From NCBI GenBank assembly GCA_019058295.1, contig JAHPZI010000010.1, positions 1-64,000 of the forward strand: DNA of 64,000 nt, in the 5' to 3' direction. The DNA is from Promethearchaeota archaeon. Lineage in GTDB: Archaea; Asgardarchaeota; Lokiarchaeia; Sigyniarchaeales; SOKP01. The translations under genes and the position numbers were made by a program. Under the pieces are notes generated by a model. It searched no databases and had not been told where the DNA came from. It saw nothing but the letters and a program-made list of their open reading frames with translations. Shown here one piece after another: positions 1-64,000 of this stretch; within the stretch, counting starts at the first letter, position 1, and every line of letters starts with the position of its first letter.

Positions 1-10049: not shown

Positions 10050-10574
10050 TTAGGAAGATTTTGCACAACTGATCATTTTAAAGGGACAAATTTTTATATA
10101 ATCATCAAATTTTTTTTGTCTTAAATAATCCTTGAAAGTTTGAGTAAAAATTTCTTCCATAGTATCTATTCCCGAATTTAATCCCTTCATATCTTTTGCT
10201 AAAAGAAGCATAAATTTCGTGCTAGATTCAAGATAAAAGCATTTAGAGAGAAGTTTTGCTTCTACATCAGAATTGGCTTCAATAATTTGGTTGGTTTCTT
10301 TTATTATTTTATTATCAGTAAATATTATTATTAAAAGATTCTCAGAATAAATTTCTTTTAAATAAGAATCTCTTATTCCCGCAGCTACTAGGGAAGTTTT
10401 TAAATATCTAAGGAAGAGATTTTGAAGACGGTTGAGTTCCTTTCGAAACATGTTTTTGTTATGATAAAAAGAGAATTCATTGCTCAACTTTAAAGGTTCT
10501 TCATCACCATATATAATTTCTTTAGGTGGAATTTTAAACTCATATTCTTTAATATAATCTGACACGATTTTCAT
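10050..10574 (-). CDS. Hypothetical protein resembling the non-catalytic N-terminal domain of GH20 hexosaminidases
   Basis: IPPKEI.YG at the start and FYLESS..FMLLLAKDMKGLNSGIDTMEEI resembles the ExYxL...IxIxA...GxFYGxQTLxQ pattern. Confidence 0.45.
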   Translation of the reverse strand: MKIVSDYIKEYEFKIPPKEIIYGDEEPLKLSNEFSFYHNKNMFRKELNRLQNLFLRYLKTSLVAAGIRDSYLKEIYSENLLIIIFTDNKIIKETNQIIEANSDVEAKLLSKCFYLESSTKFMLLLAKDMKGLNSGIDTMEEIFTQTFKDYLRQKKFDDYIKICPFKMISCAKSS

Positions 10575-10711
10575 TCACTATTTTTTAAAATTTTTCTGGA
10601 AATATTAATTTAAAGTGAGTAATTGTTTTTTAATTAAAATAGAATTTAATTTCTAAAAAATTTCTTGGTTATAATTTATTATGTAAAGTTAAAGACAATA
10701 AGAAAAACATC

Positions 10712-11698
10712 ATGAAATTAGGGACTTTAAAATTAGAAAATAACTTTGTCTTAGCACCTATGCAAAATGTGACTACAGGACCTTACAGAAGGTTTTGTAG
10801 AAATTTTTATAAAATCGGGTTAGTTTGCGTCCCAATGATTTATACAAAAGGTATTGTGAGTAGCCCTAAATCATTTGAGCATGAATTATATAAAATTGAA
10901 AAAGAAAGACCTATAAGTGTTCAATTAATTGGTTCAGATCCGGAAGCTCTAAAAAAATCAATAGAATATCTTGAGAGCTATAAATTTGACGTGTTAGATA
11001 TTAACGCAGGATGTCCTTCTAAAAGAGCTATTAGAGCAAAACAAGGTGGTTATTTAATAGATGATTTTAAAAAATTAAAAGGATTATTAGAAATTGCTGT
11101 AAAATTTTCTTCAAGACCAGTTTCTTTAAAAACTAGAACTGGATTTAAAAAAAACTTTGATTTAATTACTTTTAAAGATATCGTTAATGACTCTGGTATA
11201 GAATTTTTAACAGTTCACGCAAGAACAGTAAAAGATAGATCTAATATTTCGGCTATTGATTTAGATTTCATTAAAATATTAAAAGAATCAATTTCAATTC
11301 CCTTAATAGGAAATGGAGATATAATTAATCCAAAATTCGCAAAATATTTTATGGATTACACTAATGTCGATGCAATCATGATAGGTAGAGGCACATTGGG
11401 AAATCCAGAACTTTTTTATCAAATTTACGAATATTTCACAAAAGGGAGGGAAATCCCCTTTATAAATAACAAAACTTTAATGAGAGAGCGTGTAGAACTC
11501 TACAAAAGAGTGCTTGACGATTTTGTAGATGGAACAAAGTTTCAATTTCCTTTAGAAGAATATAAATTCATAGAATTAAAAAGAAATTCAATTTGGTTAA
11601 CAAAAAATATCAAAAATTCTACAGATCTCAGAAGAAAATTAAGTGAGACCCGGAATTTAAGGCAATTAAAATTAGTTTTGGAAGATATTTTTAATTAG
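10712..11698 (+). CDS. dus: tRNA-dihydrouridine synthase
   Basis: LAPM, VQLIGSDP, DINAGCP, SLKTR, TVHART, IGNGDI, MIGRG. Confidence 0.93.
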   Translation: MKLGTLKLENNFVLAPMQNVTTGPYRRFCRNFYKIGLVCVPMIYTKGIVSSPKSFEHELYKIEKERPISVQLIGSDPEALKKSIEYLESYKFDVLDINAGCPSKRAIRAKQGGYLIDDFKKLKGLLEIAVKFSSRPVSLKTRTGFKKNFDLITFKDIVNDSGIEFLTVHARTVKDRSNISAIDLDFIKILKESISIPLIGNGDIINPKFAKYFMDYTNVDAIMIGRGTLGNPELFYQIYEYFTKGREIPFINNKTLMRERVELYKRVLDDFVDGTKFQFPLEEYKFIELKRNSIWLTKNIKNSTDLRRKLSETRNLRQLKLVLEDIFN

Positions 11699-11708
11699 AA
11701 GTTAAAAT

Positions 11709-12728
11709 CTATTTATACTTCTTTAAAAGTTCATCATGGGAAAAAACACCATCTTCAGTTATGACCCCCGTAACCAATCTAAATGGAGTAATATCAAAAG
11801 CATAATTTAAACAATCAACCCCATCAGGAACAATTTGAACTTCATTCAAAACACAACTTACTTCTTTACTATCTCTTTGCTCAATTGTGACATCATCAAC
11901 AGTCTCCTGAAGAGATAATGTGGAAGTTGGTGCCGCTACGTAAAATGGAATGTTATTATCTTTCGCTGCTAATGCAACTAAATAAGTGCCTATTTTATTA
12001 AATACAGCATCAGAAGTTACACGGTCAGTGCCAACAATAACTTTATTTATTTTTCCTAATCTCATTATTAATCCTGACGAAGTATCTGAAATAACCTTGA
12101 CTGGAATCTTATCGTATTGAAGTTCATAGGCCGTAAGGCGAGCACCCTGCAGTCTTGGTCGTGTTTCATCAGCGATTACGCTAATCTTTTTTCCTCCTTC
12201 AATAGCAGCTCTTACAGGAGCTAAAGCAGTACCATATTGAACTGTTGCGAGTGACCCTGCATTACAATGCGTTAAAACAACATCTCCATCATCTAATAAA
12301 GCAGCTCCGTTTTTACCAATATTTTTATTTACATTGATATCTTCTTGAGCCATTAATTTTGCTTCTTCTATTACAAGTTCAGATATATTTGAGGGATTGT
12401 CTGGATATTTACTTATAATTTTCCAAATTCTATCTACTGCCCAAAATAGATTTGAAGCAGTTGGGCGAGTCTTTCTTATTACTTCAGCAGCTTCTTCCAT
12501 TTTTTTAAGAAAAGGCTCTTTTGGCAGTTCTTTATATTCAATAGTAGCAAGTGCCATTCCCATCGCTGCGGCTACTCCAATCGCAGGAGCCCCTCTGATA
12601 TTCATAACCTTAATAGAAGTTGCTACATCTCGATAATTGTCAAACTCTAAGAATTTAAGTTCTCGAGGGAGTATAGTTTGATCAATCATCTTAACTTTAT
12701 TATTTACCCATTCAATTGAAGGAATCAT
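11709..12728 (-). CDS. mtnA: S-methyl-5-thioribose-1-phosphate isomerase (eIF2B-like family)
   Basis: IDQTILP, IRGAPAIG, TRPTA, LTHCNAGSLAT, DETRP, NKIGTY, FDITP. Confidence 0.95.
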   Translation of the reverse strand: MIPSIEWVNNKVKMIDQTILPRELKFLEFDNYRDVATSIKVMNIRGAPAIGVAAAMGMALATIEYKELPKEPFLKKMEEAAEVIRKTRPTASNLFWAVDRIWKIISKYPDNPSNISELVIEEAKLMAQEDINVNKNIGKNGAALLDDGDVVLTHCNAGSLATVQYGTALAPVRAAIEGGKKISVIADETRPRLQGARLTAYELQYDKIPVKVISDTSSGLIMRLGKINKVIVGTDRVTSDAVFNKIGTYLVALAAKDNNIPFYVAAPTSTLSLQETVDDVTIEQRDSKEVSCVLNEVQIVPDGVDCLNYAFDITPFRLVTGVITEDGVFSHDELLKKYK

Positions 12729-12857
12729 AATTATTTAGAATATTTTAAGCTTTAAAAAATTAGATTTGAATAATAGAAAATATTTAATTTTATTATAAAT
12801 CAAAGGATTGAAGGAAAAAGAGGAATTAAATAGAAGTTTCATATATAAAATTGAATA

Positions 12858-13061
12858 ATGACTACTAATTTGACTATTGTTAAATCACCAATTATATCTT
12901 GTTCGCGAAGAACCGACATTCCCGCATTTTTAATGGACTGGGTTATAGAAAAAATAAAAATCGGCTATGTTGATGTTGTTAATCCATTTAACCGAAAACA
13001 GATATCTCGAGTCTCACTTATGCCTGATGATGTGAAATGTTGGGTTTGGTTAACAATATAA
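12858..13061 (+). pseudogene. Truncated DUF1848-family gene (N-terminal ~60 aa only)
   Basis: IISCSRRTDIPAF...VVNPFN.KQISRVSL.PDDV matches the start of 14595..15485, but the frame stops just before the W(S/T)K motif. Confidence 0.8.
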
Positions 13062-13224
13062 AATATTTATAAATCTTGTGAGAGTTATGTTATAAAAAAA
13101 GAAAAGTATTATATACATTAATCAATAAAAGGAATGATGGCAAATAAATAATATCAAGACTTTTGAGGATGCTAAGGATATAGAACATTGGAACATCTGG
13201 TTCACAAATCAGATTCGTAAGATT

Positions 13225-14499
13225 ATGAAGAATCAATCTAATGATAAAATAAAACTCCTTTTAAAACCATATTTTACTTCATTTCGCAGAATGAGCAAAT
13301 TTTTTGGTTTACCATACCATTATATCCCAGCTCAAAGGATGAAAAAATATGCTAAAAAAGCTATTGCTGTAAAAAAACTAAACGTAATGAGAGCTTCTAT
13401 GAAAAAAAATTTTTCCATTTTAAAAAAGCAGCACATAGATATTATTAAGGATTTAAAGAATGTTGAAAATGAAATTATTAATTGTGTTAATCTTTATGAA
13501 GAAATTTTTAATCCTAAGCCGACACCACATTCACAAATAAAATATTACCATCCAAATTTAGATTTGAATTATTTTAAAGACATAAATACTATTGAAAAAG
13601 CATATTGGCTAGGATTTTTATTCGCTGATGGATGGATTGCTATTGATATAAAACAATCTGGAAGATATTTTCGTATAGGATTTGGACAAAAATCAGAAGA
13701 TAAAGAAAGGTTAATTGCATTTTGCAAAGCACTAGGACTTAATAAAAACCTTATTAAAGATTATGATATCCATAATGATGAGGGAAAGGTTTATCATTAT
13801 TCAGAAATTCGGTTTTTATCAGGAAATATAGAGTGGGAAAATAGTATGGCCAAACACTTAATAAACTGGGGCATATCTTACGATATTGGGAAGAATGGAA
13901 AACGAGTTAAGATACCCAATTTACCTGATTTGAAATATGAAAAACTAATGTTAGCCTTTCTTTTAGGATTATATGATGGAGATGGTTCATTACGCAAATA
14001 TACCTCTCCTCAAGGAAAAATTAACGTAAGTCCTCACATATGCTCAGCAAATGGTGTTTTTCTTGAAAAAATAAGGAATTACTATAAAATTGAGAATGAA
14101 GTTATTCTTACTAAAATAGAAAAGTTCGATTATGAAACTGGAAAAATAAAGGTACTAAAATTATACGGACTTTCCTTAGGACCTCATTTGTTCGATAAAA
14201 TGATGTCAGTAATGAAAAACTCAATGAAACGTAAACGAGCGTCATTAAAATCCTTTTCTATTACATCACAAAGAAAGTGGTTGTTGAAAGTCTTACCTAA
14301 AGAAAAATTTGAAAAAATTCTGAAAAATCTACCAACATATAGGATAGCAGAACTTTTAGGTCTTTCTCATAATGTTATTAAACGATTTGTTAAAAATGTA
14401 TATGGTCTTGAAATCCCCGTACGTAGGGATGTTACTAAGGATGAAAAAAAATATTGGATTAAATATTTAGATAAAATTGGAAGATATCCAAATAAATGA
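13225..14499 (+). mobile_element. Free-standing double-motif LAGLIDADG homing endonuclease-like gene with C-terminal HTH
   Basis: YFKDINTIEKAYWLGFLFADG and AFLLGLYDGDGS motifs; TYRIAELLGLSHNVIKR HTH. Confidence 0.85.
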
Positions 14500-14594
14500 G
14501 TTTTGGAAATTGATATCCCTTATTTGAATTATCTAAGAAATTATAATAATAGAAAATATAATCTTTGTACAACTAGTTAATATAGAATTATGAA

Positions 14595-15485
14595 ATGAAG
14601 CAAATAATTAGTTTTAGTCGGAGAACGGATGGCATCGCTTTTTATATTGACCGTCTTGAAAAAGCTATTGAAGAAGAAGTAATTGAAGTTAGGAATCCTA
14701 TTAATAAAAAAGTTAGTTCAGTCTCCCTTAAACCGCGAGATGTAGCTGGATTTGTATTATGGTCGAAAGATTTCCATAACTTTTTAAAGAAATGGGATAT
14801 ATTTTCGAAATATACACCCTCTACTCTTTTTTCAAATGAGACGATACCAGTCTATTTTCAATTCACGCGTAATTCTTCTGTGAAGGTTCTCGAACCTTTA
14901 GCACCTCCTCTTGAAAAGAGTTTTTCCCAATTAGATGAATTAATTGAAATTACTTCTTCAGATCATATAATGTGGCGATTTGATCCTATTGTTTTTTGGA
15001 AAGAGTATGATGTCCTATTTGACAACATTAAAGATTTTAAAGAAATAGCAATACATTTTGCCGATGCGGGTGTACAAAAATGTACCATCTCATTTGCCAC
15101 TTATTATAAGAAAGTAGAACAGCGTATGAAAAAATACTCATTTAATTATTATAAACCAAGTATAAAAGAAATGATTAAAACAGCGAATAAACTCATTAAA
15201 ATAGCTAATCAGTATAAGATTAAGATTTATACTTGTTGTAATCCCGATTTATTAAAGATACCAGAAATATCTCAAGCCCACTGTATTGATGGAAATTATC
15301 TAAGTAAATTATGGAATGCCAAAGTTTCTTTAGCAAAAGATTCAGGACAACGAGAATCATGTGGGTGCACTAAAAGTCGAGATATCGGAGGATATGACAA
15401 AGAATGGGAATGCCATCATGGATGTCTTTACTGTTATGCTAATCCCAACCATATGATTTATGAACAAAACATAAACCAAAGTTGA
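14595..15485 (+). CDS. DUF1848 family protein (radical-SAM-like, C-terminal Cys cluster)
   Basis: ISFSRRTD, VLWSKD, WRFDPI, CIDG, QRESCGCTKSRDIG, CHHGCLYCYAN. Confidence 0.9.
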   Translation: MKQIISFSRRTDGIAFYIDRLEKAIEEEVIEVRNPINKKVSSVSLKPRDVAGFVLWSKDFHNFLKKWDIFSKYTPSTLFSNETIPVYFQFTRNSSVKVLEPLAPPLEKSFSQLDELIEITSSDHIMWRFDPIVFWKEYDVLFDNIKDFKEIAIHFADAGVQKCTISFATYYKKVEQRMKKYSFNYYKPSIKEMIKTANKLIKIANQYKIKIYTCCNPDLLKIPEISQAHCIDGNYLSKLWNAKVSLAKDSGQRESCGCTKSRDIGGYDKEWECHHGCLYCYANPNHMIYEQNINQS

Positions 15486-15493
15486 TTTGAAAA

Positions 15494-16201
15494 GTGGAAG
15501 AAATAGAGAAAGTCCTGCAAAATGGTGAAAAAATTCTATGGAAACGGACTAATATTCATAACTTATTGAAAATCTATCCAATCATTATAGGAATAGTCGT
15601 GGTGTCAACATTGTTAATCTTTGGACTATTATATACAAGTATCATTGCGTTTTCTGTTAATAATTTATTAGTAGCCTATTTATTATTATCTCTTTTTTTA
15701 ATTCTTGAGATTGTTTTAGTCCTTTCAGTTACATGGATCTCAATCAAATATCGAAGAAAATGGATTAAAAGATTTCAAAAAACTTCAGAAGAATTAAAAA
15801 ATTACATAGAAATAGATATTATAACCAATAAAAGAATCATAAAGAAAAGCATGATAGAAATTGAAAGATTGGAGAAGTATGTGAAATCTTTTAAAAATTT
15901 TTCAGATTTTTTAAAAATAATAGATATAAAAGATGATATTGTATTTCTTAACCTCGATTATATCGAAGAAGTTATTATTATGGTAGATATCAAAAGAATT
16001 GTTTTTATTATGGAGGATTATAATGACGACCAATTGTTTTATATAGATTTTTTTAAGTTTAAAAATGAGTTTAAAAAAAGCAATATAAATAAGACTTTAA
16101 ATGCGATTAACGACACTATAAATATTTTAAAAGAGATATTACCTCCTGAAAAAATTAATAAAGAGAGTTTAATTCAGTTAAAAGAAAATATGTTAAATTG
16201 A
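15494..16201 (+). CDS. Two-TM membrane protein, possible bacterial PH-like domain
   Basis: LQNGEKILW, two TM helices, IITNKRII. Confidence 0.6.
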   Translation: MEEIEKVLQNGEKILWKRTNIHNLLKIYPIIIGIVVVSTLLIFGLLYTSIIAFSVNNLLVAYLLLSLFLILEIVLVLSVTWISIKYRRKWIKRFQKTSEELKNYIEIDIITNKRIIKKSMIEIERLEKYVKSFKNFSDFLKIIDIKDDIVFLNLDYIEEVIIMVDIKRIVFIMEDYNDDQLFYIDFFKFKNEFKKSNINKTLNAINDTINILKEILPPEKINKESLIQLKENMLN

Positions 16202-16298
16202 AATTTTAATATCTTAATTTATCTTAAATTTTTTACAATACTTTTTATTACAATAGTATATTAATCTATTTTGCGCATAAAATTAATTGTGAGATGGA

Positions 16299-17750
16299 AT
16301 GGACGAGAAACTTAAATTTGGCATAAGTTCGCTTTTAGTGATAATTTTCCAATCTGCATTAAAAATTTATGGTGTGATCATTACAGGTAGTTTAAGTTTC
16401 TTATCTGAAACAGTCGATACAATAGTAGATATTGTTTTTGTATCCATAACTCTTTATTCGATAAAGCATAGTCAAAAACCTCCTGATTATGAACATATGT
16501 GGGGTCATTCGAAAACAGATCCTGTTGGAGCACTAATTCAAGGAATTATTCTAATAAACTTATACATAATTTTGATTTTTTATGCTCTACTGGTTATCAC
16601 TTCTGGAGAATATCAAATCACTTCTCCTGACATCGGGCTACAAATATTAATAATTTCATTTTTAGTAAACATAATTTTTTCAAGAATACTTATATGGCAA
16701 GGAAGACGCAATAAGAGCCCTTCACTTGAAATGCAGGGGTTAAATCTTTTTCAAGATTCAATGCGCGCTATAATTGTCATTATAAGTTTTATATTCGCTT
16801 TAATGGGGACGTTTTTTTTAGATCCATTCTTTAGCATTGTTCTTTCCGTTTGGATTATAATTGGGGCATTTTTTTTAACAAAAAAGGGTGTAAAAGATTT
16901 AACGGACACCAATCCTATTGATTCAATCATTTTAGAAGATATTAGACAAAATATATTTAAACTTGAACATGTAATTGGGGTGGAAGATTTGAGAATAAGA
17001 GCAAGTGGTAAAAATTTATTTTTAGAAACCAACTTATCTGTTGAAGACCATATCTCAGTAATTCATGCTCATGAAATAACTAAATCAATTCGAGCTATGA
17101 GCCAAGTCTTTTTTCCAAATTATAATGTAGAATGCTTAATTGAAATGAATCCATTAGGAGGAGAGGAATCATTAGGACAGAATATTATAAATTTAATCTA
17201 TTCTATGAAAACTGAATTTCCTGATATTTTAAATGTTAAAGATCTTAATGTGTTTAGAATTGAGGATAAATATTTTCTATCTTTGATTATTGTAATTAGT
17301 GATGAGTTTTCCCTAAAGGAGGCTCATGATATTTGTACTAATTTTGAACTTGAACTTAAAAAACAAGCACCATTTTTATCGCGAATAATAACGCATATAG
17401 AAAGTCAATATAAAGAGAAGTTATCTTCTCAAGAATATTGCGAAATTTCGGCCGCAGATTCAGATTCTATCAACGAAATTAAGCGTTATGTTGAAGAAGT
17501 CCTTAGATCAGAACCTTATATTAGAGGTTATCACGGGTTTGAATTTTGGACCACTTATAATTATTGTATTTTAGAGCTACATATATTTTTTGATGGAGAT
17601 GAAAATATATCTCAAGTTCATAATTACTTAAACGATATTGAAAAAAAAATTAGAAACAAATTAAAAATTGATAATTTAAAAGAAATTTTACTTCATTCTG
17701 AACCTTTAAAAGGTCGAACGGGCGGAATTATTTTCGACTCAGAAAAATAA
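16299..17750 (+). CDS. Cation diffusion facilitator with three tandem C-terminal dimerisation domains
   Basis: Six TM, KPPDYEHMWGH; three repeats ending AHEI/AHDI/VHNY...HIE/HSEP. Confidence 0.9.
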   Translation: MDEKLKFGISSLLVIIFQSALKIYGVIITGSLSFLSETVDTIVDIVFVSITLYSIKHSQKPPDYEHMWGHSKTDPVGALIQGIILINLYIILIFYALLVITSGEYQITSPDIGLQILIISFLVNIIFSRILIWQGRRNKSPSLEMQGLNLFQDSMRAIIVIISFIFALMGTFFLDPFFSIVLSVWIIIGAFFLTKKGVKDLTDTNPIDSIILEDIRQNIFKLEHVIGVEDLRIRASGKNLFLETNLSVEDHISVIHAHEITKSIRAMSQVFFPNYNVECLIEMNPLGGEESLGQNIINLIYSMKTEFPDILNVKDLNVFRIEDKYFLSLIIVISDEFSLKEAHDICTNFELELKKQAPFLSRIITHIESQYKEKLSSQEYCEISAADSDSINEIKRYVEEVLRSEPYIRGYHGFEFWTTYNYCILELHIFFDGDENISQVHNYLNDIEKKIRNKLKIDNLKEILLHSEPLKGRTGGIIFDSEK

Positions 17751-17764
17751 AGAATTAAGATTTG

Positions 17765-18868
17765 TTAAAAAGGAAATTTATATTGGTCTAATTCGAGTTC
17801 TTTCTGCATTATTTTAATATCGTTTTGTAAGCTAATATTTAAGGGAATACCTTTTTCGCTTCGCTCAAATTCAGCCATACTTTCTTTCTCACCTGCAGTA
17901 TAAATTCTCTTCGCATTAGGTTCTTTAGGAGAGTTCCTAAGATCTCTCATAATATTACCTGCAGTTTTTTTAAAAGACTCAATCCCTATGAAGCTATCGA
18001 TATTAATAGCTAAGAAAAAATGACCTACTTTTAGTCTTTTTTGCCCTACTTCGACAATACCTAAAGTATCTCTGAGATAGATTCCATTTTGAAGAGCTGC
18101 GGATAATAGTTCAACGATGGTTGCATAACCATAACCTTTATAGCCTGATGTATCCTCGCCTTTGCCTCCTAAAGGGAGTAGAGCTGCTTTTCGTTCAATC
18201 ATCTTTTCTAACACCTTACTTGCCTCAATCATAAATTCCCCATTCTCATCAATAACAGTATTTTCTGGAAGTTTTTTGTCTATCCTGCTATATGATTCAA
18301 CCTTACCCCTTTGTATAATTGAAGTCGCGCAATCAATAAGGAATGGAAAGTTTTCATCAGTTGGCGCACCGATTGTTAAAGGATTAGTACCTAACATTGG
18401 TTCTACTCCAAAAGTGGGAGGAATTGAAGGTCTGGCATTTGTTACAGCTAAGCCAATCATTCCTTCTTTAATTGCCATCAATGAATAATATCCCGCAATA
18501 CCAAAATGAGTCGAATTTCTTACAGCAACCGCACCAAGTCCATATTTTTTAGCTTTTTCAATCGCCATTTTCATTGCTTTATGTGCTATTACATGTCCCA
18601 TACCACAATTACCGTCAAGTAAAGCAGTTGTTGGACCATCCTTAATCACATCTATCTTGGTTTTAACTTCATATATCCCTTCTTTAATTCTGTCATAATA
18701 CATTTTTAGACGTTGAACCCCGTGGGAATCAATGCCTCTCAAATCTGCGGCGATTAAAACATCAGAAATAATCTGAGCATCTTCCTCTGGTACGCCAACA
18801 CCTATAAACACGTCTCTCATAAAATTCTTGAGAGTTTTTGCATCAATAAATTTAACTTCAATCGACAT
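17765..18868 (-). CDS. Ldh_2 family oxidoreductase (malate/L-lactate/sulfolactate dehydrogenase-like)
   Basis: ADLRGIDSHG, NSTHFG, GTNP, GYKGYG, GHFF. Confidence 0.93.
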   Translation of the reverse strand: MSIEVKFIDAKTLKNFMRDVFIGVGVPEEDAQIISDVLIAADLRGIDSHGVQRLKMYYDRIKEGIYEVKTKIDVIKDGPTTALLDGNCGMGHVIAHKAMKMAIEKAKKYGLGAVAVRNSTHFGIAGYYSLMAIKEGMIGLAVTNARPSIPPTFGVEPMLGTNPLTIGAPTDENFPFLIDCATSIIQRGKVESYSRIDKKLPENTVIDENGEFMIEASKVLEKMIERKAALLPLGGKGEDTSGYKGYGYATIVELLSAALQNGIYLRDTLGIVEVGQKRLKVGHFFLAINIDSFIGIESFKKTAGNIMRDLRNSPKEPNAKRIYTAGEKESMAEFERSEKGIPLNISLQNDIKIMQKELELDQYKFPF

Positions 18869-19049
18869 AATTACCCAATTAAAAGAATTTTTACATTAAT
18901 TAAAATTGAATTTAATTTAATAACTAATTCTAATTAATAAATTAAAATCAAGAAAGCAAATTATACTTATTATTATCTGATGAATATATGGATTATAAAT
19001 ATCTACATATTATGTTGTTTTTTGATTTTCCCTTTTATTTTCTTTATTC

Positions 19050-19223
19050 ATGAAGATTAACGATTTGAATAAAAAAGTCGTGCGTCGGTTTTATAAAGAG
19101 ATAACAATTGATAGTGACAATTGTGACGATATTACATATATTTTTCCAGACACAAAGGAATTTATACAGGTACTTAATAGAAAATTCGTGGGTAAGAAAT
19201 TAGCTTCTGAAGAACAGGTTTAA
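19050..19223 (+). CDS. Small hypothetical protein (57 aa)
   Basis: MKINDLNKKVVRRFYKEITIDSDNCDDITYIFPDTKEFIQVLNRKFVGKKLASEEQV in an otherwise empty intergenic gap. Confidence 0.4.
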   Translation: MKINDLNKKVVRRFYKEITIDSDNCDDITYIFPDTKEFIQVLNRKFVGKKLASEEQV

Positions 19224-19317
19224 TCCTATTTAATTCCAGCATAGATAATAAAGAAAAGTTTACTTTTTTCTTAATTTCAATAAATTTTTATTCTTTTAAT
19301 CCTTAATTTGATATGGA

Positions 19318-19610
19318 CCACTTGGGCAGGTCTGAAGTCCCATGCTGGACGGACCGCAAAATGCTCACAGCGGAACTGCCTGATTTAAGGTCTCATGAGT
19401 TGTTATTATCCGGTTTTATGTTCCGGCGAAGCATCGGCCAAATAGGTGGGTGTCAGAACAGTATCTTTTGTAGGAAAGGTATAAGCTCATAATTGCAAAA
19501 CCGATAAGGCCAGGGATGGAGCAGTCGTAAGCATAGATGTTCACGCTTTTTGGTGCGGGTGTGGAGGGGCATAAAAGCAAGGTTATAATTTCAGGATTGA
19601 AGTCAAGAAT
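19318..19610 (+). ncRNA. ffs: Signal recognition particle (7S) RNA, archaeal type
   Basis: GC-rich island. Helix 6 GTATCTTTT-GTAG-GAAAGGTAT (19461-19482, GNAR loop). Helix 8 CGAT-AAGG-CCA-GGGA-TGG-AGCA-GTCG (19502-19527, GNRA loop with SRP54 symmetric loop). Long helix 5 pairings TTTTATGTTCC/GGGGCATAAAA and GTGGGTGTC/GATGTTCAC. Two-hairpin Alu-like 5' domain closed by GGCAG/CTGCC. About 290 nt; ends approximate. Confidence 0.88.
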
Positions 19611-19656
19611 CAGGTTTTTATTATATACTTGTTTTTTAAAATTTTTTGTGATTAAA

Positions 19657-20547
19657 ATGAAATGGAAAACAAAAATTACCGAAATGATTGGTTGCAAATA
19701 TCCAATTATTTTAGGTGCATTTGCGAGATACGACAATACAAAATTAGTATCAGCAATAAGTAAAGCAGGTGGGGTGGGCATATTAACGGGGTCTTATTTT
19801 AAAAATCTAGATAAATTTCGAAATGCACTTCAGGAAATTAAAAATAGTACAAAAAATCCCTTTGGGGTAAATTTTTCACCAAATACTCCACGAGACTTCC
19901 AAAAAGATCTTATTCAATTGTTTTCTCAACATTTAGAAATTGCTAAGGAAGAACAAATTAAAACAATAATAACGGTTGGACCTAAAGTTGAAGTATTTAG
20001 AAAAAAGATAAAGGATGAGGGAATGACTTGGATTCATAAAGCCACTACAATGAGACATGCAATATTTGGAGAGAAAATGGGAGCAAACGCTATTATTTTA
20101 ACTGGTCTTGAAGGCGGAGGATTTAAAAATCCTAAACAAAATACGCTTTTTATTAATATGGTCAACGCTAATAGATTGTTAAAGGTTCCGATTATTGCTT
20201 CAGGTGGGATTAGTAATGGAAGGGGGATGCTAGGGGCACTAACTATGGGCGCTCAAGCGGTTCACATGTGTACAGCTTTTCTTGCTACAGCAGAAAGTCC
20301 TATTTCAGAAGAGTGGAAGCAAAAAATAATTGATATAGATTGTTTTGATCCTGAAACTCTAAATGAAATCTTGCACTTTGAATCTGAAATGATGAAAGGT
20401 ACGGCCTATTCTCTTGCAGCAGGAACAATTGATAAAATTATTTCTGCTGAAGAATTGGTAAATAATATCATAAGGGAGGCAGAAACTATGCTGAAAAAAC
20501 TAGGTTTTCAAGAAGATCTTATAGATTTTACTGAATTAGAAAAGTAA
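19657..20547 (+). CDS. Nitronate monooxygenase / FabK-like flavin oxidoreductase
   Basis: MKWKTKITEMIGCKYPIILG, PFGVN, GLEGGG, PIIASGGI; the track start at 19537 lies inside the SRP RNA, so ATG 19657 is preferred. Confidence 0.88.
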   Translation: MKWKTKITEMIGCKYPIILGAFARYDNTKLVSAISKAGGVGILTGSYFKNLDKFRNALQEIKNSTKNPFGVNFSPNTPRDFQKDLIQLFSQHLEIAKEEQIKTIITVGPKVEVFRKKIKDEGMTWIHKATTMRHAIFGEKMGANAIILTGLEGGGFKNPKQNTLFINMVNANRLLKVPIIASGGISNGRGMLGALTMGAQAVHMCTAFLATAESPISEEWKQKIIDIDCFDPETLNEILHFESEMMKGTAYSLAAGTIDKIISAEELVNNIIREAETMLKKLGFQEDLIDFTELEK

Positions 20548-20629
20548 TTAATATGTTTTATTTGAAATGGAAGATTTATAAAAATTAATTTATATCTATT
20601 AAGAATTTAATGAATAAATGTAGATTTTT

Positions 20630-21265
20630 ATGGATTTTGAAAAATTAACCGAACTTATTATAGAATTAGAAGTTGATGATGTTGCTGATGCTGTAAAGGA
20701 AGCACTTAATAAAGATGGAAAAGATCCTTTTGAAGTATTAAATGCTTTAACGAAAGGGATGGATGAAGTGGGCCGAAGATATGAAGAAAAAGAATATTAT
20801 TTAACCGAATTAGTCTTAGCAGGAGAAACCATGAAAGAAGCATTCACAATATTAAAACCAGCACTAGCAACAGCAGACACATCAAGTCAAAAAACCAAGA
20901 TTATTTTGGCAACCGTTAAAGGAGATAATCATGATATTGGAAAAAATATTCTTGGCTCATTGCTTTTAAGTGCTGGGTTTGAATTATACGATCTAGGTAT
21001 GGATGTAGATACTGAGACTATCGTTAATAAAGTAAAAGAAACTGGAGCAAAAATTCTAGCTCTAAGTACCCTTTTAACCATGACTGTAGAAGAGATTAAG
21101 GTTGTTCATGAAGCTTTACAGGCAGCAGATCTGAGGGATAAAGTGAAAATGATCGTTGGTGGAGCACCATTAAACATGGAACTTGCAAAAAAACTTGGCG
21201 CTGACGATTTTGCTAATGACGCTGTTGACGGAGTTAAACACATTAAAAATTTGGCAGGAATCTAA
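20630..21265 (+). CDS. Corrinoid (B12-binding) methyltransferase protein, MtbC/MttC-like
   Basis: Cap domain LTKGMDEVG, GDNHDIGKN (DxHxxG), LSTLLT, VGGAP. Confidence 0.93.
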   Translation: MDFEKLTELIIELEVDDVADAVKEALNKDGKDPFEVLNALTKGMDEVGRRYEEKEYYLTELVLAGETMKEAFTILKPALATADTSSQKTKIILATVKGDNHDIGKNILGSLLLSAGFELYDLGMDVDTETIVNKVKETGAKILALSTLLTMTVEEIKVVHEALQAADLRDKVKMIVGGAPLNMELAKKLGADDFANDAVDGVKHIKNLAGI

Positions 21266-21326
21266 AAATAAGTTTTCTTACTAATAGATTATAGAAACAA
21301 GATACTTGCGGTTTTAAATTTTTAAT

Positions 21327-22508
21327 TTATAGGCTTATTGGATATTTCCCATACTCCCAAGCAGTTTCAAGCATTATCTTTTCTTTTGACATATCCACTT
21401 CAGAATGAGAATGAGCAGGAGCTAATATGAATCTACCACCTGGAGCAAGATTTTTTATGAGTTCTTTAGTTTTTTCAACAACCTCCTCTGGTTTTGATTG
21501 TTCTGTAAGGAGATAATCCACTCCCATATTGCCTATAATTGTGAATTTAGCACCATGAATTTTTTTTTCCTTATAAATATCAACATTTGAGGTGGGTTCG
21601 AATGCGTGACCACCATCAAATCCCCATTTAATAAAATAATCAATCAATTTAGTATTGTCTCCACATGAATGGATAAACGTTTTACCACCTCTATCATGGA
21701 TTGCTTCACATAATCTAATATAAGATGGACCCCATAACTTATCGAGAATTTTAGGATTCATTTGCGGTCCAGTTTTAAAAGACAAGTCGTCTCCTTTCAT
21801 AATTACCTTCACTCCCGCGTCCATCATTGCCATGGATGTTTTAATCGAAAATTCTTCTAAACGAGAAATAAAGTTCTCAATAAATTTAGGTTGTTTTCTA
21901 ATATTATACGCTAATTTTTCAATCCCAATGCTCGTAAACATTGCTTGATACAGACCACAATACACATCTCCACATATACATATTTTTTCTCCGAATTTTA
22001 AGAACAATTTTTTAAAAAACTTATAGGTTTTTTTAGCGGTTTTGTCAGGATCAGGAAAAAATAGCCATTCCTCGTATTCTTCAGGAGTTGTAATTTTTGG
22101 TTCGCGATAATAATAAGACGCATTACCATGATCATCGAAAATTATATCATTATATGAGCCCCAATCATCTTGAATTGTGTTTAAATCAGGGAAGCTCGAA
22201 AAAGCATTTCCCCATATAACCCATGCTGCATCAAATCCTAATTTCACGGCAGCTTCTATTCCAAGATGAGCAGCTTTTTCAACATCGTTTTGTGCAATTT
22301 TTCTGCCTAAACGCCCCATGCCAAATCGCTTCAGAAATAATTGGCCGTACCAACTCTCATATAAATCTTTATCTGTTTTTTTTGGAAATCCTAATACTTG
22401 ATGAGCAGGATGTTGGTCATATAGGACAGACATTGTTGGGACTCTATCCACTTTTTTACCTTCGCTTACAGATATAACTCGCTCAGTGGGATTCATCATC
22501 ATTAACAT
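21327..22508 (-). CDS. Uroporphyrinogen decarboxylase-superfamily (MtaA/CmuA-like) methyltransferase
   Basis: ERV....G..VDRVP, GDDL, IHSCG, GN, GGRFILAP. Confidence 0.85.
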   Translation of the reverse strand: MLMMMNPTERVISVSEGKKVDRVPTMSVLYDQHPAHQVLGFPKKTDKDLYESWYGQLFLKRFGMGRLGRKIAQNDVEKAAHLGIEAAVKLGFDAAWVIWGNAFSSFPDLNTIQDDWGSYNDIIFDDHGNASYYYREPKITTPEEYEEWLFFPDPDKTAKKTYKFFKKLFLKFGEKICICGDVYCGLYQAMFTSIGIEKLAYNIRKQPKFIENFISRLEEFSIKTSMAMMDAGVKVIMKGDDLSFKTGPQMNPKILDKLWGPSYIRLCEAIHDRGGKTFIHSCGDNTKLIDYFIKWGFDGGHAFEPTSNVDIYKEKKIHGAKFTIIGNMGVDYLLTEQSKPEEVVEKTKELIKNLAPGGRFILAPAHSHSEVDMSKEKIMLETAWEYGKYPISL

Positions 22509-22568
22509 TTATTCCTCAATAATTGATTATTCTAAATCTTTTTAATTTTAAAAAGATTAAAAAAAAAT

Positions 22569-23204
22569 ATGGATTTTGAAAGAATTACTGAACTCATAAT
22601 TGAGCTCGAGATCGATGATATTGCAGATGCTGTAAACGAAGCTCTCGAAACGGATGGAAAGGATCCCTACGATGTTTTAAACGCATTAACAAAAGGTATG
22701 GATGAAGTTGGGCGTAGATACGAATCAGAAGAATATTATTTAACCGAATTAGTCTTAGCGGGAGAAACCATGAAAGAAGCATTTAAAATTATAAAACCTG
22801 CTATGGCAGCTTCTGATAAATCGAAAGAAAAAGCAAAAGTGATTATTGCAACAGTTAGAGGGGATAATCATGATATTGGTAAAAATCTTCTTGGAACATT
22901 ATTATTGAGTTCTGGGTTTGAAGTCATTGATTTAGGTATGGACATTGATGCAGAAACAATCGTGGAAAAAGTAAAGGAAACTGGAGCTACAATAGTGGGT
23001 TTAAGTTCTCTTTTAACAATGACTGTAAATCAGATTAAAACTGTACACGAAGCACTAAAAGCTGCAGGACTTAGGGATAATGTTAAACTAATCGTTGGTG
23101 GTGCACCTTTAAGTAAGGAACTTGCAAAGGACTTAGGTGCTGATGATTTTGCTGATGACGCTGTTGAAGGTGTAAAGCATATTAAAGAATTAGCAGAATC
23201 ATAA
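22569..23204 (+). CDS. Corrinoid (B12-binding) protein, paralog of 20630..21265
   Basis: Same length (211 aa), GDNHDIGKN, shared identical nucleotide stretches. Confidence 0.93.
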   Translation: MDFERITELIIELEIDDIADAVNEALETDGKDPYDVLNALTKGMDEVGRRYESEEYYLTELVLAGETMKEAFKIIKPAMAASDKSKEKAKVIIATVRGDNHDIGKNLLGTLLLSSGFEVIDLGMDIDAETIVEKVKETGATIVGLSSLLTMTVNQIKTVHEALKAAGLRDNVKLIVGGAPLSKELAKDLGADDFADDAVEGVKHIKELAES

Positions 23205-23280
23205 CTTTTTTTAAAAAATTTTATAAAAAGCCTTTCTAAAATTAAATTAATTTCTTTTTAACAAATGACGTTGTGCTTAA

Positions 23281-24456
23281 ATGAATTGTAGAGAAAGAGT
23301 ATTAGAAGCATTGAATCTAGAAGAACCCGACAGAGTTCCTTGCCATTCAATTTTAATTGATGCGAATAATGTCGACAAAATTTTAGGGAAACCTCCAATG
23401 AGCGATTTTGATTTATTAGAACAGTATAAGCGTGAAAATCCCGATAACTGGCCTGAAGAAATTAATAAATTGATAGAATCGGTGGAAACTTCAATTTTTT
23501 CCCGATGCGTTGAAGCAGCTATTGAAATAGGATTAGATTGTATGCAAGTTGGAATTGTTCCCGTAGAATTTATTGATGATCAAAGTGAAGGAAAAAATCT
23601 CATGAAGGATATGTTTGGGCGAATTTGGGAGGCCCGCAACAATGAAGGTAATTTTAATCCCTACTATTTATATGGCACCACGAATTCTATTGAAAAATGG
23701 GAAATTGTAAAAGAAAATATTGAAGGCACTGTGACTAAGAAATATACAAACATGGCTAAGAAATTTTATCGACGCATAAATAAGAAACATAAGGATAAAA
23801 TATTCGTTGCGGTTACAAACGATTTAGCTGGTGTATTTGAAAGTGCATCGCAAGGAATGGGAATAACATACTATTCAAGAATGCTTCATAAGAATCCAAA
23901 TTTTATAAAGGAAGTACATGAAGTAATAGCACGATTTACCGTTGATTGCTATATGAGTTATATGGATGCCGGAGCAGAGTTATTTATTGAATCAGGAGAT
24001 CTTGCATATAAAACAGGTCCAATGATGAGTCCTAAAAAATTTACTGAAGTACTCTTACCTGCATATAGAAGCATAACGGACGCTGTTCATGAAAGAGGTG
24101 GAAAAATAGTTCTTCACACAGATGGGCAGGTAACACCTCTTCTGGATTTTGTAGTTAATTGTGGATTTGACGGATTGCAAAGCCTTGAACCTACTGCTGG
24201 AGTCGACTTAGCTTTAGTTAAGAAAAAGGTGGGTGATAAAATATGCCTCATGGGCAATATAGATGTTGCAAAAACGCTAGTGGATGGCACTAAGGAAGAT
24301 GTGTATAATGAGGTAAAATACGCTATAAAAACAGCCGGACTAGGCGGTGGTTTTATAGTCTCCGCCGCTAACATGCATCCGGGGGTAAATGTTCCAAATT
24401 TAAGATGGATGGTCGAAGCAACTAAAAAATATGGTGAATATCCCCTTAAAATCTAA
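23281..24456 (+). CDS. Uroporphyrinogen decarboxylase-superfamily methyltransferase
   Basis: RERV..AL..EEPDRVP, GDLAYKTGPMMSP, LHTDG, GNID, GGGFIVS. Confidence 0.85.
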   Translation: MNCRERVLEALNLEEPDRVPCHSILIDANNVDKILGKPPMSDFDLLEQYKRENPDNWPEEINKLIESVETSIFSRCVEAAIEIGLDCMQVGIVPVEFIDDQSEGKNLMKDMFGRIWEARNNEGNFNPYYLYGTTNSIEKWEIVKENIEGTVTKKYTNMAKKFYRRINKKHKDKIFVAVTNDLAGVFESASQGMGITYYSRMLHKNPNFIKEVHEVIARFTVDCYMSYMDAGAELFIESGDLAYKTGPMMSPKKFTEVLLPAYRSITDAVHERGGKIVLHTDGQVTPLLDFVVNCGFDGLQSLEPTAGVDLALVKKKVGDKICLMGNIDVAKTLVDGTKEDVYNEVKYAIKTAGLGGGFIVSAANMHPGVNVPNLRWMVEATKKYGEYPLKI

Positions 24457-24476
24457 TTTCAGTTATAGGGATTCCT

Positions 24477-24923
24477 TTATTTATTTTTTGGCTCCATTTT
24501 TAAAATGTAGCGACAAAATTTAGTATTATCTGAAAGAATACAATTCTTAATCTCAGCTTCGAATTTTATGTTAGGTTCAATCTGATGTAAGAAACCTAGA
24601 GTGTATGGACTACAAATATTATTTTTTACAAATTTGGCTCTCTCTACATTGTGTTTTCCTCCAATAGGACAAAATTTTTTTCGATAGGCTACAGTTACTT
24701 CTAATGTATTATCATCCAGTTTTCTAATTTTAGGTTTAGCCCCCAATATTGTATAAATTTTTCTTAAATTTGTTTCTAAAGTAGCATTGGGGGATCGCTC
24801 TTTATATAGCCTTCCCAATTTTGTACCAAGTTTAGTTGACACGGACTTTATTAAATTTTCACCGCCGATCTCAGCCATTTCAGTGACATATGAATGGAAA
24901 AACTTTAATGAATTTTTACTCAT
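24477..24923 (-). CDS. V4R-like domain protein
   Basis: CPIG...ICSPYTLGFL...NC......CRYIL cysteine pattern, similar to 5004..5477. Confidence 0.6.
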   Translation of the reverse strand: MSKNSLKFFHSYVTEMAEIGGENLIKSVSTKLGTKLGRLYKERSPNATLETNLRKIYTILGAKPKIRKLDDNTLEVTVAYRKKFCPIGGKHNVERAKFVKNNICSPYTLGFLHQIEPNIKFEAEIKNCILSDNTKFCRYILKMEPKNK

Positions 24924-25108
24924 TACTTAGCATAATCTCCTAATTTTATAATAATTTTAAAGCAATTAATTAAACTTGCATTCAAACTTATTAAATGTTT
25001 ATTCTTTTTAAGTAGTTTTGTATTAATCTGTTTACAAGATTGTCATTTTTCTATTAAAATTTTTAAATAAATATAAAATTGAAGACTATTTTTATAATAA
25101 CTCTAACT

Positions 25109-25699
25109 TTATATGGTAAATCTTAAGATAAGATCTTTGTCTTCTTCTGCATAGTCAATTCCTATTCTCTTACCTTTTTTAATATCGTGGTCGTTAATTT
25201 CTTCACCATAAGTGAAAAATAATTTTGATTTTGGAGAACAAGAATCTTTCCCATTAAATTCTTCTTTTGTAATATCGAATGCCATGCAAAGTTTACTTGG
25301 TCCATCTGCTAAATTTTTGAAATTCCTTCCAATTTTTACCTTGCGATTCTTTTTCATCAAATCAATTCCATCAATAGGGAAAATTTGTCTTATAAAAACT
25401 CCACAAGGCATACCTTTAGGTTCTGTTATAACATTTAAGCAATAGTACATCCCATAAATATAGTAAACATATAGAGTGCCTGGTTTTTCGTACATTATTT
25501 TTGTTTTTTCAGTCTTTTTGTAATTATAACAATGACTCGCTTTATCGTTTGGACCCAAATAAGCTTCAACTTCCGTAATTTTCCCTACGATAGCTCCTTT
25601 ATCTGTTTTTCTTACCAAATATTTCCCCAAAAGATCCTTAGCTACATCTTGAGTGTCTCTAGAAAAAAATTCTCTTTCTAATCGAATAAAGGGTTCCAA
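25109..25699 (-). CDS. mpg: DNA-3-methyladenine glycosylase (MPG/AAG family)
   Basis: VAKDLLG, ITEVEAYLG..D.ASH, YVY.IYGMYYCLNV, GPSKLC, RIGI. Confidence 0.95.
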   Translation of the reverse strand: MEPFIRLEREFFSRDTQDVAKDLLGKYLVRKTDKGAIVGKITEVEAYLGPNDKASHCYNYKKTEKTKIMYEKPGTLYVYYIYGMYYCLNVITEPKGMPCGVFIRQIFPIDGIDLMKKNRKVKIGRNFKNLADGPSKLCMAFDITKEEFNGKDSCSPKSKLFFTYGEEINDHDIKKGKRIGIDYAEEDKDLILRFTI

Positions 25700-25716
25700 A
25701 TTAGTTTACCAATTAA

Positions 25717-26457
25717 TTATTCCTTATCAAATATCTGAATCATATTTTTATCTATTATCCATTTGTCAACTAAGAGCTTCTGGAAATTTGCTTTATCGTT
25801 CGCATCATAATTATTATGAATAGTACTCTTCGGGACCCAAAACTCGTTTCCCGTATCAAGAGCGATTAACAGCGCTTTCTCACTCTCCACTTTAATCCTT
25901 GCGTTAATTTCCATCCTATCTTTTGATGAATCATATTCTGTTGTCTCTATAACGTGGAGACCATCCTTTGCTTTTATATGCTCTGAAAATACGCTATATT
26001 CACTTTCAACTATTTTTTCTCTTCGATCTTTTGTTTCAAAAGTTCCTGATGTAGCAAATTCTATTTTTTCGTCTAAAATATGTTCGAGTAGTTTAACTAA
26101 GAATTTTGTATTTGGAAATTTTAACTTCTTTTTATAATTACCAATCTTAAATTTCAGGACTTCACGAGCTTCGCTCTCCCACCCAACAAAAATCTCTGTT
26201 TTTTCTTCTTTAAAAACATGATACCCTCTCCAATTTTGACTTCTCCTATTTAAAACTTCTAAAATACAAATAATTTCCTCTATTGAAAGCCTAACTGTTT
26301 TTCCCTCATTTTTAGAAGGTTTTTCCCAAATTCCATCTTCTTTTCTATTAATGCATGTAAGAAATATATAAGGCACCAACTTTGCGGGAGAATTTACAAT
26401 AATACCACTTTTTTGCCCGAAAAAGCTTTTAGTATGAATATCAGCCATTATAATCAA
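25717..26457 (-). CDS. Hypothetical protein, possible Whirly/PC4-like nucleic-acid-binding domain plus small C-terminal beta domain
   Basis: FFGQKSGIIV...IFLTCI...KTVRLSIEEI...YH; C-terminal ESEKALLI...EFWVPKSTI. Confidence 0.5.
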   Translation of the reverse strand: MIIMADIHTKSFFGQKSGIIVNSPAKLVPYIFLTCINRKEDGIWEKPSKNEGKTVRLSIEEIICILEVLNRRSQNWRGYHVFKEEKTEIFVGWESEAREVLKFKIGNYKKKLKFPNTKFLVKLLEHILDEKIEFATSGTFETKDRREKIVESEYSVFSEHIKAKDGLHVIETTEYDSSKDRMEINARIKVESEKALLIALDTGNEFWVPKSTIHNNYDANDKANFQKLLVDKWIIDKNMIQIFDKE

Positions 26458-26587
26458 TAGTTATGATTTAAAATGAAAAAAAGTGTTATTTCACTAATAA
26501 ACATATATTTGGCTAATGATTTAAACTCATTTAAAATAATTCTAAAGTTATTAAATTAATAGAAATCAGTAACTTTACCAAAATAGT

Positions 26588-28069
26588 TCATATTTTATTT
26601 TGTGTTTTCCTTCCATATTCATAAAGAGCCCGAAATGATTTCGCCGCTCTTCGAAAATTAGGATATACTATAAAACCATCCTTTATAAGTTTTTTATAAT
26701 ATTTTTTTCGCCTTACCGCAGGGTATTCAGGCAGAATTAAAATAAACACTTTATTTAAGGATTCTGTAAGTTCTTTTATTTTCAATAAGTTATTGTAATA
26801 ACTTTTAAAAAACCCCTCTTCTTCGACGTCTTCCCACGCATCCGTTAAAAGCAGTACAAGATCAATTTTTCCTTCAATTGTATTTTCTTCGATTGCTGCT
26901 TTAGCGATTTCGAAATATGTTTCACTAGACGATATCCATGGTAAATCTAAAGGATTGGAAAGACTGCCGATTTTTACCGGATATATCTTTCGTAATTTTT
27001 CTAATCTCTCACCTTCGAAATACGGCACGTTTAATCCTAATTCTGTTAATGTATTTGTAGCAGCAATTCCAAAACCTCCTGACCAAAGAATTACTAAAAC
27101 ATTTTTCCCTTCTGGATACATAATTTCTTTTTTTATACTTTTATTTCTATTTATAAAGTTATAAAATAAATAAGTATAATCTAGCATATCATCAAACGAA
27201 GTAGGAACTTCAACTATGGGTGTTTGTTCGTAAATGGCTTTCCAAATCTTTTGATTTGTACTAATTGAACCTGTGTGTGTTTTTACTGCTGTCTGTGCCC
27301 TTTGGGTCTTCCCGCCATTCATAAACAAGACTGGTTTTTTCATCCCTCTTAATGTATTTAATAATTTTTTTCCCTCATTTGGGTGAAGTGCGTTTATTCC
27401 TTCAAAGTAAACTAAAACCAAATCAGTATCATCATCTTGATTGTAGTATTCCAAAAAATCTGAAATTTGAAGGTCTACACAATTTCCGACACTAACTCCT
27501 TTTGAGAATCTTAAATCATGACGCAATGAACCAAGCCTAATCGTTTGGGAATGTAAATCCCCTGATTGGAAAACTAATGAGATGTTCCCGGGCTTTACGG
27601 GAAATAATGGTTCATAAGCTAAATGTCCCTTAGGTGAATAGATTCCCATACAGTTTGGCCCGATTGCTCGAGTATTATTCTCGTTTAATATTTTAAATAC
27701 TTCCTTCTCAATTTCAACGCCATCTTTATCAGATTCTCCCATCCCGGCTGTGAAGATGTGAATTGTCTTAATTACTTTTTGATATAGCAATTGTTTTAAA
27801 CTATCAACTATCCTATGCCTTCCCACAGAAAGGATTAGAAGATCAATCGTGTCTTCCGGGACATCCTCCAAAGATTTATAGCATTTTAAACCAAATAATT
27901 CATCTTTTGATTGGCTAATTAAATATAATTTGTTTTGATCAAAACTTTGTTGAGTAAATCCCATCATAAAATACCACAATTTTTCGGATGCTTCAAAAAT
28001 TGCAACATTTCGAGGATAAAATAAAGCGTCTAAAGAATCAGTAAGTTCTTCTAAGGTCATATATATCAC
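26588..28069 (-). CDS. ADP-forming acyl-CoA synthetase alpha-subunit-like CoA-binding protein
   Basis: LFYPRNVA, IGPNCMG, QSG, VSVGN, YFEG, THTGS (phospho-His), NPLDL. Confidence 0.88.
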   Translation of the reverse strand: MIYMTLEELTDSLDALFYPRNVAIFEASEKLWYFMMGFTQQSFDQNKLYLISQSKDELFGLKCYKSLEDVPEDTIDLLILSVGRHRIVDSLKQLLYQKVIKTIHIFTAGMGESDKDGVEIEKEVFKILNENNTRAIGPNCMGIYSPKGHLAYEPLFPVKPGNISLVFQSGDLHSQTIRLGSLRHDLRFSKGVSVGNCVDLQISDFLEYYNQDDDTDLVLVYFEGINALHPNEGKKLLNTLRGMKKPVLFMNGGKTQRAQTAVKTHTGSISTNQKIWKAIYEQTPIVEVPTSFDDMLDYTYLFYNFINRNKSIKKEIMYPEGKNVLVILWSGGFGIAATNTLTELGLNVPYFEGERLEKLRKIYPVKIGSLSNPLDLPWISSSETYFEIAKAAIEENTIEGKIDLVLLLTDAWEDVEEEGFFKSYYNNLLKIKELTESLNKVFILILPEYPAVRRKKYYKKLIKDGFIVYPNFRRAAKSFRALYEYGRKTQNKI

Positions 28070-28096
28070 AATCTAAAAAATTTAAGAATAAGAGTA

Positions 28097-28402
28097 CTAC
28101 ATTAATTCAATTTCCACTAATACAGATTCCGGAATTTGAATTTTCATAATAAGATGCATCGATTTCTCATCTGTAATAATTTCGAAAAGGCGTTTATGAA
28201 TCCTCATTTCATATTTAGCCCAAGTTGCTGTTCCTTGGCCAGAGGGCGCTTTTAAAACGGGAACTCTCAGTCTTTTCGTAGGAAGAGGTATTGGCCCGTA
28301 TTTTTTAATACCAGTTTTTTTACAAACATTTTCGAGCTGTTCGCAAACGGACTTTAGAGCTTCTAATCTGGTCGATGATAAACGTATGCGAGCTTTTTGT
28401 AT
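28097..28402 (-). CDS. rps10: 30S ribosomal protein S10 (uS10), ATA start
   Basis: Missed by track; (M)QKARIRLSS...GPIPLPTKRLRVPVLKAPSGQGTATWAKYEMRIHKRL...VEIEL; GGTGA SD 7 nt upstream of ATA, with no ATG/GTG/TTG before an in-frame TAA. Confidence 0.95.
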   Translation of the reverse strand: MQKARIRLSSTRLEALKSVCEQLENVCKKTGIKKYGPIPLPTKRLRVPVLKAPSGQGTATWAKYEMRIHKRLFEIITDEKSMHLIMKIQIPESVLVEIELM

Positions 28403-28674
28403 TTTTATATCACCAGTGATTACTTTTTAGAATTTATACGGCATTTTCTATATTATAATAACTAATCGTATTAACCAAAATTATTGCTATTAAATAAATT
28501 TTTGTATCTAATCATCAAAAAGGTATTTGAATAAAATTTGCTAAAGTTTCAGTACCAAACAAATGTCTTTTTTTGAAAAAATTGTGAGATGAGTTTTGAC
28601 TAAATAAACATTGATTACATATCTATTTAATAATATTAAGTGGACATTAGAAAGATCTTATTCTCCTAATTTCA

Positions 28675-30357
28675 TTATTTCAATCTTTTTTTTTTATAAT
28701 AACCTTTTATTTGGGAGTAAACAATAATAGCTAGACTCCCAAGTATTGGATATACAAATAAAAAAGTGACAGGTTTTAAAATATAGTTAAGAACTATAGC
28801 ATCAAGATCATAATCAATTTTAAAATCAAAATCATCATCATCGTCATCGCCCGTGCTTGGAATTTGACAAGCACAACCAAATTTAAATCTCCAGAGGTCA
28901 TTCAAATAGTCCTCCGCACCTTTTTGGGCATAACCATACCCTCCGAACAACCAAAAAATTCCGTCCGTATCCGTCCAAGAAACAGAACTCCCTCTAGCTC
29001 CCGGATAATTCGCGCAATTAGGAACTCTCATCGCGCCATATACGCCATATTCATCTGTTTTTTTACTCCCTGACATCCATGCCCACTCCTTTGAGGTGAT
29101 GTTAAATCTCCAGAGGTCATTCAGTACCCCATAACTACCTGATCCGTCATAACCACCACCTCCGAATAACCATAAATTTCCATCTATATCCATCCAAGAA
29201 ACAGAACTGGTTCTACTTCCTGGAAAATTCGCCATATCAGGAACTCCCTTCGTGCCATATACACCAATTTGAATGGGGAAGTTACTCCCTGACATCCACG
29301 CCCACTCATTTGAGGTGATGTTAAATCTCCAGAGGTCATTCAGCCGCCCAACCGAAATTGATTCGGCATAACCATAACCTCCGAATAACCATAAACTTCC
29401 ATTCTTATCCGTCCAAGAAACAGAACTATATCTAGCTCCCGGATAATTCGCCATATCAGGAACTCCCTTCGTGCCAGATACTCCAATTTGATTTAGGATA
29501 TTATTCCCTGACATCCACGCCCACTCCTTTGAGGTGATGTTAAATCTCCAAAGGTCATTCAGCCTCCCCCAACTACCTGATCCAGCACGACCATACCCTC
29601 CGAATAACCATAAATTTCCGTCCGTATCCGTCCAAGAAACAGAACTGTATCTAGCTCCCGGATAATTCGCAATATCAGGATCTCTCATCGCGCCATATAC
29701 GCCATATTCATCATCGGTTTTATTCCCTGACATCCACGCCCACTCCTTTGAGGTGATATTAAATCTCCAGAGGTCATTTAGTATCCCATAACTACCTGAT
29801 CCGTCATAACCATACCCTCCGAATAACCATAAATTTCCGTCCGTATCCGTCCAAGAAACAGACCCCCATCTAGATCCCGGATAATTCGCTATATGAGAAA
29901 CTCCCTTCGTGCCATAGACGCCATTTTGATCTATGGTTTTAGCCCCTGACATCCACGTCCACTCCTTTAAAGTGATATTAAATCTCCAGAGGTCATTCAA
30001 CGACCCAGAAAAACCTGATTCGGCATAACCTCCACCTCCGAATAACCATAAATTTCCATCTTTATCCGTCCAAGAAACAGAACCGCTTCTAGCTCCTGGA
30101 AAACTCGCCACATTAGGAACTCCTTTCGTGCCATATACGCCATATTTAGCTGTGTTTTTACTTCCTGATATCCATATCCCACAATAGGTCCCTCCATTAG
30201 ATGATGATGTGCTTAAGGAGCCTGCTTTCTTGGACCCTGTGGCGACATCAGCAGAGAAAGGTGTTGAGGTGTTTGATGCTGTTATTACCATGAGGCATAA
30301 GACAATGACAAAAGTTATGTCAATTACTTTATTTTTATTTTTATTTAAGCTAAACAT
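28675..30357 (-). CDS. Secreted membrane-anchored kelch/galactose-oxidase-like beta-propeller protein
   Basis: Signal peptide, six PG(A/S)R..SVSW.D.DG.LWLFGG...LNDLWRF repeats, GDDDDDD linker, C-terminal TM and basic tail. Confidence 0.9.
   Translation of the reverse strand: MFSLNKNKNKVIDITFVIVLCLMVITASNTSTPFSADVATGSKKAGSLSTSSSNGGTYCGIWISGSKNTAKYGVYGTKGVPNVASFPGARSGSVSWTDKDGNLWLFGGGGYAESGFSGSLNDLWRFNITLKEWTWMSGAKTIDQNGVYGTKGVSHIANYPGSRWGSVSWTDTDGNLWLFGGYGYDGSGSYGILNDLWRFNITSKEWAWMSGNKTDDEYGVYGAMRDPDIANYPGARYSSVSWTDTDGNLWLFGGYGRAGSGSWGRLNDLWRFNITSKEWAWMSGNNILNQIGVSGTKGVPDMANYPGARYSSVSWTDKNGSLWLFGGYGYAESISVGRLNDLWRFNITSNEWAWMSGSNFPIQIGVYGTKGVPDMANFPGSRTSSVSWMDIDGNLWLFGGGGYDGSGSYGVLNDLWRFNITSKEWAWMSGSKKTDEYGVYGAMRVPNCANYPGARGSSVSWTDTDGIFWLFGGYGYAQKGAEDYLNDLWRFKFGCACQIPSTGDDDDDDFDFKIDYDLDAIVLNYILKPVTFLFVYPILGSLAIIVYSQIKGYYKKKRLK
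28880..30180 (-). repeat. Six tandem ~219-nt (73-codon) intragenic repeats with high nucleotide identity
   Basis: Variants of aaatctccagaggtcattca recur about every 219 nt; GC higher than the flanks. Confidence 0.9.
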
Positions 30358-30393
30358 TATTTTTTATCTTCCGAATTATAATTATTAAATTCT

Positions 30394-30894
30394 TTACCTC
30401 TTCATTGTAATAATTGATCCAATAATGATGATATTAGCACCAATGAATAAGGTATAGAACCCTATACCAAAATCAAAAAAATCCCAAAAATTCATGATTA
30501 ATACTGTATCAAAAAGTTTAATACGTCCCGTATAAGCAAGTTCGACAGCAAATACCCAGGCAATCATAGAAATTATTGCTAAGATCCCCATTAGCAACAA
30601 AAATGTTCCGCCGCTTTTACCTTTCCTAGCACTATTTCCCTTAATTATTGTTATAATTGATATAATTATTATTTCAATTCCACACATAAAACCATAAAAT
30701 TCAGGCGCAAATTTAAATGATGATTTTTCTATATCAGTTCCTTCAGCGATATAAAATCCCCATATCCAATAATAAACATCCACATCTGTTCCAAAAAATT
30801 CCCACCTAACATAAGCTGCAGGTAGAAAAGTTGAAATTAGAATAAAAAAGCCTCCAATCATAGCTGTAATTCCCCCTGTTATTTCACGTCCCAT
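30394..30894 (-). CDS. Four-TM membrane protein
   Basis: Four hydrophobic helices; aromatic first loop YYWIWGFY; FGIGFY before TM4. Confidence 0.75.
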   Translation of the reverse strand: MGREITGGITAMIGGFFILISTFLPAAYVRWEFFGTDVDVYYWIWGFYIAEGTDIEKSSFKFAPEFYGFMCGIEIIIISIITIIKGNSARKGKSGGTFLLLMGILAIISMIAWVFAVELAYTGRIKLFDTVLIMNFWDFFDFGIGFYTLFIGANIIIIGSIITMKR

Positions 30895-30906
30895 AGGTTT
30901 ACCAAC

Positions 30907-31731
30907 TCATCTTAATTTTTTTAATAGTATTCTAATTACAATTATAATTACTACTGAAGTAAAAGCAATGATTCCTAAAATGAACCAATTTTTATACTCC
31001 TGAATCAATCCTAATTCCAATTCAACTTTTATTATTGTACGACCAGTATATTTCCATTCATAAAACCAAAGAACTCCATCTTCAGTATATTTATAAACAT
31101 ATTCCCAATCTTCCTCCTCATCAGCTGGTTTTTCATCAATATTCAGAATAAAACCATTTTCATTATTTTCTCGGTTAATTTTGATTTTTTTATACTCGTT
31201 TGCTAAATAGTAGTCTTCAACTTGAATAATTAACTTATCCCAGTCCAAGGAACTTGAAATAAAATAAGGTAATTCAGATTCAAGAATATCTTCATCCAAA
31301 AAAAATCCAATTTTAAATAGATTGCTATAAAATTCTAACTCATCACTATCAAAGATAGCGAATGTTTCATCTTTTTCTTCTAGTTTCCAATCATTTGCAA
31401 TGCGATTTTCAGTAATATAGTAATTATATGTAATTCTTACACCTCGAGCTCCAAGAATGGATTTTTCTTTATCACCAATATCTAAAATTACAATTTTTAT
31501 AGCTTCCTTATCCTCATCGAGATCAACATTTTCTTCTATCCAACCTGGTGACTTTCCGATATGCCTGTAATATCTCTCTAGATTCTTTTCATTATATTCA
31601 GTTTGCCAAATAAATGTATTATTTTCACTTATTTCCACATATTTAGGTCTAAATGCTAGAGCTATATTTATAAGAGGGAGAATAAACAAGCTAATTAATA
31701 CTAAAAATTTGATGATTGTTATTTTTTTAAT
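30907..31731 (-). CDS. Secreted, C-terminally anchored hypothetical protein, probable ATT start
   Basis: AGGTGA SD 7 nt before ATT gives (M)KKITIIKFLVLISLFILPLINIALA signal peptide; C-terminal TM plus KKLR. Confidence 0.7.
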   Translation of the reverse strand: MKKITIIKFLVLISLFILPLINIALAFRPKYVEISENNTFIWQTEYNEKNLERYYRHIGKSPGWIEENVDLDEDKEAIKIVILDIGDKEKSILGARGVRITYNYYITENRIANDWKLEEKDETFAIFDSDELEFYSNLFKIGFFLDEDILESELPYFISSSLDWDKLIIQVEDYYLANEYKKIKINRENNENGFILNIDEKPADEEEDWEYVYKYTEDGVLWFYEWKYTGRTIIKVELELGLIQEYKNWFILGIIAFTSVVIIIVIRILLKKLR

Positions 31732-31834
31732 GTAATATTCACCTTAATTAAATTTATTTAGAATCAACTTCTTTTTCTTTTTCTAAAATGTGTCTTATAT
31801 CATGTTTCTTCTTACCTTTCAATTTTTTAACTTT

Positions 31835-32623
31835 TTATTTTTTTACTTTTTTAATAATAGAGCATATTATTATTGTTATCCCAGTAGTTGCTCCAGTCGC
31901 AATAAGAAAGGGGAGCAACTCGAAAAATAATTCATTTTCAGATGGATTTTTGTGTGAACCCCAATATAGAGCACGAAATATAACATTTCCACCTAATATT
32001 ATCATGTATTCTCTTAAAAATCCTTTATCGCTATCATATCTATAATATATATAATGAGTTCCAAAGCTTTGTACTATAGTGCATTGACCAACATAAGTAG
32101 TATTTATATGCCAGGGAATACTTTTTAAATAGGTTTTTACATCATCCATAGCAATGCTCATGAGGACATCACTATTATTATGCATTTTTTTAACTGTGTA
32201 ATAAGCCGATCTAGGTTCATAATCAGGAGGATATTCAAAAACATGGATTTCACCTAAATCATCATGACCCTGAAAGAAATCATTTTCATCATCTGTAAAT
32301 CCCCATATTCTATATCTAATTTTATAATAATCAGTATTATGTGTAGTTGATTTTTTATCAATCTGATAGATTTCATAACAAATTTTTTCTGCTTTATCCG
32401 GATCTGAGTAAAATTCAAAATTTATCGAATTTAGATCTTCAGCTTCAAAATCTGTTATTTTATAAATAAATGTATCGCCTTTCTTTACTTTCAAATCAAA
32501 ATCAGCTTTAACTTCACGCGTATTTAAAAAAATAGAATTGATAAAGATGATCATGAGAACTAGAATGATTTCTGTTAACAAAACTAATTTAGCTTTCAAC
32601 TTGAAGAGTCTTAGCTTTTTCAC
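31835..32623 (-). CDS. Secreted, C-terminally anchored hypothetical protein (distant paralog of 30907..31731)
   Basis: Signal peptide, VKKGDTFIY, YRYDSDKGFL, C-terminal TM and basic tail. Confidence 0.7.
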   Translation of the reverse strand: MKKLRLFKLKAKLVLLTEIILVLMIIFINSIFLNTREVKADFDLKVKKGDTFIYKITDFEAEDLNSINFEFYSDPDKAEKICYEIYQIDKKSTTHNTDYYKIRYRIWGFTDDENDFFQGHDDLGEIHVFEYPPDYEPRSAYYTVKKMHNNSDVLMSIAMDDVKTYLKSIPWHINTTYVGQCTIVQSFGTHYIYYRYDSDKGFLREYMIILGGNVIFRALYWGSHKNPSENELFFELLPFLIATGATTGITIIICSIIKKVKK

Positions 32624-32778
32624 CTTTCTCTCCTAAATCTCTTAATTTTGGAAAATTATCTTTTCTTTAATCTAATTTAGGGATGTTTATATATAAAACT
32701 TATTTTTTATAAGTGATAAATTCCCCTCTCTTGACAAAAACGATTGGATGTATTAAATAATTAAAAAACTAATTTAAT

Positions 32779-33909
32779 TCAAGAAAATCCTAAAAGAAAT
32801 TTATTGCCAAGATTTACCTTTTCTAAATATTTCTGAGCAACTTCTAAACATTTCATCGCTTGTTTTCTTGGAGTTATTGGTAAATCTCTCATTTGATAAT
32901 CCCCATGAAATATCAATAGACTGTAGGGAATTTTAGGATTTATTTCTCTAATGAATTTTGCTATGTGCTCTACTTCTTCGTGATTAGTATAACCAGGTAC
33001 CATTAATGTACACCCGCTCATTTCCGGCATATTATCCTTTCTTGTGCCAAAATAATTTTCTGCTAAGAATTTGAAATTTTCAAGAGTTCTGCTATTGCTA
33101 ATGCCGCACAATGCTAAGTTTAATTTCTTATTGAAGCTTTTTAAGTCAAATTTGATGTTTCCGCCACTTTTGATTGCAATTTCCATACATTTCTCAACTA
33201 AATCGCGCCTTCCGCTTCCGTTCCATTCCCAACATATACGCATGATTCTATCTTTCTCTATTTTTTCTAATATTAATTCTGCTAAATTAATTGAAAAAGG
33301 CAACTGCGACTCGGGGGTTCCTCCAAAATAGCATAAACAAGTTATTTTTTCGTTCTTTACAATTTGATTTGCTAAAAACTCGGCTTCAAATAAGTGCTTT
33401 TTTGAAAAATTTTTATGAGACGAGTTTTGGCAGAACAAACAGTCAAAAGTGCAGCCGTACAAAAAAGCAGCATAGCTGTATGTTCCATATTCAGGACCTT
33501 TATAATTTGAATATTCAGGATAGCCGCTTGAACTTCCCGCAGGACAAAACCATGAATTACAGCAGTTTGTTGGATTTGCATCTATATATCCGTGAATATA
33601 ACCTTTTGATTTTGAGGGGTAAGGTAATTCTCCTGTCTCTTTTTTTTGGATATTTCTTAATCCACAATAACTTGTATCATCCGCAGAAAGACGACATTCA
33701 TTAATACAAAAATTACACTTTAATTTGACATTTCTTTCTACTTTTGGAGGATCTGACGGTAGATCTACAAGTTTTCGAACTTCGGTGTGAACTGAGTGTA
33801 AGTGAGGTTTAATTATATCCCAATCTCCATTAATAATACAATCTCTACATACTTGGAGCACTTGAGATATTAGTTTATCTTTTTTTCCACAAAATTTGCA
33901 TGTTCCCAT
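32779..33909 (-). CDS. Radical SAM protein (PFL-activating enzyme / AmmeMemoRadiSam-like)
   Basis: CTFDCLFCQN motif, extra N-terminal CxxC clusters, FGGTPE, FDLK, VPG. Confidence 0.88.
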   Translation of the reverse strand: MGTCKFCGKKDKLISQVLQVCRDCIINGDWDIIKPHLHSVHTEVRKLVDLPSDPPKVERNVKLKCNFCINECRLSADDTSYCGLRNIQKKETGELPYPSKSKGYIHGYIDANPTNCCNSWFCPAGSSSGYPEYSNYKGPEYGTYSYAAFLYGCTFDCLFCQNSSHKNFSKKHLFEAEFLANQIVKNEKITCLCYFGGTPESQLPFSINLAELILEKIEKDRIMRICWEWNGSGRRDLVEKCMEIAIKSGGNIKFDLKSFNKKLNLALCGISNSRTLENFKFLAENYFGTRKDNMPEMSGCTLMVPGYTNHEEVEHIAKFIREINPKIPYSLLIFHGDYQMRDLPITPRKQAMKCLEVAQKYLEKVNLGNKFLLGFS

Positions 33910-33912
33910 TTT

Positions 33913-34557
33913 TTATCGTTTTTTCTTTAGAAGTAAATAAGTTTGACCTGATTTTTGTTTAGGATTATTTTTTATCATAAAACCATCAAAACCGTTATAT
34001 TTAAACGAATCAGTGAACAGTTCCAACTCTTCATCATTTTCAGGATAAAATTCTATTATTACTCGACCATTTTTTTTCAAAATTTTATTCAAATAGTTTG
34101 CTGTATTTTTAACAACTTTCTTTTTTTCCCTGCCATATTTCTCATAGGTGATGAAGTTATAAGATGAGATTGAAAGAATATGATCAATTGAATTGTATTT
34201 AATAGGTAAATGATTAATATCTGCGAGAATTAAATCCAAATTACTAATCTTGAGGTTTTTTCTCTTTGCATTTGCTTTTATAAGCATATCGCTCAAAATA
34301 TCCACTCCTACTACTCTAAAACCACTTGAAATTATCATCTCCGATGAAAATCCGGTTCCACACCCTAGGTCTAAAATTAAATATGGAAAATTTTTAAGAA
34401 TATTATTATTATCTTCTCCTAATTCCTTATCGAAAAGATATTGAATACATTTAAATGTGGTCCTTTTTTGATTTCGTTCCATCCATTTTTGATTCTCATA
34501 TTCTTCAGCTTTCGAACCAATATAATCATATGGAAATTCTGGAATTTTCATGATCAT
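33913..34557 (-). CDS. Class I SAM methyltransferase, Bud23/WBSCR22-like
   Basis: LDLGCGTG, GVDI...ML, SISS, GRVIIEFYPENDEELEL...GF.G. Confidence 0.85.
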   Translation of the reverse strand: MIMKIPEFPYDYIGSKAEEYENQKWMERNQKRTTFKCIQYLFDKELGEDNNNILKNFPYLILDLGCGTGFSSEMIISSGFRVVGVDILSDMLIKANAKRKNLKISNLDLILADINHLPIKYNSIDHILSISSYNFITYEKYGREKKKVVKNTANYLNKILKKNGRVIIEFYPENDEELELFTDSFKYNGFDGFMIKNNPKQKSGQTYLLLKKKR

Positions 34558-34694
34558 TAGATTGATTTTTTCGTTCTATCGAAACTCTCATTTATAAACA
34601 ACAAAATTATTAAAATAGAAAAACTCACTATTTAAAAATAAGTTTTACTATTATAATTATGCTTTAAAACAAAAGATAAATTATAAAACCAAAA

Positions 34695-35075
34695 ATGTCT
34701 GCAAAAAATACAATTCTCATCGTAGATGATGAGCCAGATATTGTAAACTTAACAGAAAAGTTCCTTAAATTGGGGGATTTTGAAACTTTGACATGTGCCA
34801 ATGGACGCGATGCATTGGAAATCATTGAAGAAAAATATGATGAAATTGCCCTTGTTTTATTAGACATTATGATGCCCGGGACATCGGGATACTCTGTACT
34901 TCAGAGGATTAAGGAGAATGATAAATATAAGGATATCTTAGTGATCTTATTTACAGTGAAGAGTTTCAATGAAGACATTCAAAAGGGAAAAAAATTGGGG
35001 GCAGATGGTTATTTAACTAAACCTTTTAGTGGCAAAGAACTATTAAAATATGTACAAGATAAATTGGCAAATTAA
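34695..35075 (+). CDS. Stand-alone response regulator receiver domain
   Basis: ILIVDDEP, LLDIMMPG, T, GADGYLTKPF. Confidence 0.95.
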   Translation: MSAKNTILIVDDEPDIVNLTEKFLKLGDFETLTCANGRDALEIIEEKYDEIALVLLDIMMPGTSGYSVLQRIKENDKYKDILVILFTVKSFNEDIQKGKKLGADGYLTKPFSGKELLKYVQDKLAN

Positions 35076-35079
35076 ATTC

Positions 35080-36279
35080 TTAGAAAAAAGGGCTTAAAAG
35101 ATCTTTCAAGATATACCAATAGATTAAAAACCCAATTAACATTATAATCAGCGTTTTTCTTATCATATGTGCCGAGTGAAAAGTTTTTGGTTTTCTCCCT
35201 TTTCGGTTCAATAATTTTGGGAATAGATCGTGATCATGAGGCTCTTTCTGATACCAATAAGCTGTTGATGACCAATCGTCTTTTCGATGATTATCATGAC
35301 CATGTTCAATAGATACTATGATTTTTTTATTAAAATATACTGGATCTTCAATATGGTATCTATAATAAGAGATTTTTCCCCACCAATTTAATCCACCTCC
35401 CTTTATCGTGCCATGATAAGGAGCAAAATACTTTTTATGCTGGGACCATGCTTGATTCACATAATCTTCCGTTCCAGTTCCATGAAGCGTTGGTAATCCC
35501 TTTTCAATGTCCTCGTCAATAAATATCATATCATCCCCCTCGCCTGGCCAGTTTGCAAACCATGGCATAAAGGTTTTATTATCAATATTTAAATGGCATC
35601 CCACATAATGTCCCTTGCCTTTTGCTTCGAGAATTTTATAATTGTATTTTAATGGTTCTTTATTTTTTCCAGAAGCCATAAATCTAATTGGTCTTAAAGT
35701 AGTAAATCTTTTCCCTGTCTCACTATCTCGCTTTTTAACTTTTGGTGGATTTTCTCGACGCCACTGTGCGTGAAATCTACCAAAATCCTTTTCATTTTCA
35801 AGTCCGTTCTCGAATATGTCGTAATCAATATAGTAATAAAGCTTAAACTTTGTAGGATTATCATTTTCAAGGGTAATTTTGTATCCCGATGAAAAGGGCA
35901 TTGGCCACCAACAATTAAAGCCTTTCCCTCTATGTGGGCTCATTTGAAGTGGTAAAGAAACAAAATTTTTATGTTTTGCGTGCCCTAAACCAAAAAAGTC
36001 ACCAAATGGTACTTCTACGCTTGGTTTGCCTTCAGGTTCTCCATCCCAATACATTCTTAGAATCGCATTACGTAGAGAACGTCTTGAAACACAAGCATAT
36101 GTGCACCAAATATGTTTTATACAGCCAGCTCCACTTATTTCTCCTAATACAGCAGTTTCACCCGATTTAATTATAATCCAATCTTTATTGCCTCCTTCCT
36201 TGTCGTGGCTTGATAATCTCCTTCTCTTAACAGAATCAGATCTGAGTTTGGCTATATCATCTAATTTTCCTAATTTCAT
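35080..36279 (-). CDS. DUF2961 / GH172 family glycoside hydrolase with C-terminal TM
   Basis: GAGCIKHIW, PSVEVPFGDFFG, WPMPF, GEGDD, GTGTEDY, YRYH..DP.YF, IEHGH. Confidence 0.9.
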   Translation of the reverse strand: MKLGKLDDIAKLRSDSVKRRRLSSHDKEGGNKDWIIIKSGETAVLGEISGAGCIKHIWCTYACVSRRSLRNAILRMYWDGEPEGKPSVEVPFGDFFGLGHAKHKNFVSLPLQMSPHRGKGFNCWWPMPFSSGYKITLENDNPTKFKLYYYIDYDIFENGLENEKDFGRFHAQWRRENPPKVKKRDSETGKRFTTLRPIRFMASGKNKEPLKYNYKILEAKGKGHYVGCHLNIDNKTFMPWFANWPGEGDDMIFIDEDIEKGLPTLHGTGTEDYVNQAWSQHKKYFAPYHGTIKGGGLNWWGKISYYRYHIEDPVYFNKKIIVSIEHGHDNHRKDDWSSTAYWYQKEPHDHDLFPKLLNRKGRKPKTFHSAHMIRKTLIIMLIGFLIYWYILKDLLSPFF

Positions 36280-36358
36280 AATTATATTTACACTATTAAA
36301 CTATTAAAGAATTCAGTTAAAATTATTATAAGTCTAGAACAATTATTATAACATTGTT

Positions 36359-36417
36359 ATGAAAAAAAATGAGTTAAAGATAGTAGTATTCGCACGCTGA
36401 TGATGAATTGGTTGTTG
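36359..36417 (+). pseudogene. Degenerate copy of the first ~60 nt of the PIG-L deacetylase gene at 38838
   Basis: atgaaaaaaaatgagttaaagatagtagtattcgcac..gctgatgatgaattg vs atgaaaaaaaatgaattaaagatagtaatattcgcagctcatcctgatgatgaattg. Confidence 0.8.
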
Positions 36418-36689
36418 TCTCTTTTAGATTTTGATATTATATTAATTTATTCAATTAAAAATATTCTTGATTTGTAAAATGAGATTTTAAATCTGAATAT
36501 ATTGAATTTAAATTGAAAAGACCTATGCTTACTAAAAGGCAGGAATCTTGATGTAGATTTGAATTTATCTCTCTTTCTATAGACTTAGATTTTTCAAATT
36601 ATTTTTTTACAAAAATATAAAAGATTTATATACAAAAGTGTCTTACTTATATTTGATTTTTAAAAATAACCTTAAAGGGTGAAATTAAA

Positions 36690-38708
36690 ATGAAATCTAA
36701 AAAGAAGATAAAAACAATATTATTGGTTTTAGGAATATTTTGCGTGTTATCAACTATTAGCAGTTATAATTTTTACGACGATCAATTTAATAGTGAGGAA
36801 TTAGTGGAAGTTCGAGATGAAATTGATTTGAAAACTGCGGCAATTCAAGATATCAATATAACAACACCCGAAGAGATTATATACACAAGCCCGATGAGTG
36901 GATATTATCCCGCTACCTATGGATTCGAAAACGATCAAAACGGTCAAAATCCCACGGGATGGGTTTATAATTCAATTATAGGTGATGCTCATATTGTTGA
37001 AGATTTTAACGGTCATAATAAGGTCGCGAGAATCTTTGATAATAATGGAGCTTTTGAGTTTTGGGTGATAAATTATTTTAGTTCAAAATCTAATGGTACT
37101 GTTGAGTTTTGGTTATCTTCAAGGCAAGATGCTCAAGACGGTATTGCGGTAACTTTAAGAGATGGTGGAACTATAGGACCATTCATTGGAATAGATGATG
37201 GAGGATTTTATTATGATGAAGGTTCTGGTGCCACTTGGCTTTCCTTAAGTTATACTGCGGATTCATGGCATCATCATAGAATAACTTTTAATGGTGATAC
37301 TCAAAAATATAATTGGTCGATTGATAATGAGCTATTAGGCTTAAATATCGATTTTTTTAGTAGCATTAGTAGTATAAATGAGTTTCATATACATACGGGA
37401 CCTAATTGGGATTTTAGTAACCCAATAGGTCATTTTGACGCAGTGGGTTATTCTTGGGATGAGGATTATGAGATTGGAGATAATTTGTATGAAGGATTAC
37501 TGCTTAGCTTTGACCATGATATTACTCCAGATTGGTTACGTTATTCTTTAGACGGGCAAGCTAATAAAACCATTCTAGGAAATACTACAATTCCAATGCC
37601 AGCTGATGGGCCTCATACAATTCAGGTATTTGGCAACGAAACAGGAACAATTCATAAATCTGAGATTAGGAATTTTGTTGTTAGTATAATTAATATAATA
37701 ACTCCAGAGAATAAAAGATACACTAAACCTATGAGTGGATATTATCCAGCATCATATGGATTTGAAAGCGATGAGGATGGCATGGTACCATATAATTGGA
37801 CATCTTCTCAGGGTACTGTAGTAGATTCACTAGACGATCATAATAAAGTTTTAGAAATTGATAATACGGATAACAATATTTATTGGGCAGATAATACATT
37901 TGTGCAACAGGTAAATGGAACAATTGAATTTTGGTTAAATACAACTTTTACGGGCGGGGATCCGCAACGAATAAGGTTAATGGGAGATACTTCCACTATT
38001 GGTCCCGATTTTAGGATTATGAATGATGCTTGGCAGTATCGAGTTGTTAATACTTGGTATACTATGTATCAAAAAGATGGTATTACGCCGATGCTTATTT
38101 ACTCTGCTGATACATGGATGCATGTTAAAATTGAATTTGAATGTGGAAGCGTGGGATATAAAGGATTGTCACCAGATACTTATAGAGTTATAATAGATGG
38201 CAATTCCTCAGAGGATTTAGATTTTAGATATACCAGAAATTGGATAGATACATTTTCAGTATGGAGCGGAGGAACATTATCTACAATTTATCAAATTTAC
38301 ATAGATGCTGTTGGATATTCTTGGGATACAAATTATAATCTTGGAGATAATTCGAAAGAAGGATTATTAATTAGCTTTGATTGTGAAATACCATTGGATA
38401 ACATTGCTTATTCATTGGATGTTCAAGACTCTGTGCCAATTCTAGGAAATTTTACTATTCCAATGCCTTCAGATGGAACACATACAATTCAAGTCTTTGG
38501 TGATGTCTATACTTCTCAGGTAAGACCTTTTATAGTTGGTAAATATTATCCTCCCCCTCCTCCGCCTGGTGATGACGATGACGATGACGATGAGGAAGAA
38601 ATTGAATTTTTGGTTTCCATTCTAATTATAGGTGGAATAAGTTTAGCTATTGGTGCTATTGCTGTCGCTGCTTATTTAATCAGGAAAAGGAGAATAGTTC
38701 GAGAATAA
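36690..38708 (+). CDS. Cell-surface protein with two tandem ConA/LamG-like + Ig-like units and a C-terminal membrane anchor
   Basis: Duplicated INIxTPE...PMSGYYPA.YGFE...GTxEFW...DAVGYSWD...GLL.SFD...HTIQVFG; PPPPPP-GDDDDDDDEEE-TM-RKRR. Confidence 0.85.
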   Translation: MKSKKKIKTILLVLGIFCVLSTISSYNFYDDQFNSEELVEVRDEIDLKTAAIQDINITTPEEIIYTSPMSGYYPATYGFENDQNGQNPTGWVYNSIIGDAHIVEDFNGHNKVARIFDNNGAFEFWVINYFSSKSNGTVEFWLSSRQDAQDGIAVTLRDGGTIGPFIGIDDGGFYYDEGSGATWLSLSYTADSWHHHRITFNGDTQKYNWSIDNELLGLNIDFFSSISSINEFHIHTGPNWDFSNPIGHFDAVGYSWDEDYEIGDNLYEGLLLSFDHDITPDWLRYSLDGQANKTILGNTTIPMPADGPHTIQVFGNETGTIHKSEIRNFVVSIINIITPENKRYTKPMSGYYPASYGFESDEDGMVPYNWTSSQGTVVDSLDDHNKVLEIDNTDNNIYWADNTFVQQVNGTIEFWLNTTFTGGDPQRIRLMGDTSTIGPDFRIMNDAWQYRVVNTWYTMYQKDGITPMLIYSADTWMHVKIEFECGSVGYKGLSPDTYRVIIDGNSSEDLDFRYTRNWIDTFSVWSGGTLSTIYQIYIDAVGYSWDTNYNLGDNSKEGLLISFDCEIPLDNIAYSLDVQDSVPILGNFTIPMPSDGTHTIQVFGDVYTSQVRPFIVGKYYPPPPPPGDDDDDDDEEEIEFLVSILIIGGISLAIGAIAVAAYLIRKRRIVRE

Positions 38709-38837
38709 AATAGAGTTATAAATCTAATATTTATTTTTTTTTTTATTATTGCTTTTTTTAAAGTTTTATTTCAAGCTTGTTATATAAAATATAGATCTTA
38801 AAAAAGAATTTTATATGATAAAATCAACTCTAATTTT

Positions 38838-39527
38838 ATGAAAAAAAATGAATTAAAGATAGTAATATTCGCAGCTCATCCTGATGATGAATTGATTGGT
38901 GCTGGGAGTATGCTTAAGTGGAAAGATGAAGGACATGATGTTCATATTATCTATATTACTGATGGACGCGCCGCCTATAGTTATGAGAGAGCGAGAGGTA
39001 GATTGGATGAATCCGAAGAAACTATAAACATAACTGATGATGAGCTAGCAGAGATTAGGATGAAAGAAATTGACGAAGTAACAGAGTTTTTAGGAATCCC
39101 TAAGGAAAATATTTATAAATTTAAAATTCCAGACCAAGAAGCTAAAAATCACATTAAAAAAGGAATTGAATTAAGTAAGACTATTATTAAAGATGCGGAT
39201 AGAATAGTCTTACCAAGTAATAATAATCCTCATGTAGATCATCAAGCCACTTATGATATAGCAGTAGGAGCAGCAAAAGAGCTGGATTTAAAAAATACAG
39301 AATTCTATGGATATTGTATTTATGTTGCTCAAAAGGTCCCAAAAGAAAAACTAGTAAAAATAAATATCAGAGAATATAGGGACAAAATTTTTGAGGCTTT
39401 ATCAAAATATAAATCACAATTAGTTATATCACTTGTGCGCGCTTTCTATAACACCATAAAGAAAAAACCTGCCGAATTTTTTGGTAGATACAGTTTTTCG
39501 GATATTGGAAAATATTATAATTTTTAA
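38838..39527 (+). CDS. PIG-L family (LmbE-like) deacetylase
   Basis: AAHPDDE, TDG, IR..E, HVDH, YKSQ. Confidence 0.92.
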   Translation: MKKNELKIVIFAAHPDDELIGAGSMLKWKDEGHDVHIIYITDGRAAYSYERARGRLDESEETINITDDELAEIRMKEIDEVTEFLGIPKENIYKFKIPDQEAKNHIKKGIELSKTIIKDADRIVLPSNNNPHVDHQATYDIAVGAAKELDLKNTEFYGYCIYVAQKVPKEKLVKINIREYRDKIFEALSKYKSQLVISLVRAFYNTIKKKPAEFFGRYSFSDIGKYYNF

Positions 39528-39603
39528 ACTTAAACCTTTTAATAGAATAAAATGAAATTATTATTCATCAATCTATATTTAAAAATTAAATGGTGAAAAA
39601 AAA

Positions 39604-40239
39604 TTGGTTGTTGAAGCAGAGGATGATAAAGTTCCGCTTTACAAACAGTATATCTCTGTTCTAATAATAATAATAAATATACTAGTATTTATCGTCCAGG
39701 TATTAGATCCGACAGGAAACATGCTCATTCCAGCGGGGGCATTCTATCCTTCAGAGTTCTTTGCAGGCGAGAGAATGTGGACAATTTTTACATCAACATT
39801 TATGCATGCCGATTGGGTTCATATTACGATGAATTTAGCCTTTTTCATTGTAGTTGCAGATAACTGTGAGAATGAGATGGGTCATATTTTCTTTCTTATT
39901 ACATACCTTTTATCTGGCTTGGTTGGGTCTCTCTTACATGGTATTTTCGCTATATTTGTAGGTTGGGGAGATATTCCCTCATTAGGGGCATCTGGAGCAA
40001 TAATGGGTATTATAGCGGTCTATGGCACTCTTTTTCCAAAGAATAAGCTCAAATATTTAGGAGCTGTTGGAACGACTATTAGTGCAAGAATGTTTATACT
40101 CATCACATTCGCCACAGAGCTAATTTATGGATTAACTTCCATGCTGATCCTTACAGGAACAGCACATTTTGCCCACGTAGGAGGAATGATTGTTGGATTT
40201 ATATGCGCTGGTATATTTAAGATTGTAAAACGAGATTGA
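39604..40239 (+). CDS. Rhomboid family intramembrane serine protease
   Basis: FMHADWVHITMN, GASG, AHFAHVGG. Confidence 0.93.
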   Translation: MVVEAEDDKVPLYKQYISVLIIIINILVFIVQVLDPTGNMLIPAGAFYPSEFFAGERMWTIFTSTFMHADWVHITMNLAFFIVVADNCENEMGHIFFLITYLLSGLVGSLLHGIFAIFVGWGDIPSLGASGAIMGIIAVYGTLFPKNKLKYLGAVGTTISARMFILITFATELIYGLTSMLILTGTAHFAHVGGMIVGFICAGIFKIVKRD

Positions 40240-40349
40240 TGTTAGTCTCAAATTAAATTTTTTTTTATTTTTTTAAATTTAAGAAAAAAAGCAAAATAGA
40301 TAAACCAAATTAAATTTAATAGATCAATTAGATTAGATGTTAAAAGCTT

Positions 40350-41723
40350 ATGACTTCGCAAGAAAGAATAAATATTGTAGTTATAGGAATGGGATATGTT
40401 GGTATCCCTATGGCTGCATTATTAGCAGATGTACCAAACTTTTATGTCACTGGAATTCAAAGAAGATCAGATAGGTCAGGCTGGAAAATTGATTGGCTTA
40501 ATGCTGGGAAAAATCCTTTTGAAGGAGAGGAACCAGGATTAGATGAATTAATTGAGCGAGTTGTAAAAAATGGAAAATTTAAGGTTACAGATAAATACGA
40601 AGATGTTAATAGCGCTGACTTTATTTTGATTGATGTACAGACCCCAGTTGATGATTTAAGAGTTCCACGTTATGATTCTTTAAAGGATGTTTCAAAATTA
40701 GTTTCTCCTCGCTTAAAAAAGGGTACTACTGTAATTATCGAATCAACTGTCGCTCCTGGAACCACTAATAATATAGTTCAACCTATATTAGAGAAAGGAA
40801 GTGGTATGAAGAGAGGAGAAGATTTTTATTTAGTTTTTTCTTTTGAACGTGTTATGCCTGGAAAATTGATAGAATATATTACAGATTTTCCTAGAGTTAT
40901 TGGAGGGGGATGTCCAGAGGCAAACGAGAAAGGAAAATTTTTATATGGGAAAGTTGTTAAAAAGGAGCTACAAGTTACTGACACACTTACCGCAGAATTG
41001 ACAAAATGCATTGAAAACACCTATAGAGATGTGAATATTGCGTTTTCTAACGAAATGGCCTTAGTCGCTGAAGACTTCAATCGAAATATCTTTGAAATTA
41101 TAGAATTAATTAACTATAGGCACGATAGAATGATGCATTATCCTGGTTCAGGAGTAGGGGGTCATTGCTTAACTAAAGATCCTCATTTATTGGTGTATGG
41201 ACATCGAAACTATACTGACCATATGCATAATTCAGATATTCTATTAAAAGCAAGAGAATTAAACGATTTCATGCCAGATCATATGATAGAGTTAATGGAA
41301 GATGCCCTAAAGGAAGCAAATAAACATGATAATTTCAAAATTGCTCTTATGGGAGTTGCCTATAAAGCAGACACAGATGATACCAGAAATACCCCTACCG
41401 AAAGAATAGTATGGACTTTAAAGAATCGTTATCATTCTCATAATATTCAATATATTGCGCACGATCCATATGTCAAAGAACGAGATTATAAAGAGACCGA
41501 TTTGACAAGGGATCTTAACGAAGCGGTTTCAAATGCAGATGTTTTAATTTTTGCGACCAATCATAAACAGTATTATAATCTCGATTTGGACGATATAAAA
41601 AATAAAGTAAACAAAGAAAAACCAATCATAATTGATGGTCGTAATATATTTAATAAAAAATCTGTCGAAGATCGTGGATTTATCTATAGGAAGCTTGGAG
41701 AAGGTCCGAAAAATTATAGATAA
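40350..41723 (+). CDS. Nucleotide-sugar dehydrogenase (WecC/WbpA-like)
   Basis: GMGYVG, VQTP, IESTVAPGTT, ER, K..EN.YRDVNIA, GVGGHCL.KDP, AYK...DD.R. Confidence 0.93.
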   Translation: MTSQERINIVVIGMGYVGIPMAALLADVPNFYVTGIQRRSDRSGWKIDWLNAGKNPFEGEEPGLDELIERVVKNGKFKVTDKYEDVNSADFILIDVQTPVDDLRVPRYDSLKDVSKLVSPRLKKGTTVIIESTVAPGTTNNIVQPILEKGSGMKRGEDFYLVFSFERVMPGKLIEYITDFPRVIGGGCPEANEKGKFLYGKVVKKELQVTDTLTAELTKCIENTYRDVNIAFSNEMALVAEDFNRNIFEIIELINYRHDRMMHYPGSGVGGHCLTKDPHLLVYGHRNYTDHMHNSDILLKARELNDFMPDHMIELMEDALKEANKHDNFKIALMGVAYKADTDDTRNTPTERIVWTLKNRYHSHNIQYIAHDPYVKERDYKETDLTRDLNEAVSNADVLIFATNHKQYYNLDLDDIKNKVNKEKPIIIDGRNIFNKKSVEDRGFIYRKLGEGPKNYR

Positions 41724-41813
41724 TCTAAATCTAATTTAATCATATATAAGAATTAACAATGGTAATCTCAGGTTCTTGCGGAACCTTAAAATTAAATCCT
41801 ACCATTTTCCGAT

Positions 41814-41978
41814 TTAATCTTTGAGAATATTTTTATTATTTTTTGATATTTTTCGATTTTGAAAGTATTTTTTTATACTCCGAGCGCAATGTATTATTCC
41901 ATCAATTATTGCTCAACCACTACAGTAAGTCTTTTCTTCTACTTTACCTGAATCTACCCTATTTTTCCACTCTGACAT
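41814..41978 (-). CDS. Candidate small selenoprotein (54 aa, in-frame TGA at codon 22 in CSGU)
   Basis: MSEWKNRVDSGKVEEKTYCSG-TGA-AIIDGIIHCARSIKKYFQNRKISKNNKNILKD-TAA, followed by a stem-loop at 41758-41806. Confidence 0.35.
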
Positions 41979-42104
41979 CTTAAATCAATCTAAGGCTAAT
42001 TTATTATAATAATAGGTAAAGACAATATAAAAATGATTATTATAAATAATAAGGTGTATATTGTGAATTTTGTATCTTTTTTTTTAATCTTTATAATTTA
42101 TTAT

Positions 42105-43526
42105 TTATTTAGAAATCTTATTGAGAATCCTCAGATAATAGGCATGTATTTCTTTAACCGTTTGCGCATCAAAGTTGTCTAACTCTAATTTATTTAGTAA
42201 TGTTTCATAAATAGGATATTTAAATGGATTTGCTATAGTAAAATAAGCGCAAATGAGAGCATTTATAACAATATCTAAATCATCCTTTAATTTGGTTGCA
42301 ATAATTTCATCCTCATCAATAGATTTTTTTAACAAGAGGAATTGAACCTCCAAAAATTGTTTTAAAGCTATATTCTTACATTCAAATCTATTTTCTGAGT
42401 GATCTTGAAAAAGTTTGTAAAAATCTTCATAGGCTAATTCTTCATTGTTATTAAGTGCTTTTATCGTAGAACTTATCATATTAAAGTGATTTCTTAAAAT
42501 ATTTTCAACTTTTACGCCTTTAATATCTCTTATCAATTCATTACATAATTTAAGGTCTAAATTAACATTTTTATAAACTTTTTTTAAGGGCGCCTCATCC
42601 TCTTTTGCGACTTCTGGTGTTGGTTCTGCAATTTCTTCAACCTTCTCTTTTTCAACTGTTCCTTCTAATAAGGGAGATGACTCAACATTTATGTCTAAGA
42701 TGTCTGCGATAATGTGGATCATTTTGTCGCGATTTTCGTCTTTATTTGCAACCATCGGATAGGTTTTTAATCCTAAAATATTTTCAATATTTTCAATCTT
42801 CATCGCACTATCGAGATCTTGCTTATTTCCGATGATAGCTATAAAAGCATATGGCGCTTCTTCATTCCTCAAATTTATAAAAAATCTACTTTTTTCAACA
42901 TTTATAGGAGTGGAATCCGTTACTACTAATACTGCGGTGCTCCCTTTAATAAATCCCTTCCATAGATACTTGAATTGTTCCTGCCCTGCAAAATCAAATA
43001 ATTGAAATTGTAGTTTCCCTATTTGAACAGTTGTCATATCTCCTGAAATTGTAGGTATATGCTGTAGTGGAATTTCATCCTCTTTAAGTAAATTCTTAAT
43101 AGTTGTTTTTCCTACTCCGGAAAATCCAACAAGTGATATCTTGGAACTTATGCTACTATGCATTGAATCTATAATCGAATTAAGAGATTCTTTCAACGAT
43201 AGATCAATCTCTTTTTGCTCATTACTTTCCGAGTATATCTTCAAAAATTCTTCTTTAAGATTATATAGAACTGGTCGAATTAATCTAAAATAATCATCCA
43301 TTAATCCTGTTATAATTATAAAACTTAGATTTAATTGAAGTTCCATTGCATAAGAAACTCTATACTTATAATAATCAAAAAATCCAATTGGTTCCTCGGA
43401 TTTTTTCCTTGCTTCTGATTTAATTTTAAATCGAAGATCTTCAACTTCATTCCTATTTAAAGCGTTTGCAAAAATTCGCTGATATATTATATCATCCCCT
43501 TTAATAACAAACACTTGGCGCAACAT
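42105..43526 (-). CDS. Longin-like domain + small GTPase (Arf/Rag/Rab-like) + C-terminal helical domain
   Basis: G1 GFSGVGKT, G2 IPTI, G3 DFAGQ, G4 NKQD; N-terminal MLRQVFVI....IIYQR longin pattern. Confidence 0.9.
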   Translation of the reverse strand: MLRQVFVIKGDDIIYQRIFANALNRNEVEDLRFKIKSEARKKSEEPIGFFDYYKYRVSYAMELQLNLSFIIITGLMDDYFRLIRPVLYNLKEEFLKIYSESNEQKEIDLSLKESLNSIIDSMHSSISSKISLVGFSGVGKTTIKNLLKEDEIPLQHIPTISGDMTTVQIGKLQFQLFDFAGQEQFKYLWKGFIKGSTAVLVVTDSTPINVEKSRFFINLRNEEAPYAFIAIIGNKQDLDSAMKIENIENILGLKTYPMVANKDENRDKMIHIIADILDINVESSPLLEGTVEKEKVEEIAEPTPEVAKEDEAPLKKVYKNVNLDLKLCNELIRDIKGVKVENILRNHFNMISSTIKALNNNEELAYEDFYKLFQDHSENRFECKNIALKQFLEVQFLLLKKSIDEDEIIATKLKDDLDIVINALICAYFTIANPFKYPIYETLLNKLELDNFDAQTVKEIHAYYLRILNKISK

Positions 43527-43657
43527 TTTTCTATTAACTTCTTTATTTGATTATTATGTTTTTAATTCGTAAAAAACTAATAAAAACCAATATTTATAAA
43601 GTTTGATAACTCAAAAAATTTAAATTAATATATTGGAATAGCACTATTCTTATTTAC

Positions 43658-44290
43658 ATGAAAAAATATAATATTAAAACTCTAGTTTTTGATTTGGGTG
43701 GCGTTTTCTTCACTAAAGGAACCATTCTAGCTATTGAGAAGATTATAGATATGTACGAGATTAAAAATAAAAACCGTCATTTATTAAGAACATTTTTTCG
43801 AGATGGTGATAAAAATGAAGGAAATTTAGTAAGGTTGGGATTAATTACAATGGATGAGTTCGAAGAAAAACTGATTTCAAAATTTAATTTAGCAGATGGG
43901 AATCATATACGCAATTTATGGTTTGGTTCATACGTCCCAAATTATAAAATGGAAGAGCTTATTATTGAATTAGGTAAAAAATATAGGTTAGTTGTATTTA
44001 GTGGCAATGTTAGAGAAAGAATCGAATTTCTTGAGAATAGGTATAATTTTGGGAAATTATTTGATGATTTTGTGTATAGTTTCGATTATCAAAAAAACAA
44101 AAATGATATAGAATTCTATAGAGAACTCTTAAATCACATTGAATGCGACCCATCAGAAGCAATTCTTATTGACGATGAAAGAAAGAGTGTTAAATACGGA
44201 CAGTCAGTCGGGCTTAATACAATTGTCTATTTTTATACTGATCATTTAATAAATGAGTTAAAAAAATATGAAATAGAAATAGATCTTTAA
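43658..44290 (+). CDS. HAD-superfamily hydrolase
   Basis: FDLGGV, S, K, IDD motifs. Confidence 0.9.
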   Translation: MKKYNIKTLVFDLGGVFFTKGTILAIEKIIDMYEIKNKNRHLLRTFFRDGDKNEGNLVRLGLITMDEFEEKLISKFNLADGNHIRNLWFGSYVPNYKMEELIIELGKKYRLVVFSGNVRERIEFLENRYNFGKLFDDFVYSFDYQKNKNDIEFYRELLNHIECDPSEAILIDDERKSVKYGQSVGLNTIVYFYTDHLINELKKYEIEIDL

Positions 44291-44339
44291 AATTAAATAA
44301 ACTGTTAATTTTTTAGGAAATATACTTGAGGTTATTAAA

Positions 44340-47138
44340 ATGAAAGCGAATAACATAATAATTGTTCCAGAAACTCATTGGGATCGCGAATGGTATCTAA
44401 CTTTTCAAGAATTCAGGGCTAGACTTGTTCTCATGATGGATAAATTATTAAATATTTTGAAAACGGACCCTGATTATAAAAATTTCACTTTAGACGGGCA
44501 AGTAATTCCATTAGAAGATTTCTTGGAGACAAGGCCAGAAAAGGAAGAAGAAATTAAGAAATATATAAAGGAAAAGCGACTTTCAATAGGACCGATGTAT
44601 GTTTTACCGGACGAGTTTCTAATTAGTGGTGAATCGTTGATAAGGAATTTAATGATTGGGCATCAAATCGCAAGGAAATATGGCTCTGTTATGAAGGCGG
44701 GATACATTCCAGATCCTTTTGGGCATATCGCTCAATTACCCCAAGTTTTAAGTGGATTCGAAATACCTTCATGTCTTTTTATGAGAGGTTTTGGAAACGA
44801 ATTTAAAGAGAAAAATCTAAATATGGAATTTATATGGAATGCTCCTGGAAATGCAGCATCAATTTTAGGTATTCATTTAATTGCATCATATGGGTCTGTG
44901 GCAGAATTAAATTTGAAAAAAAGAGAAGGGCAATATAAAATGGCTCTTAAAAAGATCAATAGAGTTGTTTCGAAATTGGAACAATATACGGCAACTCCAT
45001 ATGTATTACTCAACAGCGGTTCTGATCATCACGATGCAGTTCCGGACATTCCTACCATTGTTAAACAATGGAATGAACTTTATCCTAATAAATTCATGGA
45101 GCAAAACGATTTTGAATATTATATTAATAAGGTCTTGGAGACAAAACAAGATTTAAACTCTTTTCAAGGAGAACTTAGGGGAGGTAAATATAGTCCTTTA
45201 CTTTCAGGAGTTTTTTCTGCCAGAATGTGGATAAAACAGAGAAATACTGCTATAGAATATTTATACGAAAAATATACTGAACCATTATCCTCTATTACTT
45301 GGGCCCTTGACAGATCTAAAACATTCGAGTATCCGAAAGCTTATATCCTTACTGGTTTAAAATGGTTGATTAAAAACCATCCGCATGATTCTATATGTGG
45401 TTGTAGCATTGATCAAGTTCATGATGAGATGAAAACTAGATTTGATTGGGCAGAACAAATAGGAAATGAAGTATTTAAGAACTCCTTTATCTATTTAAAC
45501 GAGCTAATTAAATTTAAAGTAGAAAATAAAGATCAAACCGAGTTAATTATCTACAATCCTCTTCCATGGGAACGTGAAGATATTGTGAAATTTGATCTTG
45601 TTGGCTTAGGAACATCACGTATCAAAATTACCTCAGTTAATTTAAAGATATTAGATAATGACGGGAAAGAAATTGAATTTCAGTATTTTTCTTTAAAAGA
45701 GTTAACAAGATTTAATCGTGAATATGATACTAGATATCGTTTAACCTTTTTAGCTAAAGTCCCGGCTTGTGGGTACAAGGTTTATTATATAATTCCTCAA
45801 GAAGATGAAAAAAGATATAACGCGGATTCAGAGAACTTTAAATTAATCGATAATTCTATAGAAAATGAATTTTATAAGGTTACTATCAATGAAAAAGGTA
45901 AAATTGACGTATTTTATAAATTGAGTGGATTTAATTACGAGAATATCTGTCTATTTGAGGATGTCGGTGATTGGGGTGATGAATATGATTATTCAGGACC
46001 AGATGAAAATCAAATTGATTTAAAATTTTTAACAAAAGATGCTATAATTACTGAAATTTCTCATTTTTTAAACGGTCCTACCCATAAAACAATTAAAATT
46101 AACATGAACTTAAAATTACCTGTTTCTTTATCAAGAAATAGAGATAAAAGAGAGGAGGCTCGAGTTGATAACGATATCGTAATTTACATATCATTATATA
46201 AGGGAATTGATCGCATTGATTTTAAGATAGAATTAGAAAATAATAGTAAAGATCATCGTATTCGAGTCTTATTCCCTTCAAATATTAAATCAAGTAAAAT
46301 CTATGCCGATGGACATTTCTATATCGTTCCTCGAAATGTGGAATTACCTAATAGTGAGGGATGGATCCAAAAAGCTTTACCTACAAATCATCAGAAAGAT
46401 TTTGTGAGTGTTTGTGATGAAAAAACTTGCTTTGCTGTACTTAATAAGGGGTTACCAGAATATGAAGCAGTTAGAGAAAATGATGGAACTATAACTCTCG
46501 CAATAACCTTATTACGATGTATTGAATGGCTCTCGCGTGTGAGATTTGCCACGAGGGGGAGTATTGCGGGACCAGATATAAAAACCCCTGGTGCCCAATG
46601 CCTTGGAAAACACGAATTTGAATTTTCACTTGTCATTAAAGAAAAAGGCTTAAGCCCTTTAACTTCAGAGATCCATGTCAAAGGAAAAGAATTCAATAAT
46701 CCTTTACAACCGATATTTATTTCGCTTATAAAACAAACACCACTACGATTCTCTGACGTTCATATTTTAAATAATGGACTCTTAACATATTTCCAACAAC
46801 CATATGTTAAAAACGTAGAATCTTATTTACCCCCTGAATTAAGCTTTCTTGAAATCGATAATAAAAATATTCAGTTGAGCGCTCTGAAAAAATCAGAAGT
46901 AGGTAATTCATTAATTGTTAGGTGTTATAATTTATCGTCTAGTGCTGAGAAAACTTCTCTAAGGTTTTATCAAGGAATCATGATTAAAAGCGCAATACTC
47001 GTTAATTTGTTAGAAGAAAAGCCTATTAATGAAATTAAGGCAAACTTAGATTTACTTGACGAAAATACCATAGAACTAAGTTTAAACCCGCATGTGATTG
47101 CTACAATCAAAATAGAATTCGAATTAAGATCAATTTAA
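44340..47138 (+). CDS. GH38 alpha-mannosidase (MngB-like)
   Basis: THWDREWY, LDGQ, PDEFL.SGES, PDPFGH, HPHDSICGCS. Confidence 0.95.
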   Translation: MKANNIIIVPETHWDREWYLTFQEFRARLVLMMDKLLNILKTDPDYKNFTLDGQVIPLEDFLETRPEKEEEIKKYIKEKRLSIGPMYVLPDEFLISGESLIRNLMIGHQIARKYGSVMKAGYIPDPFGHIAQLPQVLSGFEIPSCLFMRGFGNEFKEKNLNMEFIWNAPGNAASILGIHLIASYGSVAELNLKKREGQYKMALKKINRVVSKLEQYTATPYVLLNSGSDHHDAVPDIPTIVKQWNELYPNKFMEQNDFEYYINKVLETKQDLNSFQGELRGGKYSPLLSGVFSARMWIKQRNTAIEYLYEKYTEPLSSITWALDRSKTFEYPKAYILTGLKWLIKNHPHDSICGCSIDQVHDEMKTRFDWAEQIGNEVFKNSFIYLNELIKFKVENKDQTELIIYNPLPWEREDIVKFDLVGLGTSRIKITSVNLKILDNDGKEIEFQYFSLKELTRFNREYDTRYRLTFLAKVPACGYKVYYIIPQEDEKRYNADSENFKLIDNSIENEFYKVTINEKGKIDVFYKLSGFNYENICLFEDVGDWGDEYDYSGPDENQIDLKFLTKDAIITEISHFLNGPTHKTIKINMNLKLPVSLSRNRDKREEARVDNDIVIYISLYKGIDRIDFKIELENNSKDHRIRVLFPSNIKSSKIYADGHFYIVPRNVELPNSEGWIQKALPTNHQKDFVSVCDEKTCFAVLNKGLPEYEAVRENDGTITLAITLLRCIEWLSRVRFATRGSIAGPDIKTPGAQCLGKHEFEFSLVIKEKGLSPLTSEIHVKGKEFNNPLQPIFISLIKQTPLRFSDVHILNNGLLTYFQQPYVKNVESYLPPELSFLEIDNKNIQLSALKKSEVGNSLIVRCYNLSSSAEKTSLRFYQGIMIKSAILVNLLEEKPINEIKANLDLLDENTIELSLNPHVIATIKIEFELRSI

Positions 47139-47195
47139 AATTTGATTTATTTTTGAATCTTTAATAACACTTAATTAGTCTACAAACTATTTTTA

Positions 47196-48104
47196 TTATT
47201 TTTTTAGCAACTTAAGCAACAATGCTTTTTGTAAGTGGAGTCTATTTTCTGCTTGTTGAAATACGATTGAATTATTTGAATCTAACACATCGTCCGTGAT
47301 CTCAATTCCTCTATGTGCAGGCAAACAATGCATTATTACTGGGTTTTTAATAGCGTAGTTTAGTAATTCTTTATTTATTTGGAATTTTGGCAAAAATATT
47401 TTTAATCTTTTCTCAGTCTCTTCTTCTTGGCCCATAGATACGAATGTATCAGTATATACAACGTCAGCTTCCTTTATAGCTTCTTTTGGATCATTATAAA
47501 TATGGAAAAATTGAGTTTTTTTTTCTTTTTCTAACCAATCCATCACCTCTTGATGAGGTCTATATTTTTCCGGAGTTGCGACTAAAATAGGGATATTTAA
47601 CTTTACACATCCGATCATTAAGGAGTTGCACACATTGTTACCGTCCCCCACCCATGTTACTTTAATATTCTCAAAACTGCCAAATTTTTCACGAATTGTC
47701 ATCAAATCTGATAAAATTTGACATGGATGGTATATATCAGATAAACCATTAACGACTGGAACACTTGAAGCATCTCTCATAACTTCAAGGCTCTTATGTT
47801 CGTTAACCCGAGCCATAATTAAATCTACATAACAACTAATACTTTTTATCTCATCTTTTAATGCCCCTAAATGGAGATTTGTTGTTCGCCAGTCTATATA
47901 AAGAGCGTTTCCTCCCAGTTGATACATGCCACTTTCAAAAGAGATTCTTGTTCGTGTGGATGTTTTCTGGAACAATAAAGCTATGCTTTTTCCATTTAGC
48001 TTGGAAGAATATTTATTTGGACTTTTTTTCACATCGTCAGCTAAATCTAATAAATCTAATATTTCTTTATCGGTTAAGTCTTTAATTGTTAATAAGTCGG
48101 GCAT
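47196..48104 (-). CDS. argF: Ornithine carbamoyltransferase
   Basis: STRT, HPCQ, GDGNN, SMG, HCLP, QAENR; start moved to MPDLLTI because the track start overlaps the next gene. Confidence 0.95.
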   Translation of the reverse strand: MPDLLTIKDLTDKEILDLLDLADDVKKSPNKYSSKLNGKSIALLFQKTSTRTRISFESGMYQLGGNALYIDWRTTNLHLGALKDEIKSISCYVDLIMARVNEHKSLEVMRDASSVPVVNGLSDIYHPCQILSDLMTIREKFGSFENIKVTWVGDGNNVCNSLMIGCVKLNIPILVATPEKYRPHQEVMDWLEKEKKTQFFHIYNDPKEAIKEADVVYTDTFVSMGQEEETEKRLKIFLPKFQINKELLNYAIKNPVIMHCLPAHRGIEITDDVLDSNNSIVFQQAENRLHLQKALLLKLLKK

Positions 48105-48123
48105 AGAATTGGTGAATTTTTTT

Positions 48124-48318
48124 TTAAAACTCTTCTCTTTTTTTCCAATTATTAACCACAAACAGCATAATCAGCAAACTGATGATATATATAATTAGAA
48201 ATAAACTCCATAAAATCATTAATTCATTTTTTTTTTCTATAAAAGCTCTAATAATTCTATAAATAAAATATATACTTAAGAGCCACAATAATTGCATTCT
48301 TAGGGTTAATTTGTCCAT
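48124..48318 (-). CDS. Small two-TM membrane protein
   Basis: Two hydrophobic helices. Confidence 0.5.
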   Translation of the reverse strand: MDKLTLRMQLLWLLSIYFIYRIIRAFIEKKNELMILWSLFLIIYIISLLIMLFVVNNWKKREEF

Positions 48319-48782
48319 AGTATTCTAAAAATTTTTTTTAAACAGGTATTGTTTAAAGGTATAAAGTAAGTTTTTTTAAATTATTTTCGTTAAGAAATAT
48401 TTAAAAATTAATTAAAGAGGATAATTAAAACTAAGCATTTAAAGCAATTTCTTGTAAAAGAATACGTTTAATAATTATTTTTTCACTTCTTTTGATTTGA
48501 TCTTGAGATGCGACTATTTCATTGATAAAAAGGTCATCTCTAAAAGAATGGCTTTTAACTTTTACTAACATCATTATTAACAAATTTATAAAACGTTTTC
48601 CTTGATTATAATTCAGATCTTTTCAATTATAAATTTTAGGGTTATAAATTATATAACTCTTTTTTTTTTTCAAAAAAAGGATTTTTGTAGAAAATTCTGA
48701 AGATTTTTTTTAAATTATTCTAATATATTATTTAAAATTAAAAGTATATAAGAAGATTAGATAATAATATTAAATTGAGAAG

Positions 48783-48992
48783 ATGTCAAAAGAAGATTCA
48801 TTACCTCCAAATTGTTTCGTCTGTAATAAGAATTTTGAAGCATCTCTAGATGAATTACATTATTGCATATGCGATATTGCTATTTGCTCTCGATGTATAA
48901 ATTCAGTCAAGAAAAGCGAAAATTCGTGGGTGTGCCCCAAATGCTCTAATGAAAATGATGTAGAAAAAAGTATGTTATTCCGAAAGAGCTAG
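48783..48992 (+). CDS. Stand-alone C4C4 RING-type zinc finger protein
   Basis: C-x2-C-x13-C-x-C-x4-C-x2-C-x12-C-x2-C. Confidence 0.8.
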   Translation: MSKEDSLPPNCFVCNKNFEASLDELHYCICDIAICSRCINSVKKSENSWVCPKCSNENDVEKSMLFRKS

Positions 48993-49046
48993 CCCCTAAA
49001 TTTTCTACTCTCCTCATTTTTAATAGGAAAATAAAATTATCATTCT

Positions 49047-49104
49047 ACCAATGATGAAAATAAGAAATATGATTCCAAATGAAATAATCGTGGAAGGCTG
49101 AGGT
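49047..49104 (+). ncRNA. Candidate box C/D sRNA
   Basis: Box C ATGATGA (49051-57), D' ATGA (49069-72), degenerate C' (~49079), box D CTGA (49098-101), terminal ACC/GGT stem in k-turn register. Confidence 0.45.
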
Positions 49105-49108
49105 TTAT

Positions 49109-49597
49109 ATGACAAAAGTCATTTCAAAAGTTTTAGAAATAGAGAATTGTAATAAAGATATTGTTTTAAAGGCTATTTACAATCCAAAGTTTTGGGAAGA
49201 AATTAGCCCCGTTGATAAGATTGAAGCAAGCTTCCCTTCTCCAAATGTTTTGCATACTGATATTGTTGATATGATAAAAGTTGTTAATATTGCTATAGAA
49301 ATGGAAGGAGAACTGGTTTTAGTCGATAAGGGAGAAGAACAAGGAAAAGGGCACTTAATAGAATTTAATGTTCGAAACAACAAAGATGTAACGGATTTAG
49401 AGGGTAATATAAGGGTAAAGGCACTTTCACCTAGTAAATCTAAGATCGGAATATTTATCCATGACTTTAAATTAAGTAGTAATTTTCTTAGTCTTTTTGG
49501 GAGCGCTACTGAATTAATTTTAAGAACAAAGATAACTGGTATTTTAAGGAATATTGAAAAATATTGTAAAACAAAAGATTTGAAGAATTTTTTATAA
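49109..49597 (+). CDS. SRPBCC/CoxG-like ligand-binding protein
   Basis: Helix-grip topology (VLKAIYNPKFWEEISP, beta meander, long C-terminal helix). Confidence 0.6.
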   Translation: MTKVISKVLEIENCNKDIVLKAIYNPKFWEEISPVDKIEASFPSPNVLHTDIVDMIKVVNIAIEMEGELVLVDKGEEQGKGHLIEFNVRNNKDVTDLEGNIRVKALSPSKSKIGIFIHDFKLSSNFLSLFGSATELILRTKITGILRNIEKYCKTKDLKNFL

Positions 49598-49717
49598 CCA
49601 TTATCCAAAAGGATTTCAAGATAGTTATTTGGAAATCAATAATTGAATTTCCAAGAACTATTATGGAACTAAGGGGTTTAAAAAAATTAATATTATTAAA
49701 ATGTCTTAATATAATTA

Positions 49718-50563
49718 ATGAACATCTGGATAATTGATATTAACAGCGGTACTACACTTCTTTATAAAGCTTTTATAAATTTACATATTGACGAAGATCT
49801 TGTCGCTGGATTATTAACAGCGTTGAATTCTCTTGCAGCATTTGAATTCAAGCAAGGTATCGAAGCAATCCTTATGTCTGGATATATTTGGGTTTATGTT
49901 GAAGATAGAGAAGTTGATTTACTATTTATTGCTGCAGCAAATAAAGATGAAAAAGCGGAAATGCTTAGAGCTCGATTGAACATTATAAAACAAGCTTTTA
50001 TTCAAGAATATGTAAAAGATAAAGATCAATGGGAGAAAACTTGGACTGGAAACATTACTATATTTAAACCGTTTAAAGATACAATCAACGAATATTATCA
50101 AAACTGGCTTGCGGCTGAAAGCGTTACGACAATTGCAGAATTTTATGATATTTTAGGAATTTTTCAGCAATTACTTTTTGATCTATTAGGAATAGTGCAA
50201 AATCGACTAAATGTACTTTCAAAAGAAAATATTTTCGCAAAAATTGAAATTATGTTCGAAAATTATTTTGCTAATGAGTATGTAAAAAATAATACTGAAT
50301 TAAGCAAAATTTCTTTTTCCAGAGAAGCAGGGATTAATATAATTACTATCAATCCCAATAACTGTGATATGCTTGTTTTGGAAAAACAGATTATAAATTT
50401 AATGAGAAGAATTGTAAAAACAATTAGAGAAGAGGTAGGTTTTCAAGAAAGTCTAAATTATTTTGTCCAAGAAGGCCTGTTTGATTATATTTTAAATAAC
50501 ATATCACTATTAAATCAGCTTAATTTAGACACATTCTTATTAAAACTGTTTCTGCAAGAGTAA
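49718..50563 (+). CDS. Longin-like domain protein
   Basis: NIWIID.NSGTTLLYK...LVAGLLTAL..L....GIEAI.M...LLFIAA...L..IKQAF. Confidence 0.7.
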   Translation: MNIWIIDINSGTTLLYKAFINLHIDEDLVAGLLTALNSLAAFEFKQGIEAILMSGYIWVYVEDREVDLLFIAAANKDEKAEMLRARLNIIKQAFIQEYVKDKDQWEKTWTGNITIFKPFKDTINEYYQNWLAAESVTTIAEFYDILGIFQQLLFDLLGIVQNRLNVLSKENIFAKIEIMFENYFANEYVKNNTELSKISFSREAGINIITINPNNCDMLVLEKQIINLMRRIVKTIREEVGFQESLNYFVQEGLFDYILNNISLLNQLNLDTFLLKLFLQE

Positions 50564-50569
50564 TTAAAT

Positions 50570-51865
50570 ATGAACCCCGCCCTTCTTTTATTTGTTTTCA
50601 TAATTTTTGTTTTAATGATTGTAAGCTATTCCTTAAAAGATCTTGATTTTGTTGCAATCTCGCTTATTCTTATGTTTATCTGTGGGGCTGTTACAGGAAT
50701 TATAAGAGGTATTGGAATAGAAGGCTTTATTATGTTTGTTGAATGGGAGGCTATAATCATCATATTAAGCATGAGTATAATAACCAAAATCGCGCAAGAT
50801 TCTAACATTTTAGAATATGTTGCGGTTAAGCTCTTCAAAATTTCGAAAGGCAATCAAAGGACTTTTTTCTGGCTTCTATGTATCATTACAACCCTTCTGG
50901 CGTCTATCATTAGCGATGTTGTAGTTGTTCTAATTTTAGCTCCTATTGTGATTCGACTTTGTAATTTCTTGAAAATAAGAGCAGGGACTTATTTAATGGG
51001 TATGACGATATGTATAAACATTGGATCGATAATTACACCTTTCTCGTCTGGAGAAAATATTATTATTTCTACAGCATTTGGATTAAATACACTTTATTTT
51101 ATACAGTTTTATTGGATTTTTTCTTTTGGTTTATTATTTCTAACAATCTTTCTCATAGATAGATTTATCTTAAGTAAGGAACCAAAAATTGAAGACATGC
51201 AAAAAAAATTTGTGTTAGAATTAATTAACACAGATGTTATGATTAAAAATAAGAGAATGTTTTACATTAATTCAATAATAATAATAATTACTATTGTTTT
51301 ATTTGCTGTGCTGCCTTTACTTTATTTAACCGCAGCTATTTCTGCTTTAGTACTTGTTCTTATAAATAAGAAATTCACTAAAAAAGAAATGAGTGGGCTT
51401 CTAAAAGATATTGAGTGGCCGATTATTTTCTTTTTTATTGCGTTATATGTTGTTATTGGCTGTTTAATTGAAGCGGGGTTTAGAGATTTAATCATGATGT
51501 TTAAATTTAAAGAGTATAATGTTTTTTTGGTTTGTTTGGTCATCCTTATAGTGGTTAGTTTGTTATCTGGACTCGTGGCAAACACCCCAACTGCATTAAT
51601 TTTCATACCAATTATAGATACATTAATCCTATTGGGATTTCCACCCATTCCGCTTTTGTTTGCATTAATTATTGGAGTGAATCTCGGCGGTAATTTTTTA
51701 CCTCAAGGAGCGGCTTGTGATATGATGACGTTAAAGATCGCCCAAGATTCAGGAGTAGAAAACTTTAGCTTTAAACGCTTGTTAAAAACAGGAGCCGTTT
51801 TTGCATTCATCCATCTTGCAGTCGCAATTTTATATTTATTTATTCTAGTTCTTATATTTGGATAA
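50570..51865 (+). CDS. ArsB/NhaD/SLC13-like anion permease
   Basis: About 11 TM, NIGSIITPFSSGEN, SGLVANTP, NLGGN. Confidence 0.88.
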   Translation: MNPALLLFVFIIFVLMIVSYSLKDLDFVAISLILMFICGAVTGIIRGIGIEGFIMFVEWEAIIIILSMSIITKIAQDSNILEYVAVKLFKISKGNQRTFFWLLCIITTLLASIISDVVVVLILAPIVIRLCNFLKIRAGTYLMGMTICINIGSIITPFSSGENIIISTAFGLNTLYFIQFYWIFSFGLLFLTIFLIDRFILSKEPKIEDMQKKFVLELINTDVMIKNKRMFYINSIIIIITIVLFAVLPLLYLTAAISALVLVLINKKFTKKEMSGLLKDIEWPIIFFFIALYVVIGCLIEAGFRDLIMMFKFKEYNVFLVCLVILIVVSLLSGLVANTPTALIFIPIIDTLILLGFPPIPLLFALIIGVNLGGNFLPQGAACDMMTLKIAQDSGVENFSFKRLLKTGAVFAFIHLAVAILYLFILVLIFG

Positions 51866-51919
51866 ATAATAGAAGGATAAAAAAAAATTTTTAAAATTTT
51901 AAAATCTCATTTCTCACAG

Positions 51920-52249
51920 TTATAATTGCTTATAAATGTAAATCCGCAATACAATGATAATTGGATCCAATATAACTAAAAATAATAAAAACGCATTAAA
52001 GCTAAGTATTAGCAAAATAGTACCTATAATCGCTCCGATAAGGGGAAATATGATACTTAAAATTCCAATAATTTTATTCTCGCTTTTCAATTGAACTAAA
52101 ATTCCTAAACATGCATAAATAATACCGAAAAGGAGCATCCCCATACCTTCAAAAGTCATCCCATAAATTAATGGCGCAATTAAATGTAAAATCCCAGTTA
52201 ATACTAACAAAATTACAGATATTAAATTTATTTTTTCCTGAGTTTCCAT
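51920..52249 (-). CDS. Four-TM membrane protein
   Basis: Four hydrophobic helices, LTGILHL; ATG at 52249 preferred. Confidence 0.65.
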   Translation of the reverse strand: METQEKINLISVILLVLTGILHLIAPLIYGMTFEGMGMLLFGIIYACLGILVQLKSENKIIGILSIIFPLIGAIIGTILLILSFNAFLLFLVILDPIIIVLRIYIYKQL

Positions 52250-52417
52250 TTTTACATCATTTTTTATTTGATTATACAAAATAGATTTCTAAGAAAATAG
52301 GTTTTTTTGAAAATTTAATTTTTATTGTATTCTATTAATTTAATAAAAATAAGAAATTTCTTTTTTTTTAAAATTTTATTCAAATATAATAATTAAATTT
52401 TTACTCAAGGTGATTAT

Positions 52418-53218
52418 ATGACTCACATATCAGAGTTATTTAAATTAGATGGAAAAGTTGCTCTTGTTACCGGTGGCGGGAGAGGATTGGGATATTTTTC
52501 CGCGGAAGGGATGGCCGAAGCAGGGGCGGATGTGGCTATTTGTGGAAGAGATATCACCGGGAAGTTAGATAATGCTGTTGATAAATTAAAAAAAACTGGA
52601 CGAGATTGTATATCAATTAAGTGTGATGTAACAAAAGAGGATGAAGTAAAGCAGATGGCAAAAAAAATGAAAGATTACTATGGTAAATGCGACATTCTTG
52701 TAAATAATGCCGGAAAAGGCGAAATAGCACCGTCTAAAAATTATAGTTTAAAACGTTGGAATAATATGATTAATACAAATATAACAGGGACCTTCTTATG
52801 TTGTCGAGAGATAGGAAAAATGATGATAAAACAGAAAAACGGAAATATTATCAACTTTTCTAGTGAAAATGGACAAGTAGGATTTTCACTTGGTATGACG
52901 GCCTATGCTACAACCAAAATAGGTATTGTTGGTCTAACGAGATCATTAGCAGTTGAATGGGGGAAGTATAACATTAGAGTTAATGCCATCCTCCCAGGTA
53001 ACATGGAAGAAGGTATGATGGAGTACCTTCAAGATAAAGAGAGTTCAATGTATAAAACGGTTGGAGTTCCTTTTCTAGATTTAACTCCAATACGAAGATT
53101 TGGTAAAGGAGATGATATTAAAGGAACGATTGTTTTTCTAGCATCAAAGGCAAGTAGTTATATTTCAGGGGCAAAAATCGTAGTTGATGGGGGGTTCACT
53201 ATTAATGCTGGGATTTAG
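52418..53218 (+). CDS. Short-chain dehydrogenase/reductase
   Basis: TGGGRGLG, NNAG, YATTK, VNAILPG, VDGG. Confidence 0.95.
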   Translation: MTHISELFKLDGKVALVTGGGRGLGYFSAEGMAEAGADVAICGRDITGKLDNAVDKLKKTGRDCISIKCDVTKEDEVKQMAKKMKDYYGKCDILVNNAGKGEIAPSKNYSLKRWNNMINTNITGTFLCCREIGKMMIKQKNGNIINFSSENGQVGFSLGMTAYATTKIGIVGLTRSLAVEWGKYNIRVNAILPGNMEEGMMEYLQDKESSMYKTVGVPFLDLTPIRRFGKGDDIKGTIVFLASKASSYISGAKIVVDGGFTINAGI

Positions 53219-53359
53219 ATTCTATAATATCATTTTTCATTAATTGGTATCCGAAAATATTCTTTACGCAATACTCCTTTTTATTTTCATTATTATCCTA
53301 TTAATTATTAGTGTTTTTTTAAATATCTTTTTTTTTCGAAGAAATCTTTTTATACAATT

Positions 53360-54757
53360 ATGTCCCTTTTAATTAATATGAGAAATCCTAACAAAAATTA
53401 TGATTTAATAGTTGTTGGAGCAGGTGCAGCGGGTTGTTTATTCAGCCGTAATTTAGCCCGAGCGGATTATTCGGTATGTTTGGTTGAGAAAAGCGATCGC
53501 AATGCATTAAGTCATGACTGGTGGGATGTTGTTGCGACTTATATTTTTGATAAGGTTGATATAAATCATCCTGAATCTGACGAATTATTTAAAGTAGGGA
53601 ACTTTATTTTCTGCTCACCTTTGGATTCGATACAGGTTAAGATTCCTCCATTTGAAGAAACTTACAACATAGACCGCCGTAAATTTACCACTCGTGTATT
53701 GAATGAGGCGATAGAAAATGGAGTTAATTTTTATGATAATGTAAATGTAATTGGACCAATTGTTAATGAGGAAACACATACAATAATCGGTGTAAAACTT
53801 GATAATTCAAAAACTATTAAAGCAAAGTTGATAGTGGATTGTTCTGGATATGAGGGCGTCATTCGTTCTAATATTCCTTTTGAGACGGATTTTGATAAAA
53901 ATATCCGAAGGGAAGATACTTCTATAATATACAGAGAAATTAGGAAGAAATTACCATCAGTATCAGATTCACATGAAATTGTTTTCGTTGGTAAAAATCA
54001 GGGAATTTCCTGGGTTTCATTTCACCAAGACAATTATGTAGATTTCCTTGGAGGACATACCGATTTATCATCAATAAAAATTTCTCCAAAAGAAATGGTT
54101 TACGAGTTGATTGAAAAATACAAGAATAAGTGTGGAACTGAAATTGTTATGGGAGGGTATGAAGCCCCTATCCCCTTGCGTAGAGCTCTTGATTCTTTTG
54201 TTGATAATGGTCTTCTAATTATAGGGGATGCTGCTTGTCAAGTTGATCCCAGTACTGGATCAGGTATTGCTAGTTCATTATATGCTGCCAATATTGCTTC
54301 GAATGTTGCACTTAATGCGCTTGAAATTGATTCTACTAAAAAAGAAGATCTATGGTCTTACAATGTTGAATATCACCGCTCAGAACTTAACCAAGAATAC
54401 TCTTCTAGTGATATTGCAATAAAAAATTTTTTTAATCTATCAGAAGAGGAAGTAGAATATATGTTTGCAAATGATATTATGGATTTACGTGGAGTTTGGG
54501 GGTCGGGTGATAGAGCTAAAATTATAAAGAAAGAAAAATATAGACCGAAAATTTCAGTAAGATCTAAGATTTTAGCTCATTTAGCTAGATTTGCAGAAAC
54601 TGACAGTAAAATAGAAGAAATGAAAGAATTTTGTAGGGAATACCCTGAGGAATACAATCCTGAAACTTTTAATGCATGGCGCGAGAAGATGAATAATTGC
54701 TACATAGTAAGGTACGATTCAGAGGAACCACCTGAATCTGAATTAATAATATCCTAA
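53360..54757 (+). CDS. FAD-dependent oxidoreductase, geranylgeranyl reductase family
   Basis: VGAGAAG, VDCSG, IGDAACQVDPSTGSGI. Confidence 0.85.
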   Translation: MSLLINMRNPNKNYDLIVVGAGAAGCLFSRNLARADYSVCLVEKSDRNALSHDWWDVVATYIFDKVDINHPESDELFKVGNFIFCSPLDSIQVKIPPFEETYNIDRRKFTTRVLNEAIENGVNFYDNVNVIGPIVNEETHTIIGVKLDNSKTIKAKLIVDCSGYEGVIRSNIPFETDFDKNIRREDTSIIYREIRKKLPSVSDSHEIVFVGKNQGISWVSFHQDNYVDFLGGHTDLSSIKISPKEMVYELIEKYKNKCGTEIVMGGYEAPIPLRRALDSFVDNGLLIIGDAACQVDPSTGSGIASSLYAANIASNVALNALEIDSTKKEDLWSYNVEYHRSELNQEYSSSDIAIKNFFNLSEEEVEYMFANDIMDLRGVWGSGDRAKIIKKEKYRPKISVRSKILAHLARFAETDSKIEEMKEFCREYPEEYNPETFNAWREKMNNCYIVRYDSEEPPESELIIS

Positions 54758-54988
54758 GTTTTTTCCCGATCTTTCTCTGTGGTTGATCCCATTTTTGTGG
54801 GAATGTCCTTTTTATATTTAAAGGTTGCGAAGATTAATAAATGTGAATTTTCTTAGAAATATTAACAATTTGTATTCAGTCCATAAGAAAGAAATCTAAT
54901 AGATTTTGAATTTATTTAATTCAATAATTAATTCAAATTTTAGAATCCCTTTCTACTAATAAAAAAAAAAAGAAGTGAAATATAAAAA

Positions 54989-56023
54989 ATGACAAATATA
55001 GAGACTATTAAGAAATTCGCTACAAAAGTCTTAGCAAGTGAAAGTATAGAAATTGGAGTTCCTTTAGTACTAGAAGAAATCACCTTCATTCCTATAATCA
55101 AGCATGAAATTCCACGAGATGAACGAGATTATCTTTCGTTATCCGAAGCGCTTGAGGAAGGTGCTTGTAAAATAACTGATAAAGGAACTGAAGTAGCACA
55201 TATTCTCTTTGAAAATATTAGTGAGTTTCCGATTTTAATCGAAGAAGGAGAGATTTTTAAAGGTCAAGGAACTCAAGATCGAATGTGTGTTGGAACCATA
55301 AAAGTGGAACCAATGAAAACAGTAGAAATCCCTGTGAAATGTGTACATGCTCCTCATCACTTATCATCGGGAGCTGATTTTAGATATGGTGGAAAAGCAG
55401 GACGAGGTATGTTAAAGGAACTTCGGTCATTAAAGTTTTCACATGCTGTAAATAAAGCTCCTGCTTCAACAATAGACCAAATGCGTGTATGGGATCAAGT
55501 TCATTATGAAAATGCTATGGCAGATGTTGCTGACAATACAAAATATACCGAAAATGTTGAAAAGCGCCGGGAAAGAGCAGAAAAAATAGGTAAAAAATTG
55601 AAATTCCCAACAAATACAGTCGGAGTTGTAGTAGTTAATCCAGAAGGTGATGTAAAAGGATTAGAAATCCATCGAACTCCACATAATTTCAAAGTTCGAA
55701 AAGATGGAATACTTGAATCCATAGAAGCAAACATCTCATGGGAAAAAAAAGGCAAGGGACCTTATAAAAAACCAAAGGAAAAAGTCCGGGGTATATTTGA
55801 AAAACTTACAAAACTTAAGGAAAACAAAGATGCTCAGAACCAAGTAGAAATTGACGGAACTGTAATCAATATGGATGAGATCACAGGTGAAGCTTATACA
55901 ACAACATTTTATTCTAATTTTTGTCCCAAATGTAATGAAACTAAACCCCGTCAAAAAGTATGCCCAAATTGTGGTGCAATAGAAGAAGAAAATGATGATC
56001 TTGCGTATATGAGTTTGATGTAA
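54989..56023 (+). CDS. ARPP-1 (DUF6569)-like domain protein with C-terminal double zinc ribbon
   Basis: YLSLSEAL, LIEEGE...G..QDR, IPVKCV, Q.RVWD.V; CPKC...CPNCG. Confidence 0.7.
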   Translation: MTNIETIKKFATKVLASESIEIGVPLVLEEITFIPIIKHEIPRDERDYLSLSEALEEGACKITDKGTEVAHILFENISEFPILIEEGEIFKGQGTQDRMCVGTIKVEPMKTVEIPVKCVHAPHHLSSGADFRYGGKAGRGMLKELRSLKFSHAVNKAPASTIDQMRVWDQVHYENAMADVADNTKYTENVEKRRERAEKIGKKLKFPTNTVGVVVVNPEGDVKGLEIHRTPHNFKVRKDGILESIEANISWEKKGKGPYKKPKEKVRGIFEKLTKLKENKDAQNQVEIDGTVINMDEITGEAYTTTFYSNFCPKCNETKPRQKVCPNCGAIEEENDDLAYMSLM

Positions 56024-56104
56024 TTAATTATGGCACTTTATAGTGAAGTAAAAATTTTTCTTTTTTTTAATAAGTTTAAATAAAAAAAAAATTAAAAAAT
56101 TTGT

Positions 56105-56296
56105 TTATTCTTTTTGTTTTCTAACTATGTAGGGGTAAGTATCAATGAGTTCAAAAGTATCGGGATAATCTAACTTCCATCCACGGTTGTTAAGAATTTT
56201 CTTCTTAATTCTTTGTCTGTGTAATACCTTTCTACTAATTCTATCTCGAGGGTATTTACCCTTTTTTTTTCTTTGTTTTCTACTTACAAGAGACAT
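56105..56296 (-). CDS. Small basic hypothetical protein
   Basis: 63 aa, Arg/Lys-rich; GAGGTG upstream. Confidence 0.5.
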   Translation of the reverse strand: MSLVSRKQRKKKGKYPRDRISRKVLHRQRIKKKILNNRGWKLDYPDTFELIDTYPYIVRKQKE

Positions 56297-56338
56297 GCTA
56301 TTCCAGCATTGGAATTAGCCACCTCAATTTTTATTTTT

Positions 56339-57118
56339 TTAATCTACCCATTTAACTCCGTTGAAAATTTGATTACCAGAAATGGCTGAACTTCTTGCTT
56401 CATTATTCCTTACTACTCTGAACCATCCATGTAATTTTAAAGTCTTATGTTCAATGTGAGAAATTTTTTCAGTAGCAAATTGATCTCCTCTTATATTAAT
56501 TAATAGATCAGCAATATGGGAGTTTTTTCCTCTCCAAGAGTTGATTCCTAATTGCATTTTCTTTTCAATTAAATTTGAATTATCTTCAATAATCATAATT
56601 TCTGCAGGTGTGGCTGGGATAAAAAACCATTCCCCTTGTCTTTTTATCCTATTGGTATCTTTTTCATTTTCTAAGACTGCATCAGGTTTCAACACCTTAT
56701 GAGCATCTTTAATTTTATTAACGACTCCTAAGTTTTTTGGTAATTCTGCGATAAATAAATGCGATTCATCCATTCCCATTAAGTATTTTCTAAGAAAACC
56801 AGAGTTTTTCCGAGTAACATATTTCCAATCATGCTTTTTTCCATCCCAAATTCTAGCTCTATATTCCCTTTCAGGTTCATTAACAAGTAAAATGACTTGC
56901 TGATTCTTAGAATCTGTGTCAATAACTCTGATATCATTTTCTGGGTGTCCATAGTAAATTCTAAAATATTCTCTTTTTCTTCCGTTTTTACCCCGAGTGT
57001 CAATTGTCATTTGAAAAATATCGTTATTATTAACAGACAAAGTCATAGAACTTAGGGGTTCCTTTTCAATTTTTGCAGGCACTCTTGCCCTGTCAAACCA
57101 TTTCTTTAAATCTTGCAT
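56339..57118 (-). CDS. Hypothetical protein with RQGEWFF / H...HxEH motifs
   Basis: YLMGMDESHLFIA, RQGEWFFIP, NSHIA, SHIEHKTL.L.GW. Confidence 0.75.
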   Translation of the reverse strand: MQDLKKWFDRARVPAKIEKEPLSSMTLSVNNNDIFQMTIDTRGKNGRKREYFRIYYGHPENDIRVIDTDSKNQQVILLVNEPEREYRARIWDGKKHDWKYVTRKNSGFLRKYLMGMDESHLFIAELPKNLGVVNKIKDAHKVLKPDAVLENEKDTNRIKRQGEWFFIPATPAEIMIIEDNSNLIEKKMQLGINSWRGKNSHIADLLINIRGDQFATEKISHIEHKTLKLHGWFRVVRNNEARSSAISGNQIFNGVKWVD

Positions 57119-57523
57119 TAATAAAGAAAAGCCATTCTAACTATTTAAATATTTCTAGCCTTACTCTAATTTGCTTAATCCCAAATCTGACTAATATTAT
57201 TTATAATTACCTTACATAAATATACTTAGCAAGCTTTCACCATATGGAATTAAGTAAAATATATAGCAGGTAAAAAACCGTATGATATCCTCAAACGGAT
57301 TACTGATTGAAGCTTAATTTTTTCCTTAGTAGCCTTCATGGGCTACAGATGCGTTACCTTTTCCGACATCTATAGTTCGCTTCTTTCATGATAATAGGTG
57401 AGAAAAAAAACGATTTTGTTATATTTAAGAATAATAATATCCTATTTAAATGATTTGGAAGAACTGGGTAAATCTTCCCACTAATATGGGAACAATCATA
57501 TTGAAAATATAATTAGTTTGGAA

Positions 57524-57973
57524 TTATACTCTGTTGGTGTATTTATCAAACCATTCATTGAATATTTCATGCCGTTTGAACTTTTCAATGTCGAAATTTT
57601 TTCCTACAATCATTAAATTTCTAAGGGAAGCTAATAGAGCAGTAAAAAAAGCTTCATCCATTATATGAAACTCAATAATGTGTTTATCATTATCAACAAG
57701 AGCAAATTTGTAGTCATTTAGATCTAATTTCTCAGATTTGAAATGCTCATACTCCTTCACACTAAAATCTAATTCAAATAAGACTTGTTTTTTAAATTCA
57801 GTAAGATTATCATTTTTGAATGATCCTGATACAAATAGATTAAAAAATCCCATTTGATATCCTTGGTCGTCATTAATAGGTTTAATTTGTTCTTCTGCTT
57901 TCTCAATAAAGATATATTCGACAGTTATATCTGGGTCTATAATATTATCCTGAATTTCTTCTTCATCAGGCAT
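57524..57973 (-). CDS. Hypothetical protein
   Basis: 149-aa ORF overlapping the ABC gene stop. Confidence 0.65.
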   Translation of the reverse strand: MPDEEEIQDNIIDPDITVEYIFIEKAEEQIKPINDDQGYQMGFFNLFVSGSFKNDNLTEFKKQVLFELDFSVKEYEHFKSEKLDLNDYKFALVDNDKHIIEFHIMDEAFFTALLASLRNLMIVGKNFDIEKFKRHEIFNEWFDKYTNRV

Positions 57974-59774
57974 GAGTACTTTTTCTCATTTTTTCTATAT
58001 ACTCTAATGACTGGTGTCTAAAATAAGTATTGTAAAGTTCAGCATATTTTCCGCCTTTTGCCATAAGCTCATCATGGTTTCCTTGTTCAACAATTTTTCC
58101 ATGATCTAAAACAATAATCCTATCGACATGGCGAACTGTCCAAAGACGATGTGCAATAATAATAGATGTTCGCCCCTTAATTGTCTTTTCAAGGGCGTCT
58201 TGTATTCGCGTCTCGGTAAAGGGATCTACACTAGCCGTAGCTTCGTCTAAAATGAGAATTGAAGGATTCTCGAGTAAAGTTCGGGCAAAAACGACTAATT
58301 GACGTTGTCCCATTGAAAGTTGATTCCCTCTTTCTCCAACTTTCGTAATTAATCCTTTTGATAACTCCCCAACCCAACCATAACCACTTGTTTGATTCAA
58401 TGCCTCAATAATATCTTCTCTAGTTGCGTTATTAAAACCGTATCTAATATTACTTTTAATTGTACCAGACCATAAGAATGGTATTTGAGGTATAATTCCT
58501 ATTTGTTTTCGGTATTCGCTAAGATCAAAATCTCTAATTGATGTTCCATCAATTAAAATGTTGCCACCTTGAAATTCATAAAATCGAGCCAACAATTTAG
58601 CTAAAGAAGATTTACCTGCCCCTGTGTGACCAACAATAGCCAAAGATTCACCTGGTTGTATAGTTAGAGAAAAATTATCGAAAACTCTTTTTTCATCTTC
58701 ATATTGAAATGTTAAATTCCTAAACTCAATTTTACCTTTGAACTTTTCTGGTTTTATATCGTTATTTTGAATAACAACTGGAGGAGTATCAATTAAAGCA
58801 AAAATTCTTTCTGAGGCTGCTAATCCTGCTTGAAGTTGGGGCCAAAATGCGGCAATCACTAATAGAGGAAAGAATAACATCTGAAGACTTTGTAGAAATA
58901 GGTATAACTCTCCCACACTTATTTGCCCTCCAATAACGTATATGCCTCCAAAATAAACAATTAAAGCTAAAAGAACTCCCATTATAACACCAAGGGAAGG
59001 AAAAATTGTATATAAAACAAATCCTTTCTTTAAGTTAACATTGTAAGATTGATTATTGACATCGTTAAACTTTTCATAAAGTTTCCTTTCCTGTCGAAAA
59101 GTTTTTGCTATTTGAATCCCGCTAAAACTTTCTTTGACATACGCATTAACAGATGCTAATGCTCTTTGACCTAAAAGAGTCTTATGTCTAGCTATCTTCC
59201 TAAATAATAATGCTACGATAAAAAAGAGCGGAATTGAGATCATAAAAATGATAGCTAAAAACATATTAATTAAGCACATAACTATTAACAATATTGCCAT
59301 AATAAAGAGAGATGAGACAACCTGCATTGTTAGATCAACAGTTTGACCAAAATCTCGACTGTCTGTGTTCATTCGGCTGACAATTTTTCCAATTGGATTC
59401 CTATCAAAAAATGATAGATCATGGTTTAATACAGACTTATTTGCATCTCTTCGTAAATCTAAAACAACATTTCCAACTACTCTAGCAGTATATTTCTGCC
59501 GAAAATAGTTAAACCCCCAGCTTAAAAGATTTAAAATAAAAATTAATAGAATGACTATAATCAAATATAAAAGATCTCTATTAGTTTCTAAATTGGTTAT
59601 AGCAATTGAGACCAAAATTGGTATCAAAGCATATGTAAAAGCTGAGATTATCAAAAAAAATATAACTATGCTCATTTCTCGCCTATACGGATGAAAATAA
59701 GAAAATATCCGATTTACTAAATATTTATCTTCATACTTTCGGTCATATTCTTCTGCTTCAAGACCGGCCAACAT
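57966..59774 (-). CDS. ABC exporter, TMD-NBD half transporter
   Basis: GHTGAGKS, LSMGQRQ, ILDEAT, IAHR. Confidence 0.95.
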   Translation of the reverse strand: MLAGLEAEEYDRKYEDKYLVNRIFSYFHPYRREMSIVIFFLIISAFTYALIPILVSIAITNLETNRDLLYLIIVILLIFILNLLSWGFNYFRQKYTARVVGNVVLDLRRDANKSVLNHDLSFFDRNPIGKIVSRMNTDSRDFGQTVDLTMQVVSSLFIMAILLIVMCLINMFLAIIFMISIPLFFIVALLFRKIARHKTLLGQRALASVNAYVKESFSGIQIAKTFRQERKLYEKFNDVNNQSYNVNLKKGFVLYTIFPSLGVIMGVLLALIVYFGGIYVIGGQISVGELYLFLQSLQMLFFPLLVIAAFWPQLQAGLAASERIFALIDTPPVVIQNNDIKPEKFKGKIEFRNLTFQYEDEKRVFDNFSLTIQPGESLAIVGHTGAGKSSLAKLLARFYEFQGGNILIDGTSIRDFDLSEYRKQIGIIPQIPFLWSGTIKSNIRYGFNNATREDIIEALNQTSGYGWVGELSKGLITKVGERGNQLSMGQRQLVVFARTLLENPSILILDEATASVDPFTETRIQDALEKTIKGRTSIIIAHRLWTVRHVDRIIVLDHGKIVEQGNHDELMAKGGKYAELYNTYFRHQSLEYIEKMRKSTHA

Positions 59775-61639
59775 TACAATTTCTCCTCACATTGTTTTAA
59801 TAAATAATCTAAATCTACATCGAATTTTTTAACAAAAATTTTCCTATATTCTTCTGATGTTCTAAGCAATTCTTCGTGAGTACCTTTGGCTACAATTTCT
59901 CCTTGTTTTAATACTAAAATTAAATCAGCCCATCTTATTTGACTTAAACGATGAGTAATTAAAATTGTTGTTCTGTCTTTTAGTATGTTTCGAATAGCTT
60001 TTTGAATTTTATCCTCAGTTGCCGAATCAATTGCAGATGTTGAATCATCCAATATTAGAATTCGAGGATCACTAAGAAATGCACGGGCTATTGCAATTCT
60101 CTGTCTTTCGCCACCACTAAGCTGAACACCTCGTTCTCCAACCTCTGAATTGTATCCATTTGGTAATTTAGAGATAAACTCATGTGCTTGAGCTTGCTTA
60201 GCAACCATTTCAACATCTTCAATTGAACTCGTTCTTCCAAATGTAATATTTTCGAAAATGGTTGTAGAAAATAAAAATACATCTTGTTCAATATATGAGA
60301 TTTGGCTTCTTAAAGAGTTTAATGCCATATTGCGCACATCTATATTATCTATAAGTATTCTACCCTCATTCACATCGTATAAGCGGGAAATTAATTTAGT
60401 TAAAGTGGTTTTACCTGATCCGGTTGTACCCACAATCGCAATTGTCTGTCCAGGTTTCACTTCAAAAGATAAATTTTTTAATATTGGTTGAGAACGTTTG
60501 GAGTAAGCAAAAGAAACATTTTCAAATTTAATATTACCCTCAAATATCTTTTCACTACCCTCAAGGTTTTCGTCAATTTCAGTTTCTTGATTCATAAAAT
60601 TAAGCAATCTTTGAGCGCCTGAAACAGCCAAACGAATAATAGCAAATACAAATATAGAAATAAATGTGGGAAAACGCAATAAAGAAATTAATCCAACATA
60701 CGCGATGATTTGTCCAATATTCATAAAACCTTGATAATATAGATAAATTGCATGAGTCAACCCAAATGTAACAGATAATGCCAAAAATAAGAGTGGTAGG
60801 TATTTTGCTTGAATATGTCCTTGCTTAATAAAAGCATCCCTATAATTCATTGCTTTATCAAGATATTTCTTCATCTCAGCCAATTCTTGAGTGCTACTTT
60901 TCACAACTTCTATACCGTTTAGAGTTTCAGTCAGAGTTGCATTCATTCGACCAAATTCAAATCTCAATATACCAGTTACTGGTGTAATTTTATGAATATA
61001 AGATCTTAACGCAAATAAGAAGAATATTACAAAAATCAATGGAGCTAAAAGCAATTGGGGAGGAAAAAATAATGCTATATATATTAAAGGCACAACTAAT
61101 GAAGTAAAAGATTCTATTATAAGTGATAATGCGGGACTAATCATGAAATTAAGCATTCGGACATCATCTGTGGCACGTGCCATAACTTCTCCAATTTTTT
61201 GCTGATCATGAAAAGATTGGCTTTTTCCCAGAAGATTGGTAAAAAATTCCCTACGAACATCTCTTTCTAATCGTTGAGCCAAAATCTCTCTTACCAGATA
61301 ATTAAAAAGTCTTAAAATAGGAACGCTTATACCTAATATTAAAATTATAATAATGTAAAATATAAAATTTGAATCATTACCATCCATTAATTCAGAAATC
61401 GTCATACCTAGGACAATTAATGAAGCTGAATTTAAATTTGCAGCAACGATTGTAGTAAATAAAACGAAAAAAATAAAAAATTTGTTATTTTTATGAAATA
61501 AATGCGCTAAAATCCACGGACGCGTCCCTTTATGGCGAGTTTTTATAAAACGATCTATTTCTGGAGAAAATTCAACAGTTTGGTTAATAGAAGATCTATT
61601 TTTTTTTATTAAATGGGTTTTTTTTTTCCTGTTATCCAT
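59774..61639 (-). CDS. ABC exporter, TMD-NBD half transporter (degenerate-site partner)
   Basis: GTTGSGKT, LSGGERQR, ILDDST (E to D), ITHR; TAATG overlap with partner. Confidence 0.95.
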   Translation of the reverse strand: MDNRKKKTHLIKKNRSSINQTVEFSPEIDRFIKTRHKGTRPWILAHLFHKNNKFFIFFVLFTTIVAANLNSASLIVLGMTISELMDGNDSNFIFYIIIILILGISVPILRLFNYLVREILAQRLERDVRREFFTNLLGKSQSFHDQQKIGEVMARATDDVRMLNFMISPALSLIIESFTSLVVPLIYIALFFPPQLLLAPLIFVIFFLFALRSYIHKITPVTGILRFEFGRMNATLTETLNGIEVVKSSTQELAEMKKYLDKAMNYRDAFIKQGHIQAKYLPLLFLALSVTFGLTHAIYLYYQGFMNIGQIIAYVGLISLLRFPTFISIFVFAIIRLAVSGAQRLLNFMNQETEIDENLEGSEKIFEGNIKFENVSFAYSKRSQPILKNLSFEVKPGQTIAIVGTTGSGKTTLTKLISRLYDVNEGRILIDNIDVRNMALNSLRSQISYIEQDVFLFSTTIFENITFGRTSSIEDVEMVAKQAQAHEFISKLPNGYNSEVGERGVQLSGGERQRIAIARAFLSDPRILILDDSTSAIDSATEDKIQKAIRNILKDRTTILITHRLSQIRWADLILVLKQGEIVAKGTHEELLRTSEEYRKIFVKKFDVDLDYLLKQCEEKL

Positions 61640-61747
61640 AATATGTTAATTTAAAATATTATCGAGAATTTCAGTATTCTTATTTAGAAATATAAATTAA
61701 TCAATTCCAATTATTTATAGTATTTTTTCTGAAATTAGAAAAAAAAA

Positions 61748-62728
61748 TTAGATAAAAAATTTAACGGGAAAGTAAATAATAATAGAAAGTATTGCTGATA
61801 CAGGGAAAGTTAAAATCCAAACCAATATGATCTTCCATAAGCCTTTTTTCATCGGGGTTCTGCTTGCTTTCGCTAATCCTACTAAGGATGCAACTAGCAT
61901 GTGAGATCCTGATAGTGGTATTTTTTGAATGGTTCCAATTAACATTATTGCTGCTGTTGGTAGCTGCGCCGCAAATGCTGTGGAAGGTCTAAGTTCTGTC
62001 ATTTCTCCTAAATTCTTAATAACTACCCTCCCTAAAACAACAAGTCCACAGCCTAAACTCAAACCAGTAATTATCAGGAGAAAACCAACATCAACTTTAC
62101 CTACACCCACCACGATTCCTACCGCATTGGAACAATCATTTCCCGATCTTGAAAAAGCGGTAATACAAATTGCAATTAAGATGATGATGGCAAATTTTTT
62201 CTCATACCCTTCATAGTCTTGAAATCCATTAAGCCGATTTTCTTTAAATTTATACATAATTTTATAAGCAAAATATGTACCAAAAAATCCTACAATAGGA
62301 GATAAAATCCACCACATTGCCAAGTAGAGAATCATTCCCCAATTTAATCCGGTAATTCCCCATAGAAAAATTCCAATCCCTATGATACTTCCGATTGTAG
62401 CATGAGTTGTGGAGATCGGAAGCCCTAAAGCAGATGCAAGAATCAACCAGATGGCTGTTGAAATCAAAACAGTCATAACAATTACTTGGGTAACCTCAAT
62501 GTTACTCGCAAGAATACTATTCCCAACCGTTTTTGCAACTCCTTCGCCTAATAATAATGCCCCCGCAAATGCAAGTATAACAGCAAATAAAAGGACTTCT
62601 TTCATCGTTAGAATCTTGGAACCGTATATCACAGAAAAAGTTTCATCATTCCCACCGATTCCTACTGCGATCACTACTGCTATAATAAGGAAAATGATGA
62701 TAATGATTGTAAATTCCAATTTATTCAC
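61748..62728 (-). CDS. Inorganic phosphate transporter (PiT family)
   Basis: GGNDE, GLPISTTH, GNDCSNA, PLSGSH. Confidence 0.92.
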   Translation of the reverse strand: MNKLEFTIIIIIFLIIAVVIAVGIGGNDETFSVIYGSKILTMKEVLLFAVILAFAGALLLGEGVAKTVGNSILASNIEVTQVIVMTVLISTAIWLILASALGLPISTTHATIGSIIGIGIFLWGITGLNWGMILYLAMWWILSPIVGFFGTYFAYKIMYKFKENRLNGFQDYEGYEKKFAIIILIAICITAFSRSGNDCSNAVGIVVGVGKVDVGFLLIITGLSLGCGLVVLGRVVIKNLGEMTELRPSTAFAAQLPTAAIMLIGTIQKIPLSGSHMLVASLVGLAKASRTPMKKGLWKIILVWILTFPVSAILSIIIYFPVKFFI

Positions 62729-62733
62729 CTGAA

Positions 62734-63381
62734 TTATTTACCGGGATACTTAATAATTAATCCTCTTAAAAAATCTGAAATCTCTTCAGCCCCAGATATT
62801 ACATCAAAAATTAATGTAACTATTTTCCATGTTAAGCTTATTCGCAATGGTTCGTCCTTTTTCTGGAAAATAATATGAAGAATTTTAAATTTCAAATCAA
62901 ATGCTTGTCTTTTCCATTTTTCAACTTCAAAAGTTATCTCATAAGCCCCGCTAAAACTGGTTTCCATAAGTAATGTGCAATTTAGAAGTTGATTTACAGT
63001 CTCCAAATATAATTTGTTTAATTGGTTCATCTCGTCTCTAATATCCTCATAAAATTCGAACGGAAAAACTTGGATATATCTGGCTATGATCTCAGACATA
63101 TCCATAATATTATCTAAAGAAGTTATTATTTTATATCTGTCTTCAATCAAAAAAGGAAGCGCTCTTTTATCCTTAAATAAAACCTCTATATATTTCTCTT
63201 TAATCCTATCGCAATGCTTTTCGCATAATATTATTTCTTGAAATTTTTCCCCTACTTTATCTAACCTATTTTCGATAAAATCGCTCATATAATTGAATAG
63301 CCTTTCGGCGCCATTTCGTATTTCTTCTTGAAATTCTTTATTAATTTGGCTTATATTTTCCCTTTCTTTTTTCAATTTCAT
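62734..63381 (-). CDS. DUF47 / PhoU-like phosphate transport regulator
   Basis: E..CD, P...EDR....LD.I.D; directly upstream of PiT. Confidence 0.88.
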   Translation of the reverse strand: MKLKKERENISQINKEFQEEIRNGAERLFNYMSDFIENRLDKVGEKFQEIILCEKHCDRIKEKYIEVLFKDKRALPFLIEDRYKIITSLDNIMDMSEIIARYIQVFPFEFYEDIRDEMNQLNKLYLETVNQLLNCTLLMETSFSGAYEITFEVEKWKRQAFDLKFKILHIIFQKKDEPLRISLTWKIVTLIFDVISGAEEISDFLRGLIIKYPGK

Positions 63382-63575
63382 TCATTAATCACTATATCTC
63401 TCAAAAACAGCTTTTTAATATTATTTCTTTAAAGTGTAATTTTATTAAGAATTAGTAAAATAAATATTATACTTTATTGGAACCCTTGTTAAAAATAAAA
63501 AAATTATCCATTTAAAAATTTTTAATTATAATTTATCATTTCACTATGTAAAAATAATAATTGGATATATAATAT

Positions 63576-64000
63576 ATGTATAAATATAGCGTTTCAATTT
63601 TAGGAACTGGTTTTATTGGATTATGTTCCGCAGCATGCTTTGCCCTAAAAGATATAAAAGTTATAGCTTCTACACATAATGAAAAAAAAGCTGCCATAAT
63701 AAATGATTACAGATCTCCTTTTTTTGAAGAAGGATTAGCTGAAATGCTGTCTGAAGTAAAGGAGCAAAAGCCAGAACTTCTTAAATGTTTGACTGATCCT
63801 GTTCAGGCTGTTGTAGACACAGATATTATGATGATTACACAGGGAACACCGATGCGACCAGATAAATCGATCAATTTAGGTTTTATCGAAAGTACTGCTA
63901 AAGAGATTGGTGAAGCTTTGAAAAAAAGTGATAAATACCGTTTAATTGTTGTGAGATCGACTGTAGTACCGGGGACAACTAGGAATCTAGTAGGTAAAAC
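63576..64000 (+). CDS. UDP-glucose/GDP-mannose dehydrogenase family protein, 3' end truncated by the window
   Basis: Not in track; MYKYSVSILGTGFIGL...PFFEEGL...QGTP...VVRSTVVPGTT. Confidence 0.9.
   Translation, partial: MYKYSVSILGTGFIGLCSAACFALKDIKVIASTHNEKKAAIINDYRSPFFEEGLAEMLSEVKEQKPELLKCLTDPVQAVVDTDIMMITQGTPMRPDKSINLGFIESTAKEIGEALKKSDKYRLIVVRSTVVPGTTRNLVGK

Follow-up and report, generated by a model that had tools for sequence, protein, structure and literature searches.

Whether the archaea contain an enzyme of the Bud23 type is the question raised by this locus. Bud23 in S. cerevisiae and BUD23/WBSCR22 in human act together with Trm112/TRMT112 as the 18S rRNA (guanine1575/1639-N7)-methyltransferase. 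It has been reported that archaea have no protein significantly similar to Bud23, none being present in H. volcanii, and according to the reviews of the Trm112 network the archaea also lack m7G at the equivalent position of the 16S rRNA (Bourgeois et al. 2017; van Tran et al. 2018; PMC5372719, PMC6144793). Bud23 'orthologs' were listed in all taxa, including bacteria, by Ebersberger et al. (2014), and these are probably generic methyltransferases. In the literature that we searched, we found no paper that mentions both Bud23 (or WBSCR22) and Asgard (or Lokiarchaeota). The window analysed here, a stretch of 64,000 nucleotides of an Asgard genome, carries a gene for which the original prediction had been a Bud23/WBSCR22-like small-subunit rRNA m7G methyltransferase. 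We have found that its product, MTase A, is a divergent member (group A) of a paralogue pair in Loki-type Asgard archaea. In what follows, group A is the clade of the methyltransferase of the window, group B is the clade of its paralogue on contig 18 of the same assembly (paralogue B), and group D comprises the sequences from Odin-like and DPANN genomes.

The coordinates of the genes discussed are collected in Table 1. The radical SAM ORF starts 3 nt past the stop codon of MTase A, in agreement with the spacing originally given for the two genes. Both promoters of the divergent gene pair are presumed, from the gene arrangement only, to lie in the intergenic region. The sequencing runs that contain this stretch are DNA runs only, labelled as sediment metagenomes, and no RNA run is listed among the matching ones.

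Table 1. Features of the locus and of the putative partner gene (coordinates are those of the window unless a contig is named)
Feature	Position	Strand	Basis and remarks
Group-A Bud23-family SAM methyltransferase gene (P0001, MTase A)	33913..34557	-	ORF, ATG start, TAA stop, 214 aa
Radical SAM gene	32779..33909	-	376 aa; Pfam Radical_SAM and Fer4_12
Single-domain response regulator gene, divergent from MTase A	34695..35075	+	ORF; Response_reg Pfam on homologous neighbour
Intergenic region between MTase A and response regulator, 137 bp, AT-rich	34558..34694	.	Sequence
Ribosomal protein uS10 gene	28100..28402	-	tblastn with uS10 of a relative's locus (L011), 81% identity; Ribosomal_S10 Pfam on homologous neighbour
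Trm112 homologue, 207 aa	contig 30, 58174-58794 (locus L007 1069-1689)		Pfam Trm112p 22.6 bits, cut-off 22

The uS10 gene of the window shares the strand of the MTase A-radical SAM pair and lies downstream of it, but inserted genes for secreted or membrane proteins, about 4.4 kb in all, stand between them. Large secreted or membrane-anchored repeat proteins are encoded at 28675-30357 (-) and 36690-38708 (+), between or near the conserved genes; one of the two is Kelch-like, with GxxxWxFGG repeats and a poly-Asp stretch, and in the other a duplicated module with PPPPPPGDDDDDDDEEE precedes a C-terminal TM helix. These genes seem to be insertions with respect to the compact MTase-radical SAM-uS10 order of the relatives. 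We also observed that the uS10 gene has no ATG, GTG or TTG start: the codon for the first residue of its conserved N-terminus (x-QKARIRL) is ATA, located 6 nt past GGTGAT, and in the homologue at locus L011 the start was called at the same Ile-codon position. On the other side of the locus, the response regulator gene is adjoined by a gene (35080-36279, -) for a 399-aa protein of no known family, which roughly one third of the related loci also have in this position, with 66-89% identity.

Several comparisons place MTase A within the Bud23 family. When all PDB chains were searched with phmmer, MTase A matched yeast Bud23 with an E of 4.5e-17 and human BUD23 with an E of 1e-15, and the first chain other than Bud23 appeared at 5e-9. 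The motif matches to human WBSCR22 that had been noted from the sequence alone were reproduced in the HMMER alignments to both the human and the yeast protein, in which LDLGCGTGFS of MTase A pairs with LDIGCGTGLS, ILSISS with CISISA, EFYPENDEELEL with QLYPENSEQLEL and NGFDG with AGFSG, the alignment including the terminal YLLL strand. The likeness is far above chance. It extends to the fold: the AlphaFold model of MTase A, built with 30 homologues in the alignment, has a mean pLDDT of 88 and a pTM of 0.87, and in Foldseek its top eight matches are all Bud23 chains, from the yeast crystal and the human pre-40S cryo-EM structures, with an E of about 1e-17 and TM-scores of 0.67-0.86, the next structure following at 3.5e-12. 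Moreover, hhalign aligned group A to 16 eukaryotic Bud23 methyltransferase domains over 200 columns, from the N-terminal lid helix through the last strand, with a probability of 99.9%, an E of 1.3e-36 and a score of 235. The methyltransferase domains of Bud23 and MTase A agree in length and topology, and both have the N-terminal lid helix and a beta hairpin at the C-terminal end. Unlike Bud23, MTase A carries neither the basic C-terminal extension nor the RPE motif, and its helix alphaB is 8 residues longer. The lack of the extension had been predicted correctly, as MTase A ends after the last strand at residue 214, in comparison with 275-281 aa in eukaryotic Bud23, and gives no match to the Pfam WBS_methylT domain that corresponds to it. 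According to crystal structures determined without it, this extension is dispensable for Bud23 catalysis (PMC5372719).

The Pfam and NCBIfam searches returned only generic class I methyltransferase domains for MTase A (Methyltransf_31, Methyltransf_25 and Methyltransf_11) and no family-level name. A generic BioC/UbiE-type identity was considered and dropped, all of its matches being partial and far under the curated cut-offs. A grouping with generic Methyltransf_11 or BioC-like enzymes, the outcome that had been named beforehand as speaking against a Bud23 identity, was not seen with phmmer, Foldseek, hhalign or the phylogenetic tree described below. We therefore assign MTase A to the Bud23 family, and not to the generic Methyltransf_11/BioC group, with high confidence. 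The JGI automatic annotation of some of its relatives reads '18S rRNA (guanine1575-N7)-methyltransferase'.

The residues expected for binding SAM are intact in MTase A. Its motif I reads D63-x-G65-C-G67-x-G69, and D86 is the acidic residue of strand beta2; D113 is also present. G67 and D86 align with G63 and D82 of human BUD23, mutation of which abolishes the activity of the enzyme (PMC4472018), and both are invariant in the 30 members of the clade. These 30 members share 58-73% identity with MTase A and have 58 invariant columns. Such strong constraint on the clade and the intact SAM residues, taken together with the changes in the pocket motifs that are described below, suggest that MTase A is probably a catalytically competent enzyme with a remodelled pocket.

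As Bud23 works with Trm112, the genome was searched for this partner and a homologue was found (Table 1). Its N- and C-terminal Trm112 motifs are split by an insert of about 125 residues, and its PDB matches are weak (A. fulgidus Trm112, 0.002; human TRMT112, 0.13), but it is conserved over its full length in 26/26 genomes of the family. At 207 aa it is longer than the Trm112 proteins of archaea (60-80 aa) and of eukaryotes (about 125-135 aa); the insert separates its N-terminal strand from the CxxC knuckle near the other end, and the conserved C-terminal tail ends in LKPF. An eukaryote-like Trm112 has been reported in Heimdallarchaeia only (2026 preprint, PMC13734099). The complex was modelled with the 30-row alignment of MTase A, 19 rows for the Trm112 homologue and three controls. 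MTase A and the Trm112 homologue obtained a score of 0.93, the best of the three controls reaching 0.02, in a Bud23-Trm112 type of interface, although the pair from eukaryotes is already a solved complex, so that this score shows likeness and may reflect that known structure. Of 80 solved complexes, 58 attain the mark applied to the score, as against two of 110 mismatched pairs; the runs agreed in at least 98% of the contacts, with a partner pLDDT of at least 92. The modelled interface joins residues 108-113 (strand beta3) and 115-121 of MTase A with residues 166-173 and 8-13 of the Trm112 homologue, and the Bud23-Trm112 beta-zipper is an interface of the same type (PMC5372719). Like Hvo_0019 of Haloferax volcanii (PDB 6F5Z), a class I archaeal methyltransferase held by Trm112 (PMC6144793), MTase A would be expected to contact Trm112 by the same beta-zipper; Hvo_0019 itself is only a remote fold match to MTase A (Foldseek rank 41-50, 14% identity). 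MTase A is probably dependent on Trm112.

MTase A is one of two such proteins in its genome. When the assembly of the window (30 contigs, 79% complete) was searched for paralogues, a second copy was found on contig 18 (84918-85454), head-to-head with an eS25-like gene. Paralogue B is also a tail-less protein of 214 aa, with 32% identity to MTase A over the whole domain. It is nearer to Bud23 than MTase A on every measure: its E against yeast Bud23 is 4.4e-25, with residues 3-202 aligned, and hhalign against eukaryotic Bud23 gives an E of 5.7e-44 and a score of 279, compared to 235 for group A. A set of 16 eukaryotic Bud23 sequences has 54 columns with a conservation of 85% or more; 35 of these are retained in group B, 29 in group D, 27 in group A and 20 in the outgroup methyltransferases.

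Group A differs most sharply in the motifs that follow strands beta4 and beta5, which in class I methyltransferases line the substrate pocket. We take the Q-W and Q-F-Y-P motifs found after beta4 and beta5 to be pocket residues on the basis of class I motifs IV and VI and of their invariance, rather than of a cited mutant. Eukaryotic Bud23, group B and group D contain S-I-S-A-x-Q-W and Q-F-Y-P. These motifs occur in no member of group A, every one of which has S-I-S-S-Y-N-F and E-F-Y-P instead (S129-I-S131-S-Y-N134-F135 and E169-F-Y-P172 in MTase A). In addition, the helix after beta2 is about 8 residues longer in group A, and of the N-terminal lid segment R-P-E...Y...K-Y...I-Q, Y20 and Q30 are kept in MTase A while R-P-E is absent from core group A; the lid helix as such aligns with that of Bud23 in hhalign. 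Paralogue B, by contrast, keeps RPE, SISA-QW and QFYP. Because Q-W and Q-F-Y-P are swapped for N-F and E-F-Y-P throughout group A, the target nucleotide of MTase A, or the atom that it methylates, probably differs from the m7G site expected for paralogue B, to which m7G at the P-site ridge would more readily be ascribed. Thus, the original prediction was right about the family of MTase A, whereas the better m7G candidate in this organism is its paralogue, which is closer to Bud23 and has kept the pocket motifs.

We also explored the position of both groups by phylogeny. An exhaustive HMMER search over 1.84 billion representatives returned 1897 matches; among the best 150 of these nearly all are Bud23-like, and many are proteins of 255-330 aa that carry, as in eukaryotes, RPE near the N-terminus and a Y-T-G-R-K-R tail at the other end. 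An IQ-TREE analysis (LG+C20+F+G4) was carried out on 59 rows and 205 columns, with 53 Bud23-like sequences and, as a small sample of outgroup, six other methyltransferases. The Bud23-like set was split from these outgroup methyltransferases with supports of 98/96, and the eukaryotes (100/95) and group A (15 rows, 100/99) were each recovered. Group A appeared with moderate support (87/85) as sister to group D, here represented by Odin-like genomes and by Woese- and Nanoarchaeia, and group B, joined by further DPANN and unlabelled metagenomic sequences, was not recovered as a single clade in this tree. None of the arrangements compared by AU tests was rejected: eukaryotes with B (p 0.31), eukaryotes with A (p 0.32), A branching off first, beside the outgroup (p 0.36), and A with the Asgard B core, which was disfavoured (delta lnL 19.8, p 0.08). 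Neither archaeal group is placed as the sister of eukaryotic Bud23 by the tree or by these tests, and group A could be the earliest branch of the Bud23-like family. The phylogenetic check that had been proposed together with the original prediction therefore separates MTase A from generic methyltransferases and does not establish its orthology to Bud23.

We then ran a profile of all four groups against 151 Asgard genomes, which represent 27 GTDB families. Full-length Bud23-like genes, with an E of 1e-46 or better, were present in only 4/27 of the families: that of the window (25/25), its sister family in the same order (2/2), an Odin-like family (3/4) and one further family (1/1). The remaining matches are set apart by a clear gap, being partial generic methyltransferases with an E of 1e-25 or worse. 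The gene is single-copy in the Odin-like family, the genomes of which have 1.3-1.4 Mb, and the Bud23-like family is also found in DPANN. This patchy distribution in Asgard, together with the presence in DPANN, is not in favour of a straightforward vertical inheritance by eukaryotes. The closest relatives of MTase A (60-92% identity) are encoded in MAGs with the titles Promethearchaeota or Promethearchaeia, among them Loki_b32 and AMARA_1S; for others the labels given by the submitters are mixed (Hod-, Thor-, Odin- and Hermodarchaeota). Within the family of the window, A is present in 20/25 genomes and B in 22/25. The five genomes without A, which are 89-100% complete, all retain B; A is thus dispensable in these relatives.

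These results bear directly on the possibility that MTase A is itself the functional archaeal orthologue of Bud23, making m7G with Trm112 at the equivalent of yeast G1575 and E. coli G1338. Bud23 is indeed its top match in both sequence and fold, the AU test leaves a grouping of eukaryotes with group A standing, and the Trm112 interface model passes. As for the target, the assembly of the window contains no 16S rRNA gene, but the 16S rRNA of a genome of the same genus has the universal GGAATCCCTAGTAATCG segment with the equivalent of E. coli G1338. The presence of GGAATCCCTAGTAATCG fits this explanation and shows only that the canonical site exists. On the other hand, it is paralogue B that lies closer to Bud23 and keeps Q-W and Q-F-Y-P, B is the copy kept by the five genomes that have no A, and it would be uncommon for a single site to be served by two enzymes. 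We regard it as unlikely that MTase A is the m7G enzyme and prefer to see in it a Bud23-family methyltransferase with a target of its own.

The gene order offers some hints about this target. We compared 39 loci that contain a group-A gene in other genomes. The divergent response regulator occupies the same relative position in 39/39 of them, the radical SAM gene follows MTase A in all but two of those that have downstream sequence, and uS10 comes after the radical SAM gene in most, usually within 100-150 nt, so that the order RR<->A->rSAM->uS10 is conserved in most of these loci. The sister family shows eS25<->B->A->uS10 instead, with both paralogues in tandem and no radical SAM gene between A and uS10 (loci L128, contig 296 of genome G094, and L129, contig 60 of genome G089); the radical SAM gene of these organisms is on another contig or was not found. 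The tandem suggests an old duplication the halves of which were later separated in the family of the window, where B adjoins eS25 while MTase A stands between the response regulator and the radical SAM gene. To judge from these loci, eS25<->B->A->uS10 is likely to be the ancestral arrangement. The gene order thus links both paralogues to eS25 and uS10, which encode proteins of the head of the small subunit. MTase A is probably linked to the ribosome, although gene neighbourhood constitutes weak evidence for its substrate.

The adjacent radical SAM gene raises a different possibility, namely that both enzymes form a two-step pathway on a shared substrate other than rRNA, such as a tRNA base, uS10 or another protein, or a small molecule. 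The radical SAM protein has an N-terminal CxxC...CxxC ribbon, the motif C153xxxC157xxC160 and further invariant clusters of Cys; besides the CxxxCxxC motif, the conserved groups are C4/C7/C21/C24, C65/C68/C72/C82 and C116/C117/C122. Its NCBIfam matches are all sub-threshold, its PDB match, to PFL activase, is weak, and its AlphaFold model is poor (pLDDT 59.5). It belongs to an uncharacterised archaeal family found in Asgard, Bathyarchaeota and Nitrososphaerota, with 63-83% identity within the family of the window and 33-50% outside it. The gap of 3 nt and the adjacency to nearly all the group-A loci of the window's family would agree with a common pathway, as would the co-occurrence in that family, in which 18 genomes have both genes, two have A only, five have neither and none has the radical SAM gene only. 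However, the joint absence of two neighbouring genes can be the result of a single deletion, and in the sister family A adjoins B and uS10 with no radical SAM gene there. Furthermore, the radical SAM family is present in 116/151 Asgard genomes, most of them without any Bud23-like gene, and being far commoner than group A its adjacency to MTase A may be incidental. A shared pathway of this kind seems to us quite unlikely. Finally, that MTase A could be a generic small-molecule or protein methyltransferase that resembles Bud23 and has no role in translation is very improbable, since the generic Pfam and NCBIfam domains that are the only significant ones, the pocket residues unlike those of Bud23 and the dispensability of A in some relatives have to be set against a full-length homology that includes the Bud23-specific N-terminal lid helix and C-terminal strands, the 98/96 split from generic methyltransferases, the conserved linkage to uS10 (and to B and eS25 in the sister family) and the high conservation of group A.

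The explanation that we favour is that MTase A is a competent group-A enzyme of the Bud23 type, without tail, which is activated by Trm112 and acts on a target unlike that of paralogue B. According to this, the Rossmann domain would bind SAM by means of motif I and D86, and strand beta3 (108-113) would pair with the C-terminal strand of the long-insert Trm112 homologue, an interaction that could stabilise and activate MTase A as it occurs in Bud23-Trm112. The enzyme would then methylate a base in the translation machinery, with the rRNA of the small-subunit head as the likeliest place. We consider this mechanism as a whole to be moderately probable.

The finding of two full-length Bud23-like genes and a Trm112 homologue in a Loki-type Asgard genome contrasts with the reviews that deny a Bud23 to archaea, and it leads to the prediction that the 16S rRNA of Asgard archaea bears one or two additional methylated bases. 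It also bears on how much of the maturation of the eukaryotic 40S subunit predates the eukaryotes, a conclusion that is tempered by the patchy spread of the family and by the unsettled sister group of eukaryotic Bud23. A more ambitious proposal, which we put forward as tentative and less probable than the mechanism above, is that the small-subunit head receives two distinct marks of the Bud23 type, made by B and A, ancestrally encoded in tandem between eS25 and uS10, with the long-insert Trm112 as their common hub. If this were true, group A would represent a new rRNA modification enzyme with a new site, neither of them having a counterpart in eukaryotes or bacteria, and the B/A pair would stand as the archaeal precursor of the 40S maturation step that Bud23-Trm112 performs in eukaryotes, precisely the step that the reviews deny to archaea.
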